Of a DNA stretch of 64,000 bases, positions 1 to 64,000 are shown one piece after another. The first letter of the stretch is position 1. Every line of letters begins with the position of its first letter. The DNA comes from Malacoraja senta (Eukaryota): the NCBI GenBank assembly GCA_038087875.1, contig CM075977.1, positions 271,250,001 through 271,314,000 on the forward strand, read 5' to 3'. The notes below the pieces were generated by a model that was given only the letters and a program-made list of their open reading frames with translations, did not search any database and was not told the DNA's origin. Both the position numbers and the translations under genes were made by a program.

Positions 1-740
1 AAAAAGCAAGAACTGATTTTAGATGATCAGCCATGATTAGATTGAATGGCAGTGCTGGCTTGAAGGGCCGAATGGCCTACTCCTGCACATATTTTCTATG
101 TTTCTATGATTGATCCTTGAGACACTCTTGAGCAGAGTTTCGCTCGTGGCAAAGAGGGTTGCAGAGGAATAGAAGACATAAGTGTCAGTTGTTGCATTGC
201 ATTCACTGCAGAAAGAAAAACAAAATTAACATGGAGAGAAGGAATGTGTGACGTTTCGGGGTCGAGACCATTCTCAACCCGAAACATCATCCATTCCTTC
301 TCTCCAGAGATGCTGCCTGTCCCGCTGTCCCACTCCAGCTTTTTGTGTCTATCTTCGGTTTAAACTAGCATCTGCAGTTCCTTCTTAAACAGAATCAACA
401 TGACAGGTTGCTGACTTTTTGTTAGTTGTTACGAAGTCAATGAGTTTGTTTTAATGGGATTGATGGATTACTGAGAATCAAGGGATATGGGTTAATGCAG
501 GAAAATTAAACAGTGGTGGAAGATTAGCCTCAATCTTTAATGGTGAAGCAGACATGAAGAACCAGATGGCCAACACCTGCTGAAAATTCCTTATGGTCTG
601 ATGTTTCAAACATTTTTCATCAAATTTCTGCCAGATGGATTGACAGGGTTACCTATTGAATGTGAAGTCTGCGAAATGTGTGCAGTTTCTGGATGGAGTA
701 CAGCTTAAATGGAAAGGACAGATTACAAAGCTGGTATGTG

Positions 741-1132
741 TGGGAAGGAACTGCAGATGCTGGTTAGCAAAAAAGATAGACACAAAATGCTGGAGTAACT
801 CAGTGGGACTGGCAGCATCTCTGGAGAGAAGGAGTGGGTGACATTTTAGGTCGAGACATAGATACATCGATACATAGGCGATAGGTGCAGGAGTAGGCCA
901 TTCGGCCCTTTGAGCCTGCACCGCCATTCAATGTGATCATGGCTGATCATCCACATTAGTAGCCCGTTCTTGCCTTCTCCCCATACCCCTTGATCCGCTA
1001 GCCCTAAGTGCTCTATCAAACTCTCTTTTGAATGCAGAGTATTCCACAGATTCACAACTCTCTGGGTGAAAACGTTTTTCCTCATCTCCGTTCTAAATGG
1101 CTGACCCCTTATTATTAAAACCCTTCTTCAGC
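741..1132 (-). mobile_element. Short Penelope-derived terminal-repeat unit with hammerhead motif, interrupted by a CR1 3' fragment (857-1119, minus strand)
   Basis: 15-bp TSD CAAAGCTGGTATGTG at 726-740 and 1133-1147. The halves ...GTCGAGA | ACCCTTCTTCAG rejoin into the consensus seen elsewhere in the window. Confidence 0.75.
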
Positions 1133-3300
1133 CAAAGCTGGTATGTGATTACACCATGTATATGGCTCTTTTATCCCTTTTTCCACCTGGTGGTTTTGGG
1201 CAAACCTAGGCTTTCACATTTACAAACCCCTCAGTGACTGCATTCAGCGTGACAGGAAAGGCCTTAGGGGGCTATGAAAGCCTTCAGCACACCAGCGTAC
1301 GACGGTGAGATCCCTTAGAAGGGGAACTGGGGCAAGCTATTCTCATTGAGAAAAAAAGTAAACTGGGACAGAAGATTAAGTGGAGAAGATATTCAAACTT
1401 TAAAAATCCTCAATTGGCTTGACAGGCTAGAGGAATGTACGATGTATTCAAGAGAGAGTTAGGTATAGCTCTTAGGGCTAACGGAATCAAGGGATATGGG
1501 GAGCAAGAACGGTGTACTGATTTTGGATGGTTAGCCATGATCATATTGAATGGCGGTGCTGGCTCAAAAGGTTGAATGGCTTACTCCTGCACCTATTTTC
1601 TATGTTTTTATGATGTTTCCCTTGACCAAGGAATACAGGACAAGAGGACATTAGTTTGAGAATAGGGGGACTGAAATTAGGAGAAATGAGGATGAACCTT
1701 TGGAATTTTCTACATCAGAGGGCTGTGGATGTTCATGATTGATGGATTTCTCAAAGTTAAGTGATAGAGATAGTGATGGAAAATGCTGCTGAGGTATGTC
1801 AATCGTGAACATGATGAATAACAGAAGAGGTTTTGTTCTGCTCCTATTTCACATGGTCTCATGTTCTTCTTGGCCCCTTCTCACTCCCACAAGGAAACGG
1901 CTTATAATTTATTCCACAAAAGTGCCACCCAGCTCATACTTATGGAGAGTATGGACAGCTATGATAACATGGTAGATAAATGTCAGATCATTAATTGGAG
2001 AAGCAATACCCCCTTTCTTGTCAGGAGGTCAAATCCACATATGCTGATAGCCACAAACAAAAATCAGTGGATCTTATGATAGTCAGAGGGTGGTGAATCT
2101 GTGGAACTCATTGCCACAAATGGCCGTGGAGGCCAAGTTAATGGATATTTTTAAGGCGGAGATTGACAGATTCTTGATTAGTAAGGGTGTCAGGGACTAT
2201 GGGATGAAGACAGGAGAATGGGGTTGAGAGGGAAAGATAGTTCAGCCATGATTGAATGGCTGAGTAGACATGATGGGCCAAATGGGCTAATACTGCTGGA
2301 ACTTATCAACTTATAGAAGCTGTGCAAGATGGAACGTTACCACCAGTTTCCAAGAAGTGCATGAAGCAGCACTCCAACTGTAGCCTAGCCACAAAATCAG
2401 TGCATACAAAGAGGCATTTGGACAAACACATGAAAAGGCAGAGAATGGATGGATAGACACCATGAGCAGGCAGAGAAACTGTTTTAAATTGGCATCATGA
2501 TTAGCAGACAAATCATGGATCAAAGAGCCTGCTCCCGTGCTGTACTGCTCTATGTTCTGTTTAATCCTCCAGATCTAATCATTTTATAGTCCAATTGTCA
2601 GGTCACACACTTCCCGGATGGCTATCATCGGTCTTCCACGTCAGGTCTGATTAAGTTGGAAGTGAACAGATTGAAATGAGATTTGAAATTTTTGAAATTT
2701 TGACCATTTGTTCCAACCAGGCATCTTGGAGATTACAATGAGCCTTCGAGAATCCAAAAGCAATGCCCTTTTCTAGATCTTCCCACCACTCCTTCACACA
2801 TAAACATCTTGAGGAGAGTATGGGGCAGCTTATTGACATGATGCTAGCGATTAGGGGCTTAAATTTTGTGATAAGGTTAGAGAAACTGAGATTCCCCATA
2901 ACAGAAGGGAGATTCAATACAAAATGTTTAAAATGATGAAAGGTTTTGACAAATTGAATAAAGCAAGTCTGTTTTCAGTGGTAGGAGGGTCTGTAATCAA
3001 TGAGAATGTACTGAGGAAAAAACAGAGAGGGATGTAAGAAGATTTCCCTGCATAAATATTTATTGAAATAGTAATCTAGAGATCTTGACAAAAGACTTGG
3101 AGATACAAAAACAGGGAGTATATAAAAACAAGGATGTAATGCAGATGCTCTATAAGGCCGCATTTGGAATATTGTGAGCAATTTTGGACACCATATTTGA
3201 GCAAGGATGTGCTGGCTCTGGAGAGGGTCGAGAGGACGTTTGCTAGAATGATCCCAAGAATGAGTAGGTTAACATCTGATGAGCGTTTGTCGGCACTGGG

Positions 3301-3442
3301 CCTTCTTCTTCTTTCATATGGCGTGCACAGCCTAAAGTTGTAGGACAACTTGTTCTATTTGATCTTATTTGATTGTGCACGCCAGATTGATTGCATTCGT
3401 CGAAACAGGGTGGACCACGTGAAGGTTGCAATCTCCCACCCT
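3301..3442 (-). mobile_element. Short retroelement 3' fragment with (GAA)n tail, Ingi/Vingi-like (tentative)
   Basis: TSD GGCACTGGG at 3292-3300 and 3443-3451. Minus strand ends ...CGCCATATGAAAGAAGAAGAAG. Confidence 0.55.
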
Positions 3443-3478
3443 GGCACTGGGTCTGTACTCGCTGGAATTTATAAGAAT

Positions 3479-4333
3479 ACAATACAATTTATTTGTCTTT
3501 TGGACAAATTTGTCATATGGGCCCCGTTGAGGTCCAAACGAAATGTCGTTTCTGCAGCCATACATTACAAAACGAAGAAGACCCGAGACACAACACAATT
3601 TACACATACATCCATCACAGCGCTGTGATGGAAGGCAAAAAAACGTATCTCTCCACTGCACTCCCCCCCCCCCGATGTCAGAGTCAAAGTCAAAGCCCCC
3701 GGCGGGCGATGGTGATTGTCCCACGGCCATTAAAGCCACGCCGGTTAATGCAGGGTCGCGCACTGGGTCTTGGTGTTAGAGCCCCGGCGCGCGCTCGCAA
3801 AGTCCGGCGGCCATTCCAAGCCGCGCGGGGGGATAAAGCCCCGCTCCAGGTGCTCTTCAACCTCGCAACTCGGGCGGGAGAAGTCGCCGCTGCGGAAGCC
3901 CCGAAAAGCGGTCTCCCACTAGGGGACCCGCGGGCTTCCGGTGTTGCTGTCCGCCAGACCCGCGGTTGTAGCCTCCGAATCTCCGGGGGTCGGGTAGCAG
4001 CAGCGATTGTCTCCACTACAGCTCCACCCGCTCCGGACTCGCTCAGCCCCGCGACGGTGAGTAGTCCGCAGCTCCGCAACTGGAGCCCCAGGTCGTTCCT
4101 GCTGGAGGCCGCTCCACGTTGCCCAGCCCCAACGACAACGGAGACCCGACAAAGAAAAGGTCGGGTCTCCCGTGCAGGGGAAAGATTTTAAAGTTCCCCC
4201 CCCCCCACCCCCACCCTCCCACACACATACCCCGACAAAAAAAAAAAAAAACTACATAAAAACGAGACAAAAATAATAAAAAGACAGACGGACTGCAGAG
4301 GCCGCTGCAAACGAGAGTCGCGCCGCCCACCGA
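3479..4333 (-). mobile_element. GC-rich non-autonomous retroelement (SINE-like), copy A
   Basis: TSD AAGAAT at 3473-3478 and 4334-4339 inside the CR1. Minus-strand layout: GC leader, T-rich tract, G-run, GC-rich body, AATAAA plus (TATTG)n tail. Confidence 0.75.
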
Positions 4334-5875
4334 AAGAATGAGGGGGGACCTAATTGAAACATACAGAATAGTGAAATGCTTGGATAGAGTGGATGTGGAG
4401 AGGATGTTTCCACTAGTGGGAGAGTCTAGGACTAGAGGTCAGAGCTTCAGAATTAAAGGATGTTCTTTTAGGAAGGAGATGAGGATAAATTTCTTTAGTC
4501 TAAGGATGGTGAATCTGTGGAATTCTTTGCAACGGAAGGCTGTGCAGGCCAAGTTAGTGGATATTTTTAAGGCAGAGATAGATAGATGTTTGATTAGTAC
4601 GGGTGTCAGAGGTTATGGGGAGGGCAGGAGATTGGGGTTAGGAGGGAGAAATTGATCAGCCATGAGTGAATGGCGGAGTAGACTTGATGGGCCGAATGGC
4701 CTAATTCTACTCCTATCATTTATGACCTTATGACCTTATAACAAATAGAGAACCCACAAAGGCACATGGTACAATTTAATTTGATTGTTTGAATACATTA
4801 AAACGTTGAAATTCCAGAAATCCTGGGCCGTCTGCTCCTGCGTTGTACTGCTACATGTTCTCTGTGTAATCCTTCAGATTTAATCATTTTATAATCCAAT
4901 TGTGGGATGTGTGGGCAGAACTGGGGGTCTGGACTGTGAGTGGGGTCATGATCTGGACTGTATGTCAGATCCATGGCTAGGAGTGCTCGCATACACCCCA
5001 CACCCTTTAAACTCACTAGGCTCATTGGAAAACTTATTGGCTCTGCAATATGCAAAAATAAAACAAGAAACAAAAGAATCTTTGTGTATTAATAATAATA
5101 TCATCCAATAAACAATAGACAATAGGTGCAGGAGTAGGCCATTCGGCCCCTCGAGCCAGCACCGCCATTCACTGTAATCATGGCTGATCATCCACAATCA
5201 GTACCCCGTTCCTGCATTTAGCCCAACTAAAGTCCCTGACAATTTTGGATTATTGGAGTTTTATTTCATTTGGAATTAAAAAGCTGGAACCAAGAATTGT
5301 AACAGTAAAACTACTGAGCTGGCACAAATTTAGTTCATTAAATGCCAGAAATAGGCAGAATCTGAAGGAAGAAACAGAACTATTGTTTCAGGGTAATAAC
5401 TTTTTATCAGAACTGGGAGCAGTTAGTGATAAACCATTTTAAGATACTGATAACAAAATAAGAATAGAAAAGAATAAAAAGGGAAAGGGAAGAAGGAAGG
5501 AAACATTAAACTCCAAAAGGTTTAATAGTGGACGATGAAAGAGATAAGGAAACTAACTTGGAGATCTGTAAAAAAGAATGTAAAATGTTGGAAATGTTGG
5601 AAACTCAGCTTTGAGTTCCATACGCTACATAACTCAAGTTGGAAACTTGAGGTGTTACTGCACAAAGTTACATTGAGCTTCACTGGAGGACTCTGAAGAG
5701 GGAGAGGATAGGCTGTGAGTGGAATGAGGATTTGAAGTGAGAAGCTGTGGGATATATATGATGCGCAGTGGTCCCAGAACAGTCAGCCCATCTTTTTTGT
5801 CTTTGGCTTTGCAATGGAGAAGAGACCAATAAATTCAGTACATTAAATTGGAAGACATATCAAGAGAATCACTGA

Positions 5876-6182
5876 TTTGTTTAGTTTAGAGATACAGCCT
5901 GGAAACAAGCCCTTCGGTCCACCGAGTCCTCGCCAACCAGCGATCCCTGCACATTAACACTATCCTACACACACTAGGGACAATTTACACTTATTAACCT
6001 ACAAACCTGTACGTCTTTGGAGTGTGGGAGGAAACCGAAGATCTCGGAGAAAACGCACGCGGTCACGGGGAGAACGTACAAACTCTGTACAGACAGCACC
6101 AGTAGTCTGGATCGAACCCGGTTCTTTGGCGCTGCAAGAGCTGTAAGGCAGCAACTGAAGCAGGGCGCCACCGTGCCGCCCT
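5876..6182 (-). mobile_element. tRNA-derived V-SINE (HE1-like)
   Basis: Box A/B-like head (GGTGGCGC...GGTTCGATCC), core GGTTTCCTCCCACACTCCAAAGAC, CR1-like tail and (CTAAA)n. Confidence 0.85.
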
Positions 6183-6808
6183 GCTTCAGCTCAAAGAGTA
6201 TTTGGATCCCTGGATGGTGGAAATGGAGTTAATTAAGGAGTAAATGTGGCATCTCCTGCAGATGCTCAGGGAAGAATCACGAAAGGATGAAGGTAGAGTC
6301 CATGAAAAAGTGACCCAATAAAGAGTTGTTTTAGCACAGGTGTTATAGCAGAGAAGAACTCTTAACCTCTTTTCTTTAATCCAGAGACTTATTTTGCTTT
6401 CTTTCGCAATTACATTTTGTTAAGTAAAACTTACATTTCTTTCTGTTGCTGTTTTGATGAATGTTGTTCTATTCGGCCCCATTCTGAGGTCAGATCGTGG
6501 GTACTCAGCCTTTGAAGGTGTCCTTAGATTGAACATGAGGGCAGCCCATATAGATAAAGAAAACAAAGGGAACATTCAGACAAAGATATAACAGTGTAAG
6601 TTAATGTGAGAGGCCTTCACCTCTTTCCACATATGTGCATCTCAGTGGAAAGGTCATAAGGTCATCAAGTTATAAGTGATAGGAGTAGAATTAGGCACTT
6701 CAGCCCATCAAGTCTACTCCACCATTCAATCGTGGTTGAGCTATCTCTCCCTCCTAACTCCTGCCTTCTCCCCATAACTTCTGACACCCGTACTAATCAC
6801 GTATCTAT

Positions 6809-7832
6809 GTGTAGGAAAGAACTGCAGATGCTGGTTTAAATTGAAGGTAGACACAAATGCTGGAGTAACTCAGCGGGACAGGCAGCATCTCTGGAGAGAA
6901 GGAATGGGTGAAGTTTCGGGTCGAGACCCTTCTCCAGACTGATGTCAGGGGAATGGGCGACACAGTGATAGAATGTAGTCGGAGACAGTAAGACTGGTGG
7001 GAGAACTGGGAAAGGGGAGTGGATGGAGAGAGAGGGAAAGCAAGGGCTTGAAGTTAGCGAAGTCAATGTTCATACCACTGGGGTGTAAACTGCCCAAGTG
7101 AAATATGAGGTGCTGTTCCTCCAATTTGCGCTTGGCCTCACTCTGACAATGGAGGAGGCCCAGGACAGAAAGGTCAGATTGGGAATGGGAGGGGGAATTA
7201 AAGTGCTGAGCAACCATGAGATCAGGTAGGTTAAGGCGGACTGAGCGGAGGTGTTCAGCGCAACGATCGCCGAGCCTGCGCTTGGTCTCTCCGATGTAGA
7301 GAAGGTGACACCTACGACAGCGGATACAGTAAATGAGGTTGGAAGAGATGCAAGTGAACCTCTGCCTCACCTGGAAAGACTGTTGTGGTCCTTAGATGGT
7401 GTCAAGGGTGGAGGTAAAGTGGCAGGTGTTGCATCTTCTGCGGTTGCAGGGATAAGTACCTGGGGAGGGGGTGGTTTGGGTGGGAAGGTTCGAGTTGACC
7501 AGGGAGTTGCAGCGGGAAGATCTCTGCAGAAAACAGAAAGGGGTGGAGAGGGACAGATGTGGCCAGTAGTGGGATCCCGTTGAAGGTGGCGAAAATGTTG
7601 GAGGATTATATGCTGTATGCGACGGCTGATGGGGTGGAAGGTGAGGACAAGGGGGACTCTGTCCTTGTTACGAATGAGGGGGGGGGAGCAAGAGCAGAGT
7701 TGCGGGATATCGAGGAGACCCTAGTGAGAGCCTCATCTATAATGGAAGAGGGGAACCGCCGTTTACTAAAGAATGAAATCTCCGATGACCTGGTTTGGAA
7801 AACCTCATCCTTTACTCCAGCATTTTGTGTCT
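6809..7832 (-). mobile_element. Penelope-like element (Neptune-type), 3' part: GIY-YIG endonuclease plus hammerhead terminal repeat
   Basis: ORF 6945-7370 FTCISSNLIYCIRCRRCHLLYIGETKRRLGDRCAEH... has GIY-YIG motifs with CxxC/H. Short inverted terminal piece at 7812-7832. Approximate TSD CTAATCA.G..TCTAT within a CR1 tail. Confidence 0.88.
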
Positions 7833-7980
7833 AATCAAGACTCTATCTCGCTGCCTTAAAAATATCCACTGCAACAACCAATATCTGGGAAAAAGGTGAC
7901 AAATGGCAGGGATGATAAGTATATTAGATAATCTCAGAAGTAACATATACAACCGATAAACTAATAAGTGCAAATAAAGC

Positions 7981-8013
7981 ATTCATTCATTCATTCATTC
8001 ATTCATTCATTCA
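7981..8013. repeat. (ATTC)n microsatellite
   Basis: About 8 units, seen directly. Confidence 0.9.
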
Positions 8014-8648
8014 CTTACTCAGACACGTATACATACTTAGGAAACAAGGTATTTGTCTTGTCACTCTGCTCTCCCAGTCTCAAGCATCCCGACAGATGGA
8101 AGAGGGGTTGAGAAATATTTTCTTTATGATTATATTCCTTGCTTTCTGTGCCTGTGACATTAACTGATTTTTTTTTAGATGAAAATCATGCCATTGCTTG
8201 TCAAGGCCAATTAATATCACATAAATAAAACTTTGGAAATGTAGATGGTATTTTTTTTACTGGAAGAAAAGGAAAATATCTGAAAAGGAATTAACTCACC
8301 TGCTGGGCTGATGAAAATTGAACAATGAAGCAACTAAACGCACAGAGTTTGGATTTTGCTGTAATTATAGCAACTTGCCTCAAGCTACATGCTTTACAGG
8401 AAACGCACAATCAACTGGAGTTTACAACCAATTTGGCTATGCTCACCTGGACTTTAAATAGTTAAACAGTGTGACCAAGGCTGGACCTCTTTTATGTGTT
8501 AAAAATTATATCCACCTATAATATTTATCTCTTTCAATTTGATTATTTCTTTATTTCAAAGAAATTAGAATAAAAAAAACCATCTTTCAAGTCTTGGCCA
8601 GACAAATGGTAGTGTGTTCAAAATCCAGTCCAATGGTTTGAGCAACAA

Positions 8649-10430
8649 TTGAATTGAATTGAAAACATTTTATTAGCCAAGTATGTATACATACAAGGAA
8701 TTTGCCTTGGTGTTTTGCTCGCAAGGAACAACACGATATACAGTAGACAATTAAAAATAAAACATTATAATTTAAACATGTAAAGAATTAAATAAAATTC
8801 CAGAGCAAAAGGAGGCTACAGATTTTTGGTAATTGAGTAGAGCTACTGCTCGTGTATAAAAGCTGTTTTTATGTCTGGCTGTGGCAGCTTTGACAGTCCG
8901 GAGTCGCCTTCCAGAGGGAAGTGATTCAAAGAGTTTGTGGCGAGGATGAGAGGGGTCAGAGATGATCTTACCCGCTCGCTTCCTGCCCTTGCAGTGTACA
9001 GTTCGTCGATGGGGGGAAGGTTGCAGCCAACAACCTTCTCGGCTGATCGAACGATATGCTGCAGCTTCCGGATGTTGTGCTTGGTGGCTGAGCTAAACCA
9101 GACCATGATGGAGAAGGTGAGGACAGACTCTATGTGGCAGTATAAAACTGGACCATCATTGCCTGTGGCAGATTGTGTTTTCTCAGCTGCCGCAGGAAGT
9201 ACATCCTCTGTTGGGCTTTTTTGACAGTGGAGTCGATGGTGGCCCCCCTTTAAGGTCCTTGGAGATGATGGTTCCAAGGAACTTAAATGACTCCACAAAT
9301 GTGACTGCGGTGTTGTTGATGGAGTGTGGGGGGAGGGGAGCTCTCTTGAAGTCTACAATCAATTCCACTGTCTTAAGAGCATTGAGCTCCAGGTTGTTGC
9401 GATGCCACGAGGATGCCAGCTGTGTCATTTCCTGTCTGTAGGTTGATTTCTCCCCATCCTGGATCAGTCCAAATAGGGTTGTGTCGTCCGCAAACTTGAG
9501 AAGCTTGTCAGAGGAGTCTGTGGAGGTGCAGTCATTGGTGTAGAGAGACTAAAGGAGAGGGGAGAGTATGAAGCCTTGTGGTGCTCCTATGCTGAGGGTC
9601 AGCGAGTCCGAGATGTGCTTTCCCAGCCTCACATGTTGCTTCCTGTCTGTCAGGAAGTTGGAGATCTACTACAGAGGGGTTTACGCACAGTCAACTGGGA
9701 GAGTTTGGAGTGTAGTAGCTCTGGTACAATGGTGTTGAACGCAGAGCTAAAATCCACAAACAAAATCCTTGCATAGGTCCCCTGGTGGTCTAGGTGCTGG
9801 AGGATGAAGTGCAGGCCAAGGTTGACGGCGTCATCCACTGATCTATTGGCCCGATATGCAAACTGCAGAGGGTCCAGCAGGGGGTTTGTGATATTTTTAA
9901 GCTGGGCCAGCACAAGTCTTCCATGGGCCTTCATGATTACAGAGGTCAGTGCGACAGACCTGTAGTCATTAAGATTAGTAACCCTTGGTTTTTTGGGTAC
10001 AGGAACAATAGTGGAGACTTTGAAGCAGGCAGGGACAGTACAGGTTTGCAGGGACTGGTTGAGAATGTCTTAGACTGGTGCCAGTTGTTCGGCACAGAGC
10101 TTGAGAGTAGAGGGGTAAACATTGTCTGGTCCTGGAGATGTCCGGTTTTTCTGTCTCCAGAATTTCTACCTCCTCAATTTCTATTGTTAGTGATGGAGAA
10201 GTGGCCGCCAGACTGATGTTGGGCAGCAAGGAGGGGGTGGGTAGTGGACGAGGGCCCAGTCTTTGTAGACCGGAGTCAGGCTGTAAGTGGGTGTGAAGTG
10301 GTGATTGGGAAGGAGTGGGTGAGGGGGGAGGGGGTTATGCTCCTGTCTATCGAACCTGCAGTAGAACTCTTTCAGGTCATTGTTCAGCTGACGATTGTCC
10401 AAGGAGCGGACAATAGTTACTGTGTAACTA
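8649..10430 (-). mobile_element. Rex1/Babar-type LINE, reverse transcriptase region and 3' end (frameshifted)
   Basis: [18 protein letters not shown]...[14 protein letters not shown]; LLKFADDTT; LELNALKTVELIVDF; tail ...ACATACTTGGCTAATAAA plus (TTCAA)n. Confidence 0.85.
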
Positions 10431-10845
10431 TATCACAATCGCAATCAATCACAATGATACTTTATTAGCCAAGTATGTTTTGCAACATGCGAGGAATTTC
10501 ATTTCCCAAGTCAGTCATACAACAAAAAGCAACAGAACACACTAACACATTTTAACATAAACATCCACCACAGTGACTCCTCCACATTCCTCACTGTGAT
10601 GGAAGGTGAAAAAAGTTCAATCTCTTCCCTTTGCTCTTCCGCGGTCAGGGGCCTCGAGCCCTCCTTTGACGGGACGATCTTGACTCCCGTAGCCGGCGGC
10701 GTTTTGGCCCTCCAAATCGGGGCGATCAGTTCCTGCATTGGGGGGGATGTCAGCTCCCCCTCACCGGCGATCGAACCCCGCATCGGGACTGGTCGAACCT
10801 TCCGCGGCGTTGGAACGTCCCGAATCGGCTTCTCCCGAGACTGCA
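10430..10845 (-). mobile_element. GC-rich non-autonomous retroelement, 5'-truncated copy B
   Basis: GC-rich body, then CCTTCCATCACAG...GGATGTTTATGTTAAA and a tail nearly identical to that of the adjacent Rex1 LINE. Confidence 0.7.
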
Positions 10846-13249
10846 AGAATACCTGTGTTTTGCTGAGAGTTTGATGGATTCGCCAAGGCATCATCTTTGA
10901 AAACAAGTCTGGTGCAATAGAATCATAAAGCATAGAAAATTAGCCCTTTAATGTATTGTGTTCATGCCAATTATTCAAATACCACAATAAAAAAATCCAA
11001 TTTACCAGCACTTGGCCTCTAACCTACTATACCTGAAATATTGTGTTAATAACAAAAAACGCAAAGTGCTGGAGTAACTCAGCAGGTCAGGCAGTGTCTC
11101 TGGAGAACTTGGATAGGCAATGGTTCGGGTTGGAAAGCTTCCAGCATCTGCAGTTCTTGTGTCAATGTTATGTTAATACCTGCCACTGCCAAACCTTTAG
11201 ATAGTGCATTCCTGATTTCTACCACCCACTGGGTGACAAAATGCTTCCTCAAATTCTCTCTAAATCTCCTGCCCCTTATCTTAAACACATGCTTTCACAC
11301 TATTTACCCTATATATGCCTTTCATACCTTTGTATAATCTGAATCAATGTCCCCCTACCCCACCCCATCTCAGCCTTCCTCACTGTAATGAAAACTATCC
11401 ACCCTATTCACTATCTCTTCATTGTGATATTATTTCCTTCTGAGTGTGTGTAAATTATCCCATGGCACCATTTTAGAAAAGGGTATGGAAATTATCCCCT
11501 GTGAACTAGCCAATATTTACCCCTCAATTAACTACACCAAAACAAATATCCTAATTATCATCACATTGCTACTTGCGGGAGCTTACTGTGTACATATTGG
11601 ATACTGTATTCACTGCACCGCACCGGACTGCAAAGACCCTGCTTAAATGCAAGTCTGAGGATAGGCAGAATCTCCACCAAAGGCACAGACCACAATATTA
11701 ATCCCCTTTGCTGGATGGGGAAAACTTGATGGGAAAGTTATTAGTGAAATAATCATAAGGAAATAAAGATAATCCCTATTCTAGAGCAGCAGGCACCGTG
11801 GAGTCTGAGTATCACACTGTGAAGGGGCGAGAATCTTAATTAACACTGTTAAATCAAGCTTAGTCTGTGATGCATGATGCTGAAGTCCACTCTCAAAGGA
11901 TACATAAGTTGTACGAATGAAGGAAAGCTGCTGACCAAGTCAACACAGCCACTCATACTTTTGCAACTGGCTACTGTTGAACAAGATCATTCGTGTTATC
12001 GGTAACCGAATAAAGGTAAACATGTTTTATTTCTTAACAAAATCCTTGTGGGATCCAAAAAGCATTGCACAAATCCGGGTTGCTAACATTTGAGCTTAGT
12101 TATTTGTGCCCTTTTCACATTATTCTTACATTTTTAGCTAAGCTGTATATTTCCGTTAGATGGAAGTGGCATCCAAAAGAACAAAAAGTTCAAGAATCCT
12201 GAGTTAATGAACTGTTCAAATTTTAAGGGCCTTGTTAGTGGTGCAGGCATGGATACTGTTGTTGATTTTGCTTGAATCTATCCCCTGAGGTTTCATCACA
12301 AAGTCTCCAACCACTTCTTTGTCAAACAACCATACTTCCATCCCTTAATACTTTAATAATTAATTAATAGCATGGATGCTAACATGGGCAGATTACATTG
12401 CTTATGGGAGTATTGCGTAGAGTAGGTTTTGAATGGAGAATTGGATAAGAATTCATTCAAGCTGTGAACTGATAATAGATACCAGCTCAGAGATTAGCCT
12501 GACTGACGGACTTTGGTCTCTCTGGGTGGAAATGACTGCGGAGCAGCTCACACTTCCAGATAACTCTGATTTCTAGCTGTGGGATTGGGTGGTCTCTTGC
12601 TGACAAGGTATGTGGGGGGGGGGGGATTTCTGGTAGGAGATGCCTGTGGTTTAGTTGGGTGGGGACAGAGCGGAAACACTTTTGCTCCTCTTTTGCTGCA
12701 GGTTTTGCAATGGTGCCAATTTCTAAACAAAGATGTATTTGCCAATCTTTAGCTGTTGGATTTCCCAAGGTTTGGAAATCTTGGCTGTCCAGTGTAAAAC
12801 CTGCAGAGCAAATGAACTCTGGGATGGAAAGGAAAAAACATGCAGGCGCTGAAATTCCAAAATAAAAACAGATGTTGCTTAAAATACTCAGTAGGTCAGA
12901 GAGCATCTGTAGGGGGACAAAGAAAGTTTATGTTTCAGGTCAATTACACTATAATATTTAAGTTGCTATTGCATCTCCTGGCTGCCTGACTTTTGCTCTG
13001 CCTCTGTTAATCTTGCAAGTGCACAAGCTAGTTGGCTTTTAGGATTTTGGGTTTTATAAATCTGTGTCAATCTCAACTCACCTGTTTTTGGTGCTAAAAT
13101 ACCGTTCCAAGGGTATAAATATTTTTTACAAATGTGCAGCGTATTTTGTAATGATTTTAATGCCTTAGAGGAAGAGATAGCGTAAGTACAGTTAAGACAC
13201 ATTCCCATGAGCAGCAAATGAAAGACAAATGCATTCAGAGCATTGAGAC

Positions 13250-13520
13250 GCAAGCGACTGCAGATGCTGGAATCTTGAGCAAAAATTAAACTGCTGGAGG
13301 AACTCGATGGGTCAAGCAGCATCTATGGAGGGAAATAGACAGGCGATATTTCAGATCAGTACTCATATTCAGACTGATGGAATAGAGGGATGATAGCTGT
13401 GTTCCCTCTGCTCCATCTGTCTGAAGAAGGGTCCCGACCCAAAACACTGTCTGTCCATTTCCTTCCACAACTGCTGCCTGATATGTTGAGTTCCTCCAGC
13501 AGTTTGTATTTTGTTCCAAC
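13250..13520. mobile_element. Old inverted pair of Penelope terminal repeats (hammerhead-type)
   Basis: Inverted arms; CTGAAGAAGGGTCCCGACCC at about 13421. Confidence 0.65.
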
Positions 13521-14277
13521 CCAGAGCTCCCACAGAGATACAGAGGAAGATCAGTAGGGTAAGACTACTTGTGATGTTTCAGGTTGCAACCAACACCAAG
13601 AAACCCAGGTTGACTATAAAATAATCAGTGGGAAGTGAAAATTAAAATAGGAGGCAATCAGAGCAGAGGGAAGAAGATTAGCTGTCACCATAACTGGGAA
13701 TCCAAAAGTGTTCTATGGAGATATACATAGTAAAGGAGGAGTATTTATTGGTGTGAGGCCATTCAAGGAAAAATAAAACAGGAACTTACACATGTTTCGG
13801 CCTGAAACGTTGCCTATTTCCTTTGCTCCATAGATGCTGCTGCACCGGCTGAGTTTCTCCAGCATTTTTGTGTACTTACACATTGATGCTAAGGATAGTG
13901 TTGAAGTCCTAAATTGATATTGGTTTTGGTTACTGTTGCCATATGTACTGAGATATAGTGAAAAAATTAGGTTTTCATACCATCCAGTCAAATCATACTA
14001 TAAAGGAGTACAATCAAACTATACACATACAATAGGTAGTCTAAATAGAAAAATAACCAGAGTGCAGAATATAGTGTTACAGCTGCAGAGAAGGTGCAGA
14101 TTAAAAAGGAAGTGCAAGGGCTGCAGCGAAGATGATTAGGAGATCCATAGCTTATGAGAGGTCCACTCAGGAATTTAATAACAGTGGGAAGGAGCTATTC
14201 CTGAATCTGGTGGTATCTGCATTCAAGCATCTTGTGCCCAACAGAGGAGGCAAGAAGTGGGAATTACCAGGGTGTAA

Positions 14278-15243
14278 AGGCTCTGTCTCACGATGTTGCG
14301 GTCATCGGCGGTGAAGCGCGGTGAAGCGCGGCGTCGCTGGTAGAGGGGACCGCACGGCAACGGCGAGAGCGCCGAGCCTATGCCGCGGGAGCACCGCACG
14401 GATGCTGCGCGGGGGCCGAGTGATTTAAGTACGGCTGGTCCCACGAGCTTGCGGTAAGTAAAAAAAAATGTTGCCTTACCAGAAGCTTTTGTTGCACGTA
14501 CGTCGGGTGACCACCGCACGGCCTGTCCAACGAGCATGCGATCCCGGGGACTTTTACCGGAAGCGGGGGGGGGGGGGGGGTGCGCGGAAGTCCATTTTGA
14601 GAGGAGTCAAGCTCGAGCCTGACGCCATTTGGAGCGGAGTCTGGAAGCTCGAGCCTGACGCCATTTTTTTTCAGGTAAACAAAAGTCGCTGGCTATTTTT
14701 GTTCTTAAAACAACTTGTGTTATAGAAATGTGCTTTATAAAAGACAATTTTATAAAGGGGGTTAGGGCCTAAGAATTGTAGACCAGCAGTAACAAAGTTA
14801 GTAATAACAATAGGATGATTGTATATAAAAATAAATCAGTGGTGACGTCATTTCGGATCTGCGGGGCTGTGGCGGCGGCAGTGCTGATCGCGGCGCTGTG
14901 GCGGCGGCCGTGCTGTTCACGGCGCTGTGCCGGCGGCCGTGCCGCACACGTGCCTCACTGGCGGAGGCTGTGGCGGTGAAGGTTCCAGTTGTGGCGCTCG
15001 TGCCACACTGGCGGCGGCTGTGGCGGCGGCCGTGCCGCACTCGTGCATCACTGGCGGCGGCTGTGCGGTAGGAACATATTTTTGAACAGTGTTGGTTTTA
15101 TTTTAGCACCGTGCGGTGTTGGGAACAACGCCGCACGGCCCCGGAATTGTGCGTTTGACCGAGCCCGCGGTCTCTGGCGGCCCAGGAGCGGTAGATAGTT
15201 CCTGTTTCGCCACGAATGACCGCGGACTCGTGAGACAGGCCTT
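14278..15243. mobile_element. Non-autonomous PIF/Harbinger DNA transposon, CpG-rich, inserted in a Rex1 fragment
   Basis: TIRs AGGCTCTGTCTCACGA..GCGGTCAT and ATGACCGCGGACTCGTGAGACAGGCCTT; TAA TSD at 14275-14277 and 15244-15246. Confidence 0.8.
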
Positions 15244-15484
15244 TAAGTAGTCCTTGATTATGTTAGCTGCTTCCCCAAGGCAGCGTGAAGTCTGGATGGA
15301 GTTGATGGGGCGAGGCTAGTTTTCCTGATGGACTGGGCTGTATCCGCAACGCTCTGTAATTTCCCGCAGTCTTGGGAAGAGCAATTGCCAAACCACGTTA
15401 TTATGGATCCCAATAGGGTGCTTTCTGCAGTGCGTTTGTAGAAATTGGTAGTACAAATTAAGAGTAATTGGTAATGAAATTGGC

Positions 15485-16300
15485 ACATTGGCCTTCATCA
15501 GTCAGAGTATTGAGTATAGAAGTTGGGAGATCATGTTGCAGTTATATAAGACATTGGTGAGGCCACATCTAGAGTATTGTGTTCAGTTATGGGCACCGTG
15601 TTACAGGAATGATGTTGTCAGGCTGGAAAGGATACAGAGAAGATTTACAAGGAAGTTGCCAGGACTTGAGGGTCTGAGCTACAGGGCGAGGTTGAGTTGG
15701 CTGGAGCTCTATTCCTTGGAGCACAGAAGGATGAGGGGTGATCTTATAGAGGTGTATAAAATCATGAGAGGAAATCATGCCTCAGAGCGGTGGAGGCAGG
15801 TTCTCTGGATGCTTTCAAGAGAGAGCTAGATAGGGCTCTTAAAAATAGTGGAGTCAGGGGATATGGGGAGAAGGCAGGAACGGTGTACTGATTGGGGATG
15901 ATCAGCCAAGATCACATTGAATGGCGGTGCTGGCTCGAACCTATTGTCTATTGTCTATTGAATAGATTGGATAGATACACAGAGTCTCTTGCCAAGAGTA
16001 GGGGAATTGAGAACCAGAGGACATAGGTTTAAGGTGAAGGGGAAAACATTTAATAGGAATCTTGTATGTAACTTTTTCACACAAAGGGTGGTGGGTGTAT
16101 GGAACGAGCTGCCAGAGGAGGTCATTGAGGCAGGGACTATTGTAACGTTTAAGAAACAATTAGACAGGTTCATGAATAGGACAGGTTTAGAGGGATATGG
16201 GCCAAACGCAGGCAGGTGGGACAAGTGTGGATGGGACATGTTGGTTGGTGTCGGCAAGTTGGGCCGAAGGGCCCGTTTCCACGCTGTATGACTCTATGAG
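15485..16300 (+). mobile_element. CR1 LINE 3' fragments (nested or chimeric)
   Basis: LYKTLVRPHLEYCVQLWAP..., RTRGHRFKVKG...FFTQRVVGVWNELP; two CR1 tails. Confidence 0.85.
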
Positions 16301-16319
16301 TCATTGGAGATAAACTAAA

Positions 16320-17350
16320 ATTCTCAAGTCTTCTGAAGAAGTGGTTGATGAATTTTCTTGGCCCTAACGTCTCCAGCTAAAATGTGGTTGGACCTGGACA
16401 AATTGTTGGTGATATTTTTTCCTAGGAACTTGAAGGTGTGTGACCATCTTAATTTCAGCACTATTGATGCTGAGAAGGACATGCATAATCCACAATCCCT
16501 GAAATTGATGACTAGCCCCTTTGATTTGTTCACATTGAAGGAATTGTTGTTGTTACCAAGCTCTTTATCTCTTTCCTGTGTAGAGCGTCATCATTGCTTG
16601 AGATTCGCCCCATTGTGATGGCGTAATCTGCAAACTTGCAAATGGAGTTAGAGCAGAATTGTGCTGCACATTTGTGAGTGTATAGGAAATATAGTAAGGA
16701 GCTGAGAACACTTCAGAGAATTGCTGCCCGTGATTGCTGACATGGTCTATAATCAGGAAGGCGAGGATCCGGTTGCAGAGTGGCTGCTGGGTCCTAGGTC
16801 TAGGGGTTTGGAGATGAATTTTGTTGCAATTATGATGTTGAAGGAGTCAGACATTGGTGTCCTTATTATTCAGATGTCCAGGGACGAGTGGAGATCTAGG
16901 GAGATAGTGTCTGCCATGGACCAGTTGTGACAGTATGCAAATTACAGTGGATCAAGGCTAATTGGGAGGCTGGAGTTGGTGTGCACCATGAACAACCTAT
17001 AAAAGCACCTCACAATGGTAGAAATGTGGAAAATAGATGCAGGAGTTGACCATTTGGCTCTTCGAGCCAGCACCGCCATTCAATATGATCACGGCTGATC
17101 ATCCAAAATCAGTACCCCGTTCCTGCTTTTTCGCCATATCCCTTCATGATGGAAGGTGTCAGAGCCGCCGTTCAGTGGTCATTGGGACATGCTACCTTGC
17201 CTTTCTCTAAGTACCATGATGATAGTGGTTCTCGTAGAGTAGGTGAGAATCTCAGAATGGGCCAGGCTACCAGAATGGGCCAGGTTAAAGACGTCCACAA
17301 ATACTCCAGCCAGCTGGTTCATGCAGATTCTGAAGACGTGGTTACCAGAA
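16320..17350 (-). mobile_element. Old, degenerate Rex1/Babar LINE fragment
   Basis: KFADY-like RT motif near 16625 and KFLGKNITNNL; interrupted by a CR1 tail at about 17020-17145. Confidence 0.6.
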
Positions 17351-20300
17351 TCAGCAAAGTGCTTTCTATTAACCAGTGCATTTTGAATCAGCAAAGTGCT
17401 TTCTATTAACCAGTGCATTTTGAAGAGCACACCTCCCCTTTAACATTTTCAGACTTCTTTTAAGTGGCAGCAGATCTGTGGGATTTGTTGCCTTGCCAAA
17501 TGGCAAGCTGCCAAGAAGCAGCACGATTACCATTGGCAACTTGCCTTTGCAGTAGAGGCCTGGCTACCAAAGTTGATCGGCCAACTTCATCAGGTAGGTG
17601 TCTGCAAAACAGAGCAGCAGATGGAGCGTTTGAACAAAGATGGTTGTCTCAGACTTATTCCAGCACTTGTTAACTTGTTACATTTATTGATTGTGATTTG
17701 CTTAATTCATTACAAACATATGTATTGGAAACAAGAGCATGCCACTTGCTTCCTGAAGCCCGTTCTATCATTTAATCCAATCATGGCAAGTAAAGGAATT
17801 TTGGACAATGAGATTTCAATGTATTCAAGTAGAGATGGATCAGAGAGAGGAATATGAAAAATAATCTAAGCTGCGTTTGGAAGCAAGATAGCTAAGGCTG
17901 CAATCATGAGTTGCCATGTGGCAATAACATAGATTTGTTTCAACAAAAGGAGAATGGAATATTTCATATTCATAGCTGCTATGTATTCAGGAAATTTAGA
18001 GAATTTGGGGATTGGCAGTGTTAATGTCACTCAAAAGAGAACTTTAAAAACTTTCACAAATATACTCAAAGTAAGACTGACCTTTTCTTGTCTTTGAGCA
18101 CGTTTCTGAGTTGTGGGCATGGCTGGCAACATCAGTGGGCTTATTCCTAGTGGGCTTTTTGAAGCGCTGCAGTAACATTACAGATGGAGTACAACTGAAC
18201 GGTTTACTAGATTCAACCATATTGTATGGGTCTCAGGTCATGGGTCTCAGTTCTCAGGGTTTCGACCCGCAATGTCACCCATTCCTTCCCTCCAGAGATG
18301 CTGCCTGTCCCGCTGAGTTACTCCAGCTTTTTGTGTCTATCTTCGGTTTAAACCAGCATCTGCAGTTCCTTCCTAGCCAAAGTACCACCTCTCTCCTCCA
18401 CACTTCTTCTCCATCCCACGAGAATGAATGCTAATATTCCATTTGCCTTCTTAATCACTTATTGTAACTATGTCAGTTTTGTGTTCATAGTAATGGGACA
18501 TGCTGATTTCTCTGAAAACCAACAATTAACAGTCTCAGACCATTTAAATCAGACTTTCCTGTTCCTACCAAAGTGAATCACAGGACATTTGGCCTTTATT
18601 GCAAAGTGGTAGCGCACAAAAATAGAAATGAGCTTTGGTATGACCACAACTGCAGTACTGCATTCAGCTTTGGTCTCTTTATTTAAGGAAAGATATTCTT
18701 GCTTTGGAGAGTGTCCAGAGAAAGCTTTCCAGATTGATTCCAGATGTGAAGGAATTGTCTTATGAAGAAGCAATGAACGGATAGGCCTGTACTCTCCAGA
18801 GTCTCGGAGACTGAGTCATGATCTTATTGAAACATAAGCTTGACAATGTAGATGCCACGAGGATGTTGGAGAATCCTGAATTGAGGGCATCGTTTTAGAA
18901 AAAAAAAGCTGATTTATTAAACATCTAAGATGGAGATGGATCTACTTTTGGACTAGATGGAAATCAGGGGTTATACAGATCAGTCAAGGAATTGTGGTGT
19001 TAAGACCAAAAATTTGAAGATTTGGTGAAATGATGTCCTTCATTGAAGAAAGCCTTGTGTCCTTACCCAGAAGAGCAGGTCTGAAGTGAGGCCACACACA
19101 AACTGCCAGAGCAGCAAATCATATTCCACTGGGGTAACTTACAATCTAATGACATGTACATTGAATTCTCCAATTTTAGGTAACTAACCTACAAACAAAC
19201 CTCCTATCTCCATATTTGTGTGTAAAACATAAAGAGATTGTCTTGAAAATATCAATATTCATTCAAAAATGGATATCATAATGGCTAGGAAACAATTACT
19301 TGAACTTAATTGCCATCTTTAGCATGGGAAAGAATCCCAAGGATCTCCACTAAGCATTATTGCACAAAAAATGACATTCATCCAAATAAGAAAATGTCAG
19401 GAGAAATAACCAATGCCTTGGTTCTGAAGTAACCTCTGCAAAGGAAGAGAAAGTTAGAAGATTTATGATACGAAATGCATAGCTCAGGCACCTGAAGACA
19501 CATCTCTGATAAGGAAGCCTTTAACATCAGTGCTGCATGGTTCAAAACCTGAATAGTGCAAAGTTTTTAGTTTTATTGTTAGGGAGAGAGCGCTCATTGC
19601 AATAGATTGGATGAAGGGCACAGACAGATTAGAAAGCTAGGATGGGAATTTTAATATCTTGCCCTTGCCCTTGCCCTTGGTCACTGGAGCTGTGAGGCCA
19701 CAGTTCTACTAGTGTTGTGTCACTGTGCTGCTCCAGGCCTGTCAAGTAGCTGAGGTTTGAGATGTCAAAAATGTCCATGAAGTGAGCCAAGGTCAGAAAC
19801 AGGTGAATGTACATAAGCGGAATGTAGTTTTGATACTGAAGAGGATATGGGTCGGGAACAAAACTCCAGATTAAATAGGTAACACCATGATTATGAACTG
19901 TCTTGGTGAACCCCAGACAATGGCCAAGGAACATAATGTAGCCTCTGCCTAGGAATCAAAATTTGTGACAATGACTGGTAATAATACCTTCAATCTTCCC
20001 AGTATTTAATGGGAGGAAATTTCTACTCATCTATTCAAAATAATCATAATTCAACTATTGCACAGACAGCTTGTTTCAAATCAATTTGAACCTTAACTTG
20101 CTGTCAGATTGTGCAGGGTTTCTTCAATGAAGTTCATATTTAAAATAATATTTATAATGGTTATTTGATTAATGGTCTGTGATGGTTTTTGTAACAAGCC
20201 AGAAGACTGTAATCCTTTAAAGTACACTTTCAGTAGTCAAATCATTCCACTGAACTCTGTTTCAGTCCAAATACTCATTCTATGTATGGTCTGGCTCGGA

Positions 20301-20896
20301 CTTGAAATATTTTATCTGCAAATTGTTTAACAATACAGATGTAATCCAACAAGCCTTAAATGGAAAGGTTTTTAACATTTTGATATCTCATTTTCAGTTG
20401 CTTAGCAGATTACTGTGCACGTCATATAAAAGGCCAGTGGCTTTATTTAATTGTGGTTGTGATATTTATTTTCCCCCCTTGCCTTTTTTGACACTGGACA
20501 ATTTACATTGTGATGGCAGGAAAAATCTTGTTTGCTGAACAGTCAGCAAACAAATCTTCCCGACTGATATATATTTTTGAATCGGGTTTCTCAGAATCTA
20601 TGATTGTTAAGATACTCCAAGGGCTCTTTAAAATCATCAAATTCCTGTTCAACCAAAATTAGATATTTGTGGATTGTTGTTGTATCTACTGTTTGGATTG
20701 ACTCAATTCATCATGCTAGGTGATTTGGAGTTGCATTATCAGACATCACATGGTCAAATTTCACATGGTTGGAATATCATTTGAGCAAACCCAGGCAGTA
20801 TTTCCAGGCAGATTTGGCAAGGCTATTACTAATCCATAATGCATTGGTTCATGTTTTGTTTTCCCCTCTGCAAATGCTATATATGACAATGTTGAA

Positions 20897-21290
20897 AATT
20901 GTTTGCATGGATTACCATTATTTGTGCTGACCATTCTTGTTTGAAGTGACCACATTGTTTAAGAGATTACCAGTCTTTGCAGAAATCACAATGGTTTGCA
21001 GGAATCACCATCGTTTGTATTGATCATAGTTGTTGTCAGGGTCACTCTTGTTCGAGATGATCACCACTTTTGAACTCAACACCATTGCTTGCAATGATCA
21101 CCATTGTTTTGTACAATTTGTATAGCTTTTTTATAAACATAATTGTTTGCTGTGATAATGATAGCTTGAAATGATGATGGTTTAATCGTCATTATTTGTA
21201 GTGATTAAACTTGTTTGAAATGATCCTCATTATTTGCAGTTATCACAGCAGTTTGCATTGATCACATTCACAATCATCACTGTTGTTTCA
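20897..21290. repeat. Degenerate 18-19-bp minisatellite, consensus about TGCAGTGATCACCATTGTT
   Basis: Successive units TGCATGGATTACCATTATT / TGTGCTGACCATTCTTGTT / TGCAGAAATCACAATGGTT / TGCAGGAATCACCATCGTT / TGCAATGATCACCATTGTT. Confidence 0.7.
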
Positions 21291-21327
21291 AGCGGCATGA
21301 TGGCACAATGGTAGAGTTGCTGTCTTA

Positions 21328-24300
21328 AACCCCTGTTACACTGTGCGAGCTGACCCACGAGGTACCCCGAGTTTAAAACAAATTTGACTCGTGGTAATCA
21401 CGTACAATTAATGTAGCGGGAACGTCGGAACTCATGGACGCAACTTAGCGACTCGTGGCGCTAACGGCAGGTACCCGTGAAACTTGTTAACTCTTGAAAA
21501 AGTTTAAACATGTTTGAACTTTTCCACGAGTAAAATGTACTCTTGAGGTTAAAATTTGAAACATTTCAACTCGTTGTAAGAACGTAGTGGCCCGTGCGTT
21601 TACCTTTGTGACTCGTGATTCTACCGTGGGAACTCTTTTTAGAAACAATAATCAGGGACAGAAATATCAGTTACTTAGACTTTTTTTTGAAAATATTTTT
21701 TATTGGAGTTAAGTACACAACCTATTAACATCATTACCAGTCTTACATTTTTGAATTGATAATATTGTCAATTATTATTACATTGTCTCCAATACCTTTT
21801 GCCTTTTTTTGTTTTTTTTAAACTAGATAGAACTAAAAAGATAGATGAAGTAAAGAAAGAAAAGAGAGAGAAGAAAAGAGAGAGAAAGAGAAAAAAAAAA
21901 AAAAAAAATAACAGAAAAGAAAAAGATAGTTAAAGAAGAATGGAAAAATGTATTAAAATAAAAAACTTCATTCGAGATATATTCGTACATTTCAGAGTAT
22001 AGCATTTCATCCATTCTTTACCCGAGTGTTAGTCAGGTTCCTGTGCTGAACCATTCTGACCCTTTAAATAATCAATAAAGGGAGACCATGTTCCAATGAA
22101 TAATTCCTGTTTGTCCAACAGGGAAAATCTGATTCTTTCCACGTTTAAGGTCTCCGTCATTTCTATAATCCACATTTTGATTATGGGGGTTATAGGGCCT
22201 TTCCAAAATTTTAGAATTAATTTTTTCCCGTTATTATACTATAATCAATAAAGTTTCTTTGTGTTGTTGTAAATGTTTGATTTAATTCTAATGTTCCGAG
22301 TATTATTAATTTTGGATCCGGGTCCAATTGTGTGCTGGTCACTTTAGTTACTTAGACTTTTTAAAGACAAATTCTGCTTAACAAAGTAAAAGTTATTGAT
22401 AAGGTGACAGAGTGGGTTGAAAAGAAAAAATTGCTTGAAGTTTATATATAGATTTTGTGTATTTGGGACTGAGCTCACAACCTTAAGACAAACCAGTATT
22501 GAGGAACAGCGTGAGAACATTTTATGACACTTCATGGCAGCCTAATCTGAGGTTTGCCAGTCACGTCCAGAAGCCATCTCTACCAGTGCTGTTGAAGAAG
22601 ACAGGGTTGTGTTCACCTCTCCTGCACCCCTGTTCCGTAGGACAACACCAACTCTTTCATTATGCGGATGTTAAAGGCTGGGTTTTATTCTCAAGCCATG
22701 ATGCCAGATTCCCGATCTCTTTACTGAACTTTACTGACTCAAAGGGTTCTATATGAGGTGCTGCCTCAAAAAGGCAGCCAGCATTGTCATGGACCCACAC
22801 TACCCTGGCCATGCTCTCATTTCATTCCTGTTGAGCAGAAGGTATAAGAATCTGAAAACCATGACCTCCAGGTTCAAGAACAGCTTCTTCCCAACAACCA
22901 TTGGGCTCTTGAACGCTACAAATGCTAACTAAACTATGAACTACAAACTGCCTTGGTTGCACTAAGGACTTTGGGATTTTTGCAATAATACTGGATTTTT
23001 TAATATATATTTTCTTTGTTTAGTATATTATCTATGAGTATTGTGTTTACTGGCCTGTTATGCTGCTGCAAGTGGGAACTTTAACACAGCGGCCAGGCAG
23101 CATCTCTGGAGAGAAGGAATGGGTGATGGGATGACATTTCCAAATTGGGGGAGGGGGGGGTGAGGGGGGTGGGGTGGAGGAGAGGGGGTGGAGAGTGGAG
23201 GGAGAGGAGGGAGAGACAGATGGGGGTGTCTTCATTCACTGGCTACGGGTGCCTGTCACTGAAACAGGTAGGTGAGATTTCACATCCACCTTGTGTGTGT
23301 GTCTCTCTCTCCCTCCCTCCCTCTCACACAGGCTGAGAGACTCTGCCTCTGTGAGTGTACGTCCCTTTCTCCCCCTCTCCCTGGGCTCTATACGCTCATT
23401 GTTTCCTATGAGAGACTTTGAAAAATAAGAATCACATTTCTCACATTGATTTTATGACTTTTAATTCTTAACATGACCATAATCACAATCTTTTACCCGA
23501 TGGCAAATAAGATCCCAAAGTGCAGTGTTAAAGTGCTAATGTTCCCGGGGAACATGAAATATTGTTACACAAATTCTGAGATGTAATAATTGATTAGTGA
23601 TAATGCCAGTAATATTGCGAGTGCCAACAGTATGTCGATCTCACAATATTTCTGGTATGATCACGAACCCGGAGACGACGGTATCCCGGCTGGAGTTTTA
23701 CAACTTGGCACAGATTCATATCATGATCCTACACCCCCCCCCCCCCCATCCCCCATAAACTGGGATGAGGCGGACATGGTATTGATATTGGGTTATTTTG
23801 TCACCTGAATGTTTGCGAGTTTTGAAATAAAGCCGGACATAAGTGCAATAAATAGCTAGCGCAAAGAGAAAAAAATACCAGATACAACACAACAAAGTTT
23901 CGAGTTTTTTTGTCCAAGAGCTGTAATGGGGTATATCAGGAGATCAGGACTTCAGTTATGAGAAGATAGACACAAAATTCTGGACTCAGCGAGACAGGCA
24001 GCATCTCTGGAGAGAAAGAATGGGTGATGTTTCGGGTCGAGACCCTTCTTCACACACCGAAAAACTTCCGTTTCAGCAATCTAATGATAGTGAGGAAGGA
24101 GCTGTCCCTGAATCAGGTAGTACATGTATGTGAGCGTTTGTATTATCTGCTCACGGGGTGAAAGGAGAGTAAGGAATGGTACGTTGGCTGCTTCCCGAAG
24201 CAGGTCGAAGTGTAGATTGAGTTGATAGGGGAAAGCTGGCCTGTGTAATAGACTGCACTACATTTGCAAGTCTCTGTAATAATATACTGCGCTCTAGGGC

Positions 24301-24985
24301 AAAGCTGCTCCCAAAACAGGCATTGATGCATCACAATATGATGCTTTGTACGATGTAGACTGTGGAAGCTGGTAGGCTGCCCAGGCAATCAGACATGACT
24401 CCGGTGACTCTCATGTGCACTCTGAACTCGTCAGCTGGACAGAGGAAAAAAAAGGTGATTAAAAAAAAGGTGACTTCAACATCAGCATGTGACCTGGGTC
24501 AATCTTGGGCGTTTCACCTCATTGCCGGTGAATCTTTTTGATAAGATGCTTGCTAGAGATGGCTCCCAGAAAAGTTCGACGAAAGGGAAGAGCAGAGCCT
24601 TACAAAAAACCTGCCATGGAGGCTATAGTCATACAGGAGGAGGAGGGGGAGAGGCAACAGGAGATTCAACAGGAGATTCAAGAGCCAATTTAAACAAGGC
24701 AGGCTTTTTATAGTATGTAAAAAAAAAGCATGACATCATTTTTTTAACATGTGATGATTTTTCAACACGTCGATATACATTGTTGCCTCAAGATTAACGG
24801 GAGAGGAACTTGGTACACTCGGGAGACGAACTTGGAACATCGCAGAAATGAGAAGTAAACGGCAAACTTAGACATACCCGTGGGAACTCGGTTAAACTGG
24901 ATCATAAACTTGTAGTCTCGTACGCAACCACGAGTTTTTCACTCGGGGTCACTCGTGGGTCAACTCGCACAGTGAAACAGGGCTT
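21328..24985. mobile_element. PIF/Harbinger DNA transposon, about 3.66 kb including nested inserts, with a possible transposase remnant at 24489-24610 (+)
   Basis: TIRs of about 34 bp, AACCCCTGTTACACTGTGCGAGCTGACCCACGAG and CTCGTGGGTCAACTCGCACAGTGAAACAGGGCTT; TTA TSD at 21325-21327 and 24986-24988. FTSLPVNLFDKMLARDGSQKSST resembles the Harbinger transposase N-terminal segment (F.RMP..MFDELL.RVGP.I.K..T). Confidence 0.8.
21681..22345 (-). mobile_element. L1-clade LINE 3' fragment
   Basis: TSD AGTTACTTAGACTTTTT at 21669 and 22346; poly(A) with AATAAA; ORF2 C-terminal remnant ...KKLILKFWK.P.TPIIKMWI.EM...WSPFIDYL. Confidence 0.8.
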
Positions 24986-26554
24986 TTACAGTGCCAGAGA
25001 CCCGGGTTTGATCCTGACTATTGGTGCTCTCTGTATGACATTTGTAGATTCTCCCTGTGAGCATATGGGTTTCGTCTGGATGCTCCTGTTTCCTCCCAGA
25101 ATTCCAAAGATGTGCAGGTTTATAGGTTAATTGGTTTCTGTAAATTGTCCCTAGTATGTAGGATGGAAATAATGTACAGGTGATCGCCTGTTGGCGCTGA
25201 CTTGATGGGCCGAAGGGCCTGTTTTTAGGCTGTATCTCTAAGAAACGGATGGAGAGACATGAATCATGTGCAGGCAGAGGAGATTAATTTAATTTGGCAT
25301 CATGTTCAGCCTAGACATTATGGGGCAAAGGGCCTGTGTCTGTGCTGCACAGTTCTATGTTCCAAAATAATTGGTATCAATTTTACTTGTTTTTATTTAA
25401 AAAATATGTACCATCATTTGCAATGGTGACCACTTGATTTCCATTGTATAAAACGTTTCCATCAATTTATTTCTTACAAATATTTATATATACGTTGGGT
25501 CGAATTTTGGTGTGTGGTGATGGAGGGTGACAAGATATGAAATGAATTCATAACGAGTATTTATTTTGCCTCAAAATGGTTGGCAGACCTTAATCCTAAT
25601 GCACCAAGTTTGTAGTAGATGGATGGCACAGAAGAAGTCATTCCTCACTCTGAAAGGGGCAAGTTATAATTACAAACCAACAAAATTGCATAAAACCAAA
25701 TTACAATAAAGATAACAATAAAGATATACAATACAATACAATACAATACAGATATGTTCTAGTCCTTTGTGCTGATCTTTTATGCTGTGAAGAGGCCTCT
25801 ATCAGAATTATTAATTAAACTCTTCAACACGAGTTGCTGCAAGAAAGGGTCTGAAGGAGGGTCTCGACCCAAAATGTCACCCATTCCTTCTATCCAGAGA
25901 TGCTGCCTGTCCCCTGAGTTACGCCAGCACTTTGTATCTATCTTTGATGCAAGAATAACCTAGGAGTATTCTACATTAAGCAGCAAAATTCTATAGGAGG
26001 AGTGAATAGGAAATATTTAAAAGTGGAGGCGTTGGTGGCAATGAGAATATGCATTTCTCCAGAAAACAGTGGTGTATGAGTAACCATGTGTGTGAAATCT
26101 GAAATCTTAGAGCAATGACTGGGCCTGCAACTTGCATTCTTCATGTATTGTATCACTTTGTTCTAGAGCAAATGGTACCATTTTTTCATTGAAGACTAAG
26201 TATAATATTATTGTCTTCTTTACAGTGGTCACGGCTGTGTTTTAGATATGCTAAGATGAAAGATTCTTGTTTTTAAGCAGCAGTACTTTCATATTTCCGA
26301 GTTTGCATTGTTTCTTTGTCTTCATAACCGGAGGTGAAAGTCCATGGCATGTATATATTCTACCGAATCAGATTACAAAGGAGAGCTGCTTTCTTTTAAA
26401 GAAATGAGGCACACGTTTAGTTAAGGATTACCGGACCTATGAGCTTATAGGATCAACCAGTCTGGATCAGAAATGTGTGTGTGCGTTCAACCACCACACT
26501 AAGGGGTGGAAATTACCTGTGCCTGACTGACATTAACGTGGAGTCACCATCGCA

Positions 26555-27610
26555 GGCCACCTTCGTGTGTGGATGCATCAGGCGGAGCGTAGAGCCAAGG
26601 AACGTGGGCACTAAGTGTCACTACCTGCTGAGGTTCTACCTGTCCCCGGTGTAGCGAAGGATGGGCCTAGTGCAGATGCCACGCAATGTGCCAGCCAGCT
26701 GGACATTGCCGCACCATCTGTCATTCGTGGAAAGGTTCTTCAGGACCAACAACTTTGACCAGAAGTCTGCTGCACGGAACGTCCTGCAGGCACTGCAGGG
26801 AAATAACTCCATGGATCCTGTTGCGTGGCTCCACAAGCTTGTCTGGTGAAATACCTCATCGTCAGAACTCACCAACAAGCACCAAGACTTGGCTTGGCTG
26901 GTGGTGAGGGGAGCCCTCCCAGTCAGATCCTTCCTGCACTGTCGGAACATCACTACCAGTGCACGCTGCCCTCGGGACAGCAGCTAAGGAGAGGAGACGG
27001 TTGCCCACCTCTTTGCAGAGTGTGGTTTTGCAAAGAAAGTCTGGTGAGGTTTGCAAGGGTCCCCTGTCACAATTTATTCCAAACAGCTCCGTCACAGAGG
27101 ACTCTGTGATTTACAGACTGTTCCCAGGGGCGCATTCAGAGACTGACATCGAGTGCTGCTGGAAGGTCATCAACTCGGTGAAAGACGCTCTTTGGTCTGC
27201 CCGAGCTTTGTTGACCACCCAGCGGAGCAGGATGTCCGTCGGGGAATGTTGCCGACTGGCCCGCTGCAGACTGCAGGAGTACGTGCTGAGGGACCAACTG
27301 AAGCTTGGTGCAGCCAATGCCAAGGCTCGGTGGGGGAGGACCACAGTCTAGGGTCCTTCTGCTCCTGGACATGGGGTGCAGGGTGTGGTGGAGACACCCC
27401 TCAAAATAAGGGAAGGGATTCCACGCCAGTGGGCCTCATGAGTGGCAAGGGTGCGGGAGAAATTGGTGAAATTTGAGCAATGTGTGTAAATGGTATTGAA
27501 TGTTTGTATAGCCTCCGAAAATATCGGATTCATGTTTTTGCGCTGTTCATGTATTGTGTATATTTATTACTTGAATAAAGTCTAATTTAAAAAAAAAAGA
27601 TTTAAAAAAA
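26555..27610 (+). mobile_element. Tx1-like (L1 clade) LINE, 5'-truncated, ORF2 C-terminus with zinc finger
   Basis: ELTNKHQDLAWLVVRGALPVRSFLH..CPR...EETVAHLFAECGFAKKVW...INSVKDALWSAR; AATAAA plus poly(A) at about 27574-27610. Confidence 0.8.
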
Positions 27611-27711
27611 TCGCCAGCCAGTTAAGACATGGTTTAAAAGAGCTTCACACATTGGCTTTGGATCCAAGAGATAGAGTTATAGAGTCGCAAAGAGATACAG
27701 CACAGAAATAT

Positions 27712-28225
27712 GTGCTGGCTCTGGAGAGGGTCCAGAGGAATTTTACAAGAATGATCACAGGAATGAATGGGTTAACCTATGATGAGCTTTTTGTCGGCAC
27801 TAGGTCTGTATTCAATGGAGTTTAGAACAATAAAGGAGGACCTCATTGACACGTACAGAATAGTGAAAGGCTTGGATAGAGTGGATGTGGAGAGGATGTT
27901 TCTACTAGTGGGCGAGTCTAGGACTAGAGGTCATAGCCTCACAATTAAAGCATGTTCTTTTAGGAAGGAGATGAGGAGAAATTCATTTAGTCAGAGGGCA
28001 GTGAATCTGTGGAATTCTTTGCCACAGAATGCTGTGCAGACCAAGTCAGTGGATATTTCTAAGGCAGATAGATAGATTCTTGATTAGGACAGGTGTCAGA
28101 TGTTATGGGGAGAAGGCAGGAGAATGGGGTTAGGATGGAGAGATAGATCAGCCATGATTGAATGGAGTAGACTTGATGGGCTGAATGGCCTAATTGTGCT
28201 CCTATCACCTATGACCTTATGACCT
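27712..28225 (+). mobile_element. CR1 LINE 3' fragment
   Basis: ORF 27779-28075 matches the other CR1 copies; (TATGACCT)n tail. Confidence 0.85.
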
Positions 28226-28954
28226 AAATAGGCCCTTCGGTCCATTCAGTCTGCACAGTCCACAAGGAACCCATTTTTTCCAAGAACACTCCATTCCTCC
28301 CATTTTAGTTTCCCCACATTGTCATTAACTGCTCCAGATTCTACCACTCTCCAACACACAGAGACAGTTTACAGTGGCCAGTTAACCTATCACAATTTTG
28401 GGATGTGGGAGGAAACTGGTTGCAGGAGCTGAAGATCAGGAGCGCGAGGTTACTGGAGCAATGAGGCAGCAGTTCCATTAGCTGTGGCACCATGCAAAGG
28501 CAAATAGTGGCTCTGTTGTGCTGCATGGGCATTAACTCCAAGACAACTGTGAACACACACACGAGCAAGCGCACAGCCCCCCCCCCCCCCACCCCCCCTC
28601 AGACACACACTTTCACATGTGCAAACAAACCAATATAATACACTCAAATCTGTTTCTGAATCAGTGTAGTCGATCATGCAAACTCCTAGGTTCAGTGAGT
28701 CTTAATTCAACCTGCTTCCTCTCTTTCCTTTAAGCCCCAGTAGTGAACTATCATACAGCAGGTCAAACAGGAAAACAAACACTGTTTTCACGAGTTGGGT
28801 TTTGCTATCAAGAATGAGGGGCATATAATATCTTAACAACCCCCCATTGAAGGACAAGGTAAAAGCAAAAATATTGAATAATTGGTAGCTGAGGAGCTTG
28901 CAGGAGATTGAGAAATTAAACAAAGATCATAACATGGATTCTTCTACATCATGT

Positions 28955-29180
28955 GTAGGAAGGAACTGCAGATGCTGGTTTAATCCGAAGATAGACACAA
29001 AATGCTGGAGTAACTCAGCGGGACAGGCAGCATCACTGGAGAGAAAGAATGGGTGACGTTACGGGTCGAGACCCTTCTTCAGACTGAAGAAGAGTCTCGA
29101 CACGAAATGTCACCCATTCCTTCTCTCCAGAAATGCTGCCTGTCCCGCTAAGTTACTCCAGCATTTTGTGTCCATCTTCA
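28955..29180. mobile_element. Palindromic Penelope-derived unit: two head-to-head hammerhead-bearing repeats
   Basis: Arms 28987-29082 and 29084-29179 are near-perfect reverse complements around CTTCTTCAG-A-CTGAAGAAG. TSD TCT(A/G)CATCATGT at 28943-28954 and 29181-29192. Confidence 0.85.
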
Positions 29181-29859
29181 TCTGCATCATGTTTTCTTTC
29201 TTCCTTTCATATCTGCAAGGGTTAAGGGACTACGTTCCAATCCACAATACCATCATCAACAAAACCTTGGCAGATGATCATCAAAACATCCACTCTCCCT
29301 GCAACTATCTTTTTTTTAAACAATGAAACGTAAACCACCAGATCTTTGGGTGTTATAGAGTTCAAGCTCACCATTTTCTCTGGTGATGTATTTTGCTAAT
29401 GCCTAGTTCTTTGATCTTACTGTTTTCGCTAGATGCTTAATTCTCTAACCAATCTGGTAGTCTTCCGTGAAATTAACACGTTAATTGTTTACTTCCTCTG
29501 TCATTTTTTTCCTCCCAATATAAATACTCCTCTTTCACTCATATATTGTCGCCTTACATTATCAATTTCTTTGTCCTCCTTTGCTCAGTCCCAAAGTTCC
29601 CAATATTCTGGCCTACTGCTATATTCAGCAACTATTAGCTTCTCTCTTGGAACTTTAATCTCTCTTGTCTGTCATGATGTCATTTTTCCTGTTGGGTTTT
29701 TAAGCCTTAAAAGGATTTTCTTCAACTCATTCACAATTACTTGTGACTGCTAACTGTTGCTTGCCTTTCATCATACTTTACAATATATTCTCCCAGTCAA
29801 CTACAGCAATACTCTTCTAATGCCTTCATATATTCCTTGGATAATTGAATCCAGTTTTG

Positions 29860-31860
29860 TGGATAATTACGTCAAACCCCAGTACCGGCTGGGATCATGC
29901 AAGGTTCTGTCATCAACCCAACCCTCTTCTCAATCTTTCTTGCCACAGTGTTGCACTTTGCACCCAACAAGATTTCCATTGAGGTGAGCGCATCTAAAAG
30001 ACAAATGGGATGTTGTGCAAATTTCATCCTCTGCACTCCAGAGCCAAGGTCATTTCAGTTTATGTCATGGAGATGCAGTATGCAAATGATGCTTGCACAT
30101 GCACACATTCAGAGGTCAATGCTCTAAGTCGTTGTAGATTCATTACTGAATTATGCAAGAGAATGGCCTTTCATTAAAGATCAGCAAAGCAAAGATCCTC
30201 TCCAGCTGTAGTGAGTGTGCCCTTCCATCAATAGAGGACTTCAACGAGACATTGCAACTGCAATTACTTCCCAAAGCTCAGGAATCATCTTTCAGCTGAG
30301 GCAAACATCAATGATAACATTCATCATCAGCTTCAGCAAGTCAATGCTGTCCTTGGCTGCCTCTGGGGAAAAGTGTTCAAAGACACAAACCACAAACACT
30401 ACTCAAGACTCACGATCTCCCAGGCAGCAGTGAACACAGAGACATGAAGTAACTAAAACAGGTGCCCTGAAGTACTGTAGGAATATCATCAATGCAGTCT
30501 TGGCAAAATCCTTTCAATCCACCAGAAGGATTGTCATTGTTATCCAGCAATTTCCTCAGCACTATCTTCAGCCAGCTCTGATGGTTGGGAAACATTGCTT
30601 GGATGCCTGACAACAGACTCCTGAAAGAGTCTAATCTGAGCTTCATCATAGCAAGAGGTTTCATGGAAGGTAGAGAAAACACCTTAAGCCTTTTAGAAAA
30701 ACTCTAATGTCCTCATTCATGGGAATTCCTGGCCAGTGATAGATAGATAGATAGATAGACATTTATTGTCACATACACCAATTGGTGCAGTGAAATTTGA
30801 CGCCATGCAGCACACAAATAAAGATAACATCAAAGAATTTAACAACATATAAACATCCCCCCACAATGGTTCCTACTGTGGGGGAAGGCAGCAAAGTCCA
30901 GTCCCATCCCCAGTTCACCCATAGTCGGGGCCTATTGAGGCCTCTGCAGTCGCTGATACGGCAGCCCGATGCCTCAGGCCCTCTCGCCGGATGATAAAGC
31001 TCCAGCGTCGGGTGAACACTCTCAGCGGCCCGGAGTGTCTGGAGCAGCCGCCTCCTCCCAGTAGACCGTGGCTCCCGAAGTCCACGAGCCGCACTGGTCG
31101 ATGCTCCGACTCTGGCGACCTCGTCGTGAGATTCCAGGCTCTGCGGTGTTCCAAGCTCAGCGCCGCCCGCGGCTGGAAGCTCCGCAGACCGCAGACCACA
31201 GCTTTGCGATGTTGGTGCCGGCTGTCACAGCACTCCGGAGCTTACTGCACGGCGACCCGGGTTAGGCATCGCCCGCTACGCGATGGTGCTTCAGCGCTGT
31301 GCCGCCGCCGAAGCTGAAGTCCTGGCCGGTCCCGGCAGGAAAACGCCGTTCCAGTCTGCCCGTAGGCCGTGAGGAAGGGGCGAAGATACGGCTCGAAGAA
31401 AAGCCGCAACTCCGACCAGGTAGGTACTGAGAAAATAGTTTCCCCCTAACCCCACCCCCCACCCCCCACATAAAAAGACTAAAGACCTCCAAAACAAACA
31501 CTTTCAACTAACTAAAAATAAAAAAAGGGTGAAAAAACTAACAGCTGCTGGCAGGGCAGCCATACTCGACGGCGCCCCAGGTGGACTCGTGATCCATCGT
31601 GATGAAGAAGAACCAGCCAGGATGACATCTTGAACCTCTTTGCAAGGAATATGTGGAAGCACAGCAAAGATTTTGGCAGGAGACCCTTCCTCCGACCCCA
31701 TGCAGCATGTCCTGCTCAACCAATGACAGAGATCATGGCCCTTACATTGGTTTCACCAGCCTGTTCAGAATCCAAGAAAGTAGAGTTGAAGTCATCCTGG
31801 ATCCTGAGGGATTGCCACAGAATAAGAAGATTAATTACACCATGCGTGCTCTCAATTTCA
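29860..31860 (+). mobile_element. Degenerate RTE (BovB-like) LINE split by GC-rich element copy C
   Basis: GIMQGSVINPTLFSIFL (compare GVKQGCVLAPTLF) and MQYANDA (compare LYADD); 3' remnant at about 31585-31860. Another RTE 3' remnant lies near 34930-35080. Confidence 0.65.
30738..31582 (-). mobile_element. GC-rich non-autonomous retroelement, copy C (apparently full length)
   Basis: Same layout as copy A; tail AATTTCACTGCACC...TGTGACAATAAA plus (TCTA)n. Confidence 0.75.
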
Positions 31861-34800
31861 GAGTGCAGCTCACTCTGGAATTACTCCTTGTAAACTACTG
31901 GTCAATATATTTATGTTGGCTTCAAAAGAATAGGTTTACTTTGTGACACTTGACCTGAATTACCTTGTGATTGAAGTTTTCACGTGCATCTTCTATGCGT
32001 TCATGCATTGAATCTGCCTTATTGCCAGACTAAACAAATCATTGCCAGACTGCTGCCAAGGCTTGATTAAACCATCAAATGCTCACATCTCTGGGAAGGA
32101 AGGGAGAGTGGGAACTGATATATTATTGATTAAAGGAATGGCCTGAGCTGAAATAAAGAAGATTTCATAAAAGGTCCGGGAAGTATAAGTTTGTTTCACA
32201 TGTTATTGTTTAATTGAACAGTGCTTACTTGCAGGAAGCAAACAGAGATTCCTCATTGGAAACTTTTGAACTAACTTTAATCAAGCTTTATCGGATTCAA
32301 CGTTATATCTTTGCACCCTTTATCCTTTATCTGTGCATTGTGGGCGGCTTGAGTGTATTCATGTATAGTCTTTTCTTTGACTGGATGGAATGCAAACAAA
32401 AGCTTTTTACTGTTCCTCGGTACACGTGACATTAATCAATTAACCTAAAACAAACTAAACTAAACTAAACATGAAGTAACAAGTGACAGTCATGCCCTCT
32501 CCTCTGAGAACGAAGATTCATAAGGTCTTGGCTATTCACACCTCACCTGATGCCTGAACAATCCAAGCTTTTAACCATAAGTAAATCTGGCCTATTTGAG
32601 CTTATATTTCATTTCTGCAGTTTGCTCTGTTTAAATGTGGACCCAGAGGAATGCAAACGACTGGATTTTAGCTCATTTAACTCATTGGTAGATAGACACT
32701 AACTCAGAATATCAAACTCTGGTGAAGGAGCAGTAATCTGAAATTAATGTAAATAAATGGCAACATTAATTTAACAGAGAGAGCACAGGCAGAAAGCTCT
32801 GTTGAGCAAGCACAGTTTCAGAAAATTATGCCTGTGCTGACTATGACTCGTCCTCTATTTATTAGGTTGCACAATATTGAGCAATGTGATGCCAGTCAAA
32901 GCTTGGAAATGTCTTATTTCTTGAGAACAGAGAAAATAGGATTTGGGGTAAGACATTCAGTAAGAAAATGTCTGATCCAGCACTATTTTCCAGTACTTTC
33001 GCCTACAGTATATCCTTCGATTCTCTTAAAATTCTCTGCTTTGAATGAACATAATGAACAAACCTGCACAGTCTCTTGTTCTCAAACTCCTCAGCCAGGA
33101 CAAATATCTTCCCCACATCTAGCTTGTCAAGACCGTTAAATTCTGTATGGTTCGACAAGGTCTCCTCTCATTCTTCTAAACTCCAGGGAACAGAGTTCCC
33201 TCTACTCCTTCTTTCCTCAGTCAGGCATATTTGTTTACACAAGATATTCTATTGATGGAATCTTGCACAATATATTTCAAAAATGTTCTTCCTTGCCTGT
33301 GTAAGCACATCTTTTGTTCATAATAACTATAATTCAAAGCACCTGTAATTCCTTGACACGGCTTAATTAACCTGAGACTGTTGTCAATTCCTGGAATAAT
33401 TTGCCAAATCTACCACCTTGAGTCAGTTTGGTAATTCCTGAATAAATGTTGCTGCATTGCATGTTTTTCCATATACCTGCATGTTATGTCAAGAAGCCCA
33501 ATTTGTTCAACTGAAACTAGACCCATCAGTTAAATATCTTCTTTCATTGATTGGGTCTTTGGAAATGTTCCTCTCGAAAAGGTGACCAATAAATGTTAAC
33601 CCTAAACTTACTTACCTTCAGGCATATTTAACATAAATATTTTGAATTTTTGAAAGCAGGAAACATGACCTTGAACCAGACAGGGTCCCCCACCCTTGTA
33701 GCTCATTAAGATTTGGAATCATTGGAGTAAATTGTTCTCCAACTATTTGTCAGAATTTGCATGCTTCAAATTACAGCAGCCATGTGGATTTGATTGTTTC
33801 ATCCAGATTTCCCAAGGCTCAAGAAACCTGATATCTAAAAGGAAGGTAAGGACCGTCAATTGCCATAGCAGTTCTTGTGAGCTCGGAGGAATGGTACTGC
33901 AGCCCTCCAGCATTCTAAATTAAGCTGCTTCCTGACATACAATTAACCCACTGCTCGTTTCCACTGATCTCCCTGCTATGATCTCTTCACTCCTGTAATT
34001 TCTACTCACCATCCTGTCCAAAGAAGGATCTTGTCCAGAAAGTTAACCTCTCCATGTTCTCCAGAGATGCTGCCTGACCTGCTGAGTTACTCAAGCACTC
34101 TGTGTCTTTTTGTATCTGCAGTTCCTTATAGTTACCCCGTCTTCTTCCTTTGTTTCTGGCTTGAACCCTCGAAGATGGAGATTTTCCTGTGAATGGCAAC
34201 TGCTAGCTTAATCCGGGCACATCCACACAGAAACGAATTAAAATAAGTTCCTCCAATAAATTCAGCTGTATCTTCATGTTCCCTACATTTCAAGGTTTCC
34301 TTGCTGCTTAAACAATCTGCACTCTTTCCAGGTACCCATATATATATATTGGAGCCAACATCAATTCCCTTCTGCTGTTCCAGAACCTTAGAAAATCTCA
34401 AATGAATGGTTTTATTCAGAGCAAATTTTCTGTGACTAATTTGATTGAATTATTTTTGAAGATATCAATATCTTTTGAAGTTACCGAAGTGGATTGATGA
34501 GGGTGTTGCAACTGATGTAGTCTACATGGATTTCAGTAAGGCCTTTGACAAGGTCCCATGTGATGAGGCCTAATGTCTCCAATTTTAAGAAGCCACATAG
34601 GGGCAGAAGGAGGAATGTTCATGTTTGGGGGGGATATTTGATATTGGGCTTTAGGCCGCTCATATTACAAGCCAGCAAGGTGGGAAGATTCAAGACTGAA
34701 AATGGTGCAATCAGTAGCAAAGAGGAAACTGCTGGAGGAACTCTTGAGTGTCAGGCAGGACACGTGGAGGCAGAGGAATAGTCAACAATTTTGGGCTGTG

Positions 34801-36177
34801 ACTCTACAGCAGGACTGGTTCAGGTGTGGAGACTTGTTAGTTGTCCTCGGCAGTATGTCAGCAAAAACAAATTAAACAACTGTGTGAATTTAGCTATTGC
34901 ATGATGGCAGAAGTAAAATAAGGTGGAACATGTAGAAGCCCAGAAAATATTTTGGCTAAAGACCCCTACACCTTCCCCATAAAGCATGTCCAGCTCAATT
35001 AATTGCAGAGTCCATGAGTCTTACATTGGCCTCACCAGCCAGTTCAGCATCCAGAAATGTTGGAAAGGCCAGGATGTGAAATTGAAGTAAAGTGAGGATT
35101 CAAGTCAAAATGGTTTAGGTTGGGTGATTAGACGATTGGGTCAAGCAGATCTCGCTGTGGCAAACACTAGTGAACATATGTAATAAGAACAGCTGGGAAC
35201 GGCCAAATTACAGGCCTGTAAGTCTACTGTCAGCAGTGGGGAAATAATTGGAAAAAAAATGAGGGACAAGATTAATCTGTACTTGTGATGGCCGGGATTA
35301 GTCAAAGATGGTCGGAATGGTTTTATTCAGAGGAAATTTTCTGTGACTAATTTGATTGATTTTTTTGTTGAAATTATAGATATCTTTTGAAGCTACAGAA
35401 ATGGATTGATGAGGGTGTTGCAACTGATGTAGTCTACATGGATTTCAGTAAGGCCTTTGACAAGGTCACATGTGGGAGACAAGTGCTAAAGATTAGGGTC
35501 CATGGGATGCAGCACTAGTTGACATAGTTGGTAATAGGATTCAACAGAGACCAATGATAGAGGACTGTTCTTGTGATTGGAAGTCTATGGTCAATGGTGA
35601 ATGGTCGGGGCTAGGTGTTGGGACTCTTCATGTTCATTATATGCAATAACCTTTTCGATATGAATGCAGGAGGTATGGCATGAAAAACAGTTGTTGTTGG
35701 CAAAGATAATCATAGGCTATAGGGTGATATTGATCAGTTGATAAGATGGACATAGGAAAGCAGGTGTAACTTGTGGCAGATGATTGGAAGGAAAGTAAAG
35801 AGAGGAAACTAGTTCTGCCTTTCATAGGAGTGAACCTAAGTACATACATCGGACTTTTATATTTAAGAATTTAATGGCAGCTTGTTCGTATGTAAGGTGT
35901 CCATGTCAGGTGTTCATAAACCCAGGAATGGGCTGTAGCAGGGAGGTTATGGTAGAGGTTTACAAAGCATCTGTTGGATCTTATCTTATACTGTAGTTCT
36001 GGGTATTGCACTCTGGGAAGGATGTGATTGTACTGGAGAGGGTGCTGCTGAGATGCTTCAGGATGTTGCTGGGGTTGGAACATTTCAGTTTTGAGGAGAG
36101 ACTGGCTAGGTTGGATTATGTTTTTAACGTGGAATGGAGAAGGCTGAGGGGGGGAAAAACAGAGGTATACAAAATTT

Positions 36178-36959
36178 TGGATTAAAGAAAACAAGTTTGT
36201 GATTTCTGCGAATCTTCACGGTGGATCGTTTTTTGCCGGTTATCCTTACGATGACTTGAAACATCAACAATCAGAAGGGTACTGCAGTAAGGCCCCCGTG
36301 GATGAAGTATTCAAATACCTGGCCAAGACCTATGCTTCCAGGTACCCTGTGATGAAAACTGGCACTGGTACAGCAGGCAGTGAAGAAAGCGAATGGCATG
36401 TTGGCTTTCATAACAAGAGGAGGAGTATAGGAGCAAACAGGTCCTTCTGTAGCTGTACAGGGCCCTAGTGAGACCACACCTGGAGTATTGTGTGCAGTTT
36501 TGGTCTCCAAATTTGAGGAAGGACATTCTTGCTATTGAGGGAATGCAGCGTAGGTTCACGAGGTTAATTCCCGGGATGGCGGGACTGTCATATGTTGATA
36601 GAATGGAGCGGCTGGGCTGGTATACTCTGGAATTTGGAAGGATGAGAGAGGATCTTATAGTAACATATAAGATTATGAAGGGTTTGGACACCCTAGAGGC
36701 AGGAAACATGTTCCCGATGTTGGGGGAGTCCAGAACCAGGGGCCACAGTTTAAAAATTAGGGGTAGGCCATTTAGAACAGAGATGAGGAAAACTTTTTCT
36801 GTGGAATTCTCTGCCTCAGAAGGCAGTAGAGGCCAATTCTCTGGATGCTTTCAAGAGAGAGTCAGATAGAGCTCCTGCACCTATTACCTATTGTCACACT
36901 GCAGTGACTCACCTTAGGAAGTATTCCCTGATGGGACCACCAATGGAGAGAGGTGGTAC
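36178..36959 (+). pseudogene. CPD: Carboxypeptidase D (M14 domain I) fragment, split by a CR1 insertion (parts 36178-36366 and 36897-36959)
   Basis: Part 1 reads WIKENKFVISANLHGGSFFAGYPYDDLKHQQSEGYCSKAPVDEVFKYLAKTYASRYPVMKTG. Part 2 reads HCSDSP*EVFPDGTTNGERWY. Human CPD (recalled) reads [26 protein letters not shown]...DDEVFKYLAKAYASNHPIMKTGEPHCPGDEDETFKDGITNGAHWY. In-frame TAG at 36915. Confidence 0.85.
36367..36895 (+). mobile_element. Younger CR1 3' fragment inserted into the CPD fragment
   Basis: ORF 36468-36869 RPHLEYCVQFWSPNLRKDILAIEG...; (CTATTGT)-type tail. Confidence 0.85.
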
Positions 36960-37824
36960 CAGCACAGAAGAAAACTGCATGCTGAGGTCAAGAGAAGAGA
37001 GCCAGTTAAAACCGGACATGCAAGAGGCCGCCGCAAAGAAGTGTGAGTCCGGTGGCCGAAGTGACCATTAGGAATAAGGAGAGAGAGTTAGATTTAGCTC
37101 TTAGGGCTAAAGGAATCAAGGGATATGGGAAAAAAGCAGGAACGGGGTACTGATTTTAAATGATCAGCCATGATCATATTGAATGATGGTGCTGACTCGA
37201 AGGGCCAAATGGCCTACTCCTGCACCTATTTTTCTATGTTTCTATGTTTTTCTATGAGGACGGGCAGGACGGACGAGGATCGCAGAGAACAAAGAGGAGA
37301 GGGTGTCGGGTCGGACTTACCTGGATGGTGGGAGCTCCAGGACTTCCCACACGTGGGCTGGACTTTGGACTGTTTGTGTTTTCGTTTTCTTTTTCTTTTT
37401 TTTTAAACGGTGGCAAATTTGTGGCGACAGAGCATTTGTGGTTGTGTAAAAGAATTTCACTGTACTGTGCATACATGTCAATAAAGAACCATTGAACCAT
37501 TATGAGAGGCATATATTGGGTAGGTAGTTGGAAACTTCTCCCCATAGCAGAGATACCTAAAACTGGAGGCATATGTTGAGGGCAAAAGATAAGAAGTTTA
37601 GAGAGGATCTGAGGAAGTACTTTCTCATCTAGGGTGTGGTTAGAATGTGGATTGCACTCCCTCAGTGGGTAATGAAGTTATCTCACATTTAAGACGCCCT
37701 TGAATTGTCAGGGCTTAGAAGAATTCAGACCAAGTGCTGGTAAATGGGAGTAGACATCTATACTAGGTATAGATACAGTGAGCCAAAGGCCTCTTTTTCT
37801 GTGTTGTATGATTCTCTGATTAAG

Positions 37825-40076
37825 CAGGGCTGCCAACATTGAGTGAGAGTTGAGAGTGAAAAATTGCAAGGGAGTGTAGCGACCGAGGGGGGGAGGGTGT
37901 GGGAGGGGGGTATCCCCCCTCCACTGTAGGGAGCTCTTGCATTTTTCAGCTTGAAATTATGCAATCTGGAGCATACTGTAGCAAGTCTTTTAACTTACAC
38001 TTGAATGCAACATTTATGCTTCAAATTGGATTAGGTATGAATAAGGTTATGCTAAATTACATTCCTAATTACATTCCACAGTAGAGCCAGGCTCTGATGA
38101 ACAGGTGCAGCACATGAATGACCTTAGTATATTCATGCATAGAAATCAGATTATAATTCATGCTGTTATGCATATATATATATAGAGAGAGAAAAAACAT
38201 AGAAACCAGGCAAGAGGAGTCAGACTTCCGTCACTGTTCTGCACAAATAAATTAATCAACTTTACCCTTTGACTATAGAAACAAGGCAAAAATAATGCCA
38301 CATGTTCAACCGTATATGGTTCAATGAAATTAAGATATATATGTAAAACATATATATGGAAACAGGCCCTTCGGCCCACCAAGTCCACAACGACAAGCAA
38401 TCTACCATACAACAGTTATATCCTACATGCCAGGGACAATTTACAAAAGCCAATTAACCTACAAACCTGCACTTCTTTCGGATGTGGGAGAAACCAGAAT
38501 ATCCAGAGAAAACCCATGTGGTCTCCATAGGGAGAATGCACAAATACTGTACAGACAGCACCCATAGTCAGGATCAAATCTGGGTCTGTGGTGCTGTAAG
38601 GCAGTGACTCTACCGCTGCGCCACCGTGCCACCCCATTAAATTATTTTTGCTGTATCATATTTATTATGGTGTCATGTCAATAAAGATGAACACATGATT
38701 CTGATTTCTGCCCTTAGTTGGATAACACACATCTCCAGTCATTTTGTTTTATGGCTGGTTTTCAACCTCTTCAGTCTGAAGGTCTCGACCCAAAACATCA
38801 CCTATTCTTTCTCTTCAGAGATGCTGCCTGTCCTGCTGAGTTATTCAGCTTTTTGTGTCTATCTTCAGTTTAAACCACCATCTGCAGTTCCTCCCTACAC
38901 TCTTTGTTAAGCGAAACAGGTCCTATTCTCATAATATTATTCAGCTCAACTAAATCTTTTCTTCACCTCCGTTGCTGCAGAGAATACAATCCCAGTTATC
39001 AAATCTTTCCTCAAAGTGAAAAAAGGATCCAGCCCTTCCAAACTCTTCATAAATCGCCCTCTGGATCCTCTCCAGAGCAATTGCACCCTTTCTACAATGT
39101 GTCATCGTCTTACAGCATGGAAACAGGCCTTTCATCCCAATTTGTCCATGCAGATCAAGATGCCCCATCTAAACTAGTCCCATTTATCCGCATTTGGCCC
39201 ATATCCCTTTAAGCCTTGTGTGGGTCAGTGTAAGGGTGTGTATCAGTGTGTGTTAGGTTGTGTGTGAGAGTGTGTGTTAGGTTGTGTGTGAGAGTGTGTG
39301 TCAGTGAAGCGGCGACAACACCCGGAGTGAGCGGAGACTTGGCGATGTCTGGGGAACGTTTCCCTCCCACCCCCCCCCCCCCGGGAATGCGGGCCGACCC
39401 AGGAGCTCTGTGTCCAGCTGGGGTCCGGGGGAGAGGTGAGGGACAGTGACCCGGGGGTTGGGCATCGGAGCGGAGCCTTAGCCAGAGATTTATCCCCGCG
39501 GCTCCGGAGGTGGCACCAACACGACGCCCCTCACACGCCCTCTCCACTCCTGGCTCCGGGTCAGGGTTACAACTCCATGGAGTGTGGACAGAGCGGCCGC
39601 CGGACACAGAGCCGCCGGAGGTGAGGGTGGGAGGTGTGAGCGGTGCCCCAGCCAGGGGTCGGTGCTGGGTCCACCGCTGTGTCTCACCTATCACACCATC
39701 TGCATGGGAATTTGAATGCGGGTGAGGCAGCATCTATAGAGCGGTAGACAAAAATGCTGGAGAAATGCTTGAGTCTGAAGAAGGGTCAAACTCAGACATA
39801 GATGCTGCCTCACCCGCTGAGTTTTTCCATCATTTTTGTCTACATTGCCATTTTAAATAGTGTGCGATGGGCTTAAGCCAATCAAATTGCTTGTTCTTTA
39901 CGGGAAACCCACCAACAGAAAACTATACTTATTGGTGAGTGTGGAGGAGTGTGCGTTTATTTATTTATTTATTTATTAAAAATTGAGCGTGAGAACTTCT
40001 GTCATCAGCGTGAGAGCGTGAGAATTTCATGAAATGCGTGAGTCTCGCGCTCAATGCGTAAGAGTTGGCAGCCCTG
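37825..40076. mobile_element. Non-autonomous DNA transposon with 7-bp TSD (P- or hAT-like, superfamily uncertain), containing nested SINE, CR1 and Penelope pieces
   Basis: TIRs CAGGGCTGCCAAC and GTTGGCAGCCCTG; GATTAAG duplicated at 37818-37824 and 40077-40083. Confidence 0.75.
38355..38635 (-). mobile_element. V-SINE (HE1-like)
   Basis: Matches the SINE consensus within the window. Confidence 0.8.
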
Positions 40077-40850
40077 GATTAAGTTCATCAGTGAAGATAG
40101 ACACAAAAAGCTGGAATAACTCAGCGGGACAGGCAGCATCTCTGGCGAGAAGGAATGGGTGACATATCGGGTCGATGATGTAGAGAGATAAAGAACGGTG
40201 CCCTGGACCAGATACAATTGCAGCATGTGCATGGAAATAACAGGCGGGAGCAGCAAGGACCAAGAACCAAAATGTATTTGTCCTAAGCGGAATAAACCAG
40301 GTGAATGCTGGGTCTCAATTAAGCTCCTTGCGAAACTGCTGAGTTGTTGAGAGTACCCATCTGGTTCTCTAATATCCTTCAGGGAAGGAAATTTGTCTGG
40401 ACTATGGTGTCATATGAGTCATGCAATATGATTAACACTTAACTGTGGACTCAGTTCAAGGCAATAAAACAGAGAAATAAATGCCAGTGTTGCCAGGTAC
40501 ATCTAGATCCTCAGAAGAAATAATGTAAAAAGTTACAATGTAGTGCTTTCCTAATGTGGATGTTTTCCTAAAAGACCAACTGTATTGATGCATTGTTCCC
40601 CTGTGGCCATATGGTTATTTCCTTCGTATTGTGCGTAGATATCAGTGATGCCGATCACTATGAGTGTCTGGCTTTGAAAAGCTAGCTAGTGACTGATGCA
40701 AGTGAGAGCATTGTCTGGAGGCCTGTAGTTGGAGAAACCGTCTTGAAAGTCTGAGTCCACAATGCCAGTGCACCTCAACCATGGGTGAGCCAACAAAAGT
40801 ATTTTTAACTGTCCAGACTCCAACCCCTGAAACCCTCCAACTATTGCTAA

Positions 40851-41106
40851 AGGGCCTGTCCCACTTGCCGATTTTTTCGGTGACTGCCGGCGTGATTGAC
40901 TGACATATCAGGGTCGCCGAAAGATTTTGAACATTTCAAAATCCAGCAGCGACAAAAAAAATGTTGCGACACTTGATGAGACACCACGCATCAATACGTC
41001 GTCACCCTGTGTCACGCCGCGTCACGCCGTGACTTTTTCGGTAACCTGATACGTCAGTCAATGATGTCGACAGTCGCCAAAAAAATCGCCAAGTGAGACA
41101 GGCCCT
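40851..41106. mobile_element. Harbinger MITE
   Basis: TIRs AGGGCCTGTCCCACTTG.CGATTTTTT and AAAAAATCGCCAAGTGAGACAGGCCCT; TAA TSD at 40848-40850 and 41107-41109. Confidence 0.85.
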
Positions 41107-42873
41107 TAACACAAATGTTTAACTGTTGCCTAGATAAACTGCTTTCCACTGGGTAGCAAAGGTCTCCTATCATATAGGATCTACATGTATAGGAAGGAAC
41201 TGCAGGTGCTGGTTTAAACTGAAGTAGACACAAAAAGCTGGAGTAACGTTTCGGGTCGAGACCCTTCTCCAGAGATGTTGCCTGTCCCGCTGAGTTACTC
41301 CAGCTTTTTGTGTCCATCTTCTCCCATATGTAGCTCTGCTCTTAAAGGACAGCGATGCGAACCCATGGTACAACAATCAGATCCTGGTTGATAACAGTGC
41401 TCTCGTTAGAGGCAGCAAGGTCCTCAATAGCCTCTGTGAGTGGCTCCTCAACAACAGGAATCTGCATCATGAACTGCTGCAACATAAAGGTCATAAGTGA
41501 TAGGAGCAGAATTAAGCCATTCGGCCCATCAAGTCTACTCTGCCATTCAATCATGGCTGATCTATCACTCCTAACCCCATTCTCTTGCCTTCTCCCCATA
41601 ACCCNNNNNNNNNNNNNNNNNNNNNNNNNNNNNNNNNNNNNNNNNNNNNNNNNNNNNNNNNNNNNNNNNNNNNNNNNNNNNNNNNNNNNNNNNNNNNNNN
41701 NNNNNNNNNNNNNNNNNNNNNNNNNNNNNNNNNNNNNNNNNNNNNNNNNNNNAGAGGTGCATCCCAATTCCATTGTGGAAATTATGAACTCTTATCTCTG
41801 CATAAACCCTTATGTGTGCTGGAGAAGGACAACTCCTCCGTTTTGACATGGACCTTGTCAGTTGGACTGGAAAATGCACTGAGCACATGGACAATGCATC
41901 TGCATCAGCCTTTTCCCAGACTGGTATGCGTTGTTCTCTTTGCCTTTGGTGCTGCACCCTGAAAGCGTCGCGCCAATTAAAAAAAAATGCTACTACATTT
42001 TTTCTCTCCCTATTCAACCCTTTTATTGTCATATCTGAATTGATATTTTCCTTCCTCTTCCCCCTCCTCCTCTTCCTCAATGTAACTATATTCCTGCAAA
42101 GGCCGCGTGTTGGGCTGGTGGTATCTGTACACCTCTGCAGCAATAAAGACAACACGTTTGTAAAGAAGCACTACACGTAGGTTGACAAGTAAATATACAG
42201 ATACGTTTATGCAGAACAGTCACGATGGAAAGACGCATCGTAAAGGTCCAAAATATAGCTGTATAACAGGGTGATCTGCTACATCCTCAGCTTTACCAGA
42301 TCTAGTGTTCTGAGTGTCGCCAATGTCCATCAGGAGATGTACCCTCCAATNNNNNNNNNNNNNNNNNNNNNNNNNNNNNNNNNNNNNNNNNNNNNNNNNN
42401 NNNNNNNNNNNNNNNNNNNNNNNNNNNNNNNNNNNNNNNNNNNNNNNNNNNNNNNNNNNNNNNNNNNNNNNNNNNNNNNNNNNNNNNNNNNNNNNNNNNN
42501 NNNNNNNNNNNNNNNNNNNNNNNNNNNNNNNNNNNNNNNNNNNNNNNNNNNNNNNNNNNNNNNNNNNNNNNNNNNNNNNNNNNNNNNNNNNNNNNNNNNN
42601 NTCAGCTGTCATCTCCTGCATCATCTCAACGAGGTGCATGTTACCTACGCTCCAGGGCTTCCACAATGTTTCAGCAGGAAAACAAGGGAAGTTGTACTTC
42701 CAATGCTGCGGGTCACTCAAGAGCACCCCTGCAGGTCTAGGGCAGCGACATCAACTAGCGCAAGATTGGGCCAGCGGGTGCATGAAATTGATGTGGTTAC
42801 TGTTGAGACCTGTGCAGTTCCCCTTTCCAGGTATCTTTGGACATTCCAAACATGCCCACATACTTTCACGAGG

Positions 42874-45800
42874 ATTGTGATCCAACACTTTACCTGAGCT
42901 GCACCAACAAGAATAGAAGCAGATTAAGCTCAATCTGTATATTTTTATCCCCTATTTAAGAGCAAACCAAATTCTGGACTAGAATGGCACTGAAAAGGGT
43001 GCTTTTGTATTTTGCAGGTCCCTTAGGAAATAATTTCCTTTATTGGCTTGACAGTTAAAGTGCCTACACATTATGAAAGCTGGATTTTCTTCACAATTAC
43101 ATGCGATAATCACACATTACACATACTTTCAAATTGGTGCAAACTTATTTGTGCAATCTTCTGCCATGGTGAGAGCTTTGATGCACATTTATAATGATGT
43201 GAGGAACGACTGCTTCTGGCTGTTGGGTTGATTTGGGGCTGTTTTTATTTTGTTGCTGGAATAGAAATGGGATCAAAACTGCGTACGTCTCTGGCAGACA
43301 TTGAGATAAAATGGCATCCATGATACATACCTGGGCAAGGAACTCTCAGGACACTACCAACTACTTCTCCCTACCATCCACTCGCATGAAAGAAAAGGTA
43401 TTGCGTTGCAACATAGGAGACACTGAGACCATCACAAAGGTTTTGATCTGTTGTTAAAGATTCCAGATAGTAGTTAAGTTAGGAATGGATCCATTGTCAT
43501 GTGCTGCCTTCCTCCTGAGGTATATGCATTCACAGAGAATCATGGTGCAATTTACTCAGTGTCCACACAGAAGAGCTGATTGGTTTTGGTAATTGATTTC
43601 CAATTTCAAATCCATCATATTGCATGTAAAAAACACATGCTAAGTGATAGAATTTCTAGCATAACATCTCTTGTGGCTATAACTTGTAGCTTGCAGCAAT
43701 GAAGCAACTGTTTTCTATCATGCATTTTTAATCTTGGAGAGATTTCAACAATCTTTGGCAAACTACAATCTCTGTCTCCCTGGTAACAATAAACTTTTGA
43801 TTTGTGTTAAGCAAGAAGCATCGGCCAATCAGGGCAACAGAAGGCTAAATGTTGTCATTATTTCAAATACTTATTTACTATACAGTATATTATAAAATTG
43901 CTACTCAGAACACTCTGGTCTCAACATTAACTCACAATAAACTTTGACTTATTTCTCTCCATTCCTTTCTGGAACAAAACATAGACTTGACAGAAAATAA
44001 GATTTTATGTTTATCTAGGGTACAGTTTTCCACTGGTGATGACAGCAATATGGCCACAAAGGCTTTGCTTCTGATCAGTAACCTTCATCTTTATTTGTGA
44101 TTCGACCATTCACTGGGAAGGGGAGGGAAATCAGTTTCATTGCACGCTCTGCTAAATTCTCTAAATGTCATTATGTATACAGTCAGCTGACACCAGAAAT
44201 GTATAGATGTGGCTATTCTCTACACCACTGGAATTTGTGGTTGTACCGTCAGCGGCAGAAGAGTGTTCGACCTAAGATGTTAACTTTGGTTCTCCTTCCA
44301 AGAATGCTGCCTGACATCCAGGGCCGGATTTAAGTATAAGTTTGACAAACTTAAGCTTATGGCCTCGAGATCTAGGGGGGCCTCGCAGAGCCGGATTTAC
44401 CACTAGGCTTCATAGGCTGAAGCGTAGGGCCTCAAAATCTAGGCGGCCTCCGGCCAAGACAGGACACCTGCTGTTCAACTCTGGGCGGGCCCCCTCCCTA
44501 TCTCTCTCTCTCTGTCACTCTCCGTCTCCGCCGGGTCTCCGCTCTCCACTCGCTCCTCATCCGCCGGCACGGCAGGCCGCCTTGCACATGCGCACTGCTA
44601 CGGCCAGCACATTCTACCCCTACACATGCGCACAACCACAGCCAGCACATCATCGGCCGCCCTGCACATGCGCACTGCCACGGAAACTGGTCGGAGCTGG
44701 GCACTTTCTCCCTCGCTTTGAATTGTGAGAGATCTGGCCGCCATTGCTATCCAGTAGCCACCTCGCCGCGACCGCTGAAAACCAACGCAGAATTACTCCC
44801 TGACCCTGGATCTGGAGTAGCTCCCTGGAGTAACTCTTGCTTCTGGTCTCCTGGTCCTCCATAAATATTTTAAATGGAATTTAAACTAGAGGTGGTGGAG
44901 GGCTGAACAATAACAGCCTATTGCATTTTATCTGTTTATTTATTGTGTATATATATATATGGTCTATGGTATATAAACACACTGAACTTTTATCTCCTGT
45001 TCTGTATTATGTTTACATATTCTGTTGTGCTGCAGCAAGCAAGAATTTCATTGTCCTATCTGGGACACATGACAATAAAACTCTCTTGACTCTTGACTTG
45101 GACTTAAGCAAAAAAGGGTTCTTGGGGAAAAAAGAGGTACCTTAAATTTAGTTGCATCTGGTTGGGTAACTATGGTAGGGTGATGACTATTCCATGCGTT
45201 ATTTGTGCGGGCGAACTCCATGGAGCAGCCAGCAACTCTGGATAGAAGAAATTGGGTGACGTTTCAATAGACAATAGACAAGTGTTTTTAGTTTAATTTA
45301 AAGATACAGCGTGGAAACAGGCCCTTTGGCCCACCGAGTCTACGCCGACCATTGATCACCCGTACACTAGTTCTATCCCACACATTAGCGGAGTAAGTCA
45401 AGAGTCAAGAGTGTTTTATTCTCTCACGTCCCAGTTAGAACAATGAAATTCTTACTTGCAGCAGCACAACAGAATATGTAAACATAGTACTCTGTAAACA
45501 ATGTTATAAACGAGAAAACAAAACAGTGTATNNNNNNNNNNNNNNNNNNNNNNNNNNNNNNNNNNNNNNNNNNNNNNNNNNNNNNNNNNNNNNNNNNNNN
45601 NNNNNNNNNNNNNNNNNNNNNNNNNNNNNNNNNNNNNNNNNNNNNNNNNNNNNNNNNNNNNNNNNNNNNNNNNNNNNNNNNNNNNNNNNNNNNNNNNNNN
45701 NNNNNNNNNNNNNNNNNNNNNNNNNNNNNNNNNNNTTCTATCGTATAGTATCGTGTGTGTAGGAAGGAACTGCAGATGCTGGTTTAAACTGAAGATAGAC

Positions 45801-48800
45801 ACAAACAACTGAAGTAACTCAACAGGTCAGACAGAATCTCTGGACAAAAGGAAAATATTACGTTTTGTGTTGGGTGTGAAATAGGTTCCTGCACACCTTT
45901 GGAATGTGGAAGGAAACAAGAGCACCCGGAGAAAACCCATGCGATCAAAGGGAAAAGGAGCAAACTCTATACAGACAGCACCCATATTCAGGATCAATTC
46001 CGGGTCTCTGGCACTTTTAGGCAGCAACTTTATGGCCAATGTACTGCCCCATAGTCTTGAACTTAATTAAAACATACAGTAGCTGTAAAGGGGGACATAG
46101 CATCACTTGGAGATTTAAAACTGAAAATGGATAGTTATTTTTTCAGTAACCAAAGTTATCAACGTATAATTTTTTGTGTGTTGGAAAACAAAATATAGTG
46201 GCACAGCTGGTAGACTTGCTGCCTCACACGCCAGAGATCTGTGTTCGATCCTGTCCTCGGGCACTGTCTGCGTTTAATTTGCACATTCTCCCTGCAAGGG
46301 TGTGGGTTTCCGCCCACATCCCAAAGACGCATTGGCTTTGTAGGTTAACTTGTCTCTGTAAAATTGCCCCTAATGTGTAGGGAGTGTGTGAGGAAAGTGG
46401 GATAACAGAAGTTGTGTGAATGGGGAGACAAAAATGCTGGAGAAACTCAGCGGGTTAAGCAGCATCTATGGAGCGAAGGAAATAGGCGATGTTTCGGGTC
46501 GAGACCCTTCTTCAGACTGATGTGAGGGTGGGGGTGCGGGAAGAAGAAAGGAAGAGTCGGAGACAGTGGGCTGAGGGAGAGCTGGGAAGGGGAGGAGAAA
46601 GCAGAGATTACCTGAAATTGAAGTAGTCAATGTTCATACCGCTGGGGTGTAAACTGCCCAAGCGAAATATGAGGTGCTGCTCCTCTAATTTATGGTGGGC
46701 CTCACTCTGGCCATGGAAGAGGCCCAGGACAGAAAGGTCGGATTCGGAATGGGGGGGGGGGGGAGTTGAAGTACTGAGCCACCGGGAGATCAGGTTGGTT
46801 ATTGCGGACCGAGCGGAGGTGTTGGGCGAAGCGATCGCCAAGCGTACGCTTGGTCTCACCGATGTAGAGCAGCTGACACCTAGAGCAGTGGATGCAATAG
46901 ATGAGGTTGGAGGAGGTGCAGGTGAACCTCTGCCGCACCCGGAAAGACTGCTTAGGTCCTTGAATGGAGTCAAGGGAGGAGGTAAAGCAACAAGTGTAGC
47001 ATTTCCTGCAGTTGCAAGGGAAAGTGCCAGGAGAGGGGGTGGTNNNNNNNNNNNNNNNNNNNNNNNNNNNNNNNNNNNNNNNNNNNNNNNNNNNNNNNNN
47101 NNNNNNNNNNNNNNNNNNNNNNNNNNNNNNNNNNNNNNNNNNNNNNNNNNNNNNNNNNNNNNNNNNNNNNNNNNNNNNNNNNNNNNNNNNNNNNNNNNNN
47201 NNNNNNNNNNNNNNNNNNNNNNNNNNNNNNNNNNNNNNNNNNNATTGTGATCCAACACTTTACCTGAGCTGCACCAACAAGAATAGAAGCAGATTAAGCT
47301 CAATCTGTATATTTTTATCCCCTATTTAAGAGCAAACCAAATTCTGGACTAGAATGGCACTGAAAAGGGTGCTTTTGTATTTTGCAGGTCCCTTAGGAAA
47401 TAATTTCCTTTATTGGCTTGACAGTTAAAGTGCCTACACATTATGAAAGCTGGATTTTCTTCACAATTACATGCGATAATCACACATTACACATACTTTC
47501 AAATTGGTGCAAACTTATTTGTGCAATCTTCTGCCATGGTGAGAGCTTTGATGCACATTTATAATGATGTGAGGAACGACTGCTTCTGGCTGTTGGGTTG
47601 ATTTGGGGCTGTTTTTATTTTGTTGCTGGAATAGAAATGGGATCAAAACTGCGTACGTCTCTGGCAGACATTGAGATAAAATGGCATCCATGATACATAC
47701 CTGGGCAAGGAACTCTCAGGACACTACCAACTACTTCTCCCTACCATCCACTCGCATGAAAGAAAAGGTATTGCGTTGCAACATAGGAGACACTGAGACC
47801 ATCACAAAGGTTTTGATCTGTTGTTAAAGATTCCAGATAGTAGTTAAGTTAGGAATGGATCCATTGTCATGTGCTGCCTTCCTCCTGAGGTATATGCATT
47901 CACAGAGAATCATGGTGCAATTTACTCAGTGTCCACACAGAAGAGCTGATTGGTTTTGGTAATTGATTTCCAATTTCAAATCCATCATATTGCATGTAAA
48001 AAACACATGCTAAGTGATAGAATTTCTAGCATAACATCTCTTGTGGCTATAACTTGTAGCTTGCAGCAATGAAGCAACTGTTTTCTATCATGCATTTTTA
48101 ATCTTGGAGAGATTTCAACAATCTTTGGCAAACTACAATCTCTGTCTCCCTGGTAACAATAAACTTTTGATTTGTGTTAAGCAAGAAGCATCGGCCAATC
48201 AGGGCAACAGAAGGCTAAATGTTGTCATTATTTCAAATACTTATTTACTATACAGTATATTATAAAATTGCTACTCAGAACACTCTGGTCTCAACATTAA
48301 CTCACAATAAACTTTGACTTATTTCTCTCCATTCCTTTCTGGAACAAAACATAGACTTGACAGAAAATAAGATTTTATGTTTATCTAGGGTACAGTTTTC
48401 CACTGGTGATGACAGCAATATGGCCACAAAGGCTTTGCTTCTGATCAGTAACCTTCATCTTTATTTGTGATTCGACCATTCACTGGGAAGGGGAGGGAAA
48501 TCAGTTTCATTGCACGCTCTGCTAAATTCTCTAAATGTCATTATGTATACAGTCAGCTGACACCAGAAATGTATAGATGTGGCTATTCTCTACACCACTG
48601 GAATTTGTGGTTGTACCATCAGCGGCAGAAGAGTGTTCGACCTAAGATGTTAACTTTGGTTCTCCTTCCAAGAATGCTGCCTGACATCCAGGGCCGGATT
48701 TAAGTATAAGTTTGACAAACTTAAGCTTATGGCCTCGAGATCTAGGGGGGCCTCGCAGAGCCGGATTTACCACTAGGCTTCATAGGCTGAAGCGTAGGGC

Positions 48801-51404
48801 CTCAAAATCTAGGCGGCCTCCGGCCAAGACAGGACACCTGCTGTTCAACTCTGGGCGGGCCCCCTCCCTATCTCTCTCTCTCTGTCACTCTCCGTCTCCG
48901 CCGGGTCTCCGCTCTCCACTCGCTCCTCATCCGCCGGCACGGCAGGCCGCCTTGCACATGCGCACTGCTACGGCCAGCACATTCTACCCCTACACATGCG
49001 CACAACCACAGCCAGCACATCATCGGCCGCCCTGCACATGCGCACTGCCACGGAAACTGGTCGGAGCTGGGCACTTTCTCCCTCGCTTTGAATTGTGAGA
49101 GATCTGGCCGCCATTGCTATCCAGTAGCCACCTCGCCGCGACCGCTGAAAACCAACGCAGAATTACTCCCTGACCCTGGATCTGGAGTAGCTCCCTGGAG
49201 TAACTCTTGCTTCTGGTCTCCTGGTCCTCCATAAATATTTTAAATGGAATTTAAACTAGAGGTGGTGGAGGGCTGAACAATAACAGCCTATTGCATTTTA
49301 TCTGTTTATTTATTGTGTATATATATATGGTCTATGGTATATAAACACACTGAACCTTTATCTCCTGTTCTGTATTATGTTCACATATTCTGTTGTGCTG
49401 CAGCAAGCAAGAATTTCATTGTCCTACCTGGGACACATGACAATAAAACTCTCTTGACTCTTGACTTGGACTTAAGCAAAAAAGGGTTCTTGGGGAAAAA
49501 AGAGGTACCTTAAATTTAGTTGCATCTGGTTGGGTAACTATGGTAGGGTGAAGACTATTCCATGCGTTATTTGTGCGGGCGAACTCCATGGAGCAGCCAG
49601 CAACTCTGGATAGAAGAAATTGGGTGACGTTTCAATAGACAATAGACAAGTGTTTTTAGTTTAATTTAAAGATACAGCGTGGAAACAGGCCCTTTGGCCC
49701 ACCGAGTCTACGCCGACCATTGATCACCCGTACACTAGTTCTATCCCACACATTAGCGGAGTAAGTCAAGAGTCAAGAGTGTTTTATTCTCTCACGTCCC
49801 AGTTAGAACAATGAAATTCTTACTTGCAGCAGCACAACAGAATATGTAAACATAGTACTCTGTAAACAATGTTATAAACGAGAAAACAAAACAGTGTATA
49901 TTTATATNNNNNNNNNNNNNNNNNNNNNNNNNNNNNNNNNNNNNNNNNNNNNNNNNNNNNNNNNNNNNNNNNNNNNNNNNNNNNNNNNNNNNNNNNNNNN
50001 NNNNNNNNNNNNNNNNNNNNNNNNNNNNNNNNNNNNNNNNNNNNNNNNNNNNNNNNNNNNNNNNNNNNNNNNNNNNNNNNNNNNNNNNNNNNNNNNNNNN
50101 NTCTATCGTATAGTATCGTGTGTGTAGGAAGGAACTGCAGATGCTGGTTTAAACTGAAGATAGACACAAACAACTGGAGTAACTCAACAGGTCAGACAGA
50201 ATCTCTGGACAAAAGGAAAATATTACGTTTTGGGTTGGGTGTGAAATAGGTTCCTGCACACCTTTGGAATGTGGAAGGAAACAAGAGCACCCGGAGAAAA
50301 CCCATGCGATCAAAGGGAAAAGGAGCAAACTCTATACAGACAGCACCCATATTCAGGATCAATTCCGGGTCTCTGGCACTTTTAGGCAGCAACTTTATGG
50401 CCAATGTACTGCCCCATAGTCTTGAACTTAATTAAAACATACAGTAGCTGTAAAGGGGACATAGCGTCACTTGGAGATTTAAAACTGAAAATGGATAGTT
50501 ATTTTTTCAGTAACCAAAGTTATCAACGTATAATTTTTGTGTGTTGGAAAACAAATATAGTGGCACAGCTGATAGACTTGCTGCCTCACACGCCAGAGAT
50601 CTGTGTTCGATCCTGTCCTCGGGCACTGTCTGCGTTTAATTTGCACATTCTCCCTGCAAGGGTGTGGGTTTCCTCCCACATCCCAAAGACGCATGGCTTT
50701 GTAGGTTAACTTGTCTCTGTAAAATTGCCCCTAATGTGTAGGGAGTGGGTGAGGAAAGTGGGATAACAGAAGTTATGTGAATGGGTAGACAAAATGCTGG
50801 AGAAACTCAGCGGGTTAAGCAGCATCTATGGAGCGAAGGAAATAGGCGATGTTTCGGGTCGAGACCCTTCTTCAGACTGATGTGAGGGTGGGGGGCGGGA
50901 AGAAGAAAGGAAGAGGCGGAGACAGTGGGCTGAGGGAGAGCTGGGAAGGGGAGGAGAAAGCAGAGATTACCTGAAATTGAAGTAGTCAATGTTCATACCG
51001 CTGGGGTGTAAACTGCCCAAGCGAAATATGAGGTGCTGCTCCTCTAATTTATGGTGGGCCTCACTCTGGCCATGGAAGAGGCCCAGGACAGAAAGGTCGG
51101 ATTCGGAATGGGGGGGGGGGGGGGGAGTGGAAGTACTGAGCCACCGGGAGATCAGGTTGGTTATTGCGGACCGAGCGGAGGTGTTGGGCGAAGCGATCGC
51201 CAAGCCTACTCTTGGTCTCACCGATGTAGAGCAGCTGACACCTAGAGCAGTGGATGCAATAGATGAGGTTGGAGGAGGTGCAGGTGAACCTCTGCCGCAC
51301 CCGGAAAGACTGCTTAGGTGCTTGAATGGAGTCAAGGGAGGAGGTAAAGCAACAAGTATAGCATTTCCTGCAGTTGCAAGGAAAGTGCCAGGAGAGGGGG
51401 TGGT
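42874..51404. repeat. Tandem segmental duplication (42874-47043 vs 47244-51404), separated by an N gap
   Basis: Offset 4370 bp. I saw no differences over roughly the first 1.3 kb, then scattered SNPs and indels. Both copies have an N gap at the same microsatellite. Confidence 0.9.
46425..47043 (-). mobile_element. Penelope-like GIY-YIG fragment with hammerhead repeat (duplicate copy)
   Basis: FTCTSSNLIYCIHCSRCQLLYIGETKR...LEEQHLIFRLGSLHPSGMNIDY. Confidence 0.85.
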
Positions 51405-52660
51405 TTGGGTGGGAAGGGACAAATTGACCAGGGAGTTACGGAGGGAGCGGTCTCTGCAGAAAGCCAACAGGGGAGGAGATGGGAAGATGTGGCCAGTGGT
51501 GGGATCCCATTGGTAGACAAAAAAGCTGGAGAAAATCAGCGGGTAAAGCAGCATCTATGTAGCAAAGGAATAGACGACGTTTCGGGTCGAGACCCTTCTT
51601 CAGATTGATGTCGGTGGGGGGGGGGACACACGAAGAAGAAAGGAAGAGGCGGAGACAGTTGGCTGTGGAAGAGCTGGGAATGGGAAGAGAAGGAGGGAGA
51701 AAGCAAGGACTACCTGAAATAAGAGAAGCCAATGTTCATATCGCTGGGGTGTAAACTACCCAAGCAAATATGAGGTGCTGCTCCTCCAATATGCGGTGGG
51801 CCTCACTCTGGCCATGGAGGAGGCCCAGTACAGAAAGGTCGGATTCGGAATGGGAAGGGGAGTTGAAGTGTTGAGCCACCGGGAGATCAGGTTGGTTATT
51901 GCGAACTGAGTGGAGGTGTGTGCGAAGCGATCACCAAGCCTGCGCTTGGTCTCACCGAGGTTGATCATACGCTGAATAATCCAACCACATTTTTGTTTGG
52001 AAGTGGAAAGAAATAATAGAAATTGCATTCATTGCAATGTGTAAAAAGAGTTGAGATACTGTATTATAATTTTGCTGCATGTCATTGTGGTATATATCAT
52101 GCCTTGATTGGTGAATATGTTTAGTTTGTGACTTTATTTGAAGCAGAAATAATATGTGAATGCTTCATTGACCGTAATTCCGACTGGTAACTACGCACTT
52201 CGACCGAGCACATTATCGCACGCGTCATGCAAGCCGTCTTAAATGACCACCTAAACTGTCATTTGGCAACTTTAAAAGCTGCCTTGGTTGCCCGGCTGCA
52301 ACAGAGAAATAAAATTAAGTGAGAGCCCTGCAAGGTGTATAATATTTTTGACACTGTCATAGGCCTTTCTTACATATGCTGTCACAACGCACTGTGGTCT
52401 CTAAACAACCCTTCAGTAATTTTCCTTACCCTCCATTTCAGAATAATAGTGTTTTAAGGCAATAACTCGACACTAGCACTGGCAATAAATAAATAAATAA
52501 ATAAGCGCAGCTTTCCAGCCCCTTATCTCATTGGCCACGCTCGGCTGCAAATCGGTGTCAATCTGGTGGACCATCTTCCTCTAGTCGTGGGGGTGGGGGA
52601 TTGGGAGGGGCCTCACAAGTGGAACAGCTTAGGGCCTCTCTTCATCTAAATCCGGTCCTG
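48689..52660. mobile_element. Non-autonomous hAT DNA transposon (about 4 kb with nested inserts); its left part is repeated from 44319 by the duplication
   Basis: TIRs CAGGGCCGGATTTA and TAAATCCGGTCCTG; 8-bp TSD CTGACATC at 48681-48688 and 52661-52668 (also 44311-44318). It is inserted in a decayed Penelope terminal repeat. Confidence 0.82.
50785..51958 (-). mobile_element. Partial tandem Penelope-like elements (50785-51510 and 51511-51958), each with a hammerhead repeat
   Basis: GIY-YIG remnants. On the minus strand near 51575-51605 the core CTGAAGAAGGGTCTCGACCCGAAACGTC is intact. Confidence 0.85.
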
Positions 52661-52699
52661 CTGACATCCTGAGGACTTCTGGCATTTTCTATTTAGTCT

Positions 52700-53015
52700 A
52701 GATTAGTTTAGTTTAGAGATACAGCGTGGAAACAAGCCCTTCGGCCCATCGAGTCCTCACTGACCAGTGATCCCCACACATTAACACAATCCGACACACC
52801 CTAGGGATGATTTTACATTTATACAAAGCCGATTAACCTACAAAGCTGTACATCTTTGGAATTTGGGAGGAAACCAAAGATCTCGGTAAAATCCCCATGG
52901 GGAGAATGTACAAACTCCTTACAGAGAGCACCCCTAGTGGGGATCAAACCTGGATCCCTGAAGCTGTAAGTGCTGTAAGGCAGCAACTCTACCGCTGTGC
53001 CATCGTGCCACCCCT
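52700..53015 (-). mobile_element. V-SINE (HE1-like)
   Basis: Matches the SINE consensus within the window. Confidence 0.8.
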
Positions 53016-53386
53016 ATTTAAAATGTTCATGGTCAAAGTGCATTTCCCAAAATGGTCTTAAATTAGCAAATATTAATGATTATCAGAGAGCGACCATCTT
53101 GTAGTTGGAGCATTTTTATACTGACGCACATGAAAACATTGTACCTGCTTTGAAGACCGAAAAGGTTCTGGAAACACTCAGGTTAACACATGTGAAATAT
53201 AGGAGGCCATTAAATATGGAATTACTTTGGTTGGTGGCAATGTTCAATGTCAGTGAACCCAACAAGGCCTCCCAGAGCCATCTTCAACATTATGCTCCAC
53301 TTGTAGTTTATTGGCAGGTTGCTATTGTAATATAGTGCAGTTACCAATGCAATGGAGGACTCGCAGTTACTAATGTGGTTAACTCA

Positions 53387-53690
53387 GGCGGCCACAGTGG
53401 CGGAGCGGAAGAGGTGCTACCTTACAACGTTTGCAGTGCCAGAGGCCCGGGTTTGATCCCGACTACGATTGCTGTCTGTACGGAATTTGTATGTGACCAC
53501 GTGGGTTTTCGGCAAGATCTTCGGTTTCCTCCCACACTCCAAAGACGTACAAGTATGTAGGTTAATTGGCTTGGTGTACGTGTAAAATTGTCCCCAGTGT
53601 TAATGTGTGGGGATCACTGGTCGGTGCGGACTCGGTGGGCCCAAGGGCCTGTTTTCACGCTGTATCTCTAAACTAAACTAAAACTAAACT
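53387..53690 (+). mobile_element. V-SINE (HE1-like)
   Basis: TGGCGGAGCGG box A, GGTTTGATCCC box B, V core, (CTAAA)n tail. Confidence 0.85.
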
Positions 53691-54466
53691 AAGCTCGTGC
53701 ACAGCAAATCCCCATGACAAAGAGAAACATGAGTAGATAATTTATTCTAGTGTTGTTTCCTAAACAGCTTCCAATGGTGCATTTAAGGCTGTTGCTAACA
53801 TGACTCCATGCGTGTTATTGTAGAAGTGCGATGTGTATGGACATCGTAAAAGAACAAATCAGTAGCTGGCATGTGCCTTATTTTCTCCTCCGTCCTATAA
53901 ACAGTGATTGACAAAATTCTCTCCTTCTTTTCTGCCACCTCACTTCATAAATATGTGAAATGTGGCTCTAATTTCAAGGTGTGAAAAGTGTTAATGCACC
54001 CAAAACTAATTGAGCATACCACTGAATACCACTCTGGAAATCAATTTAAATCATAAGTTGTAGAATGCTTTTAAATCAACAACCTGGCTAGTTATTATGT
54101 TTGTCTATCTGTATCAATACTGTGTATCTTCTGGAAAATTTGCAATGAATAACTGTCATTAATTTTACCCACTTCATAAGTTACGGGAAAAATAACAGAT
54201 GCATTAAAATTAATCAGTATTCTGCAATGTTTAAATCATGTTCTGCCTGGAAATTCAATTGCATAATATTTCTTAATATAGATTTCTTCCTTGCTATGCA
54301 TTTGAACATGAATCTTTTCCAGAAGTAAAGCATTTCCTTTGCTGGCTTTACCTTGCACTAAACGTTATCCCTTGTCATGTATCATCTATACACTGTAAAT
54401 TGATCAATTGTAATCATGTATTGTCTTTCTGCTGACTGGTCAGCACGCAACAAAAGCTTTTCACTT

Positions 54467-54792
54467 TAGTTTAGCTTAGTTTAGTTCAGAGATACAGTGC
54501 GGAAACAGGCTCTTCGGCCCACCGAGTCTGCACTGACCAGCGATCCCCGCACATTAACACTATCCTACACACACTGGGGAGAATTTACATTTATACCAAG
54601 CCAATTTACTTACATACCTGTAAGTCTTTGGTATGTGGGAGGAAACCGAAGATCATGGAGAAAACCCACGCGGTCACAGGGAGAACGTGCAAACTCCATA
54701 CAGACAGCACCTGTAGCCGGGATCGAACCTGTGTCTCAGGTGCTGAAAGCGCTGTAAGGCAGCAACTCTACCGCTGCTCCACCATGCGCCCT
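54467..54792 (-). mobile_element. V-SINE inserted in a Rex-type 3' tail (about 54340-54848)
   Basis: The flanks AAAAGCTTTTCACT | GTACATCTCGGTACACGTGACAAT rejoin. Confidence 0.8.
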
Positions 54793-56467
54793 CTCAGTAC
54801 ATCTCGGTACACGTGACAATGAACTAAACTGAACTGAACTGAACTGAATTTCCAGGTTGCTTTGAATCACTTGAAAATTCCTTTTGTGAACCACTCTTGC
54901 GTCCCTGATATAATTTCTGTATCAGAGCTGCACAGGGGCATCATCATTACCTCTATTCTTGTACTCAACCCCCAGGAGTCATGAGCTCTAAGTTCCCTTG
55001 ATCTTTCCACTGACCCCGTGATGCCCTCCTAGTCGATGTCCCAGCCTCTGATCTCCTACTGCTCCCTCTCAAGCTCCGATTACTTTCTCCATCATATAAC
55101 AACAACGCTGGGTATCAGAGTCCTAATCTACTTCTCCCCCTCTCTCATCACTCTGGGCCCCTGAAGCACCTGAGCTTCTCCCCTGGGTTTGAGCAGATCA
55201 GATGGCAGATTGTCAAGTGTATGTTGTGATTGAGGCCTGACTGAAACTTGATGCAATGGGTCAACGACCAAAATCCCGTCAGGCTTGCAGTTATGTGCCT
55301 AACAGCGTGCTTGAGTTGATTACGCAAATATTGTGGCATTAAAGTGAATCCTAATCTTACCATCTCACTCCATTTGCATAATTTCCAACAATTGTTGCTA
55401 CATTATCAGGTAAATTCTGGAAGGTTTTGTTCTTTTCCTATCCAAAGTGGAGAATTTTACAGCTGGGATGAATTAGTTCAGCCGTACCGAGATTGGGATA
55501 TGTACTCTTCGGGATATCCATTACCAAGCTGCTCTGTGGTTATATGAGAGGACGATTGAAACACTTTCCATTGGAAAAAAAAAGGCATTCATAAATCACC
55601 AGTGGAAAGGACAGTGTGGATTGTGTATGTTACCATACAATTAGGCTAATCCCATCTCTTACATCTGGCTCATCGCAGTGCAAAACCATTCAGTGGGGGA
55701 AAGTCAGGGTCCATCAGAATGCTGCAGAAATGTTGCTCCATGGAATCCAAAAAAGTGTCGAAACAAAATGCTCTAACTGGACCCAGAACGCAAAGGCAAT
55801 CTTGAATTACGCATATGCATGCCATTCACAAGCAGTGGTGCGACTCTGTGAAACATATTCACCATAAAACTTTTACTGTTAAAAAATTTGCAAAAGGTTC
55901 GCCCTTTAATTTCTCTTGAGGGTTTACAGTTGTCCTGCATAATTTAAGAATTGAAGACCATATACAGAATTTTAAGGCTGTTGTCATAAGGAATTGGAAT
56001 TAGGCCATTCGGCCCATCAAGTCTACTCCACCATTCAATGATGGTTGATCTATCTCTCCCTCCTAACCCCATTCTCCTGCCTTCTCCACATAACCACTGA
56101 CACCTGTATTAATCAATTGTCTGGAGATCCTGTGCTTTGTATGAATAAGTTAGGATGGGGTTAAAATGTAGGCTAAGGGAATCTAAGGTGGCTCAACAAG
56201 GCGACATTCTACTGACCTGTAGTATAGATGGGTGTGATTTATGAGCCATTTAAATCATGCCTTGCCTCCTTGGCACCACTTTCTCATTTCTTCTGTCGGA
56301 AAGCATCACTCCCTCTTCCCCAAAGGTCACCTATTATTTCACTATTGAAACACAAAAGTCAGATGAGCTGAATGTTGGGTGCTGATGCAGCAGCAGTCTG
56401 CAGCTGTGCTGAATGGAAGGGCCGGATGCATAGGTTATGCCATTTATTTGAATGGTGTTAACGATCC

Positions 56468-56790
56468 TTTAGTTTAGTTTAGAGATACAGCATGGAAACA
56501 GGCCCTAGGGCACACCAAGTTCACTGCAACTATTGATCACCCATTCACAATAGTCCTCTGTTATCCTACTGTCTGCAGCTCCTTACAAACCAGAAGCAAT
56601 TTACAGAGGCCAATTAACCTACAAATATGTACGTATTTGGGATGTGGGAGGAAGTCAGAGCATGCAGAAGAAACTCATGCTGTCACAGGGAGAATGTGCA
56701 AACTCCACACAGAGAGCACCTGAGATCAGGATCAAACCTAGGTCTATGGCGCTGTGAGACAGAAGCTCCTCCAGCTGTGCTACTGTGCTA
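56468..56790 (-). mobile_element. Older V-SINE
   Basis: Diverged match to the SINE consensus. Confidence 0.7.
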
Positions 56791-58258
56791 AGTGAGAATA
56801 GGTGACAAAGTTAACTTATTTTTCTACATTTTACTTTATCATGGTATTTTAATTTATATTGAGGAAATACGTACATGTATACATCTTCGAGCCAGTTTAA
56901 AATATCTGTATCTAATTATTCAAAACTTTTAAGAACATTAACAAGATGTCAAAAGGCCATCATTGCACTAAAACAATTGGCAGTAAGGTTATATGACCAG
57001 AGGCTTGGTCCCCACGTGGTCCACTCTGCTTAGCTTGGTTTAATTACCGGTTGTTTAGTTTAGAGATACAGCATGGAAACAGGCCCCTCATGCTGACCAG
57101 TGAACACCTATACACTAGTATTATTACTATTAAATTGTATAATCATTATTATATATTATCAAAATCATCATTATTAAAATCTATTAGTACTATTAAATCT
57201 TCTCCTCTTACCTTAAACCTATGTCCTCTGTTTTTTGATTGTCCTACTCTGCCTAAAAACCACAATGCCTTCATCCTTTCTATTCCCCTCACAATTTTAT
57301 ACACGTTCTATAAGATCACCCTCATCCTCCTGCTCTCCAAGGAATAGAGACCTCTCACTATAGCTCAGGCCCTCGAGTCTTGGCAACATCCTCGTAAATC
57401 TTCTCTGTGTACTTTTCATGTATGACATCTAACCTATACCATGGTGACCAAAACTGACCATAATATTCCAAATGCGGCCTCACGGTCATGTCAAACAGCT
57501 GGAATATCTATACTCCATACACTGAACAATGAAGGTCAATGTGACCACCGTATCTATCTGTGAAGCCACTAGTTCCAGGGAACTTTCATGACCAAAAAAA
57601 ACGAACTGATCAGTACACTGAACAGCAATCAACAGATGTGCATCTCAATGTTGCTGTGTTGCTCCAGTAATCTAAAATTGATTTCAAAATCAATGACCTA
57701 AATTCCAACATTCATCTTAACACTCCTTTATGAAACAATGAAACAGGATGAGGGAACGCCGATCGGAAATGCTGACTATTAAAACAATGCAAAATTATTC
57801 TTTGATATTCAACCAACCTACGAAACTACCGGAAAGAAAACAAGTGGCTTTCACTATTTGAAGCCTCTGTAATGTCTGGGACTGAATGAAAGCAAAGTCT
57901 GAAAAATCCTAACAGCATGTGTTATTTATTTTTCAAAGTTTTGTAACCTGTAGCCAAGTGTGTGATGAAAGAACAGGCCTTGTGCCAGAGGTCTGCATCT
58001 TGAAGGAACATCCAGCAGATACCTGTTAAAAATAATCTGATATATTGAATGGTTAAATACATTCCAGATTACCAACATTACATTTGAATATGTGTGCTCT
58101 TGTTTCATTATCCATGATGGGGTTTGTTTTGGGATTAATATTCATTGCATGTTTATTCTTATGCTGTTAGATAAAATTAAATGCATGAAATAAATCGTGG
58201 TTGAGAAGTAAATCATTATTTTACATAAATAATTACACCGACTTTCTTATTAAATTAG

Positions 58259-58454
58259 GAGTACATGATCATCAGCATGAAAAAATTATCACCATATCAG
58301 AGGATGGGTCTGTGCAGAGTCCACGATTTCCTCAGAGTTATCCTCGGGATGTTGTGCTGGTGTGGAGGCTAATAGCAGCTGATGACAATATGCAAATTCA
58401 ACTCACCTTCGATCAAAGGTTTGGACTTGAGGAACCCGAGAACGGACTTTGCAA
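58259..58454 (+). CDS. PDGFC: Internal coding exon (exon 2 equivalent, N-terminal half of the CUB domain) of a PDGF-C or PDGF-C-like gene
   Basis: Acceptor ttaaattAG|GA (AG at 58257-58258, phase 1) and donor TGCAA|GTGAGT (GT at 58455, phase 2). Peptide (G)VHDHQHEKIITISEDGSVQSPRFPQSYPRDVVLVWRLIAADDNMQIQLTFDQRFGLEEPENGLCK aligns without gaps to human PDGF-C GVQDPQHERIITVSTNGSIHSPRFPHTYPRNTVLVWRLVAVEENVWIQLTFDERFGLEDPEDDICK (recalled; about 43/66 identical by hand). Orthologue versus paralogue is not resolved. Confidence 0.88.
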
Positions 58455-61317
58455 GTGAGTGTCTCTTTCTGAGAAGAATAATCCAGCTGTTGACAAAGAA
58501 TCAGGTTGTTGATAGGAGGTGAACACAGAACTCCTTGACATGAGAAGATTCCACATATCAATTTAAGGGAAGCCGTCAAGCTAAAATCAGACACTAAAAA
58601 ATATTATTCACTATTTCTGAGGGGGAAATACATATTGTGCTTAACTGATATGCAAACAAATAGGGTTAGGTTCTCCTATTGCTGGCAACGTTCTTGGTGC
58701 TTGTAATGTGTCTGCAAACCCACTGCCAATCTATGGATCCTGCCCAAGACTTGGTATATGGATAAGAAAGGTTTAGAGGGATATGGGGCAAACATGGGCC
58801 AGTGGTAGCATTGATGAGGCATCTGAGTTGACATGGGCATGTTGGGCCGAATGGCCAGTTTCCATGCTGTATGACTACCTTCTCCCAATCTAATCTGATT
58901 ACATCTGAAGTCCCATTGACCTGATGATGCCAATTCCTCCAGTGTCCCAGTGCTTGGATCTGTCCTTTCTTTTGGTTTCCCTTACCATGATATTCCTTTC
59001 TTTGCTATCACTTCCCTGACTCTTATGTCCAAACTTTCCATCCATCTCAATATTCTCTTTATCTCATTTCACACCCTTCCCATCCCAGTTAACAATGTCC
59101 ATCTGACTTCTAACTACACCATTGTAGATCATGTAGAGGAAAGGCCTTTCTGTATTTCTTGCAAGTCAGGCTACTTATATCACAAATGATAACTTGTGCC
59201 TCATTCAATGCAATATTGTTGCCATGGATCTACTACTGTCCACACAGACCCACTCTCACCTACTCCCCACCCACACCCTCTACCATTTACACAGTTTTGA
59301 ATCAAAGTGTTTTTTTAGACAATGTAATCTTTGATGCCAGAGGTCTGCATCCGTAAGCATTTGTATTTTTTCTGTGTTTGATTTCCGAGATGGCTTCAAT
59401 CCTTCAAGTTTAATGCACAGTCTCTGAAATGTGTTCTTCAATCTCCCAATATTTCCCTGGTACCATTCCCCTCTGGGATACCAATACCATTTTATATTTG
59501 AAATATTCCTATCACAGATTATTAATCTAGGATTTTTTAAATAAATGAATGCATCCAGTTTAGGGAATAAAAACAGAACAATCTTTTTATTGCCAATACT
59601 CTATGTTCATAGTTTACCAGTAAATGTGAGACCATTAATTAGTTTTAAAATTCTTATCCTTATTTGAAGTTGATAGAAAGGAATTGAAATGATGCATTGG
59701 ACAAATGTTTACCTCGCTCTTTTTATCTCGTTATCAATGCTCATAAATAAGATAGACACAACATGCTGGAATAACTCAACTGGTCAGGCAGCATCTCTGA
59801 AGTAAAGGAATATGTGATGTTTCGGGTGGAGACCCTTCTTCAGGCCGAGATTCAGGGGAGAGGGACACTAGAGATATGAAAGGGTACAAAGAACAACTGA
59901 ATGAAATGTATGCAAAAGGAAAAGCTAGCAACAATGATCAAGGAAATGTGGAGGCCACAATAGTGCACTGCTGGTTGTGGAGAAGGTGATAACGACTGAA
60001 TAATAATAGTGAGACGAATCAGGACAACAGTAAAACTTGTAGGATCACTATGGTGGGGGAGGGAAGGAGAGAAAGGGAATGCAAGGGTTACTTGAAGTTA
60101 GAGTAATCAATATTCATAACGTTGGGTTGTAAGCTGCCTCAAATGTAAGATGCATCAATTCCTGAGCACAGGTCATTGTAGGAAACATCTATTCAAATCT
60201 TCCTGTTCCATTTCCTCTCTGGTCACTCACTAAATTTCCCATTGGGCTAATAATTTGATTAGCATTTGTGCTATGGTATTAAACCTTAGTTAACAATCTA
60301 TTTGTGAGACTTTTCGAAGCCTTCTGGAAGCCCATACAAAAAGTATCCAAATAGATTTCCCTCTTTAACATTTTAGTTCCTCTACAAGCTTTTCAGTTGT
60401 GCTTTTTGGGTATTTCCTACACTTTATAAATCTATGCTGAATCATCCTGAGCAGCAGGAACCTTCCAAGATATTCAGTCACTCTAATTTAAAAGAGAAGA
60501 GGGGAATGCACTTGGTCCCCACTGGTTCTGAGCATCTAAAATCAATTTAGATCTTCCAAAGGCCAAAGGCAGAGAGGACAATGGAGCCCTTTTCTAAATG
60601 TCCTGACCCCTAAGAGTGCACAAAATATGTCATTGCCAAAGCAGTGGTTTCAGAGACCTGTTATCATCTGCAAGCAGACTTCTAGCCATGCACCTCTGTC
60701 TAGACTACTCTGCCTGCGGAGGTGAATGCCACCTACACCTTAACTTTTGTTTCCAGATCATTTCATTTCACACCATTAAGGATAGATGTGGAGACTTTGC
60801 AAAAAGCGCAGAGGAGCAGAACAATGCCTGGATTGTTTTGTCTGGAATGCCAGAGGTTGTGGGGAGACCTGATACAAGAACATAAAATTATGAGAGGCAT
60901 AGATCGGATCGACATCCAGAACCTTTTTCCCCAAGATGAAAAAAACAAATACTAGAGGGCATATCTTTAAGGTGAGATAGGCAAAGTTTAAAGTAAATGA
61001 GTGGGGCTTTAAACAGAGAGAGGTGAGTGCTTGGAATATGCTGCTGGGGTTAGTGGTTGAGGCAAATATGATAGAGGCTTTTAAGACACATTTGGGATTG
61101 GGATATGGAGTATGTGCATGCAGATAAGAGTTAGTACAGCACAGACATTATGGGCCAATGGACATATTCTTCTTGTTCTGTGATTTATGTTCTATGTTCT
61201 ATTTCAAGCAGAAGCAGATGATTTGTAATGTATCACAGTTTGCAGCTCACTGTCAAAGATGCTCTCTACTTCCCTTTTGAGTTTCCCTTGAGACCTGGTG
61301 TCATCTGAAGCCCTACA

Positions 61318-61972
61318 TTGGTAGTAAAGAAAGCAAACTCAATGCTAGCATTTATTTCAAGAAGGCTTGTATACAAAAACAGGGATGTAATGTTGAGGCT
61401 CTACAAGGTGCTGGTAAGGCCACATTTGGAATATTGCGAGCAATTTTGGGCACCATATCTGAGGAAAGATGTGCAAGTTCTGGAGAGGGACCAGAGGAAG
61501 TTTACAAGAATGATCCCAGGAATGAATAGGTCAACCTATGATGAGCGTTTGTCAGCACTGGGCCTGTACTCGCTGGAGTTTAGAAGAATGAGGGGGGGCC
61601 TCATTGAAACATACAGAATAGTGAAAGGCTTGGATACAGTGGATGTGGAGAGGATGTTGCCGCTAGTGGGAGAGTCTAGGATTAGAGGTCATAGCCTCAG
61701 AATTAAAGGATGTTCCTTTAGGAAGGAGATGAGGTGAAATTTCTTTAGTCAGAGAATGGTGAACCTGTGGGATTCTTTGCCACAGAAGGCTGTGGAAGCC
61801 AAGTCAGTGGATATTTTTAAGGCAGAGATAAATAGATTCTTGATTTGTACAGGTGTCAGAGAAGGCAGGAGAATGGGGTTAGGAGGGAGAGATAGATCAA
61901 CCATGATTGAATGGCAGAGTAGACTTGATGGGCTGAATGGCCTAATTCTACTCCTATTCCTTATGACATGAC
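61318..61972 (+). mobile_element. CR1 LINE 3' fragment
   Basis: VVKKANSMLAFISR...LVRPHLEYCEQFWAPYLRKDV...; ATGAC tail. Confidence 0.88.
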
Positions 61973-62847
61973 CTAGGGAGTATCCGACTACACTTATGTG
62001 CTCCCTCCCAACCCTTGACCCTTCATGTGCACCCAGAACGATATATCAGACTCCCTGAATATATAGCACTCTTCCAATTGTGGAATGAAAACCATCATAG
62101 ATAAAATCATATTTCTTTAAAGTTTGTTCAGCTCCCTGCTCACTCTGGCAGGTCATGATTCCGATCCAATCTCGCCCGCTGTGCCATTTGGCGTTCTGGT
62201 TGGCAGAGAGGGGTGTTGCTTCATTCTTTGACTATGGAGCTTTACCCAGGCTCCTGAGCACGATGCTGAATGATATGACTATCAGGGTTAAAATAAACCC
62301 AAGGAAGAATGGTATTGGGATTATCGAAGTGAGATATAGTTGCCTCAACTGATTTGGGGAATCTGGGTTATTTGTCTGAGTCTCACTTTCTTTCTTATCT
62401 TGAGACACAAGAAACTGCGGATTCTGAAATCTGGAACAATAAATAGTGGTGGAGTAATTCAGTAGGACTGGCAGCATCTGTGGAGGAAATGGACAGTCAA
62501 CGTTTCGGGTCGGGACCCTTCTTCAGGCTGATGGATCAAGGGGGAGAAGTTGGAAAAGAGAGATGAGGACGGGACAAAGTCTGGCAAGTAATAGGTGAAT
62601 ACAGGTGAGGGGGTTTGATCTGTTGCATGCTCCACCACTTTGATATTTTGAGGGCATGGATCTCACCTAATGACCAGCAGTAGGTGAGGCAGGAGAAAAA
62701 AGATGGAGGTTATGGAAGGGGAGAAGAGCACCAATGACGATGAAAGATCCTCTCTGGATATGTTATCACTGCAGAAATTCTCCTCACTCTACAGCAAGAG
62801 ATTGAGGCATAGAACGTAGAAATGTCATTACGCATTGACACCACATG

Positions 62848-63115
62848 GTTTAGTTTAGTTTAGAGACAGCACGGAAACAGGCCCTTCGGCCCACCGTCCG
62901 CACCGACCAGCGCTGTCTGCATCAAGGACAATTTACATATGCACCAAGCCAATTTACCTACAAACCTTGTATGTCTTTGGAGTGTGGGAGGAAACCGAAG
63001 ATCACGGAGAAAAACCATGCAGGTCACGTACAGACAAGCACCCGTAGTCAGGATCGAATCCGGGTCTCCGGCACTGCTAGCACTCTAAGGCAGCAACTCC
63101 ACCACTGCACCACCA
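62848..63115 (-). mobile_element. V-SINE (internally deleted)
   Basis: Matches the SINE consensus within the window. Confidence 0.75.
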
Positions 63116-63719
63116 TGGCGCTTTTAGATTTCCAGGGATAATGGATGAGGGAGATGCTCCAGTGCTTGGTGTCACTTCCACTTTATTACCAGCAGCGGGC
63201 ATTGCCCAAACTTGTATATACAAACATCTTGGAGGCACATTTCTATCAGGAAATCTACCAGGCACAGTCTTCTGCTTCTCACTCCCACAACACAACACTG
63301 AAAGCATAACCAATCCATCCTTCCAATAAACGAGCTCCAAGTTGGGGTGCACCACAAATCTACAGCCAAAATGAACTGTGACAAGTGAAAAAAATAGAGG
63401 AAAATAATCCACACTACAGTATATTTCTCATGCTGTGCTCCTTAATTAATCTTCCTCACTCCTACATCACAAGCTAAAAAGTCAAATAAGGATTTTGTAA
63501 TCATTGCAAAGTTTATACACAAAATAGACTAATCTGAAGCAAACAGAAATATAAGCATTTGGCGATATTTATGTTAATTAATCCCACATGCTCGTGTTTG
63601 GTGACTGCTTTCCAAATTGGTTGCTTCCCCTACTTCATCTACTGTGACTCCTACCGAGCTTGTAGAAGAGTCTGCTTCAGACAGTGCGGCGGCAGGCGGT
63701 TATGAATGTTGACCTCAAA

Positions 63720-64000
63720 ATTAGTTTAATTTAGTTTAGTTTAGTTTATTGTCGTGTGTACTGAGGTACAGTGAAAAGCTTTTGTTGTGTGCTAACCAGC
63801 CAGTGGAAAGACAATACATGATTACAAACGGGCCATTCACATTGTACAGATACATGATAAGAGACTAACGTTTAGTGCAAGGTAAAGACAGTAAAGTCCG
63901 ATCTAAGATAGTCCGATTGTAGTTCAGGACTGCTTGCTGGTTGTGGTAGGATGGTTCAGTTGCCTGATAACAGGTGGGAGGAAACTGTCCCTGAATCTGG
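63720..64000 (-). mobile_element. Rex1/Babar-type LINE 3' end (runs off the window)
   Basis: Tail AAAAGCTTTTCACTGTACCTCAGTACAC..ACAATAAA plus (CTAAA)n on the minus strand. Confidence 0.7.

What the first reader, a model, noticed from the sequence alone, without database searches (positions are those of the whole stretch)
36178..37500. Spliced CPD mRNA fragment fused to the tail of a GC-rich non-autonomous retroelement: possible host-gene capture by a SINE-like family
Seen: a CPD domain-I fragment that includes the zinc-ligand motif NLHGG. It is followed (36963-37500, once two later CR1 pieces are removed) by a GC-rich segment with GAGAACAAAGAGGA, CTGGACTTT and a tail AAGAATTTCACTGTAC...TGTCAATAAAGAACCATTGAACCATT. 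These motifs recur in GC-rich copies B and C. The whole block interrupts an older CR1 that resumes at about 37499, so it appears to have arrived as one unit. Knowledge (recalled): human CPD has an intron within the Lys codon of [11 protein letters not shown], yet here WIKENK runs straight into FVISAN, which implies an RNA intermediate. Inference: either a one-off template-switch chimera or a mobile subfamily that carries a CPD fragment.
Basis: partly seen in the sequence, partly recalled or inferred. Interest (0 to 1): 0.8.

Follow-up and report, generated by a model that had tools for sequence, protein, structure and literature searches.

The report
Dead CPD-exon/retroelement chimeric retrocopy
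A decayed, single-copy fragment of spliced carboxypeptidase D mRNA sits fused to the front of an abundant short retroelement; it is a one-off accident of reverse transcription, a known kind of event, and not a gene-carrying mobile family.

Summary
Window 36178-36366 plus 36897-36958 is a pseudogenised piece of the host carboxypeptidase D gene, domain I, including ANLHGG. The parent gene lies on contig C6.

- **Spliced origin.** The piece starts with the last 10 nt of parent exon 1, joined directly to exon 2. Transcript contigs of related species carry the identical 18-nt junction, so an RNA intermediate is shown.
- **Fusion partner.** The piece abuts a nearly 5'-complete, internally deleted copy of an abundant non-autonomous retroelement of about 610 bp. 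That family has GC-rich 35-bp monomers at its 5' end, no tRNA/5S/7SL head, and a tail AATAAA(GAACCATT)n.
- **One insertion.** The block splits an older CR1-like LINE at a single point, with no loss of target sequence. Two CR1 fragments (36367-36896 and 37075-37256) were inserted into it later.
- **Single copy.** Genome-wide, the CPD piece exists only here and in the parent gene. The "mobile CPD-carrying subfamily" reading is refuted.
- **Not read-through.** The parent gene region holds no copy of the family, so a read-through transcript is not supported.

Best reading: a one-off bipartite chimeric retrocopy, probably made by template switching of a reverse transcriptase. An RNA-level fusion before reverse transcription cannot be excluded. 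It is a new example of a known phenomenon, with modest interest.

The parts
35387..36177 (+). Older CR1-like LINE, 5' part. RT motif near 35387; C-terminal ORF2 region ending ...EVYKI(L). This is the target of the chimeric insertion.
   Evidence: ORFs. Collinear with nested CR1 #1 across the insertion point. Base 36177 (T) cannot be assigned.
36178..36187 (+). Last 10 nt of host CPD exon 1 (TGGATTAAAG).
   Evidence: Identical to L017:1294-1303, which is followed by the donor GTGAAC. Identical to the loose ends of the relatives' transcript contigs.
36188..36366 (+). CPD exon 2-derived sequence, first part. Includes ANLHGG, which holds the zinc-ligand His.
   Evidence: 83% identity to C6:683197-683375. 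Alignments. PDB best hit Carboxypeptidase D.
36367..36896 (+). Nested CR1-like fragment #1, a later insertion. It is 5'-truncated and has an internal deletion near its 3' end.
   Evidence: It interrupts homology to parent exon 2. CR1-type ORF2 C-terminus in ORF 36468-36869. Boundaries are good to about 3 nt.
36897..36958 (+). CPD exon 2-derived sequence, second part. It carries a TAG stop (DSP*EV) and ends 11 nt before the exon's donor site.
   Evidence: 81% identity to C6:683381-683442. Alignment. Exon 2 end at L002:1757.
36959..36997 (+). 39-nt junction segment of uncertain origin. It resembles a 5' monomer of the family and is collinear with it.
   Evidence: About 72% identity to monomers by eye, but not significant in a shuffle test (P = 0.25). 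No match in the CPD gene region.
36998..37074 (+). 5' region of the GC-rich non-autonomous retroelement family.
   Evidence: An nhmmer profile built from 12 other copies gives 34.4 bits, E 6e-10, running contiguously across nested CR1 #2.
37075..37256 (+). Nested CR1-like fragment #2, a later insertion. It is a short 3' end with a (TTTCTATG)n tail.
   Evidence: It interrupts the family profile alignment. Sequence read. Boundaries are good to about 2 nt.
37257..37501 (+). Body and tail of the retroelement family. An internal deletion of about 165-215 nt lies near 37295-37330. The tail AATAAAGAACCATTGAACCATT is at 37480-37501.
   Evidence: 75-85% identity to at least 40 scored copies. Alignments. 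Tail comparison.
37502..37830 (+). Older CR1-like LINE, 3' part. It resumes with ATGAGAGG (MRG...).
   Evidence: Collinear with the 5' part when compared with CR1 #1.

Best explanation
This is a single, old, dead bipartite chimeric retrocopy made in one retrotransposition event.

**Proposed sequence of events (inferred).**
1. A tail-specific LINE reverse transcriptase primed at a nick in an older CR1-like element. It copied the RNA of a roughly 610-nt non-autonomous GC-rich retroelement from its AATAAA(GAACCATT)n tail almost to its 5' end.
2. The enzyme then switched template onto a spliced carboxypeptidase D mRNA, inside exon 2 and 11 nt before that exon's end.
3. It copied about 245 nt of exon 2 and 10 nt of exon 1, then stopped.
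4. The cDNA was joined to the target with no more than 3 nt of target duplication.

**Afterwards.** The copy decayed to 83% identity with the parent and acquired a TAG stop. It was split by two CR1 insertions.

**Shown:** the spliced mRNA origin, the fusion to the family, the single insertion point and the single copy number.
**Inferred:** that the fusion arose by template switching during reverse transcription.
For: - **Parent gene.** It is a three-domain M14 gene at C6:675-713 kb. Its exon 2 best matches PDB Carboxypeptidase D domain I, E 3e-37.
- **Splice junction.** Exon 1 ends TGGATTAAAG|gt, and exon 2 begins after ...cctgtag. The window has the two joined. The 18-nt junction TGGATTAAAGAAAACAAG is identical to that in 1.8-6.2 kb contigs of relatives. 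Those contigs cover exactly exon 2 and run on into exon 1 and exon 3 sequence.
- **Fusion to the family.** CPD homology ends at 36958. A family profile aligns from 36998, with its envelope from 36978, through to the tail once CR1 #2 is removed, E 6e-10.
- **Near-complete 5' end.** Other copies begin within the same 35-bp monomer zone and have unrelated upstream flanks. The window's copy is therefore almost 5'-complete at the junction.
- **One insertion point.** The flanks of the old CR1 are collinear, with no loss and no second break. The CPD piece has no 3' end, poly(A) or tail of its own.
- **No source locus in the gene.** No family copy was found anywhere in C6:674.6-736.5 kb.
- **Copy number.** The CPD piece occurs only in the window and in the parent gene.
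- **Independent assembly.** A contig of the same species (run X15, about the same depth as the parent gene) reproduces the CR1-to-CPD junction.
- **Precedent.** mRNA/LINE-1, U6/L1 and MGL chimeras are documented (bioRxiv 10.1101/2025.02.02.635956; PMC2104539).
Against: - Template switching leaves no unique signature. Microhomology at the junction is at most 1 nt.
- The 39 nt between the CPD part and the confidently aligned family part cannot be assigned (P = 0.25).
- If a 7-nt deletion is allowed, the CPD part ends with CCAG, which is exactly the end of exon 2. That would fit a splice-mediated fusion instead.
- There is no clear target-site duplication to prove one integration. At most 3 nt (ATT) are duplicated, and these are indistinguishable from the tail unit.
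- The partner LINE was not identified.
Confidence: 0.6

Rival explanations
1. The two RNAs were fused before reverse transcription, and the chimeric RNA was then retrotransposed through the element's tail. Three routes are possible. CPD exon 2 could have been cis-spliced to an intronic copy of the element. It could have been trans-spliced to an element transcript. Or a cleaved CPD mRNA fragment could have been ligated to the 5' end of the element RNA.
For: With a 7-nt deletion, the CPD part would end ...TGGTA-CCAG, which is the exact 3' end of exon 2. By my own estimate, a match of 4 nt or more to the exon end arises by chance with P of about 0.005. Sense-oriented mRNA/LINE-1 chimeras in human often show splice-site or ligation features (10.1101/2025.02.02.635956).
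Against: No copy of the family exists in the present CPD gene region, C6:674.6-736.5 kb. Without an assumed deletion, the junction lies 11 nt inside the exon. The CCAG is equally explained as part of a family monomer (CACCAGTGCAG). Trans-splicing and ligation cannot be tested from sequence.
Confidence: 0.25
2. Two independent or DNA-level events. Either the retroelement inserted first and a CPD cDNA fragment later landed exactly at its 5' edge, or both cDNAs were captured during repair of one double-strand break.
For: There is no unambiguous target-site duplication around the block. A 39-nt segment at the junction remains unassigned.
Against: The CPD piece has no tail, poly(A) or mRNA 3' end that a LINE enzyme could prime on. 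The old CR1 is broken at one point only, with no loss. Both parts have the same orientation, and their decay is broadly similar: 83% identity to the parent against 75-85% to other copies.
Confidence: 0.08
3. A mobile subfamily of the retroelement carries the CPD fragment as a captured 5' module.
For: None found. The window's copy groups with a minority of copies that have the long 5' region (L004, L005, L007, L012).
Against: Whole-genome DNA searches with both CPD pieces give only the window and the parent exon. The six-frame Pfam M14 search finds no other isolated fragment.
Confidence: 0.02

Closest known systems
Bipartite chimeric retrogenes / mRNA-LINE-1 and U6-L1 chimeras of mammals (Buzdin-type; catalogued in bioRxiv 10.1101/2025.02.02.635956)
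   Same: The 5' part is copied from a cellular RNA and the 3' part from a retroelement with its own 3' end. Both parts are in sense orientation, the mRNA part has no introns, and there is one integration. Template switching, RNA ligation and splicing are the accepted candidate mechanisms.
   Different: Here the 3' partner is a short non-autonomous element with an AATAAA(GAACCATT)n tail. It is not an L1 with poly(A), and there is no 7-20 bp duplication of the L1 type. The mRNA part is an internal, 5'-truncated fragment and does not include a first exon. The host appears to be a cartilaginous fish.
MGL-LINE / Mg-SINE / WEIRD chimeras of Magnaporthe grisea (PMC2104539)
   Same: They show that LINEs other than L1, and their SINEs, form chimeras with cellular transcripts by template jumps.
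   Different: Those chimeras are recurrent (33 bipartite elements) and switch at a preferred consensus site. Here there is a single locus, and no preferred site could be assessed.
SVA elements with a spliced MAST2 5' transduction (recalled from the literature, not checked here)
   Different: That subfamily has many copies sharing one junction. The CPD junction occurs once.
Classical processed pseudogene
   Same: It has a spliced mRNA origin, and it is decayed and non-functional.
   Different: It has no poly(A) and no mRNA 3' end. It covers only about 255 nt of a transcript that encodes three M14 domains, and it depends on the retroelement's tail for integration.

Membership tests
Bipartite chimeric retrocopy (cellular RNA fused 5' to a retroelement 3' part) | Two parts derived from different RNAs, joined directly in the same orientation | tested here: met
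   The CPD part runs to 36958 and the family profile starts at 36998. Both are on the + strand. 39 nt between them are unassigned.
Bipartite chimeric retrocopy (cellular RNA fused 5' to a retroelement 3' part) | The cellular part is copied from processed (spliced) RNA | tested here: met
   The exon 1 / exon 2 junction is present without the 7.3-kb intron. It is identical to the junction in the relatives' transcript contigs.
Bipartite chimeric retrocopy (cellular RNA fused 5' to a retroelement 3' part) | The 3' part ends with the retroelement's own 3' terminus at the target boundary | tested here: met
   The tail AATAAAGAACCATTGAACCATT abuts the resumed CR1 at 37501/37502. Eleven other copies end the same way.
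Bipartite chimeric retrocopy (cellular RNA fused 5' to a retroelement 3' part) | One target-site duplication flanks the whole chimera | tested here: inconclusive
   The target is collinear with no loss. The possible duplication is at most 3 nt (ATT) and cannot be told from the tail unit.
Bipartite chimeric retrocopy (cellular RNA fused 5' to a retroelement 3' part) | The two source sequences are not neighbours in the genome (not a read-through transcript) | tested here: met
   No family copy in C6:674.6-736.5 kb, which spans the CPD gene.
Mobile retroelement subfamily carrying a host exon | Several copies at different loci share the same host-to-element junction | tested here: not met
   Only the window and the parent exon match. 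There is no other isolated M14 fragment.
L1-type processed pseudogene | Poly(A) tail, mRNA 3' end and a 7-20 bp target-site duplication | tested here: not met
   The CPD part ends inside exon 2 and is followed by the retroelement. There is no A-run and no long duplication.
Classical SINE (the retroelement family) | 5' head derived from tRNA, 5S or 7SL with an internal Pol III promoter | tested here: not met
   Rfam at E <= 1 gives no such match in three long copies. ARAGORN finds nothing in six copies. All 11 copies examined have runs of four or more T about 100-118 nt before the 3' end; these would terminate Pol III, which is an inference.
Classical SINE (the retroelement family) | Short, non-coding, many copies, with a 3' tail shared with a partner LINE | tested here: inconclusive
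   The family is about 610 bp with variable 5' truncation and 541-709 first-look candidates. The tail stem motif is shared with other GC-rich families in the window.
Carboxypeptidase D (M14B), as a functional gene copy | Intact reading frame covering a complete M14 domain | tested here: not met
   Only about 85 codons of domain I are present. There is a TAG stop, a 3-nt gap and a CR1 insertion.

The most novel reading that the evidence does not exclude
The enzyme that moves this GC-rich, non-tRNA retroelement family recognises the family's specific tail and should therefore not make ordinary processed pseudogenes. It may nevertheless fuse host mRNA fragments to the 5' ends of its elements repeatedly. 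In that case, chimeras of this kind would be a regular route for exon retroposition in cartilaginous-fish genomes, and this locus would be the first one recognised.
Probability: 0.1. Interest if true: 0.5.

Novelty: new member of a known kind. Interest (0 to 1): 0.3.

Why it matters
The locus is a clean, well-documented example showing that a retroelement system other than L1, with a tail-specific mechanism, can carry a spliced host mRNA fragment into the genome by fusion to the element's 5' end. It is a dead pseudogene and has no functional consequence here.

Its use is as a marker:
- It gives a dated, single-copy insertion for batoid phylogeny.
- It gives a reason to screen the several hundred copies of this family for further 5' chimeras.

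It also helps to describe an unclassified family of about 610 bp that has 5' monomers and no Pol III head.

Tried and rejected
- **Read-through or cis-spliced source.** I blasted the de-interrupted block (word size 7) against 62 kb spanning the CPD gene. Only exon 2 matched.
- **Other CPD exons in the block.** None. The 39-nt junction piece is unlike exon 3, whose start is seen.
- **Copies of the family elsewhere in the window.** None.
- **The 39-nt junction segment as a family monomer.** The similarity is suggestive, but the shuffle test gives P = 0.25.
- **A possible extra 5' head.** Loci L073, L074 and L080 share sequence upstream of the monomer. This turned out to be a kb-scale segmental or tandem repeat that merely contains a monomer fragment.
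- **tRNA/5S/7SL head.** Rfam and ARAGORN were both negative.
- **Partner LINE.** A pattern search gave 133 exact tails, but no more genome letters could be fetched. It remains unidentified.
- **Sequencing runs holding the CPD-to-element junction.** None was listed, so expression of the chimera and its presence in other species remain untested.
- **8-of-9 nt resemblance.** The CPD mRNA just 5' of the copied part reads ATGGAGAGG, and the target just 3' of the insertion reads ATGAGAGG. I could not fit this into any integration model that gives the observed product, so I treat it as coincidence.

Full report
**Anatomy.** All parts lie on the + strand (sequence).
- An older CR1-like LINE is broken between 36177 and 37502. 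It carries an RT motif near 35387, and its ORF2 C-terminus ends ...EVYKI.
- Compared with the homologous stretch of a nested CR1 (...ACATATAAGATTATGAAGG...), the two flanks (...GTATACAAAATT and ATGAGAGG...) are collinear. Nothing is lost, and at most ATT is duplicated.
- The inserted block is 36178-37501.
- Two younger CR1 fragments sit inside it, at 36367-36896 and about 37075-37256. Each interrupts an otherwise collinear alignment. Removing them leaves about 610 nt.
- Those 610 nt are 10 nt of CPD exon 1, about 241 nt of CPD exon 2, 39 unassigned nt, and about 320 nt of a repeat family ending in AATAAAGAACCATTGAACCATT.

**The CPD fragment and its parent.**
- Window 36178-36366 reads WIKENKFVISANLHGGS...MKTGT. 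It passes the Pfam Peptidase_M14 cut-off.
- Its best match among solved structures is Carboxypeptidase D, 9j6z_A residues 213-274, E 3.2e-20.
- DNA searches of the whole assembly with either CPD piece return only the window itself and C6:683197-683442.
- That site is exon 2 (C6:683199-683453, 255 nt) of a gene whose M14 hits form three successive domains between 675 and 713 kb. This is the hallmark architecture of CPD.
- The exon's translation matches CPD domain I at E 3e-37. The next best structure scores 77 bits against 130.
- Against the spliced parent, the copy shows 208/251 identities (82.9%), a K2P distance of 0.196, a 3-nt gap and a GAG-to-TAG stop. It is a dead pseudogene.

**Evidence for splicing.**
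- Parent exon 1 ends ...GAGAGGTGGATTAAAG, followed by the donor GTGAAC.
- Parent exon 2 begins GAAACAAG after the acceptor ...ttttcctgtag. The two exons are 7.3 kb apart.
- The window has TGGATTAAAG joined directly to AAAACAAG.
- When public runs were laid on the parent exon, contigs of 1.8-6.2 kb from three runs of related species covered exactly the exon. They continued upstream as ...GGCCATGGAGAGGTGGATTAAAGA and downstream into exon 3 sequence.
- The mRNA junction in those relatives, TGGATTAAAGAAAACAAG, is therefore identical to window 36178-36195 over 18 nt.
- The one difference from the host's own gene (GGA in the gene, GAA in the copy) is a change in the host gene. The relatives and the retrocopy share GAA. 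They also share T at L002:1674.
- The intron is phase 1, in the codon before Asn.
- A contig of the same species (run X15) reproduces the CR1-to-CPD junction at about the same depth as the parent gene.

**The retroelement.**
- The tail part matches many loci at 75-85% identity. The first look found 541 and 709 candidates for two queries, of which 40 were scored each time.
- The exact 22-nt tail occurs 133 times, against 0 for the reversed control.
- Copies end in AATAAA followed by two or three GAACCATT units, then unrelated flanks.
- Most copies are 5'-truncated, starting at scattered positions.
- The longest reach about 610 nt. They begin within a short array of GC-rich monomers of about 35 bp, preceded by unrelated sequence. 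This indicates a discrete, non-autonomous element and not the end of a long LINE.
- There is no tRNA, 5S or 7SL head.
- Every copy examined has T-runs about 100-118 nt before its end. I infer from this that Pol III transcription of the whole element is unlikely.
- The element fits the 'GC-rich non-tRNA SINE-like' description in earlier scan notes. I could not identify its partner LINE.

**The junction.**
- CPD homology stops at 36958, 11 nt before the exon 2 donor.
- A profile built from the 5' regions of 12 other copies aligns to 36998-37073 and continues without a break at 37255-37295 once CR1 #2 is removed (34.4 bits, E 6e-10).
- The rest of the body and the tail follow after an internal deletion of about 165-215 nt.
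- The 39 nt in between resemble a family monomer and are collinear with one, but not significantly so (P = 0.25).
- If they are a monomer, the element is almost 5'-complete at the junction.

**Mechanism.**
- The CPD piece has no 3' end, poly(A) or tail of its own. The target is broken once, and both parts are in sense orientation. A single integration through the element's tail is therefore the economical reading.
- The CPD gene region of 62 kb holds no copy of the family. This argues against a read-through or cis-spliced source RNA.
- I favour template switching of the reverse transcriptase from near the 5' end of the element RNA onto CPD mRNA, at about 0.6.
- An RNA-level fusion, by ligation or trans-splicing, is the main rival at about 0.25. 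It gains some weight because a 7-nt deletion would make the CPD part end exactly at the exon boundary (CCAG). The same four bases are equally expected from a family monomer.
- Two separate events or break-repair capture are unlikely, at about 0.08.
- A mobile CPD-carrying subfamily is contradicted by copy number.

**Comparison and verdict.**
- Chimeras of a cellular RNA with the 3' part of a LINE or SINE are established in mammals, as U6/L1 and mRNA/LINE-1 (10.1101/2025.02.02.635956), and in a fungus (PMC2104539). The same three candidate mechanisms are discussed there.
- This locus meets the defining features I could test. It differs mainly in its partner, a non-L1 element with a specific tail, and in its host.
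- It is a new member of a known kind, single-copy and non-functional. Interest is modest.

**Limits.**
- Other species' genomes could not be searched.
- No run holding the junction was listed.
- The family survey rests on about 60 loci.

Noticed in passing
L002:1503 (C6:683199) and L002:1674, against window 36188 and 36358: At the first base of exon 2 the host CPD gene has GGA (Gly). Transcript contigs of three related-species runs and the retrocopy all have GAA (Glu). The same pattern holds at L002:1674 (host C, relatives and retrocopy T). The retrocopy preserves ancestral states that the host gene has since changed.
   Followed up: partly
L017:1285-1293 against window 37502-37509: The CPD mRNA immediately 5' of the copied part reads ATGGAGAGG. 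The target DNA immediately 3' of the insertion reads ATGAGAGG, an 8-of-9 match. No integration model I tried turns this into the observed product, so it is possibly coincidence.
   Followed up: partly
window 44000-45530 and 48370-49898: A stretch of at least 1.5 kb is repeated at 99.5% identity 4,370 bp apart. Each copy ends at an N gap (45532-45735 and 49908-50101). This is either a recent tandem duplication or an assembly duplication around gaps. Each copy contains an inverted pair of a different SINE-like tail (AAGAATTTCATTG...GACAATAAAACTCT).
   Followed up: partly
window 3470-4330, - strand: Another strongly GC-rich, non-coding element with a different tail (...GACAAATAAATTGTATTGTATTC on the - strand). 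It is adjacent to a CR1 3' part. It belongs to the wider group of GC-rich SINE-like elements but not to the family studied here.
   Followed up: no
L073, L074, L080 (C3607:38-41 kb, C23:3.836-3.840 Mb, C13:11.321-11.324 Mb): kb-scale repeated arrays with 84-92% identity between loci and internal inverted and direct repeats. They contain one monomer fragment of the family and look like a satellite or segmental repeat that has absorbed a piece of the element.
   Followed up: partly
window 35387-37830: All five nested pieces lie in the same orientation: the old CR1-like LINE, the CPD fragment, the GC-rich element and the two later CR1 fragments. This may reflect an orientation bias inside a transcription unit. 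A PDGF-C-like exon was noted by the scan at 58259-58454.
   Followed up: no
L002:1711-1746 (run X15, record 4): A 312-nt contig of the same species matches only 36 nt of CPD exon 2 (the FPDGITNG region) and continues into unrelated sequence on both sides. It is probably an exon of an M14 paralogue.
   Followed up: no
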